DNA from: Promethearchaeota archaeon
GTDB taxonomy: Archaea; Asgardarchaeota; Lokiarchaeia; Sigyniarchaeales; SOKP01
Length of the DNA: 48,998 nucleotides
Assembly: GCA_048941285.1 (NCBI GenBank)
Contig: JBHLNS010000024.1
Location: forward strand, 1 to 48,998
Reading direction: 5' to 3'
In this document: positions 1 to 48,998 of the stretch, in pieces
Numbering within the stretch: the stretch's first letter is position 1
How the letters are laid out: the number at the start of each line of letters is the position of its first letter
Notes under the pieces: generated by a model
Database searches by the model: none
What the model was told of the DNA's origin: nothing
The model's input: only the letters and a program-made list of their open reading frames with translations
Program-made: the position numbers and the translations under genes

Positions 1-725
1 ACTACTACCTTGGAAGCTTCAGTTTGCGAAACTTCCCTATTTTCTCGAAGATCAAATTTATTTCCAACCAAAATTATGGGAACATATCTATTTCTTTTTG
101 ATTTTCTAAATGCTGAAATATAATTATCAAGAGTTTCAAAACTAGCTTTATTTGTGATATCATAGAATACAATTGCTCCATCAGCGCCAACATAATAATT
201 TTGCTGAATTTGTTTAAAGCGTTCTTCGTCAATTATATTCCATAATTGTAGAATAACGTCCTCAGTATCTATATCTTTTATTTTTACATTAAAGAAGTCT
301 ACTCCGATTTTATCTTTTTGTTTTTTAGTTGTAACTTTCTCTGAAGTTTTTAAGAGTGTTTCCATTAAAGTGGATTTTCCAACACCTTTATTCCCTAAAA
401 GGCATATTTTTAATCTTTTTGGCTTTACCCTTTCTATGGAAATTTCTGGATTTTTTAGTTCTACTCCCTCTGCTTTAAAAATATTAATTACTTTCTCCAT
501 CACATTTTTAACCTCTGTACTTTGTTGAAGCCCTGTTATGACCATTTTTCCAGTAGAAAATATCACAACCGTTGCTTTTGGGCTCTCTATTTGCATGATT
601 AATCCTGGAAACTTCTTGGGATTATATATCAGTTCGCTATACTTGCTTGCAATCTGATTAAAATTAACCTTTCCTTCGAATGTCATTGTAACAGTACCAA
701 TAATATTGTTCAAATTTCCTGACAA
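1..725 (-). CDS. Single TBP repeat fused to a Rab/Ras-like small GTPase (C-terminus runs off the window)
   Basis: Hand translation from TTG at 725, with GAGGTGG about 10 nt upstream, is open for 241 codons. The N-terminus NIIGTV..FNQIASKYSELIYNPKKFPGLIMQIESPKATVVIFSTGKMVITG matches a TBP repeat. It is followed by KICLLGNKGVGKST (G1), LQLWNIIDEERF (degenerate G3), YYVGADGAIVFYDIT and ILVGNKFD (G4). Confidence 0.88.
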   Translation of the reverse strand, partial: MSGNLNNIIGTVTMTFEGKVNFNQIASKYSELIYNPKKFPGLIMQIESPKATVVIFSTGKMVITGLQQSTEVKNVMEKVINIFKAEGVELKNPEISIERVKPKRLKICLLGNKGVGKSTLMETLLKTSEKVTTKKQKDKIGVDFFNVKIKDIDTEDVILQLWNIIDEERFKQIQQNYYVGADGAIVFYDITNKASFETLDNYISAFRKSKRNRYVPIILVGNKFDLRENREVSQTEASKVV

Positions 726-948
726 TTTATATTATCCACCTCTAAGATAAATACTTTCATATTATGATATATATGCAACGTTTCATATTTAAATATTTTT
801 GAAACAATTAATAATAAAAATTCAATTTTTAATTTCCATTACTCTTATTGCTCTTAATGTTATAGTTAATGATTAGAACCGTAAATTTTAAGATAAAAGG
901 AAGATTTTATTGAATATAAAAGCAATTTTTTAAAAAAAATAACTCTGC

Positions 949-2586
949 TTGAATTTAATGACACATTTGCAAGAAAGTAATACTGAAAAGGTTAAAAAAA
1001 TTGCTAGAGCTACAATAGATTTTCTTATCACTCATCCTCAAACAAATCGAACTAAAATAACGAATATTAAAGCTAAGTTCGCAAAAGAATTTTCTTATGC
1101 AGGTGTTATAAAGAATGCTACAATATTAGAGACGGCTACAAAAGAAGAAAAACAACTTATAACACAAATCCTTAAAAGACGACAAACTAGAACGCTGTCA
1201 GGTGTCTCCGTTATAGCTATAATGACTAAACCGCTCCCATGTCCTGGAACGTGTATATATTGTCCTGGACAAGATTCTCAACCAGGGGAGAGAGTCGCTC
1301 AATCTTATACCGGTCGTGAACCCGCTGCTATGAGATCTATTCATCATAACTATGATCCATATTTACAAGTTCAAAGCAGAATTAATGATTTAGAAGCAAT
1401 TGGTCATACTGTTGATAAAATCGAATTAATCATTATGGGTGGCACATTTTTATCAACTGATCCAAAATACCAAGAAGAATTTATAAAAGGGGCATTAGAA
1501 GGAATAATTGAACAAAGGGTAAATACTTTAGGAGAAGCCAAAAACCTCGCTGAAAACTCTAAAAGAAGAGTTATAGGAGTAACCATAGAAACTAGACCTG
1601 ATTATTGTAAAGAAAAAGATGTAGATCGAATGTTAAACTATGGAACAACTCGAGTTGAGATAGGAATACAAACGGTATATAATGACATTTTTAAACTCAT
1701 AAAGAGAAAGCACACTACTTTTGATAGCAAGGAAGCATTAAGAATTGCCAAAGACGCAGGTTTAAAAATAAATGCTCATATTATGCCTAATCTCCCAGGA
1801 TCTGATATATTAAGAGATAGAGACCTTTTTAATGAATTGTATTCTAATTCAGAATACCGTCCTGATATGCTAAAAATTTATCCTACGCTTGTAATCAATG
1901 GCACTGAATTATATAATTGGTGGAAGAAAGGAAATTATTCTCCTTATAAGGATAATGAATTAATAGAGTTAATTGCTAGGGTTAAAATGAGCCTCCCTCC
2001 CTATGTGAGAATTCAGAGAATTATGCGAGATATTCCTGCCAATTTAATTGAAGCCGGTTGTAAAAATAGCAATCTAAGACAGTTAATACACGAAAGATTG
2101 AGAGAAATGGATGAAACCTGTAAATGTATACGATGTAGGGAATATGGACTAATTAAAAGAAAAAGAGATATTAATGAAATGTCCTTCGATAAAATAAATT
2201 TATATCGGTTTGATTATGACGCTTCTCAAGGAAAAGAGATATTTTTATCATATGAAAATATGAAAGAGGATTATTTAATTGGATATTTACGACTAAGAAA
2301 ACCTTCCGAATTTGCCCATAGATCCGAATTGAATGATGGAAAAACCATGATTGTAAGAGAAATAAAAGTGGTTGGTGAACTTGTCCCAAAAGACTTGAAA
2401 CCAAACTTTTTTACTCAAATTCAACATAGAGGTTATGGGAAACTTTTGATGAACAATGCAGAAAAAATTTCCACAGAAGAATTTGATGCGAAAAAATTAG
2501 CAGTTATAAGTGGTATTGGAGCTAAGTCCTATTTCTATGAAATGGGTTATGAGCCAGATGGAGTATATGTTTCAAAAATGCTTTAG
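949..2586 (+). CDS. elp3: Elp3 tRNA uridine(34) acetyltransferase (radical SAM + GNAT)
   Basis: RTLSGV, CPGTCIYCP, QSYTGREPA, MGGTF, IETRPD, LKIYPTLV, and QHRGYGK acetyl-CoA motif. Confidence 0.96.
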   Translation: MNLMTHLQESNTEKVKKIARATIDFLITHPQTNRTKITNIKAKFAKEFSYAGVIKNATILETATKEEKQLITQILKRRQTRTLSGVSVIAIMTKPLPCPGTCIYCPGQDSQPGERVAQSYTGREPAAMRSIHHNYDPYLQVQSRINDLEAIGHTVDKIELIIMGGTFLSTDPKYQEEFIKGALEGIIEQRVNTLGEAKNLAENSKRRVIGVTIETRPDYCKEKDVDRMLNYGTTRVEIGIQTVYNDIFKLIKRKHTTFDSKEALRIAKDAGLKINAHIMPNLPGSDILRDRDLFNELYSNSEYRPDMLKIYPTLVINGTELYNWWKKGNYSPYKDNELIELIARVKMSLPPYVRIQRIMRDIPANLIEAGCKNSNLRQLIHERLREMDETCKCIRCREYGLIKRKRDINEMSFDKINLYRFDYDASQGKEIFLSYENMKEDYLIGYLRLRKPSEFAHRSELNDGKTMIVREIKVVGELVPKDLKPNFFTQIQHRGYGKLLMNNAEKISTEEFDAKKLAVISGIGAKSYFYEMGYEPDGVYVSKML

Positions 2587-2761
2587 TTCATTATTTTAAT
2601 TTACATAAGAATTTAATAGATCTTGTTTCTTGTTAAAATTGTACAAGCTAACAAATTAGATCGCTAAAAAACATTTCTTTTATTTGAAAAACTTTTTCTT
2701 TTTTATACTTTTTTATACAATATATTATATCTAAGACAAAAATTAATGAGTTTGAATAAAA

Positions 2762-3844
2762 ATGCCTTCATCAAAACCGTTATCAAAGAAAAAAATAACA
2801 CAACAAACCATTTCAATTACACCGGATCTTAAAGAACGAATTGATAATTATGTTATAGAAAATCAAAAAAAGTATCCGAATGATAAGAGATTCAAAAGCG
2901 TCTCATCTTTTTATAATAATGTATTAAAGAAAACAATGGACTGTTTCGATAAGGGAAAAGATTTAGATGATTTTGAAAATTTTGTGGATAGCGAATTCAA
3001 GAATTTTTTTGATAAAATCTCTTTTAAAGCAACAATTCCATATTATGAGGAGGCAATTAAACCAAATAAATATACAAATCCTACACTAGAGAAAATACCA
3101 TCCTTTTTCTTGACAATAAGAAGATTTTACATGAAATTGATGGAATCTCGTGATATCATAAGTATTCAAAATACAGTTAGTCGAATAAAAAATTATTTGG
3201 TATCAAATAATGTCACAAAAGAATTTAAGATAGATCTTTTTACAGGAAAGAGTCGAACAGATTTAACAGGTATTTTCGAATTTGCTGGATTTTATAAAAA
3301 TATATGTTATGAAACTTGTAAATATACTTCGGCATTTTTTGGTATATTAGGGATAAAAATTGACAATATTGTATATTCAGAAAAAGATATCTATTATAGA
3401 TTTGATTTAAAGGCAACAGATTTGTTTTTTCGAGATGATCTAGCCAAACTTGAGAGAACTAAACTAATGAATGAAAATATATCTCATTTTGTTAATTATT
3501 GTAAAATTATCGATGATAAAGATTATTATTTATGGATGAAAGTTGCTGAAGATAAGAATGCAATGGTGTGTTTTAACAATGATGAAACTCGAACTAAATG
3601 GATAAACCTAATTGAAAATGAAATAACAAAATTCTCAGATAAAGAGGATAATAGACTCAAAATTCTAAAATTCTTTGAAAAACTACATTGGATCGATATT
3701 GAAAATGAAGATGATCTTATATTTAATATTAGAATATCAGAATCGAAATATCAATCGGAAAGAGAATTTTTAATAAATTTACTTTCAAAAAACTCTCTGA
3801 TTATGCAAGAAAGTGAGAGTTATTATTTAAAGAACCTGAATTAA
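2762..3844 (+). CDS. Hypothetical protein with N-terminal ribbon-helix-helix-like domain; paralog of 4209..5285
   Basis: QQTISITPDLKERIDNYV...FKSVSSFYNNVL fits a strand-helix-helix pattern. Shares blocks with the next ORF (FFDK.SFKATIP, FRDDLAK.ER, KLHWI). Confidence 0.6.
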   Translation: MPSSKPLSKKKITQQTISITPDLKERIDNYVIENQKKYPNDKRFKSVSSFYNNVLKKTMDCFDKGKDLDDFENFVDSEFKNFFDKISFKATIPYYEEAIKPNKYTNPTLEKIPSFFLTIRRFYMKLMESRDIISIQNTVSRIKNYLVSNNVTKEFKIDLFTGKSRTDLTGIFEFAGFYKNICYETCKYTSAFFGILGIKIDNIVYSEKDIYYRFDLKATDLFFRDDLAKLERTKLMNENISHFVNYCKIIDDKDYYLWMKVAEDKNAMVCFNNDETRTKWINLIENEITKFSDKEDNRLKILKFFEKLHWIDIENEDDLIFNIRISESKYQSEREFLINLLSKNSLIMQESESYYLKNLN

Positions 3845-4208
3845 TTACTAAAGATATAAAAAAAGGTGGATCTCGTCCTCCTTAACCCTACCTTTTTCTT
3901 CCCTTTTTACCTTTTTGGCAAAAGTGTCCTGTCATCCCCTTGATTTTTATCGCTAAATATTGCCCAAATATAAATTTTCAAGAAGATATTTAAAGCTTAA
4001 TATTAATAATTTGTTGGGATGAATATAATAAAAGAAAAACTAAAAAAATAAATATGTAAAGATTTTAAGCCTAAAACTCAATTAAAACAAAATGTATTAT
4101 GTAAAATATTATTCAACTACGATTCTTCAATATAAATAGATTTAATCTTAAATTATCAAAGTTTTCATCTAATATAAGTTTTAAAAATAAATTAAACTTT
4201 AATAAATT

Positions 4209-5285
4209 ATGACTGAAAAAAAGTATCTCTCAAATAAAAAAACTGCCCAACAAACAATTTCAATTTCACCAGCTCTTAAAGAGTGGATAAAAAGATATGT
4301 AAATGTACATCACAGGGAAGATCCTAATGATGAGATATTTAAAAGTGTAAGCTCGTTCATTACGAATATTTTGGATAATATTATGAAACTTTTTAAAGAA
4401 GGAAAAACAATTGAAGACTTTAAGAGAGTAGAAGATCAGGTCTATAAAGATTTTTTTGATAAATTTACATTTAAAGCCACAATTCCGCTTTATGATATGG
4501 TAGCAGAGAGTAATAGATATACTCCAATTTCGTTTGATTTCATCACACGCTTTATTGTAGCTGTTTATCATTTTTATCGTAGAATATATTTAAAGGAAAA
4601 GAGTCCTGAAGGATGGAAAAATTTATTCGAACGTTTTAAAAATCGAGTTTATCCTTCCAATATCGTAAAAGAGTTGAGACTTGAGATTTTTACTAATAAA
4701 AATAAAAAATATGGAACAGGATATTTAGAATTTATTGGTAAGCAGAGAAATTTACATTTTGAAAATTGTAAATTCTTCGCTGGAATATGTGGTATGTTAG
4801 GTGTAAGAGTCACTGATTTTCATTATTCTTCTAAAGATTTTTATTGCAGACTTGATTTAATAGAAACTCCTCTTGCGTTTAGAGACGATTTAGCTAAGAA
4901 AGAAAGAATAAAACTCTTGGAAGAGAATGTTAAATTTGTTGTGAACTATAATAGAATGCTCACTGATAAAGATAAGTTCTTATGGATGAATTTAGCAGAG
5001 GATAATGATATTTTTATATGTTTTAAGAGTAAAAAGGTATTTAATAAATGGATTGGTGCCATTGAAAAAGATTTGAGCAAATTTGGTAATCAAGAAGAAT
5101 TTCTTCACAGAATATTACAATTCTTTAATAAACTCCATTGGATTAGAATTGAAAGTGTGGCAGACCTATCTTTTAGAATTGAGTACCCTCTTGAAAAAAA
5201 TAATGAACAAAAGCTATTTTTAATGGAATATCTTTCACAGTATTCAGAAGTATTTCAAAGTGATGGGATATATAAATTAAAATAA
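4209..5285 (+). CDS. Hypothetical protein with N-terminal RHH-like domain; paralog of 2762..3844
   Basis: QQTISISPALKEWIKRYV...FKSVSSFITNIL; colinear similarity to the previous ORF over the full length. Confidence 0.6.
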   Translation: MTEKKYLSNKKTAQQTISISPALKEWIKRYVNVHHREDPNDEIFKSVSSFITNILDNIMKLFKEGKTIEDFKRVEDQVYKDFFDKFTFKATIPLYDMVAESNRYTPISFDFITRFIVAVYHFYRRIYLKEKSPEGWKNLFERFKNRVYPSNIVKELRLEIFTNKNKKYGTGYLEFIGKQRNLHFENCKFFAGICGMLGVRVTDFHYSSKDFYCRLDLIETPLAFRDDLAKKERIKLLEENVKFVVNYNRMLTDKDKFLWMNLAEDNDIFICFKSKKVFNKWIGAIEKDLSKFGNQEEFLHRILQFFNKLHWIRIESVADLSFRIEYPLEKNNEQKLFLMEYLSQYSEVFQSDGIYKLK

Positions 5286-5394
5286 GTTCCTTTTATCATT
5301 TGATTAATTAGTGGCTTTAAATTGATAATGGTTAAAGATTTATATGAAATTATTTAATCTTATTTAAGAAGAAACAATATGATTTTCAGTTAAT

Positions 5395-7734
5395 TTGGGG
5401 ATAAATTTGACACGTGAATTACTACATGAGAAGGTTCAAGGAATTCCACATCTCTCAATCAAAGTTCCTATTTATTATACAAAAGCGCTTAAGGAATCTT
5501 CAGAAAGCCCTATGATCGTTAGACAGGCAAAAGGGCTTAGAAACACATTAGAAAATCTACCTATCATTATTAGACCCGATGAAATCACTGTAGGAACTTT
5601 TGACGTTGATATTCCTGTGGTGATTCCTAGATTTGAAGCAAGTGGCTTTAGAATCATAAAGGAATTAGATTTCCTTCCTAGAAGAGCTGTAAATCCAATT
5701 AAAATTAAAAATTCGGATATTAAAATTTTAAAAGAAGAAATTACACCATTTTATGAGAATTTCAAGATTGATAGTTATGCAAGACAATTCGCTCCTGATC
5801 ATGTATTTGAAACGTCCTATAGTGGTTGTGCCTACGTTGCAACGGAAATTGGAGGAATCGCTCATGCTGTGATTGATTATCAAAGACTTCTCTCTTTAGG
5901 TTTACGGAAATATATTGAATTATCACATGAAAACATAAACAAACTTAAAAATTCTAAAAGCTCAGAATTAAATATTGACAATAAAATCGCATTTTATAAT
6001 TCAATTATAATAATTTCAGAAGCACTAATAACCTACGCTCATAAATTTGCTGAAGAAGCTAAAAAAATGACGTTAGAAGAGTCTAATGTATATAGAAAAA
6101 AAGAATTAGAAATGATTTCCCAGATATGCAATAAAGTACCTGAATATCCTCCTAGCAATTTTCAAGAAGCCGTTCAATTTTTATGGTTCATTCACATGGC
6201 GCTTCATATTGAAAATTTTGAACATGGAATATCTTTCGGACGAATAGATCAATATTTAAATAAATACTATAACGGTAATTCTGAGAATTCTTTAAAATTA
6301 ATTAAAAATCTTCTATTGAAAACTAATGAAATTGTTGCTTTATATGATTCAGTAGCAACTCAATATTTTGGAGGCATGGCAACGACTCAGAATATTTTAA
6401 TCGGAGGTATCAACAAGAAAGGAAACGATGCAACAAATAATTTGACTTTTTTATTTTTAAAAGCTATTGAGGAACTTGCTGTACCAAGCCCTAATTTAGT
6501 AATTAGAATTCATAAGAAGACACCTCAAAAACTTTTCCAAGAAATTGCCAAAGTATTAGCTAAGGGAAAAAATTTGATAGGGCTTTATAATGATGCGTTA
6601 GTAGTAAAAAGTTTAATGAATTATGGTATCCCTTTAGAAGAAGCTCGAGATTATGGAATAGTGGGGTGTGTAGGATTATCTACTTCTGGTACATCTTTCG
6701 ATAATACAGGCGCCATATTCCTTAATTTAGCAAAAGCATTAGAACTTGCTTTAGGCACCGATAAAACAATTATTAGTAATTATATTAAAACAGAAGCCAA
6801 TCCAATGATCTTTAAAACTATGGACGAGATACTCATTGCGTTTAGTGAAAAATTAAAATCTATGATGAAAATGGCCACTAATGCTGCTAACGCGTACCAA
6901 GAAGCACATAAGAAAATCAAACCAACTCCTTTAATGTCTCTCTGTATACATCATTGTTTTGAAAAGGGAGTTGATGTGAATGAAGGATCAGCAAAATATA
7001 ATTTCTCTGGTATTCATGTTACAGGTTTTTCCGATGTTATTGATTCCCTCGCCGCTATAGATTGGGCGGTTTTTAAAGAAAAGAAAATAACTATGGAAAC
7101 CCTAATTGACGCTCTTAATAGAAATTTTAGAGGAAATAAAGAAATTCATAATTATCTTATATATAAATGTCCTAAATATGGTAATGATGATGATAGAGTA
7201 GATATCTATGCTAAAAAATTGACAGAAATTCTTTTTAAATCCGTAGAAGGACTCAGATGTGCTAGAGGTGGTGAATATAGAGTTGGAATTCATGCGATGA
7301 CCACTCATGTTGGATTTGGAATTTTTACAGGAGCTCTTCCATCAGGACGAAAAAAAGGGAAACCTTTAACTAGAGACATTGCTCCCGGTTTTACAGCTAA
7401 AAGAGGTCTTACCGCAACGTTTAATAGTATTGCCAAGTTGGACCATTCACTCTTGCCAAATGGAGTTGCTTGTACAATAAATATTGATCCCGAACTTATT
7501 AAAGTTGAGCATGGAAAAATATTCGAATCTCTATTAAGATCTTATATTAATTTAAATGGTTCTCATATTCAATTTAATTCAATCACTTTATCTGATCTTA
7601 AAGATGCTCAAGAAAACCCCGAAAAATACCAAAATTTTATGGTTAGAGTTTCAGGATATAGTGCGAGATTTGTAGATCTACCAAAGGCGGTACAAGATGA
7701 CATTATATCAAGACATTGTTATTCAAAAATTTAA
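5395..7734 (+). CDS. Glycyl radical enzyme (PFL2-like family), substrate unknown
   Basis: C-terminal MVRVSGYSARF glycyl loop, GIVGCVG Cys loop, SFGRIDQY, PKYGNDD, ALPSGRK. Confidence 0.92.
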   Translation: MGINLTRELLHEKVQGIPHLSIKVPIYYTKALKESSESPMIVRQAKGLRNTLENLPIIIRPDEITVGTFDVDIPVVIPRFEASGFRIIKELDFLPRRAVNPIKIKNSDIKILKEEITPFYENFKIDSYARQFAPDHVFETSYSGCAYVATEIGGIAHAVIDYQRLLSLGLRKYIELSHENINKLKNSKSSELNIDNKIAFYNSIIIISEALITYAHKFAEEAKKMTLEESNVYRKKELEMISQICNKVPEYPPSNFQEAVQFLWFIHMALHIENFEHGISFGRIDQYLNKYYNGNSENSLKLIKNLLLKTNEIVALYDSVATQYFGGMATTQNILIGGINKKGNDATNNLTFLFLKAIEELAVPSPNLVIRIHKKTPQKLFQEIAKVLAKGKNLIGLYNDALVVKSLMNYGIPLEEARDYGIVGCVGLSTSGTSFDNTGAIFLNLAKALELALGTDKTIISNYIKTEANPMIFKTMDEILIAFSEKLKSMMKMATNAANAYQEAHKKIKPTPLMSLCIHHCFEKGVDVNEGSAKYNFSGIHVTGFSDVIDSLAAIDWAVFKEKKITMETLIDALNRNFRGNKEIHNYLIYKCPKYGNDDDRVDIYAKKLTEILFKSVEGLRCARGGEYRVGIHAMTTHVGFGIFTGALPSGRKKGKPLTRDIAPGFTAKRGLTATFNSIAKLDHSLLPNGVACTINIDPELIKVEHGKIFESLLRSYINLNGSHIQFNSITLSDLKDAQENPEKYQNFMVRVSGYSARFVDLPKAVQDDIISRHCYSKI

Positions 7735-7879
7735 ATCGATATAAACCTTCACTTGCTATTAACTATTTAAAATAACCTAGATTAAAATATCTCAAAGCTT
7801 TTTTGAAAATAACTATAAGATTTATTATTCAGCCTATTATAGTTTATAGTTACAATTTAAAAACAAGTATCGATTAAAT

Positions 7880-9799
7880 ATGGATGATTATGATTATGAA
7901 AAATTAGGTCTTAAGTGTGGTCTGGAAATTCATCAACAACTTGATACAGAAAAAAAATTATTCTGCAGATGTCCTGCTGAACTTCAAGGAACCAGATCAC
8001 CTGAATTTACGGTATCACGAGAAATGAGGCCAGTATTAGGTGAAATGGGTACCTACGATAAAGCAATGCTCACAGAATACGAAAAGGGGATGGGAATTGT
8101 TTATGAGGGCTACAATGATGTGGTATGTACATATGAACTCGATGATACGCCCCCTTTTTCTTGTAATTCGGAAGCAAGAATGGTTGCATTACAAATCGCC
8201 ATGCTTCTAAACGCCAATATTATTGAAGAAATGCATGTTTGTAGAAAGAACTATTTGGATGGTAGCGTTCCAAGTGGTTTTCAAAGAACTATGATTTTAG
8301 GTACAGATGGATACGTTACATTAGAAAATGGTAAAAGAATTAGGATAGAAATCTTGAGCCTAGAGGAAGAGGCTGCAAGGAAAATTAAAACTGAAAATAA
8401 ATTGAATTTTTTTCGTTTAGATCGACTAGGAATTCCTTTAGTGGAGGTTACTACGAAACCTGATATAAATACGCCTGAGGAATGTCGTGAGTGTGCCGAA
8501 AGAATTGGATTACTATTATGGTCAACAAAAGTTAAAAAAGTTCTTGGATCGATTAGGCAAGATGTTAATGTTAGTATTGAAGCGGGAACAAGGATTGAAA
8601 TAAAGGGAGTTCAGAAATTAGGCTGGATTCCAGTCTTAATTAATCATGAAATTTCTCGACAGTTAAAACTTCTTGAAATAAAAGAAGAACTTCAAAAGAG
8701 GAAATTAAATGAAAAAGACGTTCCAAATAGCGCAGTAGATTTGACTGAATCTCTTATTAATACTAAGTCTAATTTTATAGCTAAGGGCATTAAATCGGGA
8801 AAGTTAGCATACGGGATTAATTTTAAGGATTTTAAGGGGATTTTTGGAAAAATATTAATGGAGGATTATAGATTTGGCACAGAAGTTAGTAATAAGGTAA
8901 AATTAATATCTGGATTAAAAGGAATCATTCATTCCGATGAAGATTTAAATAAATATAATTTATCAAGTGAGAATATTAAAAAAATAAAAACCAAATTAGA
9001 CTCTAAAGAAAATGATTGTTTTATTTTATTATTAGGTTCTGAGAAAGAATTAAAAAAGGCAATTAATGTGATCATCAATCGAGTAAAATTCGCTTTTAAC
9101 GGAGTTCCGCCTGAAACTAGAAAAGCGCTTGAAAGTGGAAATACTGAATTTCTAAGAGAGCTTCATGGTGGAGCAAGATTATATCCTGATACAGATACAG
9201 AGATAATCTTTAATGATGAAAAAGAAATCAATGAATTAAGAAAAACCCTCCCGGAATATCCATGGATAATTATTAACAAATATTCTAAAAAATATAAAGT
9301 AGAAGAAAGATTGATAAAAGACCTGATTTTTACGGGAAAACTTCAATTGTTTAATGAATTAATAAAAATCTATCCTGATAATCCCTCGTTAATCTTTACA
9401 AGCCTATTAGAGACAACCACTGCACTTAGAAGAGAAGGAAAGAATATTGAAATTATTGCCGATTCTGATTTTCTTGAAATTTTCAATCTTATAAAAAAAA
9501 ATGAAATTAGTAAAGAAGCCATTGAGGAAATCATGAGTCTTAAAGCTGATTCTCCCGAAATTTCTATTGATAAGATTAAAAAGAAATTAAAAATCGAGAG
9601 TATTTCAATTGCCGATCTTAATAAAATCATAGAGGAAATAATAAAAAAAAATCTTAAACTAATAAAAGAAAAAGAAATGAGAGCAAAAGGGCCATTAATG
9701 GGAGAAGTTATGAAAAGTGTAAGAGGAAAAATTGATGGTGCTATTGTGTCCAAAGAATTAGACAAGTTTCTAAAAGATAAAATTAAAGAGATGAAATAA
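7880..9799 (+). CDS. gatE: Glu-tRNA(Gln) amidotransferase subunit E
   Basis: GLEIHQQL, KLFCRC, DGSVPSGFQRT, LDRLGIPLVEV, IRQDVNVSI, GARLYPDTD. Confidence 0.97.
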   Translation: MDDYDYEKLGLKCGLEIHQQLDTEKKLFCRCPAELQGTRSPEFTVSREMRPVLGEMGTYDKAMLTEYEKGMGIVYEGYNDVVCTYELDDTPPFSCNSEARMVALQIAMLLNANIIEEMHVCRKNYLDGSVPSGFQRTMILGTDGYVTLENGKRIRIEILSLEEEAARKIKTENKLNFFRLDRLGIPLVEVTTKPDINTPEECRECAERIGLLLWSTKVKKVLGSIRQDVNVSIEAGTRIEIKGVQKLGWIPVLINHEISRQLKLLEIKEELQKRKLNEKDVPNSAVDLTESLINTKSNFIAKGIKSGKLAYGINFKDFKGIFGKILMEDYRFGTEVSNKVKLISGLKGIIHSDEDLNKYNLSSENIKKIKTKLDSKENDCFILLLGSEKELKKAINVIINRVKFAFNGVPPETRKALESGNTEFLRELHGGARLYPDTDTEIIFNDEKEINELRKTLPEYPWIIINKYSKKYKVEERLIKDLIFTGKLQLFNELIKIYPDNPSLIFTSLLETTTALRREGKNIEIIADSDFLEIFNLIKKNEISKEAIEEIMSLKADSPEISIDKIKKKLKIESISIADLNKIIEEIIKKNLKLIKEKEMRAKGPLMGEVMKSVRGKIDGAIVSKELDKFLKDKIKEMK

Positions 9800-11158
9800 A
9801 TGAGTGAAAAATTAAAAGGCTATAAAGGAGAAGGAAAACAATTATTAGAAAAAAATAAACTTGGAATTTGGGACATTGTACAAATAAAGACTACAAAAAC
9901 ACAATATGAAGGAATTATTTTACCTAGAATTGAACACTCATCACCAAATTTCATTAATATCAAATTAGAAAATAACTATAATATTGGAGTTAAGGTTTCT
10001 GAAATACAAGAAATCAAAAAAATTGGAGAAAGAGAAGCAAAATATAAAATACCTCAAAAAGAATTTCCATACAATAAAGATCTCCCTAATATAAAGTTGT
10101 TGGGAACTGGTGGCACTATTGCCTCAAGATTGGACTATACAACAGGTGCAGTGATTCCCTCTTTCACACCTGGAGAATTATATAGTGCTGTCCCAGAATT
10201 AGCTGAAATATGCAACCTTGATTGTGAAATCGTATTTGAAATTCTTTCAGAAAATATGAAACCTGAATATTGGCAAAAGTTAGCAGAAAAAGTTAAAGAT
10301 GCAGCAAATTCTGGAATTGAAGGAATAATGATTGGCCATGGAACAGATACAATGTCTTATACGAGTGCTGCATTATCCTTTATGCTAAAAGATCTCTCAA
10401 TCCCAGTCGTTCTGGTCGGTAGCCAACGAAGTTCTGACAGACCATCCTCAGATGCGGCTTTAAATTTAATTAATGCTGCAATCGTGGCAAATTCAGATAT
10501 TGCTGAAGTGGTAGTTTCAATGCTTGGATCTACTTCTCATGATTATGGATTAATCCATCGAGGGACTTTAGTCAGAAAAATGCATTCTTCTGTTAGAAAT
10601 ACTTTTAGAACGATAAATAGCATACCACTTGGTATGGTTCAAAATAGAAAAATTAAGATGTTCACTAAAGACTATCAAAAAAGATCATTACTAGAAACAA
10701 AAGCAAAGACGGGATTTGAAAAAAAAATTGCTTTAATATATTCTTACCCTGGAACTGATGCCGAATTAATCAATTTTTATACAGATAAAGATTATAAAGG
10801 AATTGTGTTTGCAGGAACCGGATTAGGACATGTCTCTACTACACTCTATGAATCAATAAAAAGAGCAATTCAAGAAGGGTTAATCATCCTTATGACAACT
10901 CAAACACTTCATGGGTTTGTAGGGATGAATGTTTATTCAACTGGCAGGGAATTATTAAATATAGGGGTCATCTCTGGAAAAAATTTACTGCCAGAAGTTG
11001 CTTATGTAAAACTTGGGTGGGTACTAGGGCAAACATCAAATCCAGAAGAAATTAAGATTATGTTATTAGAGAATATTGCTGGTGAGTTTTTGGAACGAGA
11101 AATACCCATAGCTTTTAATTACAATATTGATGAATTGTTAAAAGAGAAAAAGCTTTAG
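9800..11158 (+). CDS. gatD: Glu-tRNA(Gln) amidotransferase subunit D
   Basis: TGGTIASRLDY, HGTDTM, GSQRSSDRPSSD, RKMHSS; abuts gatE. Confidence 0.97.
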   Translation: MSEKLKGYKGEGKQLLEKNKLGIWDIVQIKTTKTQYEGIILPRIEHSSPNFINIKLENNYNIGVKVSEIQEIKKIGEREAKYKIPQKEFPYNKDLPNIKLLGTGGTIASRLDYTTGAVIPSFTPGELYSAVPELAEICNLDCEIVFEILSENMKPEYWQKLAEKVKDAANSGIEGIMIGHGTDTMSYTSAALSFMLKDLSIPVVLVGSQRSSDRPSSDAALNLINAAIVANSDIAEVVVSMLGSTSHDYGLIHRGTLVRKMHSSVRNTFRTINSIPLGMVQNRKIKMFTKDYQKRSLLETKAKTGFEKKIALIYSYPGTDAELINFYTDKDYKGIVFAGTGLGHVSTTLYESIKRAIQEGLIILMTTQTLHGFVGMNVYSTGRELLNIGVISGKNLLPEVAYVKLGWVLGQTSNPEEIKIMLLENIAGEFLEREIPIAFNYNIDELLKEKKL

Positions 11159-11264
11159 CTTAACTATATGATATTAGATTTTGCTTATTAATCTCTAATA
11201 AAAATGAAAAAAAATTTATAGTTTGAATAATTTAAGTTTATATCCAGAAAATATCGTGAAGTAA

Positions 11265-11996
11265 ATGGGAAAACGAATTTTAGCGCAAAGAAAAGGCAGA
11301 GGCGTCCTTGGTTTTAGATCTCCAAGTCATAGACATATAGGAGCAGTCAAATATCGCCCATTCAGGAAAAATGAGAAATTATTTAAATTTAAAGTATTAG
11401 ACCTTGTTCATTCTCCAGGAAGAGGTGCCCCTCTTGCGAAAATTCAGTATGAAGATACAAAAGAAAAAAGTTTATGGTTACCTCCAGAAGGAGTTTTCGT
11501 AGGACAAGAATTTATCCAGTCTAAAACGGGTTATGGGCAATTAGTTGAAGTTGGAAATGTTTTACCATTAAAAAAAATGCCATTGGGTACCCTTGTCTAT
11601 AATATTGAATCTACACCTCAAGATGGGGGTAAATTTGCGAGATCTTCTGGAGTTGCTGCTATTGTAAGAAATAGATCTGGAAATAAAGTTGAACTTCTTT
11701 TTCGTTCAAAAAGAACTAAATGGATTAATGAAAATTGTCTAGCAACTGTAGGAGTAGTTGCTGGAGGCGGAAGAACCGACAAACCCTTCTTAAAAGCAGG
11801 AAACAAATTCTATCATGTAAAATCTAAGGCTCAAAAATGGCCTGTCGTGAGAGGTGTCGCTATGGTGGCTGCAAGTCATCCTTATGGAGGCGGAGCTAAA
11901 CAATCTCCTCACAAACCTACAACAACAAGCAGAAATGCTCCACCAGGCAGGAAAGTTGGGCAAATAGCTGCAAGAAGAACTGGTCACCAGAATTAA
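11265..11996 (+). CDS. rpl2: 50S ribosomal protein uL2
   Basis: MGKRILAQRKG, GGGRTDKP, WPVVRGVAM...HPYGGG, PPGRKVG. Confidence 0.98.
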   Translation: MGKRILAQRKGRGVLGFRSPSHRHIGAVKYRPFRKNEKLFKFKVLDLVHSPGRGAPLAKIQYEDTKEKSLWLPPEGVFVGQEFIQSKTGYGQLVEVGNVLPLKKMPLGTLVYNIESTPQDGGKFARSSGVAAIVRNRSGNKVELLFRSKRTKWINENCLATVGVVAGGGRTDKPFLKAGNKFYHVKSKAQKWPVVRGVAMVAASHPYGGGAKQSPHKPTTTSRNAPPGRKVGQIAARRTGHQN

Positions 11997-12178
11997 AGAA
12001 TCACTTATCTTATCTTTTAAAGGTTTAAATTGTAGAATTAGCTTATTAGCTATAATTTTATCAGTAACAATGTTAATTGTTTTAAATGTTTTATATTATG
12101 GTTAAGAATAAACTTAATAGTATATTATCACACCGAAAAATAAAAAAAAAAGGTAAAATTTAATTATAAAAGCTTAGC

Positions 12179-12568
12179 CTATTTCTTTTGCTGTTGAATA
12201 TAGAAGTATAGTAACGCGAGAAAAAACACTATTTGTATAGCAAAATTCAATCCCCCTGCCCAACCAGTACCATCAAGGAAAATTCCTAGTATTTGAACAA
12301 TTGCTCCTAATATTTGTATTAAAATATTCAATATTATGAAGTATTCAATTTTATCCCATTCTTTTTCTCTATACACCAAAAATGTGACAAACGCAAAGCT
12401 TAAAAAAATCACTCCTATAAATCTACCTGCTGTTGGATCCTCATTAGGCCAACTGAACCAATCTACATATAAATCTATGAAGAATGTAAAAAATATTCCA
12501 AATAATACGAAAATTGCAAGTTCGACAAGAAGGGTGATTTTTAATCCCTTTAAAATTTCAGGACTCAT
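12179..12568 (-). CDS. Small integral membrane protein (about 4 TM helices), function unknown
   Basis: Four hydrophobic stretches in 129 aa. Confidence 0.6.
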   Translation of the reverse strand: MSPEILKGLKITLLVELAIFVLFGIFFTFFIDLYVDWFSWPNEDPTAGRFIGVIFLSFAFVTFLVYREKEWDKIEYFIILNILIQILGAIVQILGIFLDGTGWAGGLNFAIQIVFFLALLYFYIQQQKK

Positions 12569-12754
12569 ACGATATTTTCCCTCTAATTATATTTTTGAAA
12601 AAAATTAACTCAAATGTATATTCTATATTATATAAATCTTTTCACTGGCTTAAAAGAATAATTGATAGCTTATTTTTACTAAAAGAAATTAGGAGATTGC
12701 GCCCCCTCAATCCTTAATTAGTAAAAAAGAAGAAATGGAAAAGAAAAATCTAAC

Positions 12755-13654
12755 TTAATTTAAATTAACATTAAAATTGAATGTTATATTTTGTAAAAAT
12801 TCTTTATATCGAGAACGAAGTGTCACTTCAGTCACTCCAATGACTCTTGAAATGTCTTTTTGGCTTATTTTATGATTCTTGAGCTTCGATACCAAATATA
12901 TCGCTCCCGCACATAATCCTTTTGGGTCTTTACCGCAAATCGAAGTGCTCTCAATGAAATTGTGTAAAACTTTTATAGCTTCTTTTTCCACGTTGATATC
13001 TAAACTTAAATCAGCACAATAACGAGGTATAAGGGATATTGGATCGATATGAGTTGATTTTAAATTCAATTCTCTTACTAGGATCTTATAGCATTTTTTT
13101 ACAATATTATCATTTATTGATGCTTCATCTAAGATTTCTTGAAGAGTAATAGGAACTCTCTCCTGCTTACATACATAATATGCACATGCAGCAATCATAC
13201 CATTTATAGATCTGCCCCTTAAAAGATTTCTTTTAAAGACTTCCTTATAAAGACGGACTGCTGATTTTTTTACCCTCTCTGGAAAATTTAAATTACCACC
13301 TATCCTCTTTAATTCTGTAATGGCAATTAACATATTCCTTTTTTCCCAAGATAAGTGAGTATTCCATTTTGCAGCTCTCCTTAAATCAGGATTTTTAATT
13401 TTTGTTCTATCAATAATAGTACTCAATCCTATATCTGGCATCAAAATTGAAATGGGGCATCCCGTTCGTTCTTTTTTATCCTTTTCCTGCTTAGAATATG
13501 CCCTTATACCACTGTGATTAACATCAACTGCTTTTTCAGATACAACTAAACCACAATGCTGACAAACAATCTCCCCTCTTTGTTGAATATCGATAGTACT
13601 GCCCCCACACTCAGGGCAGAAACCACCAGTTTGAGGTGTTATTTCAACAACCAT
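12755..13654 (-). CDS. tfb: Transcription initiation factor IIB (TFB) paralog
   Basis: Zn ribbon CPECG...CQHCG, two cyclin repeats (LRGRS, GKDPKG), GVTEVTLRSRYKE. Confidence 0.95.
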   Translation of the reverse strand: MVVEITPQTGGFCPECGGSTIDIQQRGEIVCQHCGLVVSEKAVDVNHSGIRAYSKQEKDKKERTGCPISILMPDIGLSTIIDRTKIKNPDLRRAAKWNTHLSWEKRNMLIAITELKRIGGNLNFPERVKKSAVRLYKEVFKRNLLRGRSINGMIAACAYYVCKQERVPITLQEILDEASINDNIVKKCYKILVRELNLKSTHIDPISLIPRYCADLSLDINVEKEAIKVLHNFIESTSICGKDPKGLCAGAIYLVSKLKNHKISQKDISRVIGVTEVTLRSRYKEFLQNITFNFNVNLN

Positions 13655-14340
13655 AAGTTTTAACCCTAATTATTAGTTTATTTATCATTTTTTATGATAA
13701 TTATTATTTTTGAACACACAATCAATACAAAAAAGTACTTTTTTACAACAAACCCTTTTTTTGTATATAATAATAGAGCCCTATCAAATATTTAAATATT
13801 CTCGTTATAACAAATCCTTTAAAAATGCATCCCTTATTTGTGTACAAAAACATATTTTAATAACAACTATGGATTTACCCTTTTAAAGTATGTATAATAT
13901 CCACAATATATCTTTTTTGTTATAAAAACCAACACAATTTCTCTAGATTTAATAAATTTATCGGGTTAATTAGATTAAATACGTAATGTCAATTTGTTTA
14001 ACTACAAATTTTTGAAATTAACCAAACTTAATTGGAATTTATAAAAAAATTATTATATATTTAATTTTTCTGAGTTTTTAACCGAACTATTAGTATTATA
14101 AATTTTTCAAATATAATTTGATAATTTTTTTACACACAACATTCCGTTTCCAAACGAGAAAAAAAAATAAAAAAAACATTAAATAATAGTTTTTTTATTA
14201 TGTTTTCAAGCAAAAATTAGCTGAGAACTAGTGGTACAAAAATTAACGATCCTGACAAAACTGAGGAAAAAAAGGATAAAAAAGATTCAAAGGAATTTTC
14301 TATTAACAATAACGGTAATTCAATTAAAAAGACAGATGAG

Positions 14341-15174
14341 ATGAGGAAATATGAAGAAGATACGGGTAAATATGCAATTTGGCGAGGAGTTATAACTGAG
14401 GGTTTTAGAAAGTGGAAAAGGGGTGAAAAAGTTTATCAACGAGAAAAGGAACGAATCTCTTTATACGTTTCTGAAGACACTAAAGTAAAATGGCTAAATT
14501 ATACAAAAATTGATGGAGATCTTACAATTTCCAAGCTTATTCGAGTCGCAGTCTCTCATTTTATCGATAATAATTCAATTGAAAAAGGGATTAGTTTATC
14601 AAAACTAAATCCTCAGACAATTTCAAATATCTCTCATACTTTAAAAGAGCCTCTAACTTCAATAAAAGGTTATTCACAACTACTTCTTGAGAATTATCGA
14701 GACAAATTGAATGACCAAGTTTTAGAGACAGTAAAAAATATTTTCGAACAATCTATCCTCCTTGAGAAAAAAATAATTAGTATTTTAGATAATATAAAAG
14801 TAGAATCAGAGTATGACGTGTTATTAATTGAAGATGATCTAGCGACCATTCGATTAATAACAAGTGTTTTTAACAGTAAGGGGTATAAATGTAAAGGCGT
14901 AGTAAGCGGTTCAAAAGGATTAGAGGAACTAGGGAATATAAATCCAAAAGTCATATTGTTAGATATTATTTTACCTGATTTGAGTGGATATGACATCTGT
15001 AAAACAATTAAGTCAGATAACGAATGGTCTAATATTCCTTTATTTTTCTTAACCGCCATAGCTGGGAGTGAGGTTGAAAAGAAACTGCCAGAGACGAAAG
15101 CAGATGGATATATATTGAAACCATTTAATTTTTCTGATTTTGAAGTAATTTTTGATATTTTAAAGAAAAGCTAA
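14341..15174 (+). CDS. RHH + HisKA(DHp) + receiver domain protein, no HATPase domain
   Basis: ERISLYVSE...TISKLIR (RHH-like); ISHTLKEPLTSIKGYSQLL (H-box); LLIEDD, LLDIILPD, FLTA, YILKPF (REC). Confidence 0.82.
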   Translation: MRKYEEDTGKYAIWRGVITEGFRKWKRGEKVYQREKERISLYVSEDTKVKWLNYTKIDGDLTISKLIRVAVSHFIDNNSIEKGISLSKLNPQTISNISHTLKEPLTSIKGYSQLLLENYRDKLNDQVLETVKNIFEQSILLEKKIISILDNIKVESEYDVLLIEDDLATIRLITSVFNSKGYKCKGVVSGSKGLEELGNINPKVILLDIILPDLSGYDICKTIKSDNEWSNIPLFFLTAIAGSEVEKKLPETKADGYILKPFNFSDFEVIFDILKKS

Positions 15175-15507
15175 GGATAATATTCTATTCTTTACCAATT
15201 TATTTAAAATTTGGACATAAACAGGATAATACATTAGCTTTCTAATAAAAAAGATTTATTAGTGGATAAAAAATTACCAAATAGTGTATATTTACATTAT
15301 TTGAAATCTTAATGGAAGAAAAAATTGAACAATTTGAGATTAATGTTTACAAAATAATGGAAATCTGATAAAAAAAAGAGGGATCAAAAAATTTCAGATA
15401 AAAATATTTCAACAAAAAAAGGTAATAAAGAAAAAGAAACGAAAGGACGGCCTTTAACAGATGAGGAGATTGATAAACTTGACTTAAAAAGTAAAGAATT
15501 TAAAGAT

Positions 15508-16344
15508 TTGATGAAAGAATATGAAGAAGGAACCGATAAATACGCTATATGGCGTGGATCTATTACAGAAGGTTTTAAAAAGTGGCTAAAAGGAGAAAAA
15601 ATATACGACAGGGATAAAGAAAGAATTTCATTATATGTATCAGAAAAAACAAAAGAACAATGGCAAGATTTTAAGGAAAAGAAGGATTATTCAACAATTT
15701 CAGCCTTAATTAGAGAGAGTGTTGATTATTATATTGAACAAAAATCTGACCTTCTAAGTGATAAATTACAGCGAATGGATGAAAAAACAATTTCTAATAT
15801 CTCCCATGCTTTGAAGGAACCGCTTACCACAATAAAAGGATTTAGTCAACTTCTTTTGGAAAATTACGCAGATGAGTTGAATGAGGATGTATTGCTTACA
15901 ATTAAAAATATCTTTGATCAAAGTTTACTTTTGGAGAATAAAATTATCAATATATTAGATAATATTGCTACCGAAGAACCTCATCCTCAATATGATATCC
16001 TATTAATTGAAGATGATTTAGCGACTATACGTCTGCTCACTAGCTATTTTGAAAGTAAAGGTTATAAATGCAAAGGGGTAGTCAGTGGAACAAAAGGTAT
16101 AGATGAGATAAGAGGTGGTGTTCCTAAACTTATTTTATTAGACATCATCCTGCCTGACATTTCAGGTTACGAGATATGTAAAATGATAAAGGAACATGAA
16201 AAATATAAAAAAATCCCTGTTTATTTATTAACGGCGATACCAGGTAGTGAAGTAGAAAAAAAAATAACTGAAATTAAAGCTGACGGATATATCTTGAAAC
16301 CTTTTGATTTTTCAGATTTTGAAGTTGTCTTCCAATATTTATAA
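15508..16344 (+). CDS. RHH + HisKA(DHp) + receiver domain protein, paralog of 14341..15174
   Basis: ERISLYVSE...TISALIRESV; ISHALKEPLTTIKGFSQLL; LLIEDD, LLDIILPD, LLTA, YILKPF. Confidence 0.82.
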   Translation: MMKEYEEGTDKYAIWRGSITEGFKKWLKGEKIYDRDKERISLYVSEKTKEQWQDFKEKKDYSTISALIRESVDYYIEQKSDLLSDKLQRMDEKTISNISHALKEPLTTIKGFSQLLLENYADELNEDVLLTIKNIFDQSLLLENKIINILDNIATEEPHPQYDILLIEDDLATIRLLTSYFESKGYKCKGVVSGTKGIDEIRGGVPKLILLDIILPDISGYEICKMIKEHEKYKKIPVYLLTAIPGSEVEKKITEIKADGYILKPFDFSDFEVVFQYL

Positions 16345-16351
16345 TTAATAG

Positions 16352-16425
16352 CGGGCTATGAGGGATTCGAACCCCCGACCGTCAGGTTAAGAGCCTGCTG
16401 CGCTACCTGCCTGCGCCAATAGCCC
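16352..16425 (-). tRNA. tRNA-Lys(CTT)
   Basis: Reverse complement gives GGGCTAT/ATAGCCC acceptor stem, CT-CTT-AA anticodon loop and GGTTCGAATCC T-arm. Confidence 0.95.
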
Positions 16426-16458
16426 ATAATTTGTTATGTATATAATATTCTTAAATAA

Positions 16459-16563
16459 CGCAGACGGAGGGATTCGAACCCCCGAGCGCTCACGCGCACC
16501 GGCTAACTTGTTGAAATGCTGAATATCTCAAGGCCGGCGTCTTACCAGCTAGGCTACGTCTGC
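16459..16563 (-). tRNA. tRNA-Ser(TGA) with a 22-nt intron at 37/38 (16505..16526)
   Basis: GCAGACG/CGTCTGC acceptor stem, CCGGC-CT-TGA-G[intron]A-GCCGG anticodon arm, long variable arm. CTTG/CAAG forms the central BHB helix with AG|A and TT|A bulges. Confidence 0.92.
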
Positions 16564-16737
16564 GTAATTTATAATTTTATATTTTATATATCTATTTTAC
16601 TTTGATGCTATAATTAGTTTATAATCAAGAAAATAAATTTTTTATTATTTTAGATTTGCTCTTTTTAAGCTCTACCTCAACATTAAGTAAAATATAAATT
16701 TCATGCTGCATTTACACTTAAAAGAGATGGTGAAGAT

Positions 16738-17226
16738 ATGAGTGGGGCAAAGGATTTTCGTTATTTAATACCAGAAAGTTTATTTAAAGAGATTACCCAA
16801 AAAGCAGCTGAAGAATATCCTCATATAATTCATGGATGGCTTTTTGCTGATCGCAAAGAGAATTTCGGAATCTGTACTAAATTTATTATGAATCCCGACT
16901 TACGGAAAAGCAAAGTTCATGTCAAACCCCGAAGTTGGATGCGTTATAAGAAATCCAAAATCTATAATATGCGTAAATTCAAAGCGGAAATGGGTGTAGA
17001 TATTGTTTGGATGTGGCATAGTCATCCTTCAGGAAACGAGAAACTACATACAATAGATAAACGTATATTGAAATACCTATCAAATGGAGTTATGATAATT
17101 GTAATTCCTCCAGCAACTGACAAAACCCCAGAACAAAAAGCTCATCTTGTTGGATGGTATTATGATAAAAGATACACTAAGAAACCAATTATCGAAAAAA
17201 TGGTTTTTGAAATAATCTCAGAATAA
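16738..17226 (+). CDS. JAB/MPN (Mov34) domain protein with a variant JAMM motif
   Basis: WHSHPSGNEKLHTID (HxH-x7-H-x2-D); N-terminal YPHIIHGWL where PxExxG is expected. Confidence 0.75.
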   Translation: MSGAKDFRYLIPESLFKEITQKAAEEYPHIIHGWLFADRKENFGICTKFIMNPDLRKSKVHVKPRSWMRYKKSKIYNMRKFKAEMGVDIVWMWHSHPSGNEKLHTIDKRILKYLSNGVMIIVIPPATDKTPEQKAHLVGWYYDKRYTKKPIIEKMVFEIISE

Positions 17227-17356
17227 GTGAAAAAACTTATTCATTTTATTCTTTTTTTTGAATTTTTTGAATTATTTTTTTAACTAACGTAAAATTTAAA
17301 ACTGTACTTAAAATTTTTAATTTACCGTTTTATTTACTCAAAGAACTTTATGGATA

Positions 17357-18556
17357 TTGGGGGAATTAAAAATGAAAGAAGAAACTCTTTCAACTCAAGA
17401 ATTTGATATAACAGAAAAACCTACTCATCATTATTTTCAAATCGATCTTTTAAAAGCTGTAATGATTTTTTTAGTTATCTTTGACCATACTTATCCTTGG
17501 GCATTAAAAGATTATATGGGTGTAGCTTTATGGGAAAGAATTTCCATTCCCGTATTTTTGTTTATTATGGGTTTTAATATGGGACTTTCATTTAAACAAA
17601 CTGGTGAAACATCTTTAAAAAAACTGTATTCATGGGATTATTTTAAAAAGAAATTTTGGAGATTTATCTTCCCCTTTTTAATCTTATATCTCATTTCCAG
17701 TATTATCGGGTTGATCATTTATGATTTTGATTTCGAAGCAATGTGGTATGGGCAACATTTTGATATTTTGTATGGTCGTTGGAGATGGGACGTTATACAT
17801 TTAGTTATAGGTATTTTACCATTCTATGGCCCAGGAAATTGGTTTTTACCGGTTGTGTTCTACTCAATATTAATTATGCCATTATTATACAAATGCTTTT
17901 CAGGAAAACAAGTATGGAGAATTACTGCTTTAGTCCTATGCTATGTTGTAGAATTATCAATTAATCTCACCATTCGATTTATTCTTATTCCTAATGTTAG
18001 TTCCACTTCTGAATTTTATTTATATTACCGATTTATCATCACAACACCATTTTTCATGTTATCTGCGATAGGATTAGGATTATGGTTTTCAAAAGACCAT
18101 AGATTGTTCTCTAAACAAAATCTATTCATCTGGCTTCTATTTCCCTTAAGTTTAATCTATCTCATTTTCTATCAGTTCTTTCATCTTCGTGTTGGTGTTG
18201 TATTTGGCGATTATAATTTTTTTGTTTTTCCTTATTCAGCCTTCTTAGTTTTATTTGCACTAAATATATTGCCCAAAAAAGTCAATACCAATAATTTTTT
18301 CGTAAAAGGAATTAACATAATTAGCAAATCGACATATCATATACTACTGACTCAAATGTTGTATTTTGGAATCGTGATAAGTTTATGGGGGCACCATTAT
18401 GGAGCAAGTATTATTGGAATCACCTTTTTATATGATCCTTTAGTAGTTTTTCAATATCTCCTAATCAATTGGATAATATGCATTCCAATCGGTACTTTAT
18501 GGTGGCACGGAGAAAATAGGGTACGAAAATATCGACTTGCAAGGAAAAAATTATGA
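17357..18556 (+). CDS. Acyltransferase-3 (OafA-like) membrane O-acyltransferase
   Basis: IDLLKAVMIFLVIFDH, PVFLFIMGF, KKFWRFIFP, GNWFL, STYHILLTQ; about 10 TM helices. The start may be the ATG at 17372. Confidence 0.85.
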   Translation: MGELKMKEETLSTQEFDITEKPTHHYFQIDLLKAVMIFLVIFDHTYPWALKDYMGVALWERISIPVFLFIMGFNMGLSFKQTGETSLKKLYSWDYFKKKFWRFIFPFLILYLISSIIGLIIYDFDFEAMWYGQHFDILYGRWRWDVIHLVIGILPFYGPGNWFLPVVFYSILIMPLLYKCFSGKQVWRITALVLCYVVELSINLTIRFILIPNVSSTSEFYLYYRFIITTPFFMLSAIGLGLWFSKDHRLFSKQNLFIWLLFPLSLIYLIFYQFFHLRVGVVFGDYNFFVFPYSAFLVLFALNILPKKVNTNNFFVKGINIISKSTYHILLTQMLYFGIVISLWGHHYGASIIGITFLYDPLVVFQYLLINWIICIPIGTLWWHGENRVRKYRLARKKL

Positions 18557-18707
18557 TTTATAGGTTATATGAAAATAATTTTAACCATTAAATCCAAATT
18601 TTTTTTCGATTTATCTTTATAGTCTAAAAGCCTAATTTTTATAATAAAATATTAAAATTTTCAATCGTTATATTGAACTTGTAATATTTATTAACAATAT
18701 TAAAAAT

Positions 18708-18790
18708 GCTCAGGTCGCTTAGCCTGGTAGAGCGCCGGTCTGCTAAACCGGTGTCCAATGGATCCGTGGGTTCAAATCCCACCCTGAGCG
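18708..18790 (+). tRNA. tRNA-Ser(GCT)
   Basis: GCTCAGG/CCTGAGC acceptor stem, CCGGT-CT-GCT-AA-ACCGG anticodon arm, long variable arm, GGTTCAAATCC. Confidence 0.95.
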
Positions 18791-18797
18791 TAGATAT

Positions 18798-18819
18798 GGG
18801 CCAGTGATCTAGTGGTTAT
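18798..18819 (+). repeat. 5' fragment of tRNA-Val; direct repeat of 20132..20153 (21/22 identical), possible att site
   Basis: GGGCCAGTGaTCTAGTGGTTAT versus GGGCCAGTGgTCTAGTGGTTAT. Confidence 0.8.
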
Positions 18820-18932
18820 CACGAGTGTAGTTTATCTAATTATCTTGATTCCATTTTTTCTTAAGTTATTTTCAATATATGGATATAAAATTAGAGGTTC
18901 ATATTCTAAATTAGGTATAACTAAACTTTTTA

Positions 18933-19192
18933 TTTATCTTCAGTATATAATTTATAAAGAATAGCTACTCCATGCCAAACTAAATATTCTTTGGGCAATT
19001 CTAATGCCGATAACTGATGCTTTAAAAAAGAACATTACATTCCAGTATTGTTCTCAAAAGTCTTATTATCGACACCTTTTAATGATAATCTTACAAAAAA
19101 ATTTTCAAACTTGCTCGAATCCTTAATATATTCTTCATCTAACAATATGCCATTTGATTCAAGTATAAATAATGTGTCTTTTGGAATGTAAT
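18933..19192 (-). pseudogene. Fragment of an archaeal radical SAM protein (approximate ends)
   Basis: Hand translation FILESNGILLDEEY...VRLSLKGVDNKTFENNTG, then a stop/frameshift and QLSALEL. No CxxxCxxC and no start codon. Confidence 0.55.
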
Positions 19193-19309
19193 CTCAACCC
19201 TATTTAATCGATGGCATCTTAGGGTTTCATAATCTTTTGCGATTAAGGTCTTTCCAAAAGCAGGATATCCCATAATTATAATAATTTTGTCCTTCATATT
19301 CCATGCCAT
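19139..19309 (-). pseudogene. N-terminal fragment of a P-loop (AAA_33/polynucleotide-kinase-like) protein
   Basis: MKDKIIIIMGYPAFGKTLIAKDYE...HRLNR, then unrelated sequence and a stop after 56 aa. Confidence 0.55.
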
Positions 19310-19450
19310 CTAATTTTTAGTAATTTCAGCGAAGCCATCGAAATCATACTTATCTGCAAGTTGAGAGATCGAATTAATTTATTAAAATGAATTTTTTTTA
19401 TTATAATGCAATTAATATTGGAAAATAAGTAAAAAAACAATTGTTTAAAA

Positions 19451-20008
19451 ATGGAAGGAATTAAACAAGAAGGACTAGAATTAACATATAAGATTTGTAT
19501 TTTCGGAGATAAAAACGTTGGAAAGACAACATTGGTAAATCGTTATGTCACAAATAAATTTCATGAAAATATACAAATGACTCTTGGGGCAACAATACAT
19601 GTTAAATACTTAGAGTTAGAGAATGGAACAATAACACTTCAAGTATGGGATTTTGGTGGTCAAAAGAGGTTTAAATTCCTGATATCAGCTTATGCTCAAG
19701 GTGCAGCTGGAGGAATTTTTATGTTTGATCTTACTAATTATGAAAGTTTAATTGCTTTAAATGATTGGCTTCCAGAATTTGGGAAGTCAGTTAGATCTAT
19801 ACCTCTCATAATGGTTGGTGGCAAACTAGACCTTGAACAACAAAGGGATTGTAAAAAAGATGAAGTGTTAGACATAATGAAACCATATCAATTCCATAAA
19901 TATATTGAATGTTCATCAAAAACAGGAGAGAATGTAGAATTAGTATTTAGAGTTTTATTATTTAAAATTCTTGAAGAGAGAGGATATAAATACATAAAAT
20001 TTAAATGA
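19451..20008 (+). CDS. Rab-like small GTPase
   Basis: GDKNVGKT (G1), TLG (G2), WDFGGQ (G3), GGKLD (G4), CSSKTG (G5); no C-terminal Cys prenylation motif. Confidence 0.93.
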   Translation: MEGIKQEGLELTYKICIFGDKNVGKTTLVNRYVTNKFHENIQMTLGATIHVKYLELENGTITLQVWDFGGQKRFKFLISAYAQGAAGGIFMFDLTNYESLIALNDWLPEFGKSVRSIPLIMVGGKLDLEQQRDCKKDEVLDIMKPYQFHKYIECSSKTGENVELVFRVLLFKILEERGYKYIKFK

Positions 20009-20131
20009 GTTATCATGTTTATGGATGACAGGTTTAAAGAAAAGATGGGATCGATTTCCGAATGGTTAAGGAAAGATTACAAAAATTTTAATTGGATTTA
20101 AGATTAAACCTAAATATAAATTTATTAAATT

Positions 20132-20297
20132 GGGCCAGTGGTCTAGTGGTTATGGTTCAATTTTTTAAAAAAATTGAATAGTATACGTCGCGCTAATATA
20201 ATATTAAGCATATTATACCACGAATACACCGCGAAGGTCGAGAGTTCAATTGGGAAAAAGATTTCTTTTTTTCTTGGAATCCTCTCCTGGCCCACCA
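20132..20297 (+). tRNA. tRNA-Val(TAC) with three introns (20155..20184, 20195..20224, 20251..20280) and encoded CCA
   Basis: Removing the three 30-nt segments gives a 76-nt cloverleaf: GGGCCAG TG GTCTAGTGGTTATGAC G TCGCG CT TAC AC CGCGA AGGTC GAGAG TTCAATC CTCTC CTGGCCC A CCA. Each junction folds into a BHB-like motif. Confidence 0.88.
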
Positions 20298-20298
20298 T

Positions 20299-21114
20299 TT
20301 ACTTAACTGTTTTAAAAAGTTCTTTTATTTTTTCAGGTCTTAATGCACTTAATTTGCAATTTCTCAGCTCATTACCAATATGAGCAATGATTCCGGGGGC
20401 ATTAGAACCCTCTTTTAGGAGAACAAGATTTTCCAAAAAACCAAATCTTTTTACTGTAATAATGTCTCGAAAATGGCCCTTCTTTGTCAATATTTTCTTA
20501 AATTGACCTTTAGTTTCTCCACTTAAAAATACAGCTTCGAGATTTTCTTTTAAGATTTTCTGAAAGAAATCTAAAGTTTTTGGAGCTAGTTCACCTAATA
20601 TTTTATGGTTAACAGAATCAATTTCAGTAATTTTAATATCTACAGGGAAATTATTAATGAAATCATAAGCCTCAATAATCTCCTTTACAGATCTTTCCTT
20701 TCCCTCGCATAATTGTTCTCTTAAAGTGTGCAAGTTTACAAGTACATCAACATGCGGATTTAAAATAGCACAATCTACATAAAGTCCAAATCCAACTTTC
20801 CCAACATCTGTAAGGCTACCCCTGTATAGTTTATTAATAGATACATCTTTAAAATTTTGAATACTTCCAATTTCTTTTTTTAACAAATTAATTATAAATT
20901 GTTCTTCTGGCCCAGTGATACTAATTTCAAATCTTTTGTCGAATTTCCTTAATTTTTTTATTTGAATAGAGGTATCAGTAAACCCTTTGATACGCTCCTT
21001 TAAATACTTAAGATATCTAAGGTAAATATCTTCTTTGTTTCCTCGATCTGAAACATTATAGATTTTATCAAATAAAACTAAATTTTGTACCATAAAATAA
21101 AACTCAAATGCCAT
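20299..21114 (-). CDS. DUF2110-like archaeal protein with an S1/OB-like domain
   Basis: DVGKVGFGLYVD, GHFRDII...GFLE, SNAPGIIAHIG. Confidence 0.75.
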   Translation of the reverse strand: MAFEFYFMVQNLVLFDKIYNVSDRGNKEDIYLRYLKYLKERIKGFTDTSIQIKKLRKFDKRFEISITGPEEQFIINLLKKEIGSIQNFKDVSINKLYRGSLTDVGKVGFGLYVDCAILNPHVDVLVNLHTLREQLCEGKERSVKEIIEAYDFINNFPVDIKITEIDSVNHKILGELAPKTLDFFQKILKENLEAVFLSGETKGQFKKILTKKGHFRDIITVKRFGFLENLVLLKEGSNAPGIIAHIGNELRNCKLSALRPEKIKELFKTVK

Positions 21115-21270
21115 TATCTATAAGCTATTAAATAATTAAATCTCTTTAATGTAAAATACTTTCCTTTAATTTTGAAATGTAGAAGGTTTGTTCTAAAAAG
21201 ATTTAAATTCTAAAATTTTTATCATTCTTTCAATAACAATAAAAGAGATTTATTCGAAAGTTGGAGAATT

Positions 21271-21642
21271 ATGGAAGAACAAAGATTTAATAATTTAGTT
21301 GAAGCACTAAATGAATATGAAGGAGTGGAGGAAGTTTTTTTACTAAATAATGAAGGAGATATTGTTTTTAAATCAGGGGATTTTCCTTTATCAAATGAAG
21401 AAGCTATGGAAATATTAAATGCTTGGAAAACTAAAGAGGCGGCTCTTAATTATCAGAATTATCGATTTGCAATTTTAAAAAATGATGATATACAATTGGC
21501 GGCTAAAAACATTGGCGCAGGAAAAGGGAACATCGTAGGGTCCATCACCAAAGAAGGAGATTATCTTGTTGCCCATACAAGAGATGAAGGGATGATATTA
21601 TTAGAGTGGTCAATTTTTATAAATAAAGTAGCATGGTCATAA
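21271..21642 (+). CDS. Profilin-like protein (Asgard type)
   Basis: 123 aa; VFLLNNEGDIVFKSGDF...AW...YRFAILK...LAAKN..GKGNIVG follows the profilin strand/helix order. Confidence 0.65.
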   Translation: MEEQRFNNLVEALNEYEGVEEVFLLNNEGDIVFKSGDFPLSNEEAMEILNAWKTKEAALNYQNYRFAILKNDDIQLAAKNIGAGKGNIVGSITKEGDYLVAHTRDEGMILLEWSIFINKVAWS

Positions 21643-21837
21643 AATGGTAAGAAAAAAATTTAAATTAACCTTCTTAATTCTCTTTTCAACACTCTTTTTT
21701 TAAAATAATCTATGATCCTATTAAGCTGCCATTAGACTTGATATAAAAAAGCTAAAAATATTATTATGTCATTTTGAAGAACCTTGAATTGCTCCTTTAA
21801 TTTAATAAATTTTCACTTTAATAAGACCGTACATAAA

Positions 21838-22761
21838 TCATATGTTATTTTTATGCTTTTTAAAGGATATTAGAGTCGATAAAAATACCGAAATAAACAA
21901 AATAATACTTCCAATCAAAATCCAGAAATTGTAATTTCGACCAAATAAAAATATATCTATCGCGAATGGAACAATAACTTGAAGAAGTAAAAGTAAAGAT
22001 GCTTGATTAGCATTTAAAGTTTTCATTGCCATAAAATACATATAAAATGCAATAATTGTAGAAAACATTACAAGAGAGAGTAACCAAATCCATGTATCTT
22101 GAGAAGGAATAACGTATTCACCTGTAATTATCATCGTAAGCATACTAAATAATGAGATTATAACTAATGTAACATAAAACAAACTAATTGAATCTAAATT
22201 ATTGTCATGTAATTTTTGGATATAGGAAGTGTAGGTTATATATAATCCTAAGAATAATGCTGATGAGATTAACACTATTATTCCAACTAAAGAAAAAGAA
22301 CTGTTGTTAAGAAATGCTAGATTTCCTTCAGAAATAATAAAAAAAATTCCAATTAAACTCGTTATTACAGCAATTAAATGATATACTTTTAAATGTTGCT
22401 TTAATAAAATCCAAGAGAAAAAGGGAACCATTAGTGCATAAGTTATAGTCAATAAAGTTGCTAAGCCCGCTGGAATTTGAAGCTCTTGACCTAAATATTG
22501 CAGAATTAACCCTAACCCTTCAAATATACCAATAAGCCATACATATTTATTCTTAAATAAGATAGTAAGTTGATCACGTTTCTTAATTAAAATTAAAGGA
22601 GTTAATAATATCACTGAAATAGCAAAACGATAAAAAAGAAATGGTACAGAGGATATTGAATTTAAACCTAATTCCACAAAAGTGCTTGATAAACCTGATC
22701 CGACTATAGCGATTGAGATAAAAATAATAGCTTTATTCTTCGCTCTTGAATCTTTTTCCAT
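21838..22761 (-). CDS. DMT/EamA family transporter
   Basis: About 10 TM helices in two repeats; FLFYRF, AGLATLL, ANQASLL. Confidence 0.88.
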   Translation of the reverse strand: MEKDSRAKNKAIIFISIAIVGSGLSSTFVELGLNSISSVPFLFYRFAISVILLTPLILIKKRDQLTILFKNKYVWLIGIFEGLGLILQYLGQELQIPAGLATLLTITYALMVPFFSWILLKQHLKVYHLIAVITSLIGIFFIISEGNLAFLNNSSFSLVGIIVLISSALFLGLYITYTSYIQKLHDNNLDSISLFYVTLVIISLFSMLTMIITGEYVIPSQDTWIWLLSLVMFSTIIAFYMYFMAMKTLNANQASLLLLLQVIVPFAIDIFLFGRNYNFWILIGSIILFISVFLSTLISFKKHKNNI

Positions 22762-23052
22762 TGACTCAATTTATCAATTTGTTCTCTTTTATAAGCAATT
22801 TAAACCTATTATCTCTTATATACTTTCATTTAATTTGAATTTTATGAAAAAACACATAATTGTTATAAAAAAATATCCAAATTTTCAAGATAAATATTTA
22901 TGCCTTTCTTGATTCCCTTTTTAACCCCCTCTTTTTAAAATATTTAAAAAAAATATTTATTATATTATTTATTACTACTTTTTAACTATAGAAAATAAAT
23001 ACAAAAAATAATATAAATAGATAAATATCAAAAACTTTTAAGGTGAATCTAA

Positions 23053-23772
23053 GTGTTCCAGCAAGCAGGAAGAGGTTATGATATGGCTATAACCCAATTT
23101 TCACCCGAAGGTCGGCTTTTTCAAGTTGAATATGCTATTGAAGCCGTCCGAAGGGGAACCACGGCAATTGTATGTAGGAATAAAACTTCCGTGGTATTTG
23201 CTGTTGAAAAGAAAAGTACTGAACTTCAAGAGCAAAGTACAGGTTCAGAAAAAATATTTAAGATTGATAACCATATAGGAGTAGCAATTGCAGGACTTAC
23301 TGCTGATGCAAGAGTGCTTATTGACCGAGCTCGTGTTCAAGCTCAGGTTAATTTATTAAATTATGATGAAAGGATTTCTGTTAAAGATAGCACTTTAAAT
23401 ATATGTGAATACAAACAAGTATTTACCCAAAATGCAGGAGTACGTCCTTTTGGAGTTTCCTTTCTAATTGCTGGGATTGATTCTAATAATCAACCTTCCT
23501 TATATTTAACGGACCCAAGTGGAGCAATGTGGGGTTATAAAGCTTTTGCTATTGGCTCTGGAGCTACGGAAGCGAGAGCTTTCCTTGAAGAACATTATAA
23601 TGAGGATATGAGTGATGAGGATTTGAAATTATTGCCTGTAAAAGCATTAAAAGAATTGATGGGTGATAATTTGTCTAAAAACACATGTGATGTAGCTTTT
23701 ATATTAAAAGATGATAAAAATTTTAAGCTACTAAGTTTGGATGAAAAAGAAGAATTATTGACAAAAATATAG
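23053..23772 (+). CDS. psmA: Proteasome alpha subunit
   Basis: YD.AITQFSPEGRLFQVEYA, GLTADAR, RPFGVS, TDPSG. Confidence 0.97.
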   Translation: MFQQAGRGYDMAITQFSPEGRLFQVEYAIEAVRRGTTAIVCRNKTSVVFAVEKKSTELQEQSTGSEKIFKIDNHIGVAIAGLTADARVLIDRARVQAQVNLLNYDERISVKDSTLNICEYKQVFTQNAGVRPFGVSFLIAGIDSNNQPSLYLTDPSGAMWGYKAFAIGSGATEARAFLEEHYNEDMSDEDLKLLPVKALKELMGDNLSKNTCDVAFILKDDKNFKLLSLDEKEELLTKI

Positions 23773-23865
23773 TTAAGGTTTAGCCCCTTTATATTTATCT
23801 CATAACAGGAAGACAAAAAATAGGAATAATAATAAGTTAAGAATTTCAATCAGTGAAATAGTTTT

Positions 23866-24657
23866 ATGATTGATCGAGCAAGGATTGATTTAGGCGGTTA
23901 TATAGTAGGGCGAGTTGAGAACTCAGGAAGAACTTTTGAAATGTTAATGGATCCTGAAAAAGCTTGGGAAGCTAAAAAAATCATTCGTGAAGAAATCAAT
24001 AAAAGATTAAAAGAAGGTAAAGAAAAATCTCGTCTTAGTATAGATGAGATATTAAATCATCCAAATATTGATTTAGAACTTATTTTTGAAAGTTTTATTG
24101 TATTTGAAGATTTAAGAAGAGGAAAAAAAGCCACAGATGGAGATATGGAAGTAGTATTTAATACTACGGATGGGATGAGAATTGGGGCATATATCCTATT
24201 AGATGGAGAGATACATTGGACACAAGCTCAAAGAGAAGAAGAACGACAAAAGAAATTGAAACAAATTATAACAATTATTAGTAAAAATGCTATAAATCCT
24301 CAAAATAAAAAACCTCATCCATATCAACGAATTGAAAAGGCAATTGAAGAAGCTAAGGTTAAAATTGATTTAATGAGGAGTGCCGAAGAGCAAGTTGATG
24401 ATGTTGTTAAGAGTATAAGAGCTATTATTCCTATAAGAATAGAACAAGTCGAAATGGCGATTAAAATTCCAACTGCTTTTACAGCGAAAGGTTATAATAT
24501 AGTCGCTCAATATGTACAAATTAAGAAAGAAGAGTGGCAATCTGATGGTTCTTGGGTTGCTGTAGTAACTTTACCCGCAGGATTACAAATGGAATTGGTT
24601 GATAAATTAAATAAACTCACTCATGGAAGAGTACAAACAAAAATTTTGAAAGCCTAG
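23866..24657 (+). CDS. sdo1: Ribosome maturation factor SBDS/Sdo1
   Basis: GRTFE, INPQNKKPHPYQRIEKA, EEWQSDGSW, PAGLQ; position in the superoperon. Confidence 0.95.
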   Translation: MIDRARIDLGGYIVGRVENSGRTFEMLMDPEKAWEAKKIIREEINKRLKEGKEKSRLSIDEILNHPNIDLELIFESFIVFEDLRRGKKATDGDMEVVFNTTDGMRIGAYILLDGEIHWTQAQREEERQKKLKQIITIISKNAINPQNKKPHPYQRIEKAIEEAKVKIDLMRSAEEQVDDVVKSIRAIIPIRIEQVEMAIKIPTAFTAKGYNIVAQYVQIKKEEWQSDGSWVAVVTLPAGLQMELVDKLNKLTHGRVQTKILKA

Positions 24658-24734
24658 CCTAAAAGTTTTTGGAGTTCTTTATTTATAATATTTTTTTGCA
24701 TAGGTTAGGAGAATAACAAAATTATAGAAAAGAT

Positions 24735-25529
24735 GTGAGTACTATAATGGAAAATAACGATGAAGAAACAATGGATGATGAGTTCGAAGATTTTGAAGAC
24801 GAGGAAGATACAAGAGAAGTTGTTGTGCCTGGAGAAGTTTTAACTGAAGATGTACAAAATTATTTACCAGGAAGGGGAACAATATTAAATAAAGAAAGAA
24901 ATAAAATAATTTCTTTAAATATTGGGTTAAAACAAATAAAAAAGAATTATATTAATGTAATTCCTCTAAGGGGATTCTATACACCCCGTCCTGGGGATAA
25001 AGTTATTGCTTTAGTAGTTGATAAAAATCCTGTAAAATACAAGTGCGATATTAATTCTAAAGACTTTGGTCAACTCAAGCCAAAAAATACAATAAAAAAG
25101 GGGAGAACAAGAGGGTTTAGAGGCGGTCCACCTGTACGTGAGGAGGCAAGTACTGAAAAATTTGACATAGGCGACGTTTTAATTGTAAAAGTTCTCTCTG
25201 CCGATCGGTTAAATAAACCAGAATTAACTACTGTTGGAAAATACTTAGGAAAGAAAATAGGTGGTATTATTATTACAATAGATCCTCCAAAAATTCCAAG
25301 GGTAATTGGTAGAAATGGGTCAATGATAAAAATGTTAAAAAATTTAACTAAATGTAATATATTTGTAACCCAAAATGGTCGAATATGGCTAAAAGGAGAG
25401 GACATTGCACATGAAAGGCTATTAATTGAATCTATTCATAAAATTGCTTCTGAAGCTCATACTGTTGGTTTAACTGATAGAATGCAAGAATATATAATTA
25501 ATGAAAAAAAGAAAAGAGGTATTGAATGA
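24735..25529 (+). CDS. rrp4: Exosome RNA-binding subunit Rrp4
   Basis: VVVPGE, YTPRPGDKVI (S1), KIPRVIGRNGSMI (KH), EAHTVGLTDR. Confidence 0.95.
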   Translation: MSTIMENNDEETMDDEFEDFEDEEDTREVVVPGEVLTEDVQNYLPGRGTILNKERNKIISLNIGLKQIKKNYINVIPLRGFYTPRPGDKVIALVVDKNPVKYKCDINSKDFGQLKPKNTIKKGRTRGFRGGPPVREEASTEKFDIGDVLIVKVLSADRLNKPELTTVGKYLGKKIGGIIITIDPPKIPRVIGRNGSMIKMLKNLTKCNIFVTQNGRIWLKGEDIAHERLLIESIHKIASEAHTVGLTDRMQEYIINEKKKRGIE

Positions 25530-26306
25530 ATGCCATTATTAATTAAAGATGAATATCCTAAAACTTTATTTCGTGAAGATGGGAAAAGATTAGATGGTCG
25601 AGCTGTTAATGAACTAAGACCTTTAAAAATGGAAGTTGGTATTATACCAAATGCAGATGGGTCAGCATATTTAGAATGGGGCAATAATAAAATTTTTGCT
25701 GCAGTTTACGGTCCACGGGAAGTGCACCCGCACCACTTAGCAAAACCAGATAAGGGAATTTTACGAGTTTTTTATAGAATGGCTACATTTTCTGTTTTTG
25801 ATAGGAAGAGACCTGCGCCTGGACGTCGCGAAAAAGAAATATCAATGATAGTATCTGATTGCATTGAACCTTTACTTTTTCTCGAACTTTATCCTGGTAC
25901 TAGTTTTGAAGTTTTTATAGAAGTTATGGATGCTGATGGTGGAACTAGATGTGCAAGTACAACAGTAGCAGCATTAGCTCTAGCTGATGCGGGAGTCCCC
26001 ATGAAAAGTTTGGTATCAGCTATTGCCGTCGGAAAAATTGATGGAAAGAAAGTTGTTGATCTTTCTGGCATAGAAGATAAAGCAGGAGAAGCAGATTTAC
26101 CTATTGCAATCACTTGGTACAATGAAGAGATCTCCCTCTTACAATTCGATGGGGACATGGATTTAGATGAGATGAATGAATTTCTTGATCTAGCTAAAGA
26201 TGCTTTAAAAGAAATTCACCAAATCCAATTGAATGCGCTAAAAAGTAAATACATAAAATTACAAGAAGAAACTTTAAAAGATAAAGAAGAAAAAGGTGAA
26301 AAATAA
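25530..26306 (+). CDS. rrp41: Exosome catalytic subunit Rrp41
   Basis: RLDGR..ELRP, ADGSAY, VYGPRE, ADGGTR, EDKAGEAD. Confidence 0.97.
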   Translation: MPLLIKDEYPKTLFREDGKRLDGRAVNELRPLKMEVGIIPNADGSAYLEWGNNKIFAAVYGPREVHPHHLAKPDKGILRVFYRMATFSVFDRKRPAPGRREKEISMIVSDCIEPLLFLELYPGTSFEVFIEVMDADGGTRCASTTVAALALADAGVPMKSLVSAIAVGKIDGKKVVDLSGIEDKAGEADLPIAITWYNEEISLLQFDGDMDLDEMNEFLDLAKDALKEIHQIQLNALKSKYIKLQEETLKDKEEKGEK

Positions 26307-26308
26307 AA

Positions 26309-27142
26309 ATGATGGATGTTAGACGAATTATCTCAAAAATTGAAAGAGATTATATTATTTCAAATCTTAAAAAAGAAGAAAGAATTGATGGTAGAGGATT
26401 CTGGGAATATCGTGAATTCAAAATTGAGAGTGATGTAATAGCTTCAGCAGAAGGTTCAACAGATGTCTCATTAGGGAAAACAAGGATTATAACAGGATTA
26501 AAATATGAAGTAGGAGAACCCTTCCCTGATCTTCCAGATGAAGGGGTTTGTACAGTTATGGCAGAATTACTTCCAATCGCATCTCCTTTATTTGAGAGAG
26601 GACCTCCCGATGAACAATCGATCGAATTAGCTCGTGTCGTTGATCGTGGAATTAGGCATGCAGATTGCGTTCAAACTAAAAAACTTTGCATAAAAGAAGG
26701 AGTATCTGTTTACATTCTATTTGTTGATATGTACGTAATCAATTATCAAGGAAATTTAATAGATGCTGGTGCAGTAGGTGCACTAACCTCGTTAATATCT
26801 TCCCATATTCCTGAAGGTGTTTGGAATGAAGAAAAAGGTGAAGCAGAATGGACTGGGAAATATTTTACTGGTAAAGATATTATTAAAGAATTACCGTTGG
26901 CTATGACATATTGTAAAATCGATGATATAATTTTCTTGGATCCAAATTTACCCGAAGAATTAGTAAGTGATGGTAAAATATCGATTTCAGCTACTGAATC
27001 TAAAATAACTTCAATTCAAAAAAGTGGTGCCGCTACATTTTCAATTGATGAAATTAAAATGTTAGCCAAAAAATCTTTGGAAATAAGCAAAAAATTGAGA
27101 AAGGATTTAAATCTTTTTCAATATCAAGCAAAAATCAAATAA
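26309..27142 (+). CDS. rrp42: Exosome subunit Rrp42
   Basis: RIDGR, AEGS, PFPDLPDEG, GPPDE..IELARVVDRGIR. Confidence 0.97.
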   Translation: MMDVRRIISKIERDYIISNLKKEERIDGRGFWEYREFKIESDVIASAEGSTDVSLGKTRIITGLKYEVGEPFPDLPDEGVCTVMAELLPIASPLFERGPPDEQSIELARVVDRGIRHADCVQTKKLCIKEGVSVYILFVDMYVINYQGNLIDAGAVGALTSLISSHIPEGVWNEEKGEAEWTGKYFTGKDIIKELPLAMTYCKIDDIIFLDPNLPEELVSDGKISISATESKITSIQKSGAATFSIDEIKMLAKKSLEISKKLRKDLNLFQYQAKIK

Positions 27143-27254
27143 TTTTTATAAATTTTTTTATACTTTATTTTATTATTTCTTTAGTTTGATAATAGACATT
27201 AATCATATTTTAGTTTTAATTGGAAATAATTGAATTTCATTAAATATCTAATCG

Positions 27255-28217
27255 TTATACCCTTCTCAAAGTTTCAAATGAACCATACCCCCCTACTATT
27301 CCATTTAATTCAAAATTTCCCATCGATTGAACTAAAACTGATTGATTTCCTCCCTTATCTACGAAAGGAATCGGTATAATTGGCCCTACAGTCGCTTTTA
27401 AAGTATATTTCTCACCCATTGCATCAATAATGTAAAGCTCTGAGCTTATTGGGAGTACTCCGTCTTCTTTAAATTTCTGATCTACAATTCGAATATTCTT
27501 TAATGGAATATTATCTCCCTTTTTAAATATAAAACCTCCCGTGGATAATTTACCATCATCAGTGATTATTGCTGCTGGATTTATTGCTAAATCTTTATTA
27601 AACCACACTACATAATATAGCCAATTCCCAACTCCTGTCCAATCCCGAACACCATATGTATGGTCTCTTTGCCCTAGTGAATTTCTTAATATATAGTTTT
27701 CTTCACCTATTTTGATATTACCAGACAATTTAGCAATTTGTTCCCAATGTTTTTCTCCCGCCTTCTTTCCTATTTCTAATGATTCTCGTGTCATATGTTC
27801 ACTATACTCGTAAATATCATTTATTGGTTCAAAAGAGATATCCATATTTACTTTTTGAGTTCCACTAATTAGTTTTGGATTTTCACTTACTTTTGGTAAA
27901 TCTTCAGGATTTTTAACTATAATCATATTTCCTTGAAACAAATATTTCCAATTGGATTGAGATTTACATTGATGGCAAACGCCTCCAATTTTGAGTGATT
28001 TTGTGTAATTTTTGATTTTTTGTTCTCTATAATATCCTGCAGCAGAACCATTAGGGAGAAATAAGAAGAAAAAGGTCATTCCTTCCTGTTTATTCGGTTT
28101 AAAACCTAATCGAGTCATTCCCCCTAGATTATTTTCTTGATCGTAAAAAACAAAGTAATAAGATTCATTCCATTCAGGATTTTGTGTTGTAAAATTTGAA
28201 TGAGTTAAAGGTTCCAA
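27255..28217 (-). CDS. AttH/CrtC/tocopherol-cyclase-like beta-barrel protein
   Basis: WNESYYF, HWEQ, GQRDHTYGVRDW motifs; fold assignment is inferred. Confidence 0.55.
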   Translation of the reverse strand: MEPLTHSNFTTQNPEWNESYYFVFYDQENNLGGMTRLGFKPNKQEGMTFFFLFLPNGSAAGYYREQKIKNYTKSLKIGGVCHQCKSQSNWKYLFQGNMIIVKNPEDLPKVSENPKLISGTQKVNMDISFEPINDIYEYSEHMTRESLEIGKKAGEKHWEQIAKLSGNIKIGEENYILRNSLGQRDHTYGVRDWTGVGNWLYYVVWFNKDLAINPAAIITDDGKLSTGGFIFKKGDNIPLKNIRIVDQKFKEDGVLPISSELYIIDAMGEKYTLKATVGPIIPIPFVDKGGNQSVLVQSMGNFELNGIVGGYGSFETLRRV

Positions 28218-28228
28218 CTTTTTCCACC

Positions 28229-30943
28229 TTATTTACTTTCTTGTAGAATAATAGTACCACTAAAACCGTTAATTTTAATAATTTGACCTGTTTTAAAGAT
28301 TTTACACGCATTTACAATGTTAGTCACTGCAGGAATGCCATACTCTCTCGAAACAACAGCACCATGAGAAAGGATTCCACCAGTCTCAGTAACTAAGCCC
28401 CCAATCTTAGAGAAAACAGGCGTCCAACCAGGATCTGTTCGTGATACTACCAAAATCTCTCCAGCCCGTACTGTTGATATGAGATTAATATCTTGGATTA
28501 TGCGTATAGGTGCTGTTTTAATTCCTTGGCTAGCAGGTAAGCCACGGAAGATTTTGCTTTCTTGAGCATATTCTAAGATATCATTAAATTCTCTTGAGCC
28601 TAAAATAAATTTAGATGGCAATTTATTTTCATATCTTTTAAACTCTTCAAAACGTTTTTCCACTTTGGATATAATATTTTGGATTTCTTGCCGGTTATAT
28701 TTATTCATTGCTAATTTCTTGATCTCTTGTTGATGAAGGAAAAAAATACGATTCTTATCAGATATTATCCCTTGCTTAGTTAAAATCTCACCAATTTCTA
28801 AATACACATTTCTATTCCTTGTAATCCATTTATCAAGATTAAAACGCTGATCTTCTCTAAATTTAATGTATTTCCTGCTGTTATTTAAAATTATCTTGAA
28901 AAACTTCCATTTTAATAATCCAAATCGTTGTGATCTTATTTTTGATTCTACAAATTTTTCGATTAAATCTCGTCTTTTCAAATTTATCGTCTTTAATTCC
29001 TCCAATTCTTGCCCTTGATCTATCACTAATGATTTCAAGATATCAAAAATATTTATCATGGGATATTCTCTCCAGCGTGGATAATAAATTTCCCTTGTAA
29101 AGCCACGATCTCCATAATCTTTTAAAAAATTTTCAAAATCAGCAAGAAAATTTGTATTTAAAAGGTTATTTTCTGTTGAAAGAATATTATAAATACTTCT
29201 TGATTCCCGTTCAATAAATATTGATTTTAATTCTGAAGATTTATTTATAAGTGCAACCAACTGATTAATACGATCATTCGTTTCTGTTAATTTATGGATT
29301 AGACCAGAAACTAAAATTGGATAAAAATGCTGACATTCTTCCTTACTTAAAAATCTAGTAAGAAGATATTGGACTAACAAATTCATCCCAATATTATGTA
29401 CGGGAATTCCATAGCGAATAAGTCGAAAATGTGGAATCATTTTGTTATTTAAATCATCAGCTAGGGTAATAAGTTCGAAAATATTACCCTTATTTGCAAG
29501 TTTTAGTAATTCTTTATCAAATTCTTTACAATATGGATCAAATATCTCTTCATTCCAATTTTCATACGCTTCAGCAGTTTTAGACATCGAACCATTAGGA
29601 TCATAAGCCATTATTCTAAGTTCTGCTACAATACGTTTTATAAGATGAAAAGGTAGATTTTTCATAGTTTTTTTCCCATAGAGTCCTGAACCTTCAGGAA
29701 AATAATTTAAAACATCTTCATTCCTCATGAATTTAGGAATTTCATTTTCAATTTTTTTCCTTATAACATTGAGATTGAAATAAACATGAGCGTTATACAA
29801 TTTCAATAATTGAGTATCCATTCTTTCATAACCCATTATATTGTTTAATTCAATATTTACTACTTTTGTTATTGGATCTCCTAAAATTTCAAAAAATAAA
29901 GGTGTCACGTTATCATTCCAATAATCATCTGAATATCCTCTACTCCATAATATATCTTGGGTTTTATTTAAAGCAGTTACAGGTCGACTTTGCAAAATGT
30001 AAATTCGATTGTCCTGATCTATAGCCCATTCAATATCTTGAGGGCCGTTTTTCAAAGTTTGTTCTATTTCTAATCCAATTTTAGCAAGTTTTATAATTTC
30101 ATCATCACGTAAAGAAGCTTGGTGAATTAGATCATCTGATAATAAAATTTGTTCAATACCTCCTTCATCTTCAAAAGATTTTGGATATATTGCAAATTCT
30201 TTATTACCTATTTGTTTATTTAGAATTTTGAACCCCCCTCTCTTTGATTTTTTAATAGTGAATTGATCGGGACTGGTTCTTCCTGATACAATTGATTCTC
30301 CTAAACCAAAATTTGATTCAATTAATAGTTCAGAATTATTAGACGTTATTGGGTTAATAGTAAATAAAACACCCGCAGATTTCGCTGGTATCATTCTTTG
30401 AACAATAACCGCGATTTTAACGTTATCATGTGGTATTTTATTACTGTTTCGATAAATTATTGCTCGATTAGTCCATAAAGATGCATAACAATTTTTAATA
30501 TTAACCAAAACTTGGTCTAAAGTCATCAAGTTTAAATATGTGTCATATTGCCCTGCAAAAGAGGCTTTTGGTAAATCTTCTGCAGTAGCAGAAGAACGAA
30601 CAGCAACACTCTGAAAGCGGCATTGATTAAATTTAGCTTTAAGTTCTTCAGTTAATTCAGTTGGAATTGAACCATTTTTAATCAAATTACGTATTTTTTT
30701 TGTACTTTTCTTTAATCTTTCTAAGTTATTATGATCTATTGATTCTAGCGATTCATGTATAGTTTCAATCAAATTATTAATTTTAAGAAACAAATCGTAA
30801 GCTTTGGTCTTAATTATAAATCCATTTGGAACAAGAAAATTTCTTTGGATCAATTTACCAAGATTAACTGCTTTATTCCCAACCTCATGGCTCTTTGGGG
30901 AAATTTGTGTTAGGTCTATTATCATAGATTCTTTATTAGGCAT
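28229..30943 (-). CDS. PEP-utilising phosphotransferase, rifampin-phosphotransferase-like architecture
   Basis: N-terminal ATP-grasp (VGNKA, AVRSSATAED...SFAGQ, DIEW, LQSRP), large helical middle region, C-terminal swivel domain TDPGW...GGILSHGAVVSREYGIPAV. Confidence 0.88.
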   Translation of the reverse strand: MPNKESMIIDLTQISPKSHEVGNKAVNLGKLIQRNFLVPNGFIIKTKAYDLFLKINNLIETIHESLESIDHNNLERLKKSTKKIRNLIKNGSIPTELTEELKAKFNQCRFQSVAVRSSATAEDLPKASFAGQYDTYLNLMTLDQVLVNIKNCYASLWTNRAIIYRNSNKIPHDNVKIAVIVQRMIPAKSAGVLFTINPITSNNSELLIESNFGLGESIVSGRTSPDQFTIKKSKRGGFKILNKQIGNKEFAIYPKSFEDEGGIEQILLSDDLIHQASLRDDEIIKLAKIGLEIEQTLKNGPQDIEWAIDQDNRIYILQSRPVTALNKTQDILWSRGYSDDYWNDNVTPLFFEILGDPITKVVNIELNNIMGYERMDTQLLKLYNAHVYFNLNVIRKKIENEIPKFMRNEDVLNYFPEGSGLYGKKTMKNLPFHLIKRIVAELRIMAYDPNGSMSKTAEAYENWNEEIFDPYCKEFDKELLKLANKGNIFELITLADDLNNKMIPHFRLIRYGIPVHNIGMNLLVQYLLTRFLSKEECQHFYPILVSGLIHKLTETNDRINQLVALINKSSELKSIFIERESRSIYNILSTENNLLNTNFLADFENFLKDYGDRGFTREIYYPRWREYPMINIFDILKSLVIDQGQELEELKTINLKRRDLIEKFVESKIRSQRFGLLKWKFFKIILNNSRKYIKFREDQRFNLDKWITRNRNVYLEIGEILTKQGIISDKNRIFFLHQQEIKKLAMNKYNRQEIQNIISKVEKRFEEFKRYENKLPSKFILGSREFNDILEYAQESKIFRGLPASQGIKTAPIRIIQDINLISTVRAGEILVVSRTDPGWTPVFSKIGGLVTETGGILSHGAVVSREYGIPAVTNIVNACKIFKTGQIIKINGFSGTIILQESK

Positions 30944-31145
30944 AAATTACACGGAAAATAGATACTTTTATTTTAAAAGATTTATAATTTAAATTTTCAA
31001 TTTTAAATAATTTAAATACTCTTTTTATTAACTAATAATGTGATAATTATTTACTGGATATTGAATAAATGTAATATTTTCTATTTTAGAAAAATTTATA
31101 GTTTATCCTATTTTTTATTATTTAATCAACTATTCATTACTAATA

Positions 31146-31442
31146 GTGATTAAAATGGGTAAAACTAAGAAAGTAGGAGTCACTGGTAAATACGGAACGA
31201 GATATGGGAGTACTTTAAGGAAAAGAAGTCGTTTAATATTAGAAAAAATGAAAGGAGATATTAAATGCCCCAGATGTATAACAAAAGGCTCGGTTTATAG
31301 GATCTCAACTGGCATCTGGTATTGTAAAAAATGTGATGCCAAATTTACAGGTGGGGCCTATTACATAGAAACACCAAGGGGTGCTGAGGCTTTCCGTATT
31401 GCAAAGCGTAAACAAAGAGAATTAGAAGTCACTGAAGAATAA
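31146..31442 (+). CDS. rpl37ae: 50S ribosomal protein L37ae (eL43)
   Basis: TKKVG.TGKYGTRYG..LRK, CPRC, GIWYCKKC, FTGGAY. Confidence 0.97.
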   Translation: MIKMGKTKKVGVTGKYGTRYGSTLRKRSRLILEKMKGDIKCPRCITKGSVYRISTGIWYCKKCDAKFTGGAYYIETPRGAEAFRIAKRKQRELEVTEE

Positions 31443-31723
31443 TGAGTCAAAACAATATCTTCTCAATAAAATCTAGAATAGAATTTCATTTTTATAATTC
31501 TCAATTGCGTGACATTTCTTTTAACTCATTTTTACCAGAGTCTAAACGGCTAAAAACTAAAAGATCCAAAATTTCAATTGAAAAAAAAAATGACTTAGAT
31601 ATAGTTTTTGAGATACAAAGCAGTGATATAACTGCCTTCCGTGCAACTCTTAATGAAATTATAAGCTTTGGGAAAGTAATAACGGAAACTATACAGATAG
31701 TTGATAATTCAAAAAATAATTAA
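31442..31723 (+). CDS. pcc1: KEOPS complex subunit Pcc1
   Basis: SFLPE, RSKISI, DITAFRATLN; position between rpl37ae and pfdB. Confidence 0.85.
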   Translation: MSQNNIFSIKSRIEFHFYNSQLRDISFNSFLPESKRLKTKRSKISIEKKNDLDIVFEIQSSDITAFRATLNEIISFGKVITETIQIVDNSKNN

Positions 31724-31772
31724 ATTATATTTAATATAAAAATAGATAATAAAAAATAAAAGGAGATTATAA

Positions 31773-32129
31773 ATGTCACAGATCAATCTTGACAATTTAA
31801 CTGAAGAACAAAAGCAAAAACTTTTAAATCTGAATAATCTTCAGCAATCTTTTGAATTTATCACTTCACAAAGACTACAATTTGAGAGTACAATTAGAGA
31901 AACAGAATTAGCAATTGAGGAATTAGAAAAAATAACGCAAGAAGATACAGTATATAAAGCAATTGGAGGAATTCTAGTGAAAAGTGAAAAAAATAAGTTA
32001 TTAGACGAGAAAAAAAGTCTAAAAGTCACTCTAGAAATGCGTCTAAAAACATTGAAACAAAAAGAAGAGCGGGTAAAAACTCAAATTGAAACAATGAGAA
32101 AGTCTCTCCAAGCAGATTTTGCAAAATAA
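31773..32129 (+). CDS. pfdB: Prefoldin beta subunit
   Basis: Coiled coils flanking the VYKAIGGILVK hairpin; gene context. Confidence 0.93.
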   Translation: MSQINLDNLTEEQKQKLLNLNNLQQSFEFITSQRLQFESTIRETELAIEELEKITQEDTVYKAIGGILVKSEKNKLLDEKKSLKVTLEMRLKTLKQKEERVKTQIETMRKSLQADFAK

Positions 32130-32146
32130 AATTTGTAGAAATTTAT

Positions 32147-33154
32147 ATGTTGAAATCTAAATTTGAAAATTTTTTAGCTTTCATAAAAAACAAAAATATC
32201 CTAATTACGACACACGATTTAGTAGATATTGATGGATTAGTCTCTTGTTTTACTTTAAATTTTTTCATAAATCAAAACTTTAAAAATCAAAAGGCTTCAA
32301 TATATTTTTCAGGATTATCTAAATCAACTGAAGATTTCATTAAAAATTTTAGTGAAACTTATCCTGAATTTAATTTTTCTTATGAGAAAGTTGTTGATCT
32401 TACCAAAATTGACCTCTTTATAATAGTAGATACAAGCAATTTAAATCAAATTAAAATTAATAATAATTTAGATATATTACATTCAAATATTCCTTACATT
32501 TTTATAGATCATCATTATAAAGAATTAGATTCAGAAGAAAGTAATAATAAATCATTCGATTTAATAAATGATAATTATTCTTCCACCGCAGAAATAATTT
32601 TAGAATTATTTGAATTCTATAAAATACCATTGACTCTACATTTAAAAATTCTCAATATATCGGCAATATTAACTGATTCAGGTTTCTTTAAACATGGAAA
32701 TAATAAATCTATTCAAAATGTTAGCAATTTATTATGTGAAGAAATAAAAATCCAAGAGATATATCTTCTTCTTCAAAGCCATACAGATATCTCAGAAAAG
32801 ATCGCAAATATAAAAGGATTACAGAGAGTGAAGTTAATTCGAGAGGGAGAATATTTAATTGGAATAACGAAAGTAAGTAGTTTTGGAGCAAGTGTGGCCT
32901 CAATGTTGACAAAAACGGGATTTGATATTGGAATAACTATATCAAAAGAACCGAATCAGTATGTAATCAATACTAGAGCTAAAAAAACTGTATGTATAAA
33001 AACTGGATTGAATTTAGGAAAAATTTTAAAGGAAATATCTGAAAAGTATAAATGTAATGGTGGTGGCCATGATGGAGCAGCATCTATAACATTTAATATA
33101 GAATCTGATATTGTCATTCAAGAAATTGTTGAAAAAATAAAACAATTTTTATAA
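32147..33154 (+). CDS. DHH/DHHA1 phosphoesterase (NrnA-like)
   Basis: TH..VDIDG, IVDT, IDHH, TDSGFF, GGGHDGAA. Confidence 0.9.
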   Translation: MLKSKFENFLAFIKNKNILITTHDLVDIDGLVSCFTLNFFINQNFKNQKASIYFSGLSKSTEDFIKNFSETYPEFNFSYEKVVDLTKIDLFIIVDTSNLNQIKINNNLDILHSNIPYIFIDHHYKELDSEESNNKSFDLINDNYSSTAEIILELFEFYKIPLTLHLKILNISAILTDSGFFKHGNNKSIQNVSNLLCEEIKIQEIYLLLQSHTDISEKIANIKGLQRVKLIREGEYLIGITKVSSFGASVASMLTKTGFDIGITISKEPNQYVINTRAKKTVCIKTGLNLGKILKEISEKYKCNGGGHDGAASITFNIESDIVIQEIVEKIKQFL

Positions 33155-33216
33155 TCTAAATTATAAATAATCAAAAATTATCAAAGAAAAAGAACCTAAA
33201 TAGAATACATCTTGCA

Positions 33217-34050
33217 ATGGATTTAATTAAATTTGAAAACTTTTATTACCGGTATAAAGGAAACGAGGAATATGCTTTAAATAATATCAATTTAAATATT
33301 GAAGATAATAAATTCATATTATTATGTGGAGAAACAGGAAGTGGAAAAACTACACTCATTAGGTGTATGAATGGTTTAATTCCTCAGTTTTATGCCGGTT
33401 TTTATAAAGGAAATGTAGAATTATGGAATGGAAAAAATACTGTGGAGACGCCAATAGCAGATTTATCTACTGAAATAGGAATTGTATTTCAGAATCCAGA
33501 AAATCAATTAATAGCAATGAATGTAGAACACGAAATTGCTTTTGGATTAGAAAATTTGGGTGTCCCTGCTAAAGAAATTTCAAAAAGAATAAAAGAAAGT
33601 GCGTCAATAACGGAAATTGAGCATATCCTAGATAAAGCCCCATTTGAATTGAGTGGTGGAGAACAACAACGAGTAGCAATTGCATCAATTTTAGTTTTAG
33701 AACCAAAAATCTTGATCCTAGACGAGCCTACTGCTTTATTAGACCCCTATATGGCTAAAAAAATAATTAATTTGTTAAATGACATAAAAAATGATAAAAA
33801 TATCTCAATTTTAATTAGTGAACATCGACTAGATCTTATTTTACCTTTCTCTCAACAAATAATTTTAATGAAAAACGGAAGTATAATAGAATATGGGCTC
33901 ACTGAGCAAGTTATTAATGGTAATAATTTTCAGACTTTAAGATTAAATAAACCTGTTATATATTCAATTTTTAACACCTTAAAAGTGGAAAAATTATATA
34001 ATAAGAATATTCCGACCTCAATTCCTGAAGCAATTAGATCCTTAAAATAA
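33217..34050 (+). CDS. ecfA1: ECF transporter ATPase A
   Basis: GETGSGKT, FQNPENQ, LSGGEQQR, LDEPT. Confidence 0.92.
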   Translation: MDLIKFENFYYRYKGNEEYALNNINLNIEDNKFILLCGETGSGKTTLIRCMNGLIPQFYAGFYKGNVELWNGKNTVETPIADLSTEIGIVFQNPENQLIAMNVEHEIAFGLENLGVPAKEISKRIKESASITEIEHILDKAPFELSGGEQQRVAIASILVLEPKILILDEPTALLDPYMAKKIINLLNDIKNDKNISILISEHRLDLILPFSQQIILMKNGSIIEYGLTEQVINGNNFQTLRLNKPVIYSIFNTLKVEKLYNKNIPTSIPEAIRSLK

Positions 34051-34074
34051 TAATTTAAAAGGAGATAAACACAA

Positions 34075-34929
34075 ATGGCTAAAAAAATCCCTATTATTAT
34101 GATTAGAGATATTGCTTACACTTATCCCAATGGAACTGAGGCATTAAAAAATATAAATTTAAATATATTTAAAGGGGAATTAGTTGCCATTATGGGAAAA
34201 AACGGAGCTGGTAAGACTAGTCTTATCAGAACATTTAATGGATTAATTAAACCGACACGAGGTAATATTTATATTGAAAATGAAAATATTAGCTCTAAAA
34301 GTATTGCAACTTTATCTAAAAAGGTGGGGATTATATTTCAAAATCCTTTACATCAATTGTTTTCTAATTCAGTAGAGGAAGAAATTAAATTTTCATTAAA
34401 GAGTTTTAATCTTGACAAAGAAGAAGTTAATATTAGAATAAATAAGATATTGAGCGATTTTAATCTTGAAAAATATAGAGAGCGATCACCTCTTAATCTT
34501 TCTGGTGGAGAATCTAAAAAGCTTGCCATAGCATCCATAATTTGTAGAGATCCCGAAGTCTTAGTTTTTGATGAACCAACCTTGGGTCAGGATGCAAAAG
34601 AAATAGAATTTTTTATTAACTTAATTAAAAAGGAGAGAAATAATGGGAAAACAATAATTATCATTACCCACAATATTGAATTTGCCTATGAATACTTACC
34701 TCGAACAATATTGATGGATAATGGACAAATAATTGCCGATGGACCGACAAAAGAAATTTTGAATAATGAAGTATTAATAGAGAAAACTTCATTGATTCAA
34801 CCACAAATATGGCAGTTTTCTGCAGCATTAACAGCGAGTGGATTTCCGAGAACAGCAGACATATTATCTAAAGAAGCTCTTATAAATTATTTAAGGAATT
34901 TTTTAAAAAATAAATCTCTAAAAATATAG
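34075..34929 (+). CDS. ecfA2: ECF transporter ATPase A'
   Basis: GKNGAGKT, FQNPLHQLF, LSGGE, DEPTLGQD. Confidence 0.92.
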   Translation: MAKKIPIIMIRDIAYTYPNGTEALKNINLNIFKGELVAIMGKNGAGKTSLIRTFNGLIKPTRGNIYIENENISSKSIATLSKKVGIIFQNPLHQLFSNSVEEEIKFSLKSFNLDKEEVNIRINKILSDFNLEKYRERSPLNLSGGESKKLAIASIICRDPEVLVFDEPTLGQDAKEIEFFINLIKKERNNGKTIIIITHNIEFAYEYLPRTILMDNGQIIADGPTKEILNNEVLIEKTSLIQPQIWQFSAALTASGFPRTADILSKEALINYLRNFLKNKSLKI

Positions 34930-34944
34930 GAGGAAACCATTGAA

Positions 34945-35712
34945 ATGTCCCTAGATTTTCTAAATGCTTTTAAGTTTATGAAACAAAAGTCTTTTTTGCA
35001 TAATTTAGATCCAAGGGCAAAATTGGTACTTTCAGTTGTTTATACTGTATCTGCATTATTATTTATTGAAATAATTCCATTATTACTTATTTTCTTAAGT
35101 TTAGTTCCATTAATTCTAATAGGAAAGTTATTCAAGCAATGGATTAAAAGTATTCGCGGTTTAGCATTTTTAATTCTCCTCATAATTATTCTAAATACAT
35201 TTTTTATTTCCTTATCATTTGCTGTTGCAATGATTTTAAGAATTTATATCATGATTTCTGCTTTTTCTATCTTCTTTTTAACAGTAGATCCAAACGATTT
35301 AGCTCTTTCTTTGATTTCAATGAAAATTCCTTATGAATTTGCATTTTCATTTTCTTTAGCTTTTAGATTTGTCCCTACCATCGCAAATGAAGCTCAAAAC
35401 ATTTTAGATGCTCAACAGAGTAGAGGTTATGAAATGCAAAAAAAGGGACTTATAAGTCAGATAAAAAATCTTTTTCCTCTCTTAATTCCTTTAATCATAT
35501 GTTCTATTAAGAGAGCTTTTAATGTTGCAGAAGCTCTTGAATCAAGAGCTTTCGGGAGTAAAAAGGAGCGTACTTTTTATTATACTATTAAATACACATT
35601 AAAAGATTGGATTTTTACAATTTATTTGTTGACATTCTTAATTCTTACTATTTTTATAAGAATTCAATTCAATATACTACCAGCTTTCTTACAATGGAGT
35701 ATGCCAGTATGA
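34945..35712 (+). CDS. ecfT: ECF transporter transmembrane component T
   Basis: LDPRAKL, ALRF-like AFRFVP, AQQSRG, ALESRAF. Confidence 0.92.
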   Translation: MSLDFLNAFKFMKQKSFLHNLDPRAKLVLSVVYTVSALLFIEIIPLLLIFLSLVPLILIGKLFKQWIKSIRGLAFLILLIIILNTFFISLSFAVAMILRIYIMISAFSIFFLTVDPNDLALSLISMKIPYEFAFSFSLAFRFVPTIANEAQNILDAQQSRGYEMQKKGLISQIKNLFPLLIPLIICSIKRAFNVAEALESRAFGSKKERTFYYTIKYTLKDWIFTIYLLTFLILTIFIRIQFNILPAFLQWSMPV

Positions 35713-36389
35713 TTGTAAACGAATTTAAAATCCAAGACTTGAATTTACATTATTTTGTTGGGATTAATCAAATCAAATTATCGTTGAATAAGATTATTGA
35801 AACTAATAAAATAAAAAAGAAGGAGGAAATATTAAACCAGTTTTTTAATATAATTTACGAGATACAAGATAGGTATGAAAATTCAATGATTCAGTTCATT
35901 AAAGATAAATATCTCTTAAATAAGGAACATATTTTCACAGCATGCTATTATTTGGAGAAAGCATTTTTACAAAATAATAACATTTCCAACAAAAAGAATA
36001 TTGAATTATTAGTATATCTTGCAACTAAACGACAAATTAATAAGAGTATTGAAGGTTTTGGGATAGAGTATTCAGATTTAATTAAAAATAAATTAACTTT
36101 TTGTATAATCTCACCAAAAAACAATCTAGATAGTATTAATACGACCCTATTGAGTGTCCTATCAGCTGAAGAAGAGGAAATAACCTTAAATTTGCAATCA
36201 AACTCTAAGATACATGAGATAAAAAAATTTTTTAAAATTTCTAATAACCAAATAGATTGTGCTCTAAATTCGTATGGGATTGTTTCACGTAATTCGGAAC
36301 TTAATTTAAAATATTTAGCTTCAGCAGTGTATGATTTAATTTGTGAAAAAATGGCTATCTTATATGTAGAGAAAGCAAAAAAAGCGTAA
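35709..36389 (+). CDS. cgi121: KEOPS complex subunit Cgi121
   Basis: HIFTA..., IELLVYLATKRQINKSIEGFG, ICEKMAIL. The start is placed at ATG 35709, which overlaps the ecfT stop (ATGA). Confidence 0.8.
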   Translation: MIVNEFKIQDLNLHYFVGINQIKLSLNKIIETNKIKKKEEILNQFFNIIYEIQDRYENSMIQFIKDKYLLNKEHIFTACYYLEKAFLQNNNISNKKNIELLVYLATKRQINKSIEGFGIEYSDLIKNKLTFCIISPKNNLDSINTTLLSVLSAEEEEITLNLQSNSKIHEIKKFFKISNNQIDCALNSYGIVSRNSELNLKYLASAVYDLICEKMAILYVEKAKKA

Positions 36390-36400
36390 ATATTAGCATC

Positions 36401-36925
36401 TCAGTTTCTAATTCTGATAATTTCATCTTTTTTCAAAAATGATACTCCAGTTATATTTCCTAATATTTCAATTCTAACAATTTTATCTGGATTTTCAAGA
36501 TCAACTTCATTATCTACAGTTTTTGCAATTCTTTCAATAAAGTTATTTCTTTCTATCTTTTGGTGATGTCTACGCTTTAATATTATCTTAAAGGATTCAT
36601 TTTCATCAATAAACTGTTTGTAGGTTTCTTTTATTAATTTTTCTATAACCTTAATATCAGTCTCACAAATGAAATCGACCGGGATAATTTTCAAGATAAA
36701 TTGAAAAAAATCATGATCTTTATTTTGAATTTTTTTAATTTTAGAAATTACTTTTTTTGGATTTAAGTTGGTAAATGCAGCAATTAAACCAGGAAACTGA
36801 ATTTTTGAAATAACAGGGTATGAATCACCACACATTAATAATAAAAACCATAACTCTGAGCTTGCATTTGTTTCATTATATCTTGAAGTTGACACTAAAA
36901 GATTAAAATTTTTCATAACTCTCAT
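36401..36925 (-). CDS. Stand-alone THUMP domain protein (Tan1-like)
   Basis: FNLLVST, KIIPVD, SFKIILKRR, VDLENPDKIVRIEILG. Confidence 0.85.
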   Translation of the reverse strand: MRVMKNFNLLVSTSRYNETNASSELWFLLLMCGDSYPVISKIQFPGLIAAFTNLNPKKVISKIKKIQNKDHDFFQFILKIIPVDFICETDIKVIEKLIKETYKQFIDENESFKIILKRRHHQKIERNNFIERIAKTVDNEVDLENPDKIVRIEILGNITGVSFLKKDEIIRIRN

Positions 36926-36930
36926 TTTTT

Positions 36931-37590
36931 TTATTTTGATAAATATTTTAATATTTCTTCATCAGAAATCTTTCCAATTCGTAAAAATCTTATTTCCTCG
37001 TAGGTACAATCAATAATTGTAGTCGCTAGCTTAGTTTTTGACTTGCCACCATCAATGATTAAATCTATAGGGCTTAAAATTTTTTTTGATACTTCTTCTC
37101 CACTTAAAGAGGGAGATTCTCCAGAATAATTAGCGGAAGTCCCTATAATCCCTCCAAAATAGCCTTTTTCCTTTAAAAGTTTTAATATGCTTAAAATTAT
37201 TTTGTTTTCAGGAATTCGTAACCCAATTGTATTTTGAAAAGCTGTTACTTCGGGGGGGATGATATTCGGTTCTTTTCTCTTCAATATCAATGTTAATTGA
37301 CCTGGCCAATATCGATCTGCCAATTTTTTTGCAGTTGTATTGAATTCAGCGATTTTATTGGCTTCTTCATAGTCCGAAACTAATAACAATAATCCTTTCG
37401 ATCTATCACGAAATTTAATATCGTATATTCTATTTATTACTTCTAAATTCTGAGGATCGCCCCCAATTCCATAAACAGAATCTGTTGGAAAAGCAATAAC
37501 TTTCCCTTCAATTATATTATCAACCGCAATATCAAGATAAAGCTTAATGTCTTTTATCTCTTTCCCAGCCAACTTAATTAAAAAACCCAT
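36931..37590 (-). CDS. sua5: Threonylcarbamoyl-AMP synthase (TsaC/Sua5, YrdC domain only)
   Basis: AFPTDSVYG, IKFR, WPGQLTLIL, GLRIP, TSANYSG. Confidence 0.93.
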   Translation of the reverse strand: MGFLIKLAGKEIKDIKLYLDIAVDNIIEGKVIAFPTDSVYGIGGDPQNLEVINRIYDIKFRDRSKGLLLLVSDYEEANKIAEFNTTAKKLADRYWPGQLTLILKRKEPNIIPPEVTAFQNTIGLRIPENKIILSILKLLKEKGYFGGIIGTSANYSGESPSLSGEEVSKKILSPIDLIIDGGKSKTKLATTIIDCTYEEIRFLRIGKISDEEILKYLSK

Positions 37591-37649
37591 TTGAATCGCG
37601 AACCAATTTTAAACTGATAATAAAAATAGAATTAGTAAAAATATAAAGA

Positions 37650-38591
37650 TTATTTTGGATATTGGTCTTGACAACTTATATCCGCTTCTAAACGTTTCCA
37701 AGTATGATCTAAATATTCTTGAAGTTCAATTAAATCTTTTTCTGAAATATTTGCAAATCTTTTCTGTTTAGAAAGATAATCTATCAGTGGAGGCCTTTTC
37801 GAGGGATCTAACAATGGTTTACTTGCTTTTGATAAAGTCATAATTCCATTTTCTACTTCATAAAGAATCCATGAACCTGTCTTTACAGCTAAGCGAGCAA
37901 TTTCTATTGTATTTTCAGAATTAAATCCCCATCCTGTACAACAAGGAGCCATTATATGGATGTATCTACAGCCTTTAATCGATTTTGCTTTTTTAAATTT
38001 ATCATATAAATCTAATGGTTCACTTATAGAACACGTAGCTACATAAGGAATATCATGAGCTGCCATAATTGCGGGAAGATTCTTTTTGAAGCGATCCTTT
38101 CCCTTTGTGGTTGTGCTTGTCCATGCCCCATGTGGCGTACTTGAAGATCTTTGAATACCTGTATTCATATATGCTTCATTGTCATAACAAACATAAATTT
38201 GGTCTGAATTTCTTTCGGCTGCCCCACTCAATCCTTGAATACCTATATCTGCAGTACCACCATCTCCAGCAAATGTAATTGTAGTCATTTCGTCCCAAAC
38301 TTTCCCAGGAAATCTATATGACTTGGCTTTAAATGCAGCAGACATTCCCGTTGCTGCAGCTGCACCCGCTGCAAAAGCCATATTTGTAAAAGGAAAATTT
38401 GGTGCTGTTTTTGGCCATAACCCCACTACAACATTTAGGCAGGAAGCGGGGGTCACAAGTGCTGTGTTAGGTCCTAACGCTTTCATCGCCCATCTAAGGG
38501 CAATTTCTAAACCACATCCAGCACAACATGAATTTCCTGGAAGGAAATATTCTTCTTGGCAGGATTCTAAAACTTCTTTTAATTTAACCAT
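37650..38591 (-). CDS. porB: 2-oxoacid:ferredoxin oxidoreductase beta subunit
   Basis: CAGCG, GDGGTADIG, DNEAYMNTGIQRS. The likely start is the ATG at 38591 (MVKL). Confidence 0.93.
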   Translation of the reverse strand: MVKLKEVLESCQEEYFLPGNSCCAGCGLEIALRWAMKALGPNTALVTPASCLNVVVGLWPKTAPNFPFTNMAFAAGAAAATGMSAAFKAKSYRFPGKVWDEMTTITFAGDGGTADIGIQGLSGAAERNSDQIYVCYDNEAYMNTGIQRSSSTPHGAWTSTTTKGKDRFKKNLPAIMAAHDIPYVATCSISEPLDLYDKFKKAKSIKGCRYIHIMAPCCTGWGFNSENTIEIARLAVKTGSWILYEVENGIMTLSKASKPLLDPSKRPPLIDYLSKQKRFANISEKDLIELQEYLDHTWKRLEADISCQDQYPK

Positions 38592-38595
38592 TCTT

Positions 38596-39852
38596 TTATT
38601 CAACCTCCAACAATCCATCCCAGAGAGTTCCATGAATCACATCTTTTGGAAGCTCTCCAGTCTCCTCATATTTAACCAATTTAATAATTTGATTTTTTTG
38701 TTGTTCAAGTGTAACTTCCCTTCCCCCTAAACCATTTATAATGGGAAACACTCGTGCTGTTCCTTTTGTTTCATGTAGAGCACCTTTTACTTCACAACTC
38801 ACAGCTCCCCCAGTTTGACAACCAAATGCTGTAGCTCTATCAATTACTCCGAGTAATTTCACTTTTTTAGCTACCTCAACAATATTTTCTGTTGGAAAAG
38901 GTCTAAAATGTCTTAGTTTCACCATTCCAACTTTATAACCCTCTTCTCTTAGATCATCTATTGCTTGTTCCATTTGAAGAGCCAAATCTCCATAAATGAT
39001 TACTCCAACTTTTGCATCATTCATCTTATGTTCTTGAATTAGGCCATTACCGTAATTTCTACCAAATTTTTTCTCAAATTCTTTTGCAACTGTTTTAATT
39101 TTTTCTTTTGCTCTGATTAAAGCATCATGAATTTTTAACCTAAATTCAAAATAAAAACTTGAAGGCATAATAAGATTACCGAACATCATGGGTCTTTTTG
39201 GATCCATCCAAATATGTGGCCATCCTTCTTCACTCGGTAATGGAGGCAAAAATTCATCTACACGGTCTTGATCTTCCAGAATAACCGGTTTTGAAGTATG
39301 TGAAAGGATAAATCCCCCATATGATACAAACTTAGGTAAAAGAATATCATGATCTTCACAAACTTTATACGACATCAGAATTTCGTCGTATATTTCTTGA
39401 TGTTCTGCACAAAAACAACTCATCCATCCCGTATCACGTTGACTTATTACATCAGTGAAATCTGCCCATATATTCCAGGGAGGCGCTGGTCCTCGAGATG
39501 CTATAGCTACAACGATAGGTAATCTCGCTCCAGCGGCCCAATGAATCATTTCATGAGCATAAAATATACCTTGACCTGATGTAGCTGTGAAGGTTCTAGT
39601 TCCTGCCTTACTTGCGCCGATCACTGCTGCAAACACACTATGTTCTGACTCCATCTTTATATATTGCGTACCTGGCATCAATCCATTATCCACAAATTCA
39701 GACAGTTTTTCTACTACGGTAGTTTGTGGTGTTATAGGATAAGCACTAATAACTTGGACTCGAGCCGATTTTGCTGCATAAGCTGCTGCAACATTTCCTT
39801 TTATTATAGTAGTTTCTCTCTTTTGGACAAAATCTTCCTGGCTTTCAGTCAT
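38596..39852 (-). CDS. porA: 2-oxoacid:ferredoxin oxidoreductase alpha subunit
   Basis: AYPITPQT, ESEHS, TATSGQG, GLGGRE. Confidence 0.94.
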   Translation of the reverse strand: MTESQEDFVQKRETTIIKGNVAAAYAAKSARVQVISAYPITPQTTVVEKLSEFVDNGLMPGTQYIKMESEHSVFAAVIGASKAGTRTFTATSGQGIFYAHEMIHWAAGARLPIVVAIASRGPAPPWNIWADFTDVISQRDTGWMSCFCAEHQEIYDEILMSYKVCEDHDILLPKFVSYGGFILSHTSKPVILEDQDRVDEFLPPLPSEEGWPHIWMDPKRPMMFGNLIMPSSFYFEFRLKIHDALIRAKEKIKTVAKEFEKKFGRNYGNGLIQEHKMNDAKVGVIIYGDLALQMEQAIDDLREEGYKVGMVKLRHFRPFPTENIVEVAKKVKLLGVIDRATAFGCQTGGAVSCEVKGALHETKGTARVFPIINGLGGREVTLEQQKNQIIKLVKYEETGELPKDVIHGTLWDGLLEVE

Positions 39853-40192
39853 CTTTTATATCACTCTCTCTTTTCATTTCGATATTTTTTGTAGGGCATT
39901 CTTTTGCACATATGCCACACCCTTTACAATAACGCAAATCAATTTGAAATGTACCATCTTCTTTCTTTTCAATTACTCCCTCTGGGCAATACATCCAGCA
40001 TATTCCGCACTTATTACATCCTTCTTTGATAACTGGTCTAAAAGTTCTCCAATCTCCAGTCATACCCATGTTTCCATCGATAGGTAATGAAATTGGAATT
40101 GGGGATAATTCTTCCCAATTTTTATATTCTTGAACTTTAGGACGTTCTTTTACAGATTTATTAATTTTCTTCCATTTTTTAGATTCTGACAT
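39845..40192 (-). CDS. porD: 2-oxoacid:ferredoxin oxidoreductase delta subunit
   Basis: TGDWR..RP, CNKCGICWMYCPEG, YCKGCGICAKECP. Confidence 0.94.
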   Translation of the reverse strand: MSESKKWKKINKSVKERPKVQEYKNWEELSPIPISLPIDGNMGMTGDWRTFRPVIKEGCNKCGICWMYCPEGVIEKKEDGTFQIDLRYCKGCGICAKECPTKNIEMKRESDIKDD

Positions 40193-40194
40193 AA

Positions 40195-40782
40195 TTACAT
40201 CTCTCTTACAGATTCATAAGCGTCTTTTGCAACGCTCATATTTTTTTCTATCCTGCTTTCACCAAATTCTTTCTTAATTACTTTTTCCATTGTTTCAAGA
40301 TTATAGTACCCTGTAATCTTTCCGAAAGCCCCTAACATAGGAATATTTAGAATTGGTCCACTTGCGTGCATAAAATTTCTCTGAATACAAATTCCTGTAG
40401 CATCTACTATAAAGATCTTTATATTCTTAGGGAGATCACTTGTATCTATTGGATCAGCACTATTAATTATTATCTTTACACCCTCCTTGATAGTGGCTTT
40501 TATAGGTGGTATATCCAGTAATGAAGTGTCAAACATAAGAATATAATCTGGATTTACAACACTATCATATGTTTTAATCACTTTATTTTTAGAAATTTTT
40601 GAAAAAGCTTGTATTGGAGCGCCTCTGCGCTCGGCACCTATTATAGGGATAGCTATTGTGTCTTGGAAGCCTTCTTCGAAAGCCATTTCTGCTAATAATT
40701 GACTTGCTGTAATGCACGTTTGACCACCCCTACAGTGCATAGATATTTCTACAATTTTTTCATTGCTTGTCAACTTAATCAA
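40195..40782 (-). CDS. porG: 2-oxoacid:ferredoxin oxidoreductase gamma subunit
   Basis: RGGQ, GAERRGAP, DATGI, NIPMLGA. Confidence 0.94.
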   Translation of the reverse strand: MIKLTSNEKIVEISMHCRGGQTCITASQLLAEMAFEEGFQDTIAIPIIGAERRGAPIQAFSKISKNKVIKTYDSVVNPDYILMFDTSLLDIPPIKATIKEGVKIIINSADPIDTSDLPKNIKIFIVDATGICIQRNFMHASGPILNIPMLGAFGKITGYYNLETMEKVIKKEFGESRIEKNMSVAKDAYESVREM

Positions 40783-40992
40783 CTAACTCTTCTTATTTTA
40801 TTTGATTGCAATATGAGCAATAAAGGCACAATGAATAAAAGTTCTATTGATTTTACTTATTTAATTGCAATAAGAAACAATAATATAGAATTTATAATAA
40901 TAATTGTTATAACAATAAATGTATTTTCAGAAGACTATTATTTTACATTGATTTCATGAATTAATATATTAATAAATTAAGAAATTAATTAT

Positions 40993-41562
40993 ATGCTAGA
41001 TAAGAAGAGAGATAATAAGAAAATCTATTCTTTTAAATGCCCGTCCTGTCAAGAAGGGATGATTGATATTTCTAGAAATATTTATGATCTCCCCGATGGA
41101 GACAAAATGCTCATTTTAAAATTTGAATGTAATTCCTGTAATTTTCATAAAAATGACATAATTCCTTTAACTACAAATATGAAACCCGGAACAATGACTC
41201 TAAAAATATTAAATGAAGAAGATCTTCAATCTAAAATCTATCGTTCACCGACAGGCAAGCTCGAAATTCCAGAATTAGATTTAATTGTAGAACCCGGTCC
41301 TAGAGCAGATTTTTACTATACGAACGTACAAGGCATCCTGTTCAGATTCGAAAATGCCATTTCAATATATAGAAATAATCTTGAAGAAGATAATTCAGAA
41401 AAAATTGAAATTGATAAACTTTTAAATAATTTGAAACAAGCAATTGAAGGTAAATTTGAATTTACATTAAAAATAACTGATAATCAAGGAGGAAGTTATA
41501 TCATTCCCCAAGATAAATCAAAATACACTTATGAAAAAATTGAGATAAATCAATTTGAATAA
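40993..41562 (+). CDS. zpr1: ZPR1 zinc-finger protein
   Basis: CPSC...CNSC, IPELDL..EPG, TNVQGIL, DNQGGSYI. Confidence 0.9.
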   Translation: MLDKKRDNKKIYSFKCPSCQEGMIDISRNIYDLPDGDKMLILKFECNSCNFHKNDIIPLTTNMKPGTMTLKILNEEDLQSKIYRSPTGKLEIPELDLIVEPGPRADFYYTNVQGILFRFENAISIYRNNLEEDNSEKIEIDKLLNNLKQAIEGKFEFTLKITDNQGGSYIIPQDKSKYTYEKIEINQFE

Positions 41563-41642
41563 ATGTAAAATATAATCTTTTCATAATTCTTTATTATAAA
41601 TTATCTTGATATTATTTAATTAAATTAAATAAGTGAAAAGTA

Positions 41643-42800
41643 ATGGTAAACCTAATAAAAAAAGTAGGTATATTAACTGGAGGGGGCGATTGTCCTGGCT
41701 TGAATTCAGTTATATACGGGATAATGCTTAAAGCTTATGATGCGGGGGTTAGTTGTATTGGTATATTAAAAGGTTGGAAAGGCTTTATGAATAATATAAC
41801 AATACCATTAAATATTGCTGAGCATGACGACTTACACACTGAAGGAGGTACAATTCTTTACACAAGCAGGACAAATCCATTTAAAGGATTCGAATCATCT
41901 AAAGAAAAAAGAGCTAAAGAACTAGCAGAAAAATTTAAAGATTTAGGAATAGACGCTTTAATTGCTATAGGAGGCGATGATACCTTAGGAGTCGCGGATC
42001 TTATGTGTAAATACGCTAATGCTAAAGTTGTAGGATGCCCAAAAACCATCGATAATGACCTAGCGGGGACTCATTATACCTTCGGATTTTGGAGTGCAGT
42101 ACAATTAGCTTCTAATGCAATGGACAATCTCACAACAACTGCTCGGTCGCACCAACGGGTCTTTGTTGTTGAGATAATGGGCAGAGATGCTGGATTTCTT
42201 ACTATGTATAGTGGAATTTCTGCCGGTGCTGATATCATTTTGATTCCAGAAACACCCTTTGATTTTGAGAACGATGTTATTGAGGTTCTTAAAAAGCGAG
42301 TCAATTCGGGTTATAAATATCACATAATAGCAATCTCAGAAGGAGCATATCCAACCGTTAAGTCATTAGAGAAAGACTTTAAAACAATTTCCAAAGAAGC
42401 TATAGATAAATTACCTAAAGATACGTTTGGAAACCCTTTATTGGCTAAATTAGGTATGTCTCAAATAATAGTTGATGAACTAAATTTAAGAGATGATTTA
42501 AAAGAGGAATTTCAAAAAAACGATGTAGAATTTGAATGCAGGAGCGTAGTTCTTGGTCATACAATGCGTGCTGGGCCTCCAAACTCTTTTGACAGAATAC
42601 TTGGATTAAGATTTGGCTTAGCGGCTATGAAATTAGTATTAGAGGGTGAATTTGGAAATATGGTATCATTACAAGGAAATAGAATAAAAACAGTTCCATT
42701 ATCTGAAGGTGTAAAAAAGAAATATATCACACTTGAAAATGATAAAATGGAATTAAGGGATCTTCTCGTAAAAATAAGATATTTGTCTAAACAAAAATAA
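41643..42800 (+). CDS. pfp: 6-phosphofructokinase (PfkA family), likely PPi-dependent
   Basis: TGGGDCPGLN, GGDDT and PKTIDND (the Asp/Lys signature of PPi use), MGRDAG, LGHTMRAG. Confidence 0.88.
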   Translation: MVNLIKKVGILTGGGDCPGLNSVIYGIMLKAYDAGVSCIGILKGWKGFMNNITIPLNIAEHDDLHTEGGTILYTSRTNPFKGFESSKEKRAKELAEKFKDLGIDALIAIGGDDTLGVADLMCKYANAKVVGCPKTIDNDLAGTHYTFGFWSAVQLASNAMDNLTTTARSHQRVFVVEIMGRDAGFLTMYSGISAGADIILIPETPFDFENDVIEVLKKRVNSGYKYHIIAISEGAYPTVKSLEKDFKTISKEAIDKLPKDTFGNPLLAKLGMSQIIVDELNLRDDLKEEFQKNDVEFECRSVVLGHTMRAGPPNSFDRILGLRFGLAAMKLVLEGEFGNMVSLQGNRIKTVPLSEGVKKKYITLENDKMELRDLLVKIRYLSKQK

Positions 42801-42837
42801 TTATACAAATTTAATTTATACTTTATCAGGATCGGAA

Positions 42838-43087
42838 ATAACTGAAATATTCTTTGTTAAAATAAAAGAAAGGGAAACACATTCAGAAGGGCCAGAATAT
42901 TTAATTGAACCTATAGATGATTATAAAAAAAGACAGTCAGTAGTTATAATTAGGAAAAAGTTCATATATGGGAAAAACCCCCCAAGTCACATAAATTCTT
43001 AGATAAAAAAGTGTCAATAAGAGGAGATATTATTGAGACAAAACATACCATTCCTATTGACTATTTTAAGCTGAAGCAATTAGAATA
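42838..43087 (+). pseudogene. Frameshifted small hypothetical gene
   Basis: ITEIFFVKIKERETHSEGPEYLIEP...RKK, then in another frame VHIWEK...FLDKKVSIRGDIIETK...LE*. No ATG start. Confidence 0.45.
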
Positions 43088-43182
43088 ACTAATTTTCATT
43101 TTAATTGATAAGAAGAGAAAGTGTGGGCTTTAAATCTTTTAATTAAAAAATACTATAAACCATTTTATTAGGTATAAGAATT

Positions 43183-44412
43183 ATGCAATTAAAAAATAAA
43201 TCAGTTCTACTATTATTCATTTTAGGAATTGGGTTATTTTCAGGATTTATAACTATTGCTAATGCATGTGAAACTAATGATTTCGAAAGTAATTATGCTG
43301 AGTGGAGATTTTCTAATGATCAACCCTATTTGTATGTAGAAGCAGATAATTATTATACTCTTGGAATTTTAGAAGGAAAATACTTAGCATTTCAAATTGC
43401 TTGGATGAAACTCATGATTATGCTTCAAGCTCAGGAAATTGGACTTTCTTATGATATTGCGTCATATTATACAACAGATTATCTTGAATATATACCTCAA
43501 GAATACTTAGTTGAAATGCAAGGAATAGCAGATGCAATTGATATTGTATCGATTCTATTTATGGGGGAAATTTATGAAATATCAATTGATTTTATGGATG
43601 TATTAATTCAAAACTGTTTTTGGGATATCTATTATGGCAAAATTATCCCTATGCTTACAGGGTATCCACAATCACCGTTAATAGCGGGAGGTTGCACTGC
43701 AATTGGATCTCATACTAACAAGAGAACTATTTTTGGACAAACTGTTGATCTTACTCTCTCGATGAAGCCAACGGTATCATGGGTTTATGTAAAAATAAAT
43801 AATAAAAAATTTTTCTCATTTAGAATGGGTAGTATGCTGGCTATGGGAGGAATTAATAAATGGGGGCTTTCAATTTCAGTAAATTTACTTGAAGTTTTTA
43901 ATTATGGATGTTCAGGGATGCCATTATCAGTTGTTTATAGATATATATTGGAAAACACAAGATTTATTAACCAAGCAAGGGATAACATTATTTCTAATGA
44001 TTTTACTTTAGGATGGAATTATATTATAAGAAACAGGCGATCGATAATAGCAATCGAAACTATTCCTAATTCATACTCATTTGAAAGGATTAAAAGAGGT
44101 TCCTACACATTTGATGCAAATATTTATGAAAATGCATTATTCAAGATGTTTATGATTTACCCTACAAAATATTTAGAACGTTATAACACAGTTTCTGAAT
44201 TATGCATTAATTATAGCCAAGATGGAAATTTAGTTCTTAAAGACTTATTCAATATATATTCAGATACAAAAATTTCAAGAAGATTCACAACAGGAGACCC
44301 TACTGAAGTAGGAACAGTTGGTACTTTTTTTGTTGATCATAAAAATAATATTTACTTTTGTTTAGGAAATCTATTGGATTCTAACTTAGGAATAATAACT
44401 TCATTTAAATAA
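43183..44412 (+). CDS. Secreted C45-family (Ntn-hydrolase) peptidase/acyltransferase
   Basis: Signal-peptide-like N-terminus, EMQGIADA, GG|CTAIG autocleavage Cys, GQTVD, GINKWGLSISVN. Confidence 0.8.
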   Translation: MQLKNKSVLLLFILGIGLFSGFITIANACETNDFESNYAEWRFSNDQPYLYVEADNYYTLGILEGKYLAFQIAWMKLMIMLQAQEIGLSYDIASYYTTDYLEYIPQEYLVEMQGIADAIDIVSILFMGEIYEISIDFMDVLIQNCFWDIYYGKIIPMLTGYPQSPLIAGGCTAIGSHTNKRTIFGQTVDLTLSMKPTVSWVYVKINNKKFFSFRMGSMLAMGGINKWGLSISVNLLEVFNYGCSGMPLSVVYRYILENTRFINQARDNIISNDFTLGWNYIIRNRRSIIAIETIPNSYSFERIKRGSYTFDANIYENALFKMFMIYPTKYLERYNTVSELCINYSQDGNLVLKDLFNIYSDTKISRRFTTGDPTEVGTVGTFFVDHKNNIYFCLGNLLDSNLGIITSFK

Positions 44413-44467
44413 AAAAAAATATCCTGAAAAAAACCTTTCAAAATTTTTTTTTGTTATTCATCTTTTT

Positions 44468-45712
44468 TTATCCGTAGTGTTTTTCTTCCTCTGCATCATT
44501 ATCAATTGCATCTTTCTCGATATCTCGACCATGCCATTTCTCACCTAAAATCTCTTTATAAAATTCATGCTGAATTATTAGATTCATTATTTCTGTTGTT
44601 CCAGTCCAAATTTCACCTATTCTCGCGTCTCGTAACAATCTTTCAATTGGATAGACAGTCGTATATCCTATTCCTCCCATAATTTGCATTGCATTATTTA
44701 TTACTTTCCAGCAAGCTTTAGTTGAAAATTTTTTTGATTCAGATACCAATCTTCTTTGAAGTGCGGGGGGTGCTCCAGCATCAATACTTTTCGCTGTATT
44801 ATAAACAATGGCTCGTGCGGCATCTAATAATGTTATACTATCTGCAATTAAAAAACTAACTCCTTGAAAATTTCTTATAGTCTGTCCAAATGCCTTTCTT
44901 TTTGAACTATATTTTGTAGCAATTCTTAAACAAGCACGAGCAAGACCTATGAACCCTGATGCGGTTGTTAATCGTTCTGGAACCATCATTTGATAAAAAA
45001 TTTTTCCACCAGCGCCTTCCTCTAAAATTATATTTTCTTTTGGTATTTTAACATTATTAAATTTTATTCTACCTGCACCACCACCTCTAGTTCCAAGTAT
45101 ACCATAAATATATTCAGTATTAACACCTTCAGTTCTATCCACTATACATAAACTCAAAGATTTATGGGGATCCGCTTTTGGATCTAAATTTGTTTTTGCA
45201 TAAACTAAAAAGAAATCAGCACCTTCAGCACCTACAACAAATCGTTTCTCTCCATTCAAGAGATAGTTATCACCTTCTTTAACAGCAGTACAAGTTGCTC
45301 CAAAGAAATCTGAACCCCCTCTTGGTTCGGTTAATGCCTCAGCAGCAAACTTTTTTCCTTCACACATAGGTTTAAGGTATTTTTGTTTTTGTTCTTCTGT
45401 ACCAAAAAGATTTAATGCTTCACCGCATATACTGGGCAACGAGAATAAACAAGCAAGTGAACTTCCTAATACTCCTATTTCTTCTTGAGCTATAATTTCA
45501 CTTTCCCAATTCATTCCTCGTCCACCGTATTCTTTTGGAAACCTTATACCTATTAAATTTTGTTGAGCCAATGCATGTAACCATTCGGCAGGATATTGAA
45601 TCTCATCTTTATCTAATTTTTTTAATAAAGAAGGTGCAACTGCACTTTTTACAAATGTTCGAACCTCCTCCTTAAACTTTTTGTTCTCCTCATTTAATAA
45701 ATAATCATACAT
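44468..45712 (-). CDS. Acyl-CoA dehydrogenase
   Basis: [50 protein letters not shown]. Confidence 0.95.
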
Positions 45713-45954
45713 TTTGAAAACTCACTTAATAATTCTTCTTGTGTTTAAGTAATAATAGATTCAATAAAAATTGTGATTCATTTTAAATCTAATTCATCTA
45801 CTTTTAAAACTAAATTCATAGTTCCATTGAAGTTCAACATTAAAAACTATAAATATGCGAATTTATTTATCTTAAACGTTGTATAGCAATTTTATGGTCT
45901 TTTTGAAATCAACACTCTCTATATTAATATCTTAAACTTTGTAATTAATGTCTT

Positions 45955-47223
45955 ATGTTTGCTAAAATTAAAAATTTATCTAAGGAATATCCCAACGCAT
46001 TTAAAGTACTAACTTTAGCTACATTTATTGATATGTTGGGAAGCTTCTTATTATTTCCATTTTATTCACTGTATATCACTTCACGTTTTGGAGTTACAAT
46101 GATAGAAGTGGGATACTTACTAACAATCAATTCCGTAGGAAATATAATTGGTGGTGTGCTTGGCGGAGCTTTAGCTGACAAATATGGCCGTCGTGCAATG
46201 ATTCTTCTTGGCTTAATTGTAAGTGGGATAGGAAATATTATGCTAGGTTTAGTAAATGATTTATATGTTTTTTATATACTTGCGGGCACTCTAGGTTTAA
46301 TTGGCAGTTTTGGAGGTCCTGCACGGCAAGCAATGGTAGCGGATTTACTTCCAAAAGAAAAACAGGCAGAAGGATTTGGAATCCTACGAGTTGCATTTAA
46401 TCTTTCAGCCGTGATAGGTCCTCTTCTTGGTGGATTTTTAGCAACTAGATCTTTTATGTTATTGTTTATTTTGGATGCTGTGAGCAGTTTAGTTACTGCT
46501 GGTATTGTATATTATGTTATTCCGGAGACTAAACCTAAATTGAAAGAAGGTAAATCAGAAGAGACAGTTATGAAGACTCTTATTGGATATAAAGATGTTT
46601 TAAAAGATTGGAAATATATATTATTTCTTTCCGTATCGGCGATAACAGTTTTAGTATATATGCAAATGAACAGTACTCTGGCCGTATTCTTACGGGATTT
46701 TCATGGGTTTCCCGAATCAGGTTTCGGATTATTGTTAAGTATGAATGCTGCAATGGTAGTATTTTTTCAATTTTGGATAACTAGAAGGATTTCAAAATAT
46801 TCTCCGATGAAGATTATGGCTTTTGGAACTATTTTCCTCATGGTTGGTTTTGGAATGTATGGTTTTGTTAGTGAAGTATACTTATTTTTCATTGCTATGG
46901 CTATAATTACAGTTGGAGAAATGATTGTTTATCCTACTGGACAAAGTTCTGCTGCATCTTTTGCTACTGAAGATAAACGTGGGCGTTATATGGCAGTGTA
47001 TGGTTTTCAATGGATGATCCCGAATACATTTGGAGCGTTAGGAGCTGGATTAATTATGGTGCATATTGGGCCAAATTGGGTATGGTATCTAGCTGGAATT
47101 CTCTCTTTAATATCAACAATTGGATTTTGGTTGCTCCATGGAATTACCAAGGGTTTGTTTTTAGAAAAAGAAGTACCAATTGAGGAAGAATTACTTGAAT
47201 ATAGTGTTTCTTCAATTGAATGA
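45955..47223 (+). CDS. MFS transporter (drug:H+ antiporter-like)
   Basis: GALADKYGRR motif A, about 12 TM helices, GPLLGG. Confidence 0.92.
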   Translation: MFAKIKNLSKEYPNAFKVLTLATFIDMLGSFLLFPFYSLYITSRFGVTMIEVGYLLTINSVGNIIGGVLGGALADKYGRRAMILLGLIVSGIGNIMLGLVNDLYVFYILAGTLGLIGSFGGPARQAMVADLLPKEKQAEGFGILRVAFNLSAVIGPLLGGFLATRSFMLLFILDAVSSLVTAGIVYYVIPETKPKLKEGKSEETVMKTLIGYKDVLKDWKYILFLSVSAITVLVYMQMNSTLAVFLRDFHGFPESGFGLLLSMNAAMVVFFQFWITRRISKYSPMKIMAFGTIFLMVGFGMYGFVSEVYLFFIAMAIITVGEMIVYPTGQSSAASFATEDKRGRYMAVYGFQWMIPNTFGALGAGLIMVHIGPNWVWYLAGILSLISTIGFWLLHGITKGLFLEKEVPIEEELLEYSVSSIE

Positions 47224-47296
47224 GAGATTCTCTTTTTTTCTATATTTGATAATTAAAAATTTAATTAAAGATTAAGATCAAAAATTCCTTTTGAAC

Positions 47297-47325
47297 ATCG
47301 TGAAACACCTCTTTCACGATTTTTT
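47297..47325 (+). terminator. 9-bp perfect hairpin followed by a T-run, between convergent genes
   Basis: ATCGTGAAA-cacctc-TTTCACGAT-TTTTT. Confidence 0.4.
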
Positions 47326-47372
47326 ATATGTATTATTATATTACAATATAATAAAAAAATAAAAAAAATAAG

Positions 47373-47675
47373 TTAGATTTCAAATATTTCTCTTGCTTTT
47401 TCATCAATTATTTCATTTTTAACTAAGTCCCATATCTCCGCATAATAAAATTCATTGTCATTTTTCACGATTATAGGAACTCCTTCAACACATGCACTCA
47501 TATCGCAATAAAGTGCATTAAAAGTCGGATTTTTCATGATTGGATCGTCAAAATCTTTAGGATCTTGGTAATCTAAAATTATGTAATCAACATCTTTATC
47601 ATCAAGCCATTGTTTAAGCTTATTGCAGAAAAAACAATCTTTTTTAGTAATTATCTTATAATTTGCCATAAACAA
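47373..47675 (-). CDS. Glutaredoxin-like protein
   Basis: TKKDCFFCNKLK (CxxC) and GVPII cis-Pro motif. Confidence 0.8.
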   Translation of the reverse strand: MFMANYKIITKKDCFFCNKLKQWLDDKDVDYIILDYQDPKDFDDPIMKNPTFNALYCDMSACVEGVPIIVKNDNEFYYAEIWDLVKNEIIDEKAREIFEI

Positions 47676-47751
47676 ATTTGTTTTTAGAGATTTTTAAATA
47701 TTTTTTCTATAAAATATGTGTATTAAATAGCATTTTATAAATCAGCGAAGT

Positions 47752-48882
47752 CTAAGGTTCAATTTCAAATATAACTTTAAGATATTCATATTTTAAATTA
47801 AGTAATTTCAAAACTCTATTAGCAAATTTCCTCAAATTTTTTGCCTGAATTTGCTTTTCCTCTATTTGTTTAATTAAAAATTCATGTATCATATTTCTCG
47901 TATCATTAGATCCATTTTTTTTAAGATAATTCATCCAATGAATCGAAATTTTACATATTTTTTCTATAATCTCATCGGGATACTCATTTACATTAAGAAT
48001 TCTTTTATGATATTTACCAATAGCATTGCTAACTCTTTCCAAATAATCAGCAGTACCTAATGAATATCTACATAAACTAATTAGATTCGAAGTAATTCTA
48101 GAGTTCCTTGTATTAGTTGCCGCTTCAAATGACTCCCAAGTATCTTTCACAAGGTCCTTATTATGTAAGGCTACATTCATTAAATCACTAAGATCAACAT
48201 CATGACCACGTTTCAATTTTTTATTAAAAATCTCTTTAAGCTTGGTTCCTTCAAGATAACTTCCTGCACCAAAATCAAGTAATTGATTTAAATTATTTGC
48301 CGCACAAAGTGCTTCATGCCTTACCTCTCCTGTATCCGGATTAGTCCATTGAACTGATTTCTCGTATTCCCCCGTTTCTTTATTCTTTATCCACCCCGTT
48401 TCTCTTAAAACATGTTCTAATAGATGTACTTTGAAAACCCAGAAATCTAAATCATCTGTAAAACGTTTCCTCCTCCAATCTCTTGAAGTATATTTCCCTA
48501 AATATAATTTTATAGTCCCTCGAATTAGAGAAAATTTACCATCTCGAAGTGCTTCACATGCATCATTGTAATAGGTATGTTTAGGATCTTTTGATATTTC
48601 TACAATTTTATTAAGGATTTTCCTTGCCTCTCCTGCAACAATATCGCAGGGAATCTGGCCATCAGAGGGATATGCTCGCGATCCTCCATCTAAATATTTT
48701 TTGAATAATTCAAAATCATCATCGGGTATTTTATACCAGGGATTATTAAACATAATCTTAGTGAATACATAATGAGAAAAACCATTTTCATCTATTTTGC
48801 TTTTTTCTGGCAAAGGAGAGATATCTCTAAGATTATCTCCTTTTTGAATCGCATCAGCTTTAGTATCCCAAATTGAGGTCAT
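47752..48882 (-). CDS. Hypothetical protein with a Pol-beta/AbiEii-like nucleotidyltransferase signature
   Basis: IRGTIKLY...RFTDDLDF and KKLKRGHDVDLSDL resemble the GG.A..RxTxDxDF and KL...KDxxD motifs. Confidence 0.5.
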   Translation of the reverse strand: MTSIWDTKADAIQKGDNLRDISPLPEKSKIDENGFSHYVFTKIMFNNPWYKIPDDDFELFKKYLDGGSRAYPSDGQIPCDIVAGEARKILNKIVEISKDPKHTYYNDACEALRDGKFSLIRGTIKLYLGKYTSRDWRRKRFTDDLDFWVFKVHLLEHVLRETGWIKNKETGEYEKSVQWTNPDTGEVRHEALCAANNLNQLLDFGAGSYLEGTKLKEIFNKKLKRGHDVDLSDLMNVALHNKDLVKDTWESFEAATNTRNSRITSNLISLCRYSLGTADYLERVSNAIGKYHKRILNVNEYPDEIIEKICKISIHWMNYLKKNGSNDTRNMIHEFLIKQIEEKQIQAKNLRKFANRVLKLLNLKYEYLKVIFEIEP

Positions 48883-48998
48883 ACGAGATTATATATTGAA
48901 AGCAACTTTTAAAAATTATTAATTTAAAATATAAAAATAGTATTTAAACATAAATTCTATTGATATTATATGAGAAATTTTTTCAAAATCTATACTTT

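What the first reader, a model, noticed from the sequence alone, without database searches (positions are those of the whole stretch)
1..725. Unannotated fusion of a single TBP repeat to a Rab-like GTPase
Seen: a minus-strand ORF absent from the ORF track. About 95 aa match one TBP repeat, keeping the NI motif and both DNA-intercalating Phe positions (FPGL, IFSTGK). It continues in frame, without a second repeat, into a Ras-superfamily G domain. Known: TBP normally needs two repeats to form its saddle, and single TBP-like domains occur in RNase HIII and some DNA glycosylases. I know of no TBP-small GTPase fusion. Inference: this could be a half-TBP whose dimerisation, TATA binding or TFB sequestration is gated by nucleotide, directly linking GTPase signalling to basal transcription.
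Basis: partly seen in the sequence, partly recalled or inferred. Interest (0 to 1): 0.92.

Follow-up and report, generated by a model that had tools for sequence, protein, structure and literature searches.

The report
Half-TBP fused to GTPase-type transcription regulator
A real, conserved gene of a few Lokiarchaeia-type archaea joins one half of the TATA-binding protein to a Rab-like nucleotide-binding domain and a DNA-binding winged helix, which points to a new kind of promoter-bound regulator whose function is still untested.

Summary
Window 3-725 (-) is a 241-codon ORF cut by the contig start. Pfam finds one TBP repeat (aa 5-84, E 1.8e-20) and a Ras domain (aa 106-240, E 1.2e-28).

The fusion is not an assembly artefact. 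Orthologues with the same junction occur in 5 of 400 phylum genomes, all in one family and spread over two genera, plus one metagenome protein. Complete copies are 505-508 aa and add an ArsR-type winged helix and a helical tail, both lost off-contig here, so the protein looks like a transcription regulator.

The TBP piece derives from repeat 1 of the housekeeping TBP and keeps the first strand of repeat 2. It was added once to an older GTPase-wHTH family. dN/dS is 0.2-0.4.

The G domain keeps the P-loop, NKxD and SAx motifs but lacks the switch I Thr and the DxxG Gly/Gln.

A 53-nt TATA-plus-palindrome block upstream is 92% identical across genera, which suggests autoregulation. A second regulator family (double Lrp) also carries a half-TBP insert.

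Function is inferred only. The homodimer model gave no answer. The architecture is new; interest is moderate to high.

The parts
3..725 (-). 5' part (241 of about 507 codons) of the half-TBP/GTPase/wHTH gene. It starts at TTG 725-723 and is cut by the contig start.
   Evidence: full-length orthologues of 505-508 aa
426..713 (-). Single TBP repeat (aa 5-100), derived from repeat 1. It includes the S1 motif NNIIGTV (690-710), KFPGL with F39 (600-614), VIFSTGKMVITGL with F56 (528-566), and the retained first strand of repeat 2, NPEISIERV (426-452).
   Evidence: Pfam E 1.8e-20; 48% identity to repeat 1 of the genome's own TBP against 32% to repeat 2; PDB alignments; tree; coordinates
3..422 (-). 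Rab-like G domain (aa 102-241, C-terminal part missing). Intact: P-loop GNKGVGKST (369-395) and NKFD (51-62). Degenerate: switch I DKIGVDF with no Thr (294-314) and switch II WNIIDEE in place of WDTAGQE (222-242).
   Evidence: Pfam Ras E 1.2e-28; alignment to Ypt31/Rab11 chains; coordinates
755..807 (-). Conserved 53-nt upstream block, the putative promoter plus operator. It holds a TATA-like TATTTAAATA (786-795) abutting the near-palindrome ATGAAACGTTGCAT (773-786). A GGTGG Shine-Dalgarno-like element lies at 736-740.
   Evidence: alignment of upstream regions of 4 fusion genes and 1 TBP-less gene; inverted repeats; coordinates. The functional labels are inferred.
949..2586 (+). Divergently transcribed Elp3-like radical-SAM gene. 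It is the conserved neighbour of the fusion gene and of its TBP-less positional counterpart.
   Evidence: Pfam Radical_SAM_C, Radical_SAM, ELP3_N; same neighbour in G014, G024, G212 and G058

Best explanation
The ORF is the 5' half of a genuine four-domain protein of about 507 aa. The domain order is: one TBP repeat with the first strand of repeat 2, a Rab-like G domain, an ArsR/MarR-type winged helix-turn-helix, and a helical C-terminal domain.

It arose when a pre-existing Lokiarchaeia-type 'GTPase-wHTH' regulator captured the first repeat of the housekeeping TBP at its N-terminus. This happened once, in a subfamily whose G domain had already lost the switch II glycine.

Most likely it is a sequence-specific, autoregulated transcription regulator (inferred). 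In this reading:
- The wHTH, as a dimer, binds the palindrome that sits between the TATA-like box and the predicted transcription start of its own promoter.
- The half-TBP acts as a second DNA module, binding the minor groove at the TATA side or occluding TBP there.
- The G domain binds guanine nucleotide as a sensor or regulatory input, not as a fast-cycling switch.

Shown: the gene, its architecture, its conservation, its origin and the conserved upstream element. Inferred: DNA binding, autoregulation and the nucleotide input.
For: Reality and conservation:
- A full match to aa 1-241 occurs in 3 of 41 relatives including G000.
- The fusion occurs in 5 of 400 phylum genomes: G000, G014 and G024 in one genus, G212 and G214 in another, all in one family. 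It occurs in 0 of 265 genomes outside that family.
- There is also the metagenome protein P0027 and a decayed-looking copy, P0034. These are 2 of the 150 best hits among 1.84 billion representatives.

Architecture:
- Pfam finds TBP, Ras and HTH_5/MarR in P0025, P0026 and the G212 protein.
- The AF2 model has mean pLDDT 71. The TBP, G and wHTH parts are mostly 70-90, and the tail is helical with low confidence.

Selection:
- dN/dS is 0.20-0.38 for the TBP part and 0.16-0.23 for the G part.
- Between genera, identity is TBP 52-55%, G 51-56%, wHTH 69-72% and tail 54-55%.

Origin:
- The fused repeats form one clade (SH-aLRT 100). By path length they lie nearest to repeat 1 of the genome's own housekeeping TBP.
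- On the G-wHTH part alone, the 5 fusions form one clade (100/99). It is sister to 3 TBP-less proteins that share the W-x-I-I-D-D switch II.
- TBP-less relatives of 393-442 aa are found in 7 of 54 genus genomes and in metagenomes.
- A TBP-less gene occupies the same PyrK/Elp3 slot in G058.

Cis element:
- The 53-nt block with TATA-like box and palindrome differs at 4 of 53 positions between genera whose proteins are about 55% identical. It is partly shared by the TBP-less G058 gene.

Parallel case:
- A double-Lrp/AsnC regulator carries a half-TBP insert in at least 37 of 135 family genomes, while the rest of the 125 matching genomes have the same regulator without it.
Against: - No experiment or expression data exist.
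- The 3' half of the gene is not assembled in this genome, so the wHTH is inferred here from orthologues.
- The wHTH Pfam scores are marginal: 24.4 and 30 bits against a cut-off of 22, and 20.1 bits (below cut-off) in P0026.
- DNA-contact positions of the TBP repeat are not uniformly kept. The S1 Asn reads N/N/D/N/E/E. In the second genus the 'T' of TGL becomes A and the second Phe becomes Tyr.
- The palindrome is degraded in G024.
- The palindrome is not enriched elsewhere in the genome: 32 sites against 23 control sites at up to 2 mismatches. The only other near-perfect site lies inside a coding gene. No regulon is visible.
- The conserved block could be only a promoter and 5' UTR.
- The distribution is patchy (3 of 54 genomes in the genus). 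One copy replaced a resident TBP-less gene, so the TBP part is dispensable for whatever the locus does.
Confidence: 0.55

Rival explanations
1. One reading: the half-TBP homodimerises into a TBP-like saddle, and its assembly, TATA binding or TFB capture is switched by GTP/GDP on the fused G domain.
For: - Both Phe positions and most of the repeat-1 DNA-face motif are kept in the window's genus.
- ArsR-type wHTH proteins are usually dimers (general knowledge), which would bring two half-TBPs together.
- The TATA-like box lies next to the palindrome.
- P-loop, NKxD and SAx are intact.
Against: - The switch I Thr and the Gly/Gln of DxxGQ are absent in all fusion copies.
- The repeat comes from repeat 1, whereas TFB contacts repeat 2 (recalled).
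- The retained S1' strand should cap the edge used for pairing of the two halves (an inference).
- The central Asn and Thr are lost in the second genus.
Confidence: 0.12
2. The half-TBP is a protein-interaction or decoy module, not a DNA binder. It would mimic the repeat-1 surface of TBP to bind or titrate a TBP partner, or TBP itself, while the wHTH tethers it to DNA.
For: - The fused repeat evolves faster than the housekeeping repeat, with a stem branch of 0.57.
- Polar DNA contacts are lost in one genus while helix H2 and the overall fold are kept.
- Half-TBP modules are also joined to a longin-like domain in P0019 and P0021. That is a protein-protein context.
Against: - No partner has been identified.
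- The hydrophobic DNA-face residues (F39, F56/Y, V/I) stay conserved.
- Single TBP-like domains are known duplex binders, as in the RNase HIII N-domain (PMC4132731, abstract seen in a search listing).
Confidence: 0.18
3. Evolutionary accident or decaying gene: a lineage-restricted fusion with no function for the TBP part. An assembly chimera is a sub-case.
For: - The distribution is patchy (5 of 400 genomes).
- P0034 looks like a decayed copy: the TBP repeat and P-loop are followed by unrelated sequence, and it is 215 aa long.
- The gene is truncated at a contig end here.
Against: - The same junction appears in five genomes of two genera and one metagenome protein.
- The frames of 505-508 aa are intact.
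- dN/dS is 0.2-0.38 on the TBP part.
- The TBP part is as conserved as the G domain between genera.
Confidence: 0.07

Closest known systems
Monopartite (single-repeat) TBP-domain proteins of Archaea: halobacterial TbpA and the Thermococcales 82-136 aa proteins (Brindefalk et al. 2013, PMC3597702; passages and section 24 read)
   Same: One TBP repeat instead of two. The halobacterial ones, like this one, are close in sequence to the TBPs of the same organisms.
   Different: Those are stand-alone small proteins. Here the repeat is the N-terminal module of a ~507-aa GTPase-wHTH protein and keeps strand S1' of repeat 2. 'GTPase' has 0 occurrences in the main text of that paper.
TBP-fold domains fused to other domains: the RNase HIII N-domain and DNA glycosylases (PMC3597702; PMC4132731, abstract only)
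   Same: A single TBP-fold domain used as an accessory nucleic-acid-binding module in a multidomain protein.
   Different: Those domains are very diverged in sequence and sit in enzymes. This one is a recent copy of bona fide TBP repeat 1 (48% identity) and sits in a putative regulator.
Asgard Rab/Ras-like small GTPases, e.g. Thorarchaeota Rab (PDB 7ezb) and eukaryotic Rab11/Ypt31
   Same: Best sequence matches of the G domain: E 9e-28 to 3cpj_B and 2e-26 to 7ezb_A. Foldseek TM about 0.8 by target. P-loop, NKxD and SAx are present.
   Different: The domain is internal with no C-terminal lipidation tail. There is no switch I Thr, and DTAGQ is replaced by NIIDE. It is fused to DNA-binding domains. 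The two Asgard GTPase papers I searched have no hit for TBP, TATA, helix-turn-helix or winged.
One-component nucleotide-sensing wHTH regulators such as the GTP-sensing repressor CodY of Firmicutes (recalled, not from a call)
   Same: The proposed logic: a nucleotide-binding sensor domain joined to a winged helix that binds an operator at a promoter.
   Different: CodY senses GTP through a GAF domain, not a Ras-fold domain, and has no TBP module. This is an analogy only.
Lrp-family activator Ptr2, which recruits TBP in Methanocaldococcus (recalled, not from a call)
   Same: A sequence-specific archaeal regulator that works through TBP at the promoter. The same genome has a double-Lrp regulator with a built-in half-TBP.
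   Different: Ptr2 recruits free TBP. Here a TBP half is covalently part of the regulator.

Membership tests
TATA-box-binding protein (TBP, PF00352; NCBIfam PRK00394 models) | Sequence matches the TBP repeat model above the curated threshold | tested here: met
   PF00352 scores 73 bits against a cut-off of 22.9, E 1.8e-20. Orthologues score 51-67 bits.
TATA-box-binding protein (TBP, PF00352; NCBIfam PRK00394 models) | Two tandem repeats forming the saddle (full-length TBP) | tested here: not met
   There is one Pfam stretch only and one phmmer repeat in all fusion copies. The best NCBIfam TBP equivalog scores 73 bits against a cut-off of 270. It is therefore a TBP-derived domain and not a TBP.
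TATA-box-binding protein (TBP, PF00352; NCBIfam PRK00394 models) | DNA-face residues of repeat 1: two intercalating Phe, the central Asn and Thr (their roles are recalled; the positions come from alignment) | tested here: inconclusive
   The window copy keeps N7, F39, F56 and T64. Across the copies the Asn reads N/N/D/N/E/E. In genus g15 the second Phe is Y and the Thr is A.
Ras-superfamily small GTPase (PF00071, Rab-like) | Pfam Ras above threshold; G1 P-loop GxxxxGK[ST]; G4 NKxD; G5 SAx | tested here: met
   Ras scores 100-124 bits against a cut-off of 21.6. GNKGVGKST and NKFD are in the window copy. SAL/SAT is seen in the full-length orthologues only.
Ras-superfamily small GTPase (PF00071, Rab-like) | Switch I Thr (G2) and switch II DxxG(Q) (G3), which sense the gamma-phosphate | tested here: not met
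   In the alignment to Ypt31/Rab11, 'kstigvef' aligns with 'kdiigvdf' and 'wdtagqery' aligns with 'wniideerf'. The same holds in all 5 fusion copies and in the 3 sister TBP-less proteins.
Ras-superfamily small GTPase (PF00071, Rab-like) | Nucleotide binding and hydrolysis | not testable with these tools
   Needs biochemistry.
ArsR/MarR-type winged helix-turn-helix regulators (PF01022, PF12802) | wHTH domain above the Pfam threshold | tested here: inconclusive
   HTH_5 scores 24.4 bits (P0025) and 30.0 bits (G212) against a cut-off of 22, but 20.1 bits in P0026. AF2 gives a helix-helix-helix-hairpin at aa 287-352 with pLDDT 79-90. This domain is not present in the window itself (off-contig).
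ArsR/MarR-type winged helix-turn-helix regulators (PF01022, PF12802) | Dimeric binding to a palindromic operator, often at its own promoter | not testable with these tools
   A conserved near-palindrome sits next to the TATA-like box upstream of the gene. This is suggestive only.

The most novel reading that the evidence does not exclude
Regulator-tethered split TBP. In this Lokiarchaeia-type family, dimeric sequence-specific regulators (GTPase-wHTH and double-Lrp) each carry half a TBP. A TBP-like saddle, or a TBP-excluding clamp, would then form on the TATA box only where and when the regulator binds. In the GTPase version, guanine nucleotide or a longin-type GEF/GAP would be the input. That would be a direct wire from the Asgard small-GTPase network to transcription initiation. 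It would also be a natural test bed for how a one-repeat ancestor of TBP could have worked.
Probability: 0.12. Interest if true: 0.9.

Novelty: new variant of a known kind. Interest (0 to 1): 0.66.

Why it matters
TBP is the universal promoter-recognition factor of archaea and eukaryotes, and small GTPases are a hallmark 'eukaryotic signature' expansion in Asgard archaea. A conserved protein that covalently joins a recent copy of half a TBP to a Rab-like domain and a sequence-specific DNA-binding domain has three consequences:

1. It is a concrete candidate for GTPase-type input into transcription in the closest archaeal relatives of eukaryotes.
2. It shows that a half-TBP can be reused as a module by gene-specific regulators. 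A second, commoner case exists in a double-Lrp regulator.
3. It offers natural one-repeat TBP derivatives for testing whether half a saddle binds DNA, dimerises, or blocks TBP. That bears on the old question of TBP's monomeric ancestry.

The gene comes with a ready-made candidate target, the 53-nt conserved promoter block, so the hypothesis can be tested directly in vitro.

Tried and rejected
- Homodimer modelling of aa 1-100 in two copies (complex prediction). The verdict was 'no answer': score 0.14 against a mark of 0.42, and the controls were not run. I use it neither for nor against binding.
- AF2 of the longin-like plus half-TBP protein P0019 from a 4-row alignment. Mean pLDDT was 45, too poor for a fold search, so it was not used. 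The Atlas search with P0019 aa 1-225 returned nothing.
- Foldseek of the full-length model against the PDB. Only Rab chains were listed (the output shows the best-ranked matches). It says nothing about the tail domain.
- Search for the missing 3' half in the same genome. Only 24-25% identical stand-alone paralogues were found (C46, C36), so the gene's end is unassembled.
- Genome-wide search for the palindrome. There is no enrichment, and the one other near-perfect site is inside a coding gene. The regulon idea was dropped.
- I considered that the fusion arose from the conserved 'small GTPase then TBP' gene pair. I rejected it because the gene order is opposite, and the fused G domain is closest to GTPase-wHTH proteins (37-49% identity) and not to that GTPase (32-37%).
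- I considered that G024's Elp3 fragment marks a cassette insertion. Elp3 there is simply split into 157 + 385 aa ORFs.
- Literature: searches, and term look-ups in PMC10933270, 10.1101/2024.02.28.582541, 10.1101/2020.10.19.343400 and PMC10936438, gave no description of a TBP-GTPase or GTPase-wHTH fusion. Supplementary tables of these papers were closed and may list such architectures.
Full report
**1. What is in the window**

The window is G000:C29:1-48998, so base 1 is a contig end. On the minus strand an ORF starts at TTG 725 and runs to base 3 without a stop: 241 codons, listed only with open ends. A GGTGG element lies 10 nt upstream (736-740).

Pfam finds one TBP repeat (PF00352, aa 5-84, E 1.8e-20, one stretch) followed by a Ras-family G domain (PF00071, aa 106-240, E 1.2e-28). 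NCBIfam TBP models match only one half, with a best score of 73 bits against a cut-off of 270. In alignments to solved TBPs, F39 and F56 fall on the two repeat-1 Phe positions. That these are the intercalating residues is recalled knowledge.

One refinement: the TBP-like stretch runs to aa 100 and includes the start of repeat 2's first strand. NPEISIERV aligns with NPEITIQNI of the genome's own TBP. It then goes directly into beta-1 and the P-loop of the G domain.

**2.

Six-frame searches of related genomes found the same junction elsewhere.
- Among 41 relatives (G000 included), 3 matched the full aa 1-241: G000, G024 (83% identity) and G014 (71%).
- Among 400 genomes of the phylum, 6 reached E <= 1e-31. 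Five hold the fusion:
  - G000, G014 and G024 in genus g1.
  - G212 (55% identity) and G214 in genus g15. G214 is cut at its contig start but still holds the end of the TBP repeat.
- The sixth, G218, is a TBP-less relative. By family the count is 5 of 134 plus G000 in f1, and 0 of 265 in all other families. Only 7 candidates per genome were scored.
- An exhaustive HMMER search of 1.84 billion representative proteins returned 35,163 hits at E <= 0.001. Of the best 150, only two carry both parts. P0027 is 507 aa and 76% identical. P0034 is 215 aa, with the TBP repeat and P-loop followed by unrelated sequence, and looks like a decayed copy.
- The word-index search found no other protein with both domain sets among its 24 hits.

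Complete orthologues are 505-508 aa. Pfam adds an ArsR/MarR-type wHTH at aa ~290-333. HTH_5 scores 24.4 and 30.0 bits against a cut-off of 22, and 20.1 bits in P0026.

An AF2 model of the G024 protein (23-row alignment, mean pLDDT 71, pTM 0.58) gives the following:

| Region | Residues | Notes |
|---|---|---|
| TBP half | 9-98 | strands S1-S5, helices H1/H2, plus an extra strand at 90-98; pLDDT about 80-89 |
| G domain | 103-285 | confidence dips at switch I and switch II |
| wHTH | 287-352 | pLDDT 79-90 |
| Helical tail | 373-507 | low confidence |

The 3' half is not assembled in G000. Only 24-25% identical stand-alone wHTH-tail paralogues were found.

**3. Selection and origin**

Nei-Gojobori dN/dS among G000, G024 and G014 is 0.20-0.38 for the TBP part and 0.16-0.23 for the G part. 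Between the two genera, identity is TBP 52-55%, G 51-56%, wHTH 69-72% and tail 54-55%. The TBP part is thus held about as tightly as the G domain.

In a tree of 135 TBP repeats, the five fused repeats form one clade (SH-aLRT 100). They sit among repeat-1 sequences and are nearest by path to repeat 1 of the genome's own housekeeping TBP on C94. Pairwise identity is 48% to repeat 1 and 32% to repeat 2.

On the G-wHTH-tail part alone, the five fusions again form one clade (100/99). The window copy and P0034 were left out of this tree as truncated. That clade is sister (100/98) to three TBP-less proteins (G218/P0035, P0177) that already share the odd switch II, W-x-I-I-D-D. One capture of TBP repeat 1 by an existing GTPase-wHTH regulator is therefore enough to explain the data.

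TBP-less members of 393-442 aa occur in 7 of 54 genus genomes at E <= 1e-40 and in metagenomes. One of those is named 'GTP-binding protein [Promethearchaeota archaeon]' by its source. That name, and similar source names on P0019 and P0183, are my only basis for calling the lineage Lokiarchaeia-type.

In G058 a TBP-less gene sits in the same slot between PyrK and the divergent Elp3. In G024 a 114-aa ORF just downstream of the fusion gene is 87% identical to the last 114 aa of the TBP-less G023 protein, but only 31% identical to the fusion's own tail. The fusion gene therefore displaced a resident TBP-less gene there.

**4. The G domain is not a textbook switch**

The best solved relatives are Ypt31/Rab11 (E 9e-28) and a Thorarchaeota Rab (E 2e-26). 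Foldseek agrees. The P-loop (GNKGVGKST) and NKFD are intact in the window copy, and SAL/SAT is intact in the orthologues.

Two positions are not. The switch I Thr aligns with I or K, and DTAGQ aligns with NIIDE. Nucleotide binding is plausible. Gamma-phosphate sensing through Thr and Gly, and Gln-assisted hydrolysis, are not (general Ras-family knowledge). This weakens 'gated by GTP/GDP' in its classical sense. It still leaves room for a sensor or a permanently loaded module.

**5. A conserved cis element**

The 53 nt at window 755-807 (minus strand) are almost invariant upstream of the fusion genes of G000, G014 and G212. G212 differs at 4 of 53 positions although its protein is only about 55% identical. 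The block is more altered in G024 and partly present upstream of the TBP-less G058 gene.

It contains a TATA-like TATTTAAATA (786-795) that abuts the near-palindrome ATGAAACGTTGCAT (773-786). The palindrome is not enriched elsewhere in the genome. Its position, between the TATA box and the expected start site, is that of a classical archaeal repressor operator (general knowledge).

I read it as the gene's promoter plus an autoregulatory site for the wHTH. This is an inference.

**6. Context: half-TBP as a reusable module**

The same genome has two canonical two-repeat TBPs (C94, C35), an 88-aa stand-alone half (C1), and a 427-aa double-Lrp/AsnC protein with a half-TBP between its two Lrp modules (C14).

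The double-Lrp regulator is present in 125 of 135 family genomes. In the listed rows, at least 37 genomes hold the version with the TBP insert, and the others hold a 310-350 aa version without it (65 matches were not listed).

Other Lokiarchaeia-type proteins (P0019, P0021) join a half-TBP to a domain homologous to the 142-145 aa protein encoded just downstream of the fusion gene in genus g15 (BLASTP E 3e-5). The Atlas model of that neighbour resembles NPRL2/folliculin/DENN-type longin domains at TM 0.67-0.71. This is a lead only.

The housekeeping TBP itself lies directly downstream of a canonical small GTPase in G000 and in at least 17 of the 25 g1 genomes in the listed rows.

**7. Mechanism**

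Best reading (confidence 0.55): a promoter-bound, probably autoregulated transcription regulator. The wHTH reads the palindrome, the half-TBP provides a second contact that binds the TATA side or excludes TBP, and the G domain supplies a guanine-nucleotide or partner-dependent input.

Rivals:
- A protein-interaction decoy (0.18).
- A functionless accident or chimera (0.07).

The loss of the Asn and Thr, and Phe to Tyr in genus g15, argue for caution about canonical TATA binding.

**8. Novelty and limits**

Stand-alone half-TBPs and distant TBP-fold fusions are known (PMC3597702; passages and section 24 read). Multidomain Asgard GTPases are known too.

I rate it a new variant of a known kind (TBP-derived modules; one-component regulators) with an unprecedented domain combination.

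Noticed in passing
G000:C14:50238-51518 (-) = L010:982-2265 (-): A 427-aa double Lrp/AsnC regulator has a single TBP repeat (aa 184-255, Pfam E 1.8e-17) inserted between its two Lrp modules. The regulator occurs in 125 of 135 family genomes. At least 37 (listed rows) carry the TBP insert, and the rest have a 310-350 aa version without it.
   Followed up: partly
G000:C94, L005:1171-1866 (-), 2068-2589 (-), 2758-3237 (-): The housekeeping two-repeat TBP, which has an acidic N-terminal tail, lies directly downstream of a canonical 173-aa Ras-family GTPase (Pfam E 7e-49). Upstream of that is a 159-aa protein with sub-threshold V4R/DUF2507 matches. The GTPase-then-TBP pairing recurs in at least 17 of the 25 same-genus genomes in the listed rows.
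   Followed up: partly
G000:C1, L008:1495-1761 (-): An 88-aa stand-alone single TBP repeat (Pfam E 3.3e-21) without the S1' strand. By eye only, its neighbours look like a zinc-ribbon TFS/RpoM-like ORF and a small ribosomal-protein-like ORF.
   Followed up: partly
L039:3159-3596 (+) and L040:1442-1870 (+); P0019, P0021; G000:C39:30380-31057 (-): In genus g15 the fusion gene is followed by a 142-145 aa protein with no Pfam match. Its Atlas model resembles NPRL2/folliculin/DENN longin domains. It is homologous to aa 71-218 of P0019, where this domain is fused to a C-terminal half-TBP. The G000 homologue of P0019 (56% identity over aa 1-225) ends before the TBP part and has an in-frame TGA.
   Followed up: partly
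L012:3228-3572 (+) = L036:10124-10468: A 114-aa ORF downstream of the G024 fusion gene is the orphaned C-terminus (87% identity) of the TBP-less GTPase-wHTH gene that occupies this slot in other species. It is a footprint of gene replacement.
   Followed up: yes
L036:5949-7614 (-): The Elp3-like gene of G024 is split into two ORFs (385 + 157 aa), whereas it is one ORF of 542-545 aa in G000 and G058. A frameshift, a stop or a sequencing error was not resolved.
   Followed up: no
P0033 (376 aa): A metagenome protein with four TBP repeats, i.e. two complete TBPs in tandem. Repeats 1/3 and 2/4 are nearly identical.
   Followed up: no
window 2762-3844 (+): A 360-aa ORF downstream of Elp3 has no Pfam match. 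An ORF of similar size (374 aa; similarity not tested) sits at the corresponding place in G058.
   Followed up: no

Follow-up and report, generated by a model that had tools for sequence, protein, structure and literature searches.

A tRNA-Val(TAC) gene interrupted by three non-canonical BHB introns, at 23/24, 33/34 and 59/60, lies at positions 20132-20297 on the plus strand of the window, by which we mean the whole stretch of 48,998 nucleotides analysed here. This is very probably the only tRNA-Val(UAC) gene in the genome, its three introns being predicted substrates for removal by the tRNA-intron-endonuclease EndA and its exons for joining by RtcB. The gene identity and the three intron positions uphold the core of a first-pass annotation made from the sequence. 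The window is contig C29 of an assembly of 3.55 Mb in 101 contigs, with 29.7% GC, 94% completeness and 3.4% contamination. Judged from its sequence, the host is an Asgard archaeon of a Lokiarchaeial (Promethearchaeota) genus. Exon 1, used as a query against a genome collection, matched 89 stretches, of which the ones with the same introns come mostly from Promethearchaeota/Promethearchaeia (formerly Lokiarchaeota), and the open reading frames neighbouring the gene include a Ras-family small GTPase (E 2.5e-38) and a weak profilin match.

The gene spans 166 nt and is built from pieces of 23, 10, 26 and 17 nt that are GC-rich, separated by three AT-rich stretches of 30 nt (4, 6 and 8 G+C of 30 for introns 1, 2 and 3 by direct count). 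Exon 1 (20132-20154) supplies tRNA positions 1-23, comprising the 5' strand of the acceptor stem, U8, the 5' strand of the D-stem, the D-loop and U22 G23; this 23-mer is identical in the orthologues. Intron 1 (20155-20184) follows at 23/24 in the D-arm. The short exon 2 (20185-20194) carries positions 24-33, running from the 3' end of the D-stem through G26 and the 5' strand of the anticodon stem to C32 U33, and adjoins exons 1 and 3 without a gap in intronless orthologues. Intron 2 (20195-20224) sits at 33/34, immediately 5' of the anticodon. Exon 3 (20225-20250) contributes positions 34-59, with the anticodon TAC, the 3' strand of the anticodon stem, the variable loop, the 5' strand of the T-stem and the T-loop as far as U59, and is followed by intron 3 (20251-20280) at 59/60 in the T-loop. 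Exon 4 (20281-20297) completes the molecule with positions 60-76, namely C60, the 3' strands of the T-stem and acceptor stem, A73 and an encoded CCA at 20295-20297. All exon and intron coordinates and lengths agree with those originally annotated. With the four exons colinear on one strand within 166 nt, the gene is neither split nor permuted.

When the exons were joined by their coordinates, ARAGORN accepted the product as a tRNA-Val(tac) of 76 bases including A73 and CCA, with 59.2% GC and a regular cloverleaf. Removal of the inserts therefore gives a canonical cloverleaf tRNA, as seen also in the intronless orthologues. On the window itself ARAGORN reported a tRNA-Lys(ctt) and a tRNA-Ser(gct) only, and missed the tRNA-Val(TAC) gene. 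Rfam at the gathering threshold returned one further tRNA at 16459-16563 and nothing at 20.1 kb, and relaxing the Rfam cut-off to E 10 over 20050-20400 brought up three sub-threshold matches, all unrelated. The warning that standard scanners may miss the gene thus holds for ARAGORN and Rfam, and automated annotation by these two programs would report a missing GTA decoder in this genome. Among the orthologues, the intronless L013, L015, L016 and L017 are called as tRNA-Val(tac) by ARAGORN, with L013 and L015 scoring 67 bits against RF00005; none of the intron-bearing L004, L005, L006 and L007 is called by ARAGORN, and of L004, L006 and L007 Rfam found only the two-intron one, at 37 bits.

The intron positions were also recovered without reference to splicing motifs. 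At least two intervening sequences of at least 10 nt, relative to a compact relative of the same anticodon, mark a multi-intron gene; in a BHB-blind spliced alignment to the mature sequence we observed three insertions of 30 nt. This alignment placed them after 23, after 33 and after 56-59; the last placement slides, since exon 3 and intron 3 both finish in AAT, and the BHB geometry resolves this ambiguity in favour of 59/60. When the 289 boundary pairs lying within ±8 nt of the ends of each intron were ranked by BHB score, the true pair came first for introns 1 and 3 and third for intron 2. We further used a finder written for this work, which starts from GC-rich acceptor-stem seeds, walks the cloverleaf from 3' to 5' and jumps over introns that obey a relaxed BHB rule. 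It replaced a scan for GC islands as tRNA exons, which proved unspecific (984 islands), and was tightened from an earlier version (introns up to 140 nt, no GC filter, long variable arms) that gave ~12 spurious three-intron solutions on one contig strand. On the window's contig the finder recovered Val(TAC) interrupted by precisely the three 30-nt introns, along with Ser(GCT), Lys(CTT) and Ser(TGA), the last of these with an intron of 22 nt. On both strands of 731,017 bases of the reversed, non-complemented genome it returned a single solution of low score (cloverleaf 21, two introns). The three-intron pattern exceeds chance.

Each of the three junctions displays the BHB architecture, a 4-bp central helix with two 3-nt bulges, one on each strand and each holding a splice site, and at least one flanking helix, which intron 2 of this genome shows only in relaxed form. 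In the register used, the last six bases of an exon provide a 4-nt helix strand and two bulge bases, and the last six bases of the intron provide the partner strand and two bulge bases; this agrees with the register for 37/38 introns given in the consulted part of PMC4090602, where the first two anticodon bases lie inside the central helix. The central helices GTTA/TAGT, CGCG/CACG with one mismatch, and TTCA/TGGA, together with 3-nt bulges and inner hairpins, had been proposed in the first-pass annotation and are all present. For intron 1, G19 U20 U20a A21 pair with TAGT at all four positions, two of the pairs being G-U; the inner hairpin has 10 bp (inner helix 6/6) and the outer helix is paired at 4/5 positions, with three weak contiguous pairs. 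For intron 2, CACG pairs at 3/4 positions with C28-G31 in the 5' half of the anticodon stem, the first inner pair is an A-C followed by 8 pairs (inner helix 5/6), and the outer helix is paired at only 2/5. The central helix of intron 2 is complete (4/4) in 7 of the 9 distinct orthologous copies, and the copy in this genome is the most degenerate of the nine. For intron 3, T54-A57 pair with TGGA at 4/4 positions, the T-stem serves as the outer helix (5/5), the inner hairpin has 9 bp (inner helix 6/6), and the bulges are formed by A58 U59 with the intron's first U, and by the intron's closing A U with C60. Intron 3 is hence a canonical hBHBh' motif, and introns 1 and 2 are of the HBh' type with weak outer helices.

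Compared with the canonical archaeal 37/38 intron, intron 3 is an exact T-arm analogue, in which the 5-bp stem is the outer helix, loop nucleotides 1-4 enter the central helix, and loop nucleotides 5-6 with the first intron base form the 5' bulge. The differences are that intron 3 sits in the T-loop, that introns 1 and 2 are without a strong outer helix, and that the anticodon stem has to open for intron 2.

These motifs are conserved in the orthologous introns. Over 9 distinct copies each of introns 1 and 2, 99.3% and 94.1% of the BHB cells respectively are paired, and over 12 distinct copies of intron 3 the figure is 99.1%; in a control on the same orthologous introns pairing fell to 13-77% when the partners were shifted by 1-3 columns. 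In intron 3, three pairs carry compensatory changes and 0 of 500 shuffles match the observed covariation. In intron 2, two pairs have changed on both sides, and its covariation score is attained in 28 of 500 shuffles; as the sequences are related, both shuffle results are counts and not probabilities. Changes in intron 1 are one-sided only, with the pairing kept.

The genome encodes enzymes suited to such introns. We identified two EndA paralogues (PF01974/PF02778). The alpha paralogue, a protein of 198 aa on contig C70, aligns end to end with the alpha subunit of the (alpha-beta)2 EndA of Aeropyrum pernix (3p1z_B, E 9.1e-35). It retains the catalytic Tyr, His and Lys, and HKPR stands opposite EKPR, which places a Lys of the Crenarchaea-specific loop at the position of K44, a numbering obtained by counting along the printed alignment. 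The beta paralogue (201 aa, contig C68) matches the EndA of M. kandleri and M. jannaschii, but Ser replaces the catalytic His (KDSAKF vs KEHSVY), as would be expected for a structural beta subunit. In the part of PMC5829648 drawn on here, cleavage of relaxed or non-canonical introns is ascribed only to (alpha-beta)2 and epsilon2 EndA with the specific loop, and conservation of the L1 loop in TACK and Asgard archaea is reported. A 496-aa open frame on contig C69 matches the RtcB ligase family (PF01139, E 1.6e-170). The gene content thus includes an EndA for relaxed motifs with the loop Lys, predicted to act as a heterotetramer, and an RtcB-type ligase.

From these features a splicing pathway can be proposed. 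The gene would be transcribed as a precursor of ~166 nt, in which each 30-nt intron would fold with the adjoining exon to give a 4-bp helix with a 3-nt bulge at either end, leading on into the intron hairpin. Intron 3 would take the T-stem as its outer helix, as a 37/38 intron takes the anticodon stem; for intron 2 the anticodon stem would have to open, with its 5' strand (28-31) forming the central helix. A heterotetramer-type EndA, pairing a catalytic alpha subunit that carries the loop Lys with a beta subunit without the catalytic His, would then cut in the bulges, and RtcB would join the four exons and probably circularise the introns. Among the sequencing runs found to contain the stretch none was RNA, and one metatranscriptome, from a study in which the DNA occurs, contained 0 reads of it, which is uninformative on expression.

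We also considered what folding says about this pathway. Using ViennaRNA on the full precursor and every partly spliced intermediate, we determined central-helix pair probabilities of 0.00 for intron 1, ~0.06 for intron 2 and 0.36-0.38 for intron 3. The structure with all three BHB cores is legal, at -29.4 kcal/mol against -46.7 for the MFE. Folding predicts the motifs of introns 1 and 2 in no intermediate, and we used it neither to back the motifs nor to derive an order of splicing. As the BHB conformers are thermodynamically disfavoured, recognition would rely on the enzyme, which is usual for relaxed motifs.

The 10-nt exon 2 was previously noted to contribute to two BHB motifs, and ordered splicing was suggested from this. 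The first part is correct. To intron 1 exon 2 gives the third bulge base, A24, and a weak outer helix of C25-U27; to intron 2 it gives the central helix C28-G31, the bulge bases C32 U33 and a weak outer helix of G26 U27. Only G26/U27 are claimed by both introns, and only in weak outer helices; no base belongs to two cores. Ordered splicing is thus not called for. All three cores fit into one legal fold, and structure therefore imposes no fixed order; nor does any intron depend on the presence of another, since relatives carry introns at {23}, {59}, {23,33}, {33,59}, {23,59} or all three sites. Just 10 nt separate the 3' cleavage site of intron 1 from the 5' site of intron 2, and probably only one enzyme molecule could work there at a time.

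Orthologues of the gene were sought by BLAST against 40 relatives and then in all 53 other species-level genomes of the genus. The resulting motif-free census covered 54 genomes and found 41 loci, of which 40 were scored and one (G019) was left unresolved; 13 genomes had no usable match. Three insertions are present in 6 of the scored genomes, two in 5, one in 12 and none in 17. The genomes with three are our own, G023, G020, G041, G044 and G058; four of the five others share all three introns, and one has a non-homologous third intron at 58/59. Across the genus the combinations are {23}, {53}, {59}, {58, of a different family}, {23,33}, {23,53}, {23,59}, {33,59}, {23,33,59} and {23,33,58}. 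At each of the three sites the copies are homologous, with a mean column identity including flanks of 94% (23/24), 92% (33/34) and 91% (59/60), and all are 30 nt long except for two of 29 nt. Judged on these alignments, the genus has one homologous family for each of the three introns. In relatives with other intron subsets (L004, L006, L035, L050, L109) the mature sequence is identical (Hamming distance 0 over 72 nt). The intronless orthologues are contiguous, and their sole difference from the spliced product is G50 instead of A50.

Within this assembly the gene stands alone. The finder gave 46 solutions genome-wide, with Val(TAC) found once and Val(GAC) and Val(CAC) as separate genes, and blastn-short with the mature sequence against the assembly returned only this locus and a 22-nt fragment. 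The intact tRNA-Val(TAC) elsewhere that had been raised as a counter-case is thus absent, by both searches, from the 94%-complete assembly. A second 'tRNA-Val(tac)' call by ARAGORN, at C34:11041-11142 on the minus strand, is a tRNA-Ala(TGC) with G3:U70 and a 30-nt intron at ~23. Decoding of GUA in archaea requires a UAC anticodon, and GTA makes up 36.6% of Val codons (12,217/33,398) in the 1,326 open reading frames of at least 300 codons. The gene is therefore probably essential, as the sole source found for the GTA-reading tRNA.

A decaying gene, whose transcripts are spliced inefficiently or never, is an alternative that we regard as improbable; Val(UAC) would then be supplied by a copy absent from the 94%-complete assembly. 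Several observations would fit it: the intron 2 motif is at its weakest in this genome, with one central position unpaired and an A-C as first inner pair; folding gives the motifs of introns 1 and 2 almost no probability; and the locus has been rearranged, with a 1.31-kb insertion upstream that bears a 22-nt duplicate of the gene's 5' end. The exons argue the other way, for they are identical to, or 1 nt apart from, those of functional-looking orthologues while the introns diverge, and A50 still pairs with U64. The three-insertion architecture has moreover been retained in 5 other species-level genomes, and a sole Val(TAC) locus has over a third of the Val codons to serve.

An artefact of assembly or binning, in which strains with different intron sets were mixed to give a three-intron form, is less probable still. 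Metagenome contigs from the same kinds of samples do hold intronless and other variants, and the contamination estimate of the assembly is not zero. However, the independent assemblies G023, G020, G044, G058 and G041 have the same colinear architecture at 84-92% identity over all 166 nt, the GC of the contig (29.9%) fits that of the genome, and one metagenome contig covers the gene from exon 1 to exon 3 with both introns 1 and 2. That the insertions are removed or tolerated without EndA and BHB, by self-splicing or as a functional long tRNA, is the least probable reading, although the thermodynamic weakness of the motifs of introns 1 and 2 would fit it, given that 30 nt is far under any self-splicing intron size and no group I/II or other related Rfam family matches in 20050-20400 at E up to 10, that retained insertions would break the D-stem, anticodon loop and T-loop, and that all three junctions keep an exact, conserved BHB geometry in a genome with the matching enzymes.

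To place the three introns in their genomic context, we surveyed the tRNA genes returned by the finder, keeping those with a cloverleaf score of at least 24 and introns of at most 60 nt and removing overlaps. Of the 37 credible genes, 10 are uninterrupted, 18 hold a single intron, 8 hold two and one, Val(TAC), holds three; 27 of them thus carry 1-3 introns, 37 introns in total. Val(TAC) is the only three-intron gene in the genome within the limits of the finder, which allows at most three introns per gene and at most 90 nt for each, and which recovered ~37 of roughly 46 expected tRNA species, leaving about nine. Mean GC is 0.32 for the introns and 0.61 for the mature tRNA sequences. The equal length of the three introns, remarked on in the first-pass annotation, is real but is not special to this gene, as 30 nt is the commonest intron length in the genome (14/37 exactly 30 nt, 26/37 between 28 and 33 nt). 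Copying of introns between tRNA genes is not indicated within the genome, the best intron-intron identity being 0.71 against 0.67-0.73 for shuffled sequences. A search within the genome for donors of the three introns gave low-complexity or short matches only, the best covering 19/20 nt (E 0.012). An exact 23-nt match to intron 2 in another species was rejected as a donor: it lies inside coding-like sequence and fits the derived variant of this genome, not the consensus. We judge it to be a chance match in AT-rich DNA.

The history of the introns was followed on two trees, one of RtcB DNA from 51 genomes and one, from 16 genomes, of the DUF2110 gene directly adjoining the tRNA. The two agree on the groups (G000, G011, G007), (G020, G008), (G022, G010) and (G024, G017), with G013, G018 and G002 outside. 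On the RtcB tree, with 38 scored genomes, the 23/24 intron is present in 12 and requires at least 9 changes, the 33/34 intron in 9 with at least 8 changes, and the 59/60 intron in 13 with at least 9 changes. Most of the scored lineages that branch earliest have no intron. Forcing the nine genomes with the 33/34 intron into one clade costs 1,343 log-likelihood units (p-AU 0.000125), for a group chosen after seeing the tree, a choice that makes the test less stringent. Two close pairings illustrate the pattern. G020 carries three introns whereas its sister G008 is intronless, and a single base separates their exons. G007, with none, stands beside G058, with three, but its exon allele is divergent and resembles that of basal species.

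Independent gains are unlikely because the introns at each site are homologous. On these two single-gene trees, the patchwork distribution fits best with introns that originated inside the genus and were later lost precisely and repeatedly, or were subject to allele conversion or exchange. A fuller scenario, which we offer tentatively and think has a little over a one-in-three claim to being right, is that each intron arose once in the genus and was later removed precisely and repeatedly, singly or all together, so that intron content turns over in both directions, with the 30-nt mode set by a length-selective step. The route of removal could be conversion by a cDNA of spliced or partly spliced tRNA, or exchange of alleles between species, and the 30-nt mode would reflect a substrate optimum of EndA/RtcB or an insertion intermediate of fixed size. 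Should this scenario hold, the intron content of Asgard tRNA genes would change quickly by gain and loss and not by gain alone, and the natural series of orthologues with 0 to 3 introns would let intron loss and splicing order be tested directly.

Heavily interrupted Asgard tRNA genes have already been published, in 2024 and 2026, and this locus is a further example of the kind; our literature search found no publication on this particular tRNA-Val gene. In the portion of Valentin-Alvarado et al. 2024 (PMC11291895) used here, 92-95% of the tRNA genes in three complete Atabeyarchaeia and Freyarchaeia genomes carry introns, over half of them several. A 2026 preprint on Asgard archaea (bioRxiv 10.64898/2026.10.13.758758), in the parts consulted, reports up to five intervening sequences per tRNA gene with median lengths of 22-23 nt, finds that tRNAscan-SE misses 30% of them, mostly in the D-arm, records two EndA paralogues in 44/60 genomes, and describes repeated gains and no general arrival route; the strings 'Loki' and 'Prometh' are absent from its main text. 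The first-pass view that triple-intron tRNAs are known mainly from Thermoproteales is therefore out of date, given the multi-intron Asgard genes in these two sources (PMC11291895; 10.64898/2026.10.13.758758).

The present gene resembles those published Asgard genes, as far as the sources drawn on describe them (PMC11291895; 10.64898/2026.10.13.758758), in belonging to the same phylum, in having several non-canonical BHB introns per gene, and in the D-arm introns being missed by annotators. The two EndA paralogues consistent with (alpha-beta)2, the lack of any sign of intron copying within the genome and the variation of intron content between close relatives are likewise shared. It differs in coming from a Lokiarchaeial genus with a lighter intron load, our 37 credible genes holding 37 introns where the focal families of the published work have 2.2 per gene, and in a commonest length of 30 nt instead of medians of 22-23 nt. 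A further difference is that introns at one site are here homologous across clades separated by two gene trees, which points to loss or allele exchange and not only to repeated gain. The 2026 census left intron arrival open, and loss is not addressed in those parts of it that we used. To these studies the locus adds the 30-nt length mode, a natural series of intron subsets, and a signal for loss or exchange. It offers a natural experiment in one genus, in which the same gene carries subsets of three homologous introns with near-identical exons and a congruent tree of the adjacent gene. The series bears on whether introns are spliced independently, on how weak a BHB the Asgard EndA tolerates, and on whether loss of introns comes as easily as gain.

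The Thermoproteales remain a useful comparison. Three-intron tRNA genes are described as the maximum there in the part of PMC4033280 consulted, and the genes of Pyrobaculum, Thermofilum and Caldivirga (work of Sugahara 2007/2008 and Fujishima 2010, summarised in PMC4033280 and PMC4090602, in the sections used) likewise have up to three BHB or relaxed introns at non-canonical positions in a colinear gene, in hosts with an (alpha-beta)2 EndA bearing the Crenarchaea-specific loop. In those hosts, however, similar introns recur in different tRNAs and are read as the result of transposition, unlike the shuffle-level similarity between introns seen here, and the present host is an AT-rich Asgard archaeon and not a crenarchaeote. 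Up to three BHB-dependent introns at non-canonical positions are also reported, in the parts consulted of PMC3728597 and PMC4090602, for Cyanidioschyzon merolae and nucleomorphs. Those are eukaryotic nuclear genes, some of them permuted, whereas the gene described here is archaeal with colinear exons.

The T-arm of tRNA-Val(TAC) carries introns of more than one family within this Lokiarchaeial genus. Next to the family at 59/60, which comprises the homologues of the third intron of our gene, three stretches from relatives (L012, L030 and L032) carry a second family of 30 nt at 58/59 in the T-loop. Although only one base away, the 58/59 introns are GC-richer and non-homologous to the 59/60 family, and in the printed sequences we could discern by eye a separate central helix, GTTC/GGAC. 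A third family, of 31-32 nt, is positioned at 53/54 in the genomes G010, G051 and G061. With three insertion points, each with its own family, the T-arm of this one tRNA has therefore gained introns on at least three separate occasions within the genus.

The second intron, at 33/34, has an exact match to its first 23 nt in a different species (L021:1501-1523, from contig C111 of genome G004), where it sits within coding-like sequence. As the orthologous introns of other species do not share this 23-nt stretch, we judged the match to be a chance occurrence in AT-rich DNA.

The locus itself also appears to have been rearranged. In relatives the genes for tRNA-Ser(GCT) and tRNA-Val(TAC) are neighbours, separated by a gap of 7-8 nt. 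In the genome under study tRNA-Ser(GCT) (18707-18791, +) is followed directly on its 3' side by a 22-nt copy of the 5' end of the Val gene (18798-18819, +), which differs from the first 22 nt of the intact gene by one mismatch; the other Val exons are absent after this fragment. A further 1.31 kb (18820-20131), with an open reading frame for a Ras-family small GTPase (19451-20008, +; a clear match), then separates this fragment from the complete Val gene. The arrangement looks like an insertion accompanied by duplication of the tRNA 5' end.

Across the genome, which is 94% complete, Rfam matched only 24 tRNAs. Our finder, a cloverleaf and bulge-helix-bulge search written for this analysis, returned 37 credible tRNA genes, 27 of them with introns, and intron length showed a sharp peak at 30 nt (14/37). 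Outside the window, ARAGORN placed a 30-nt intron at 34/35 in a gene that it called tRNA-Val(tac) (contig C34:11041-11142, -). We rejected this call; the gene is a tRNA-Ala(TGC) with the G3:U70 pair and a 30-nt D-arm intron at about position 23, and it is this non-canonical intron that caused the isotype to be mis-called. Within the window, tRNA-Ser(TGA) (16459-16563, -), which has a 22-nt intron at 37/38 and an Rfam match of 44.6 bits, was missed by ARAGORN in default mode and found only with its intron option.

Profilins and Ras-family small GTPases are 'eukaryotic signature' genes typical of Asgard archaea. We observed that the Val tRNA lies between the Ras-family GTPase on one side and, on the other, a weak profilin match (21271-21642, +; E 0.0093, under Pfam's cut-off).
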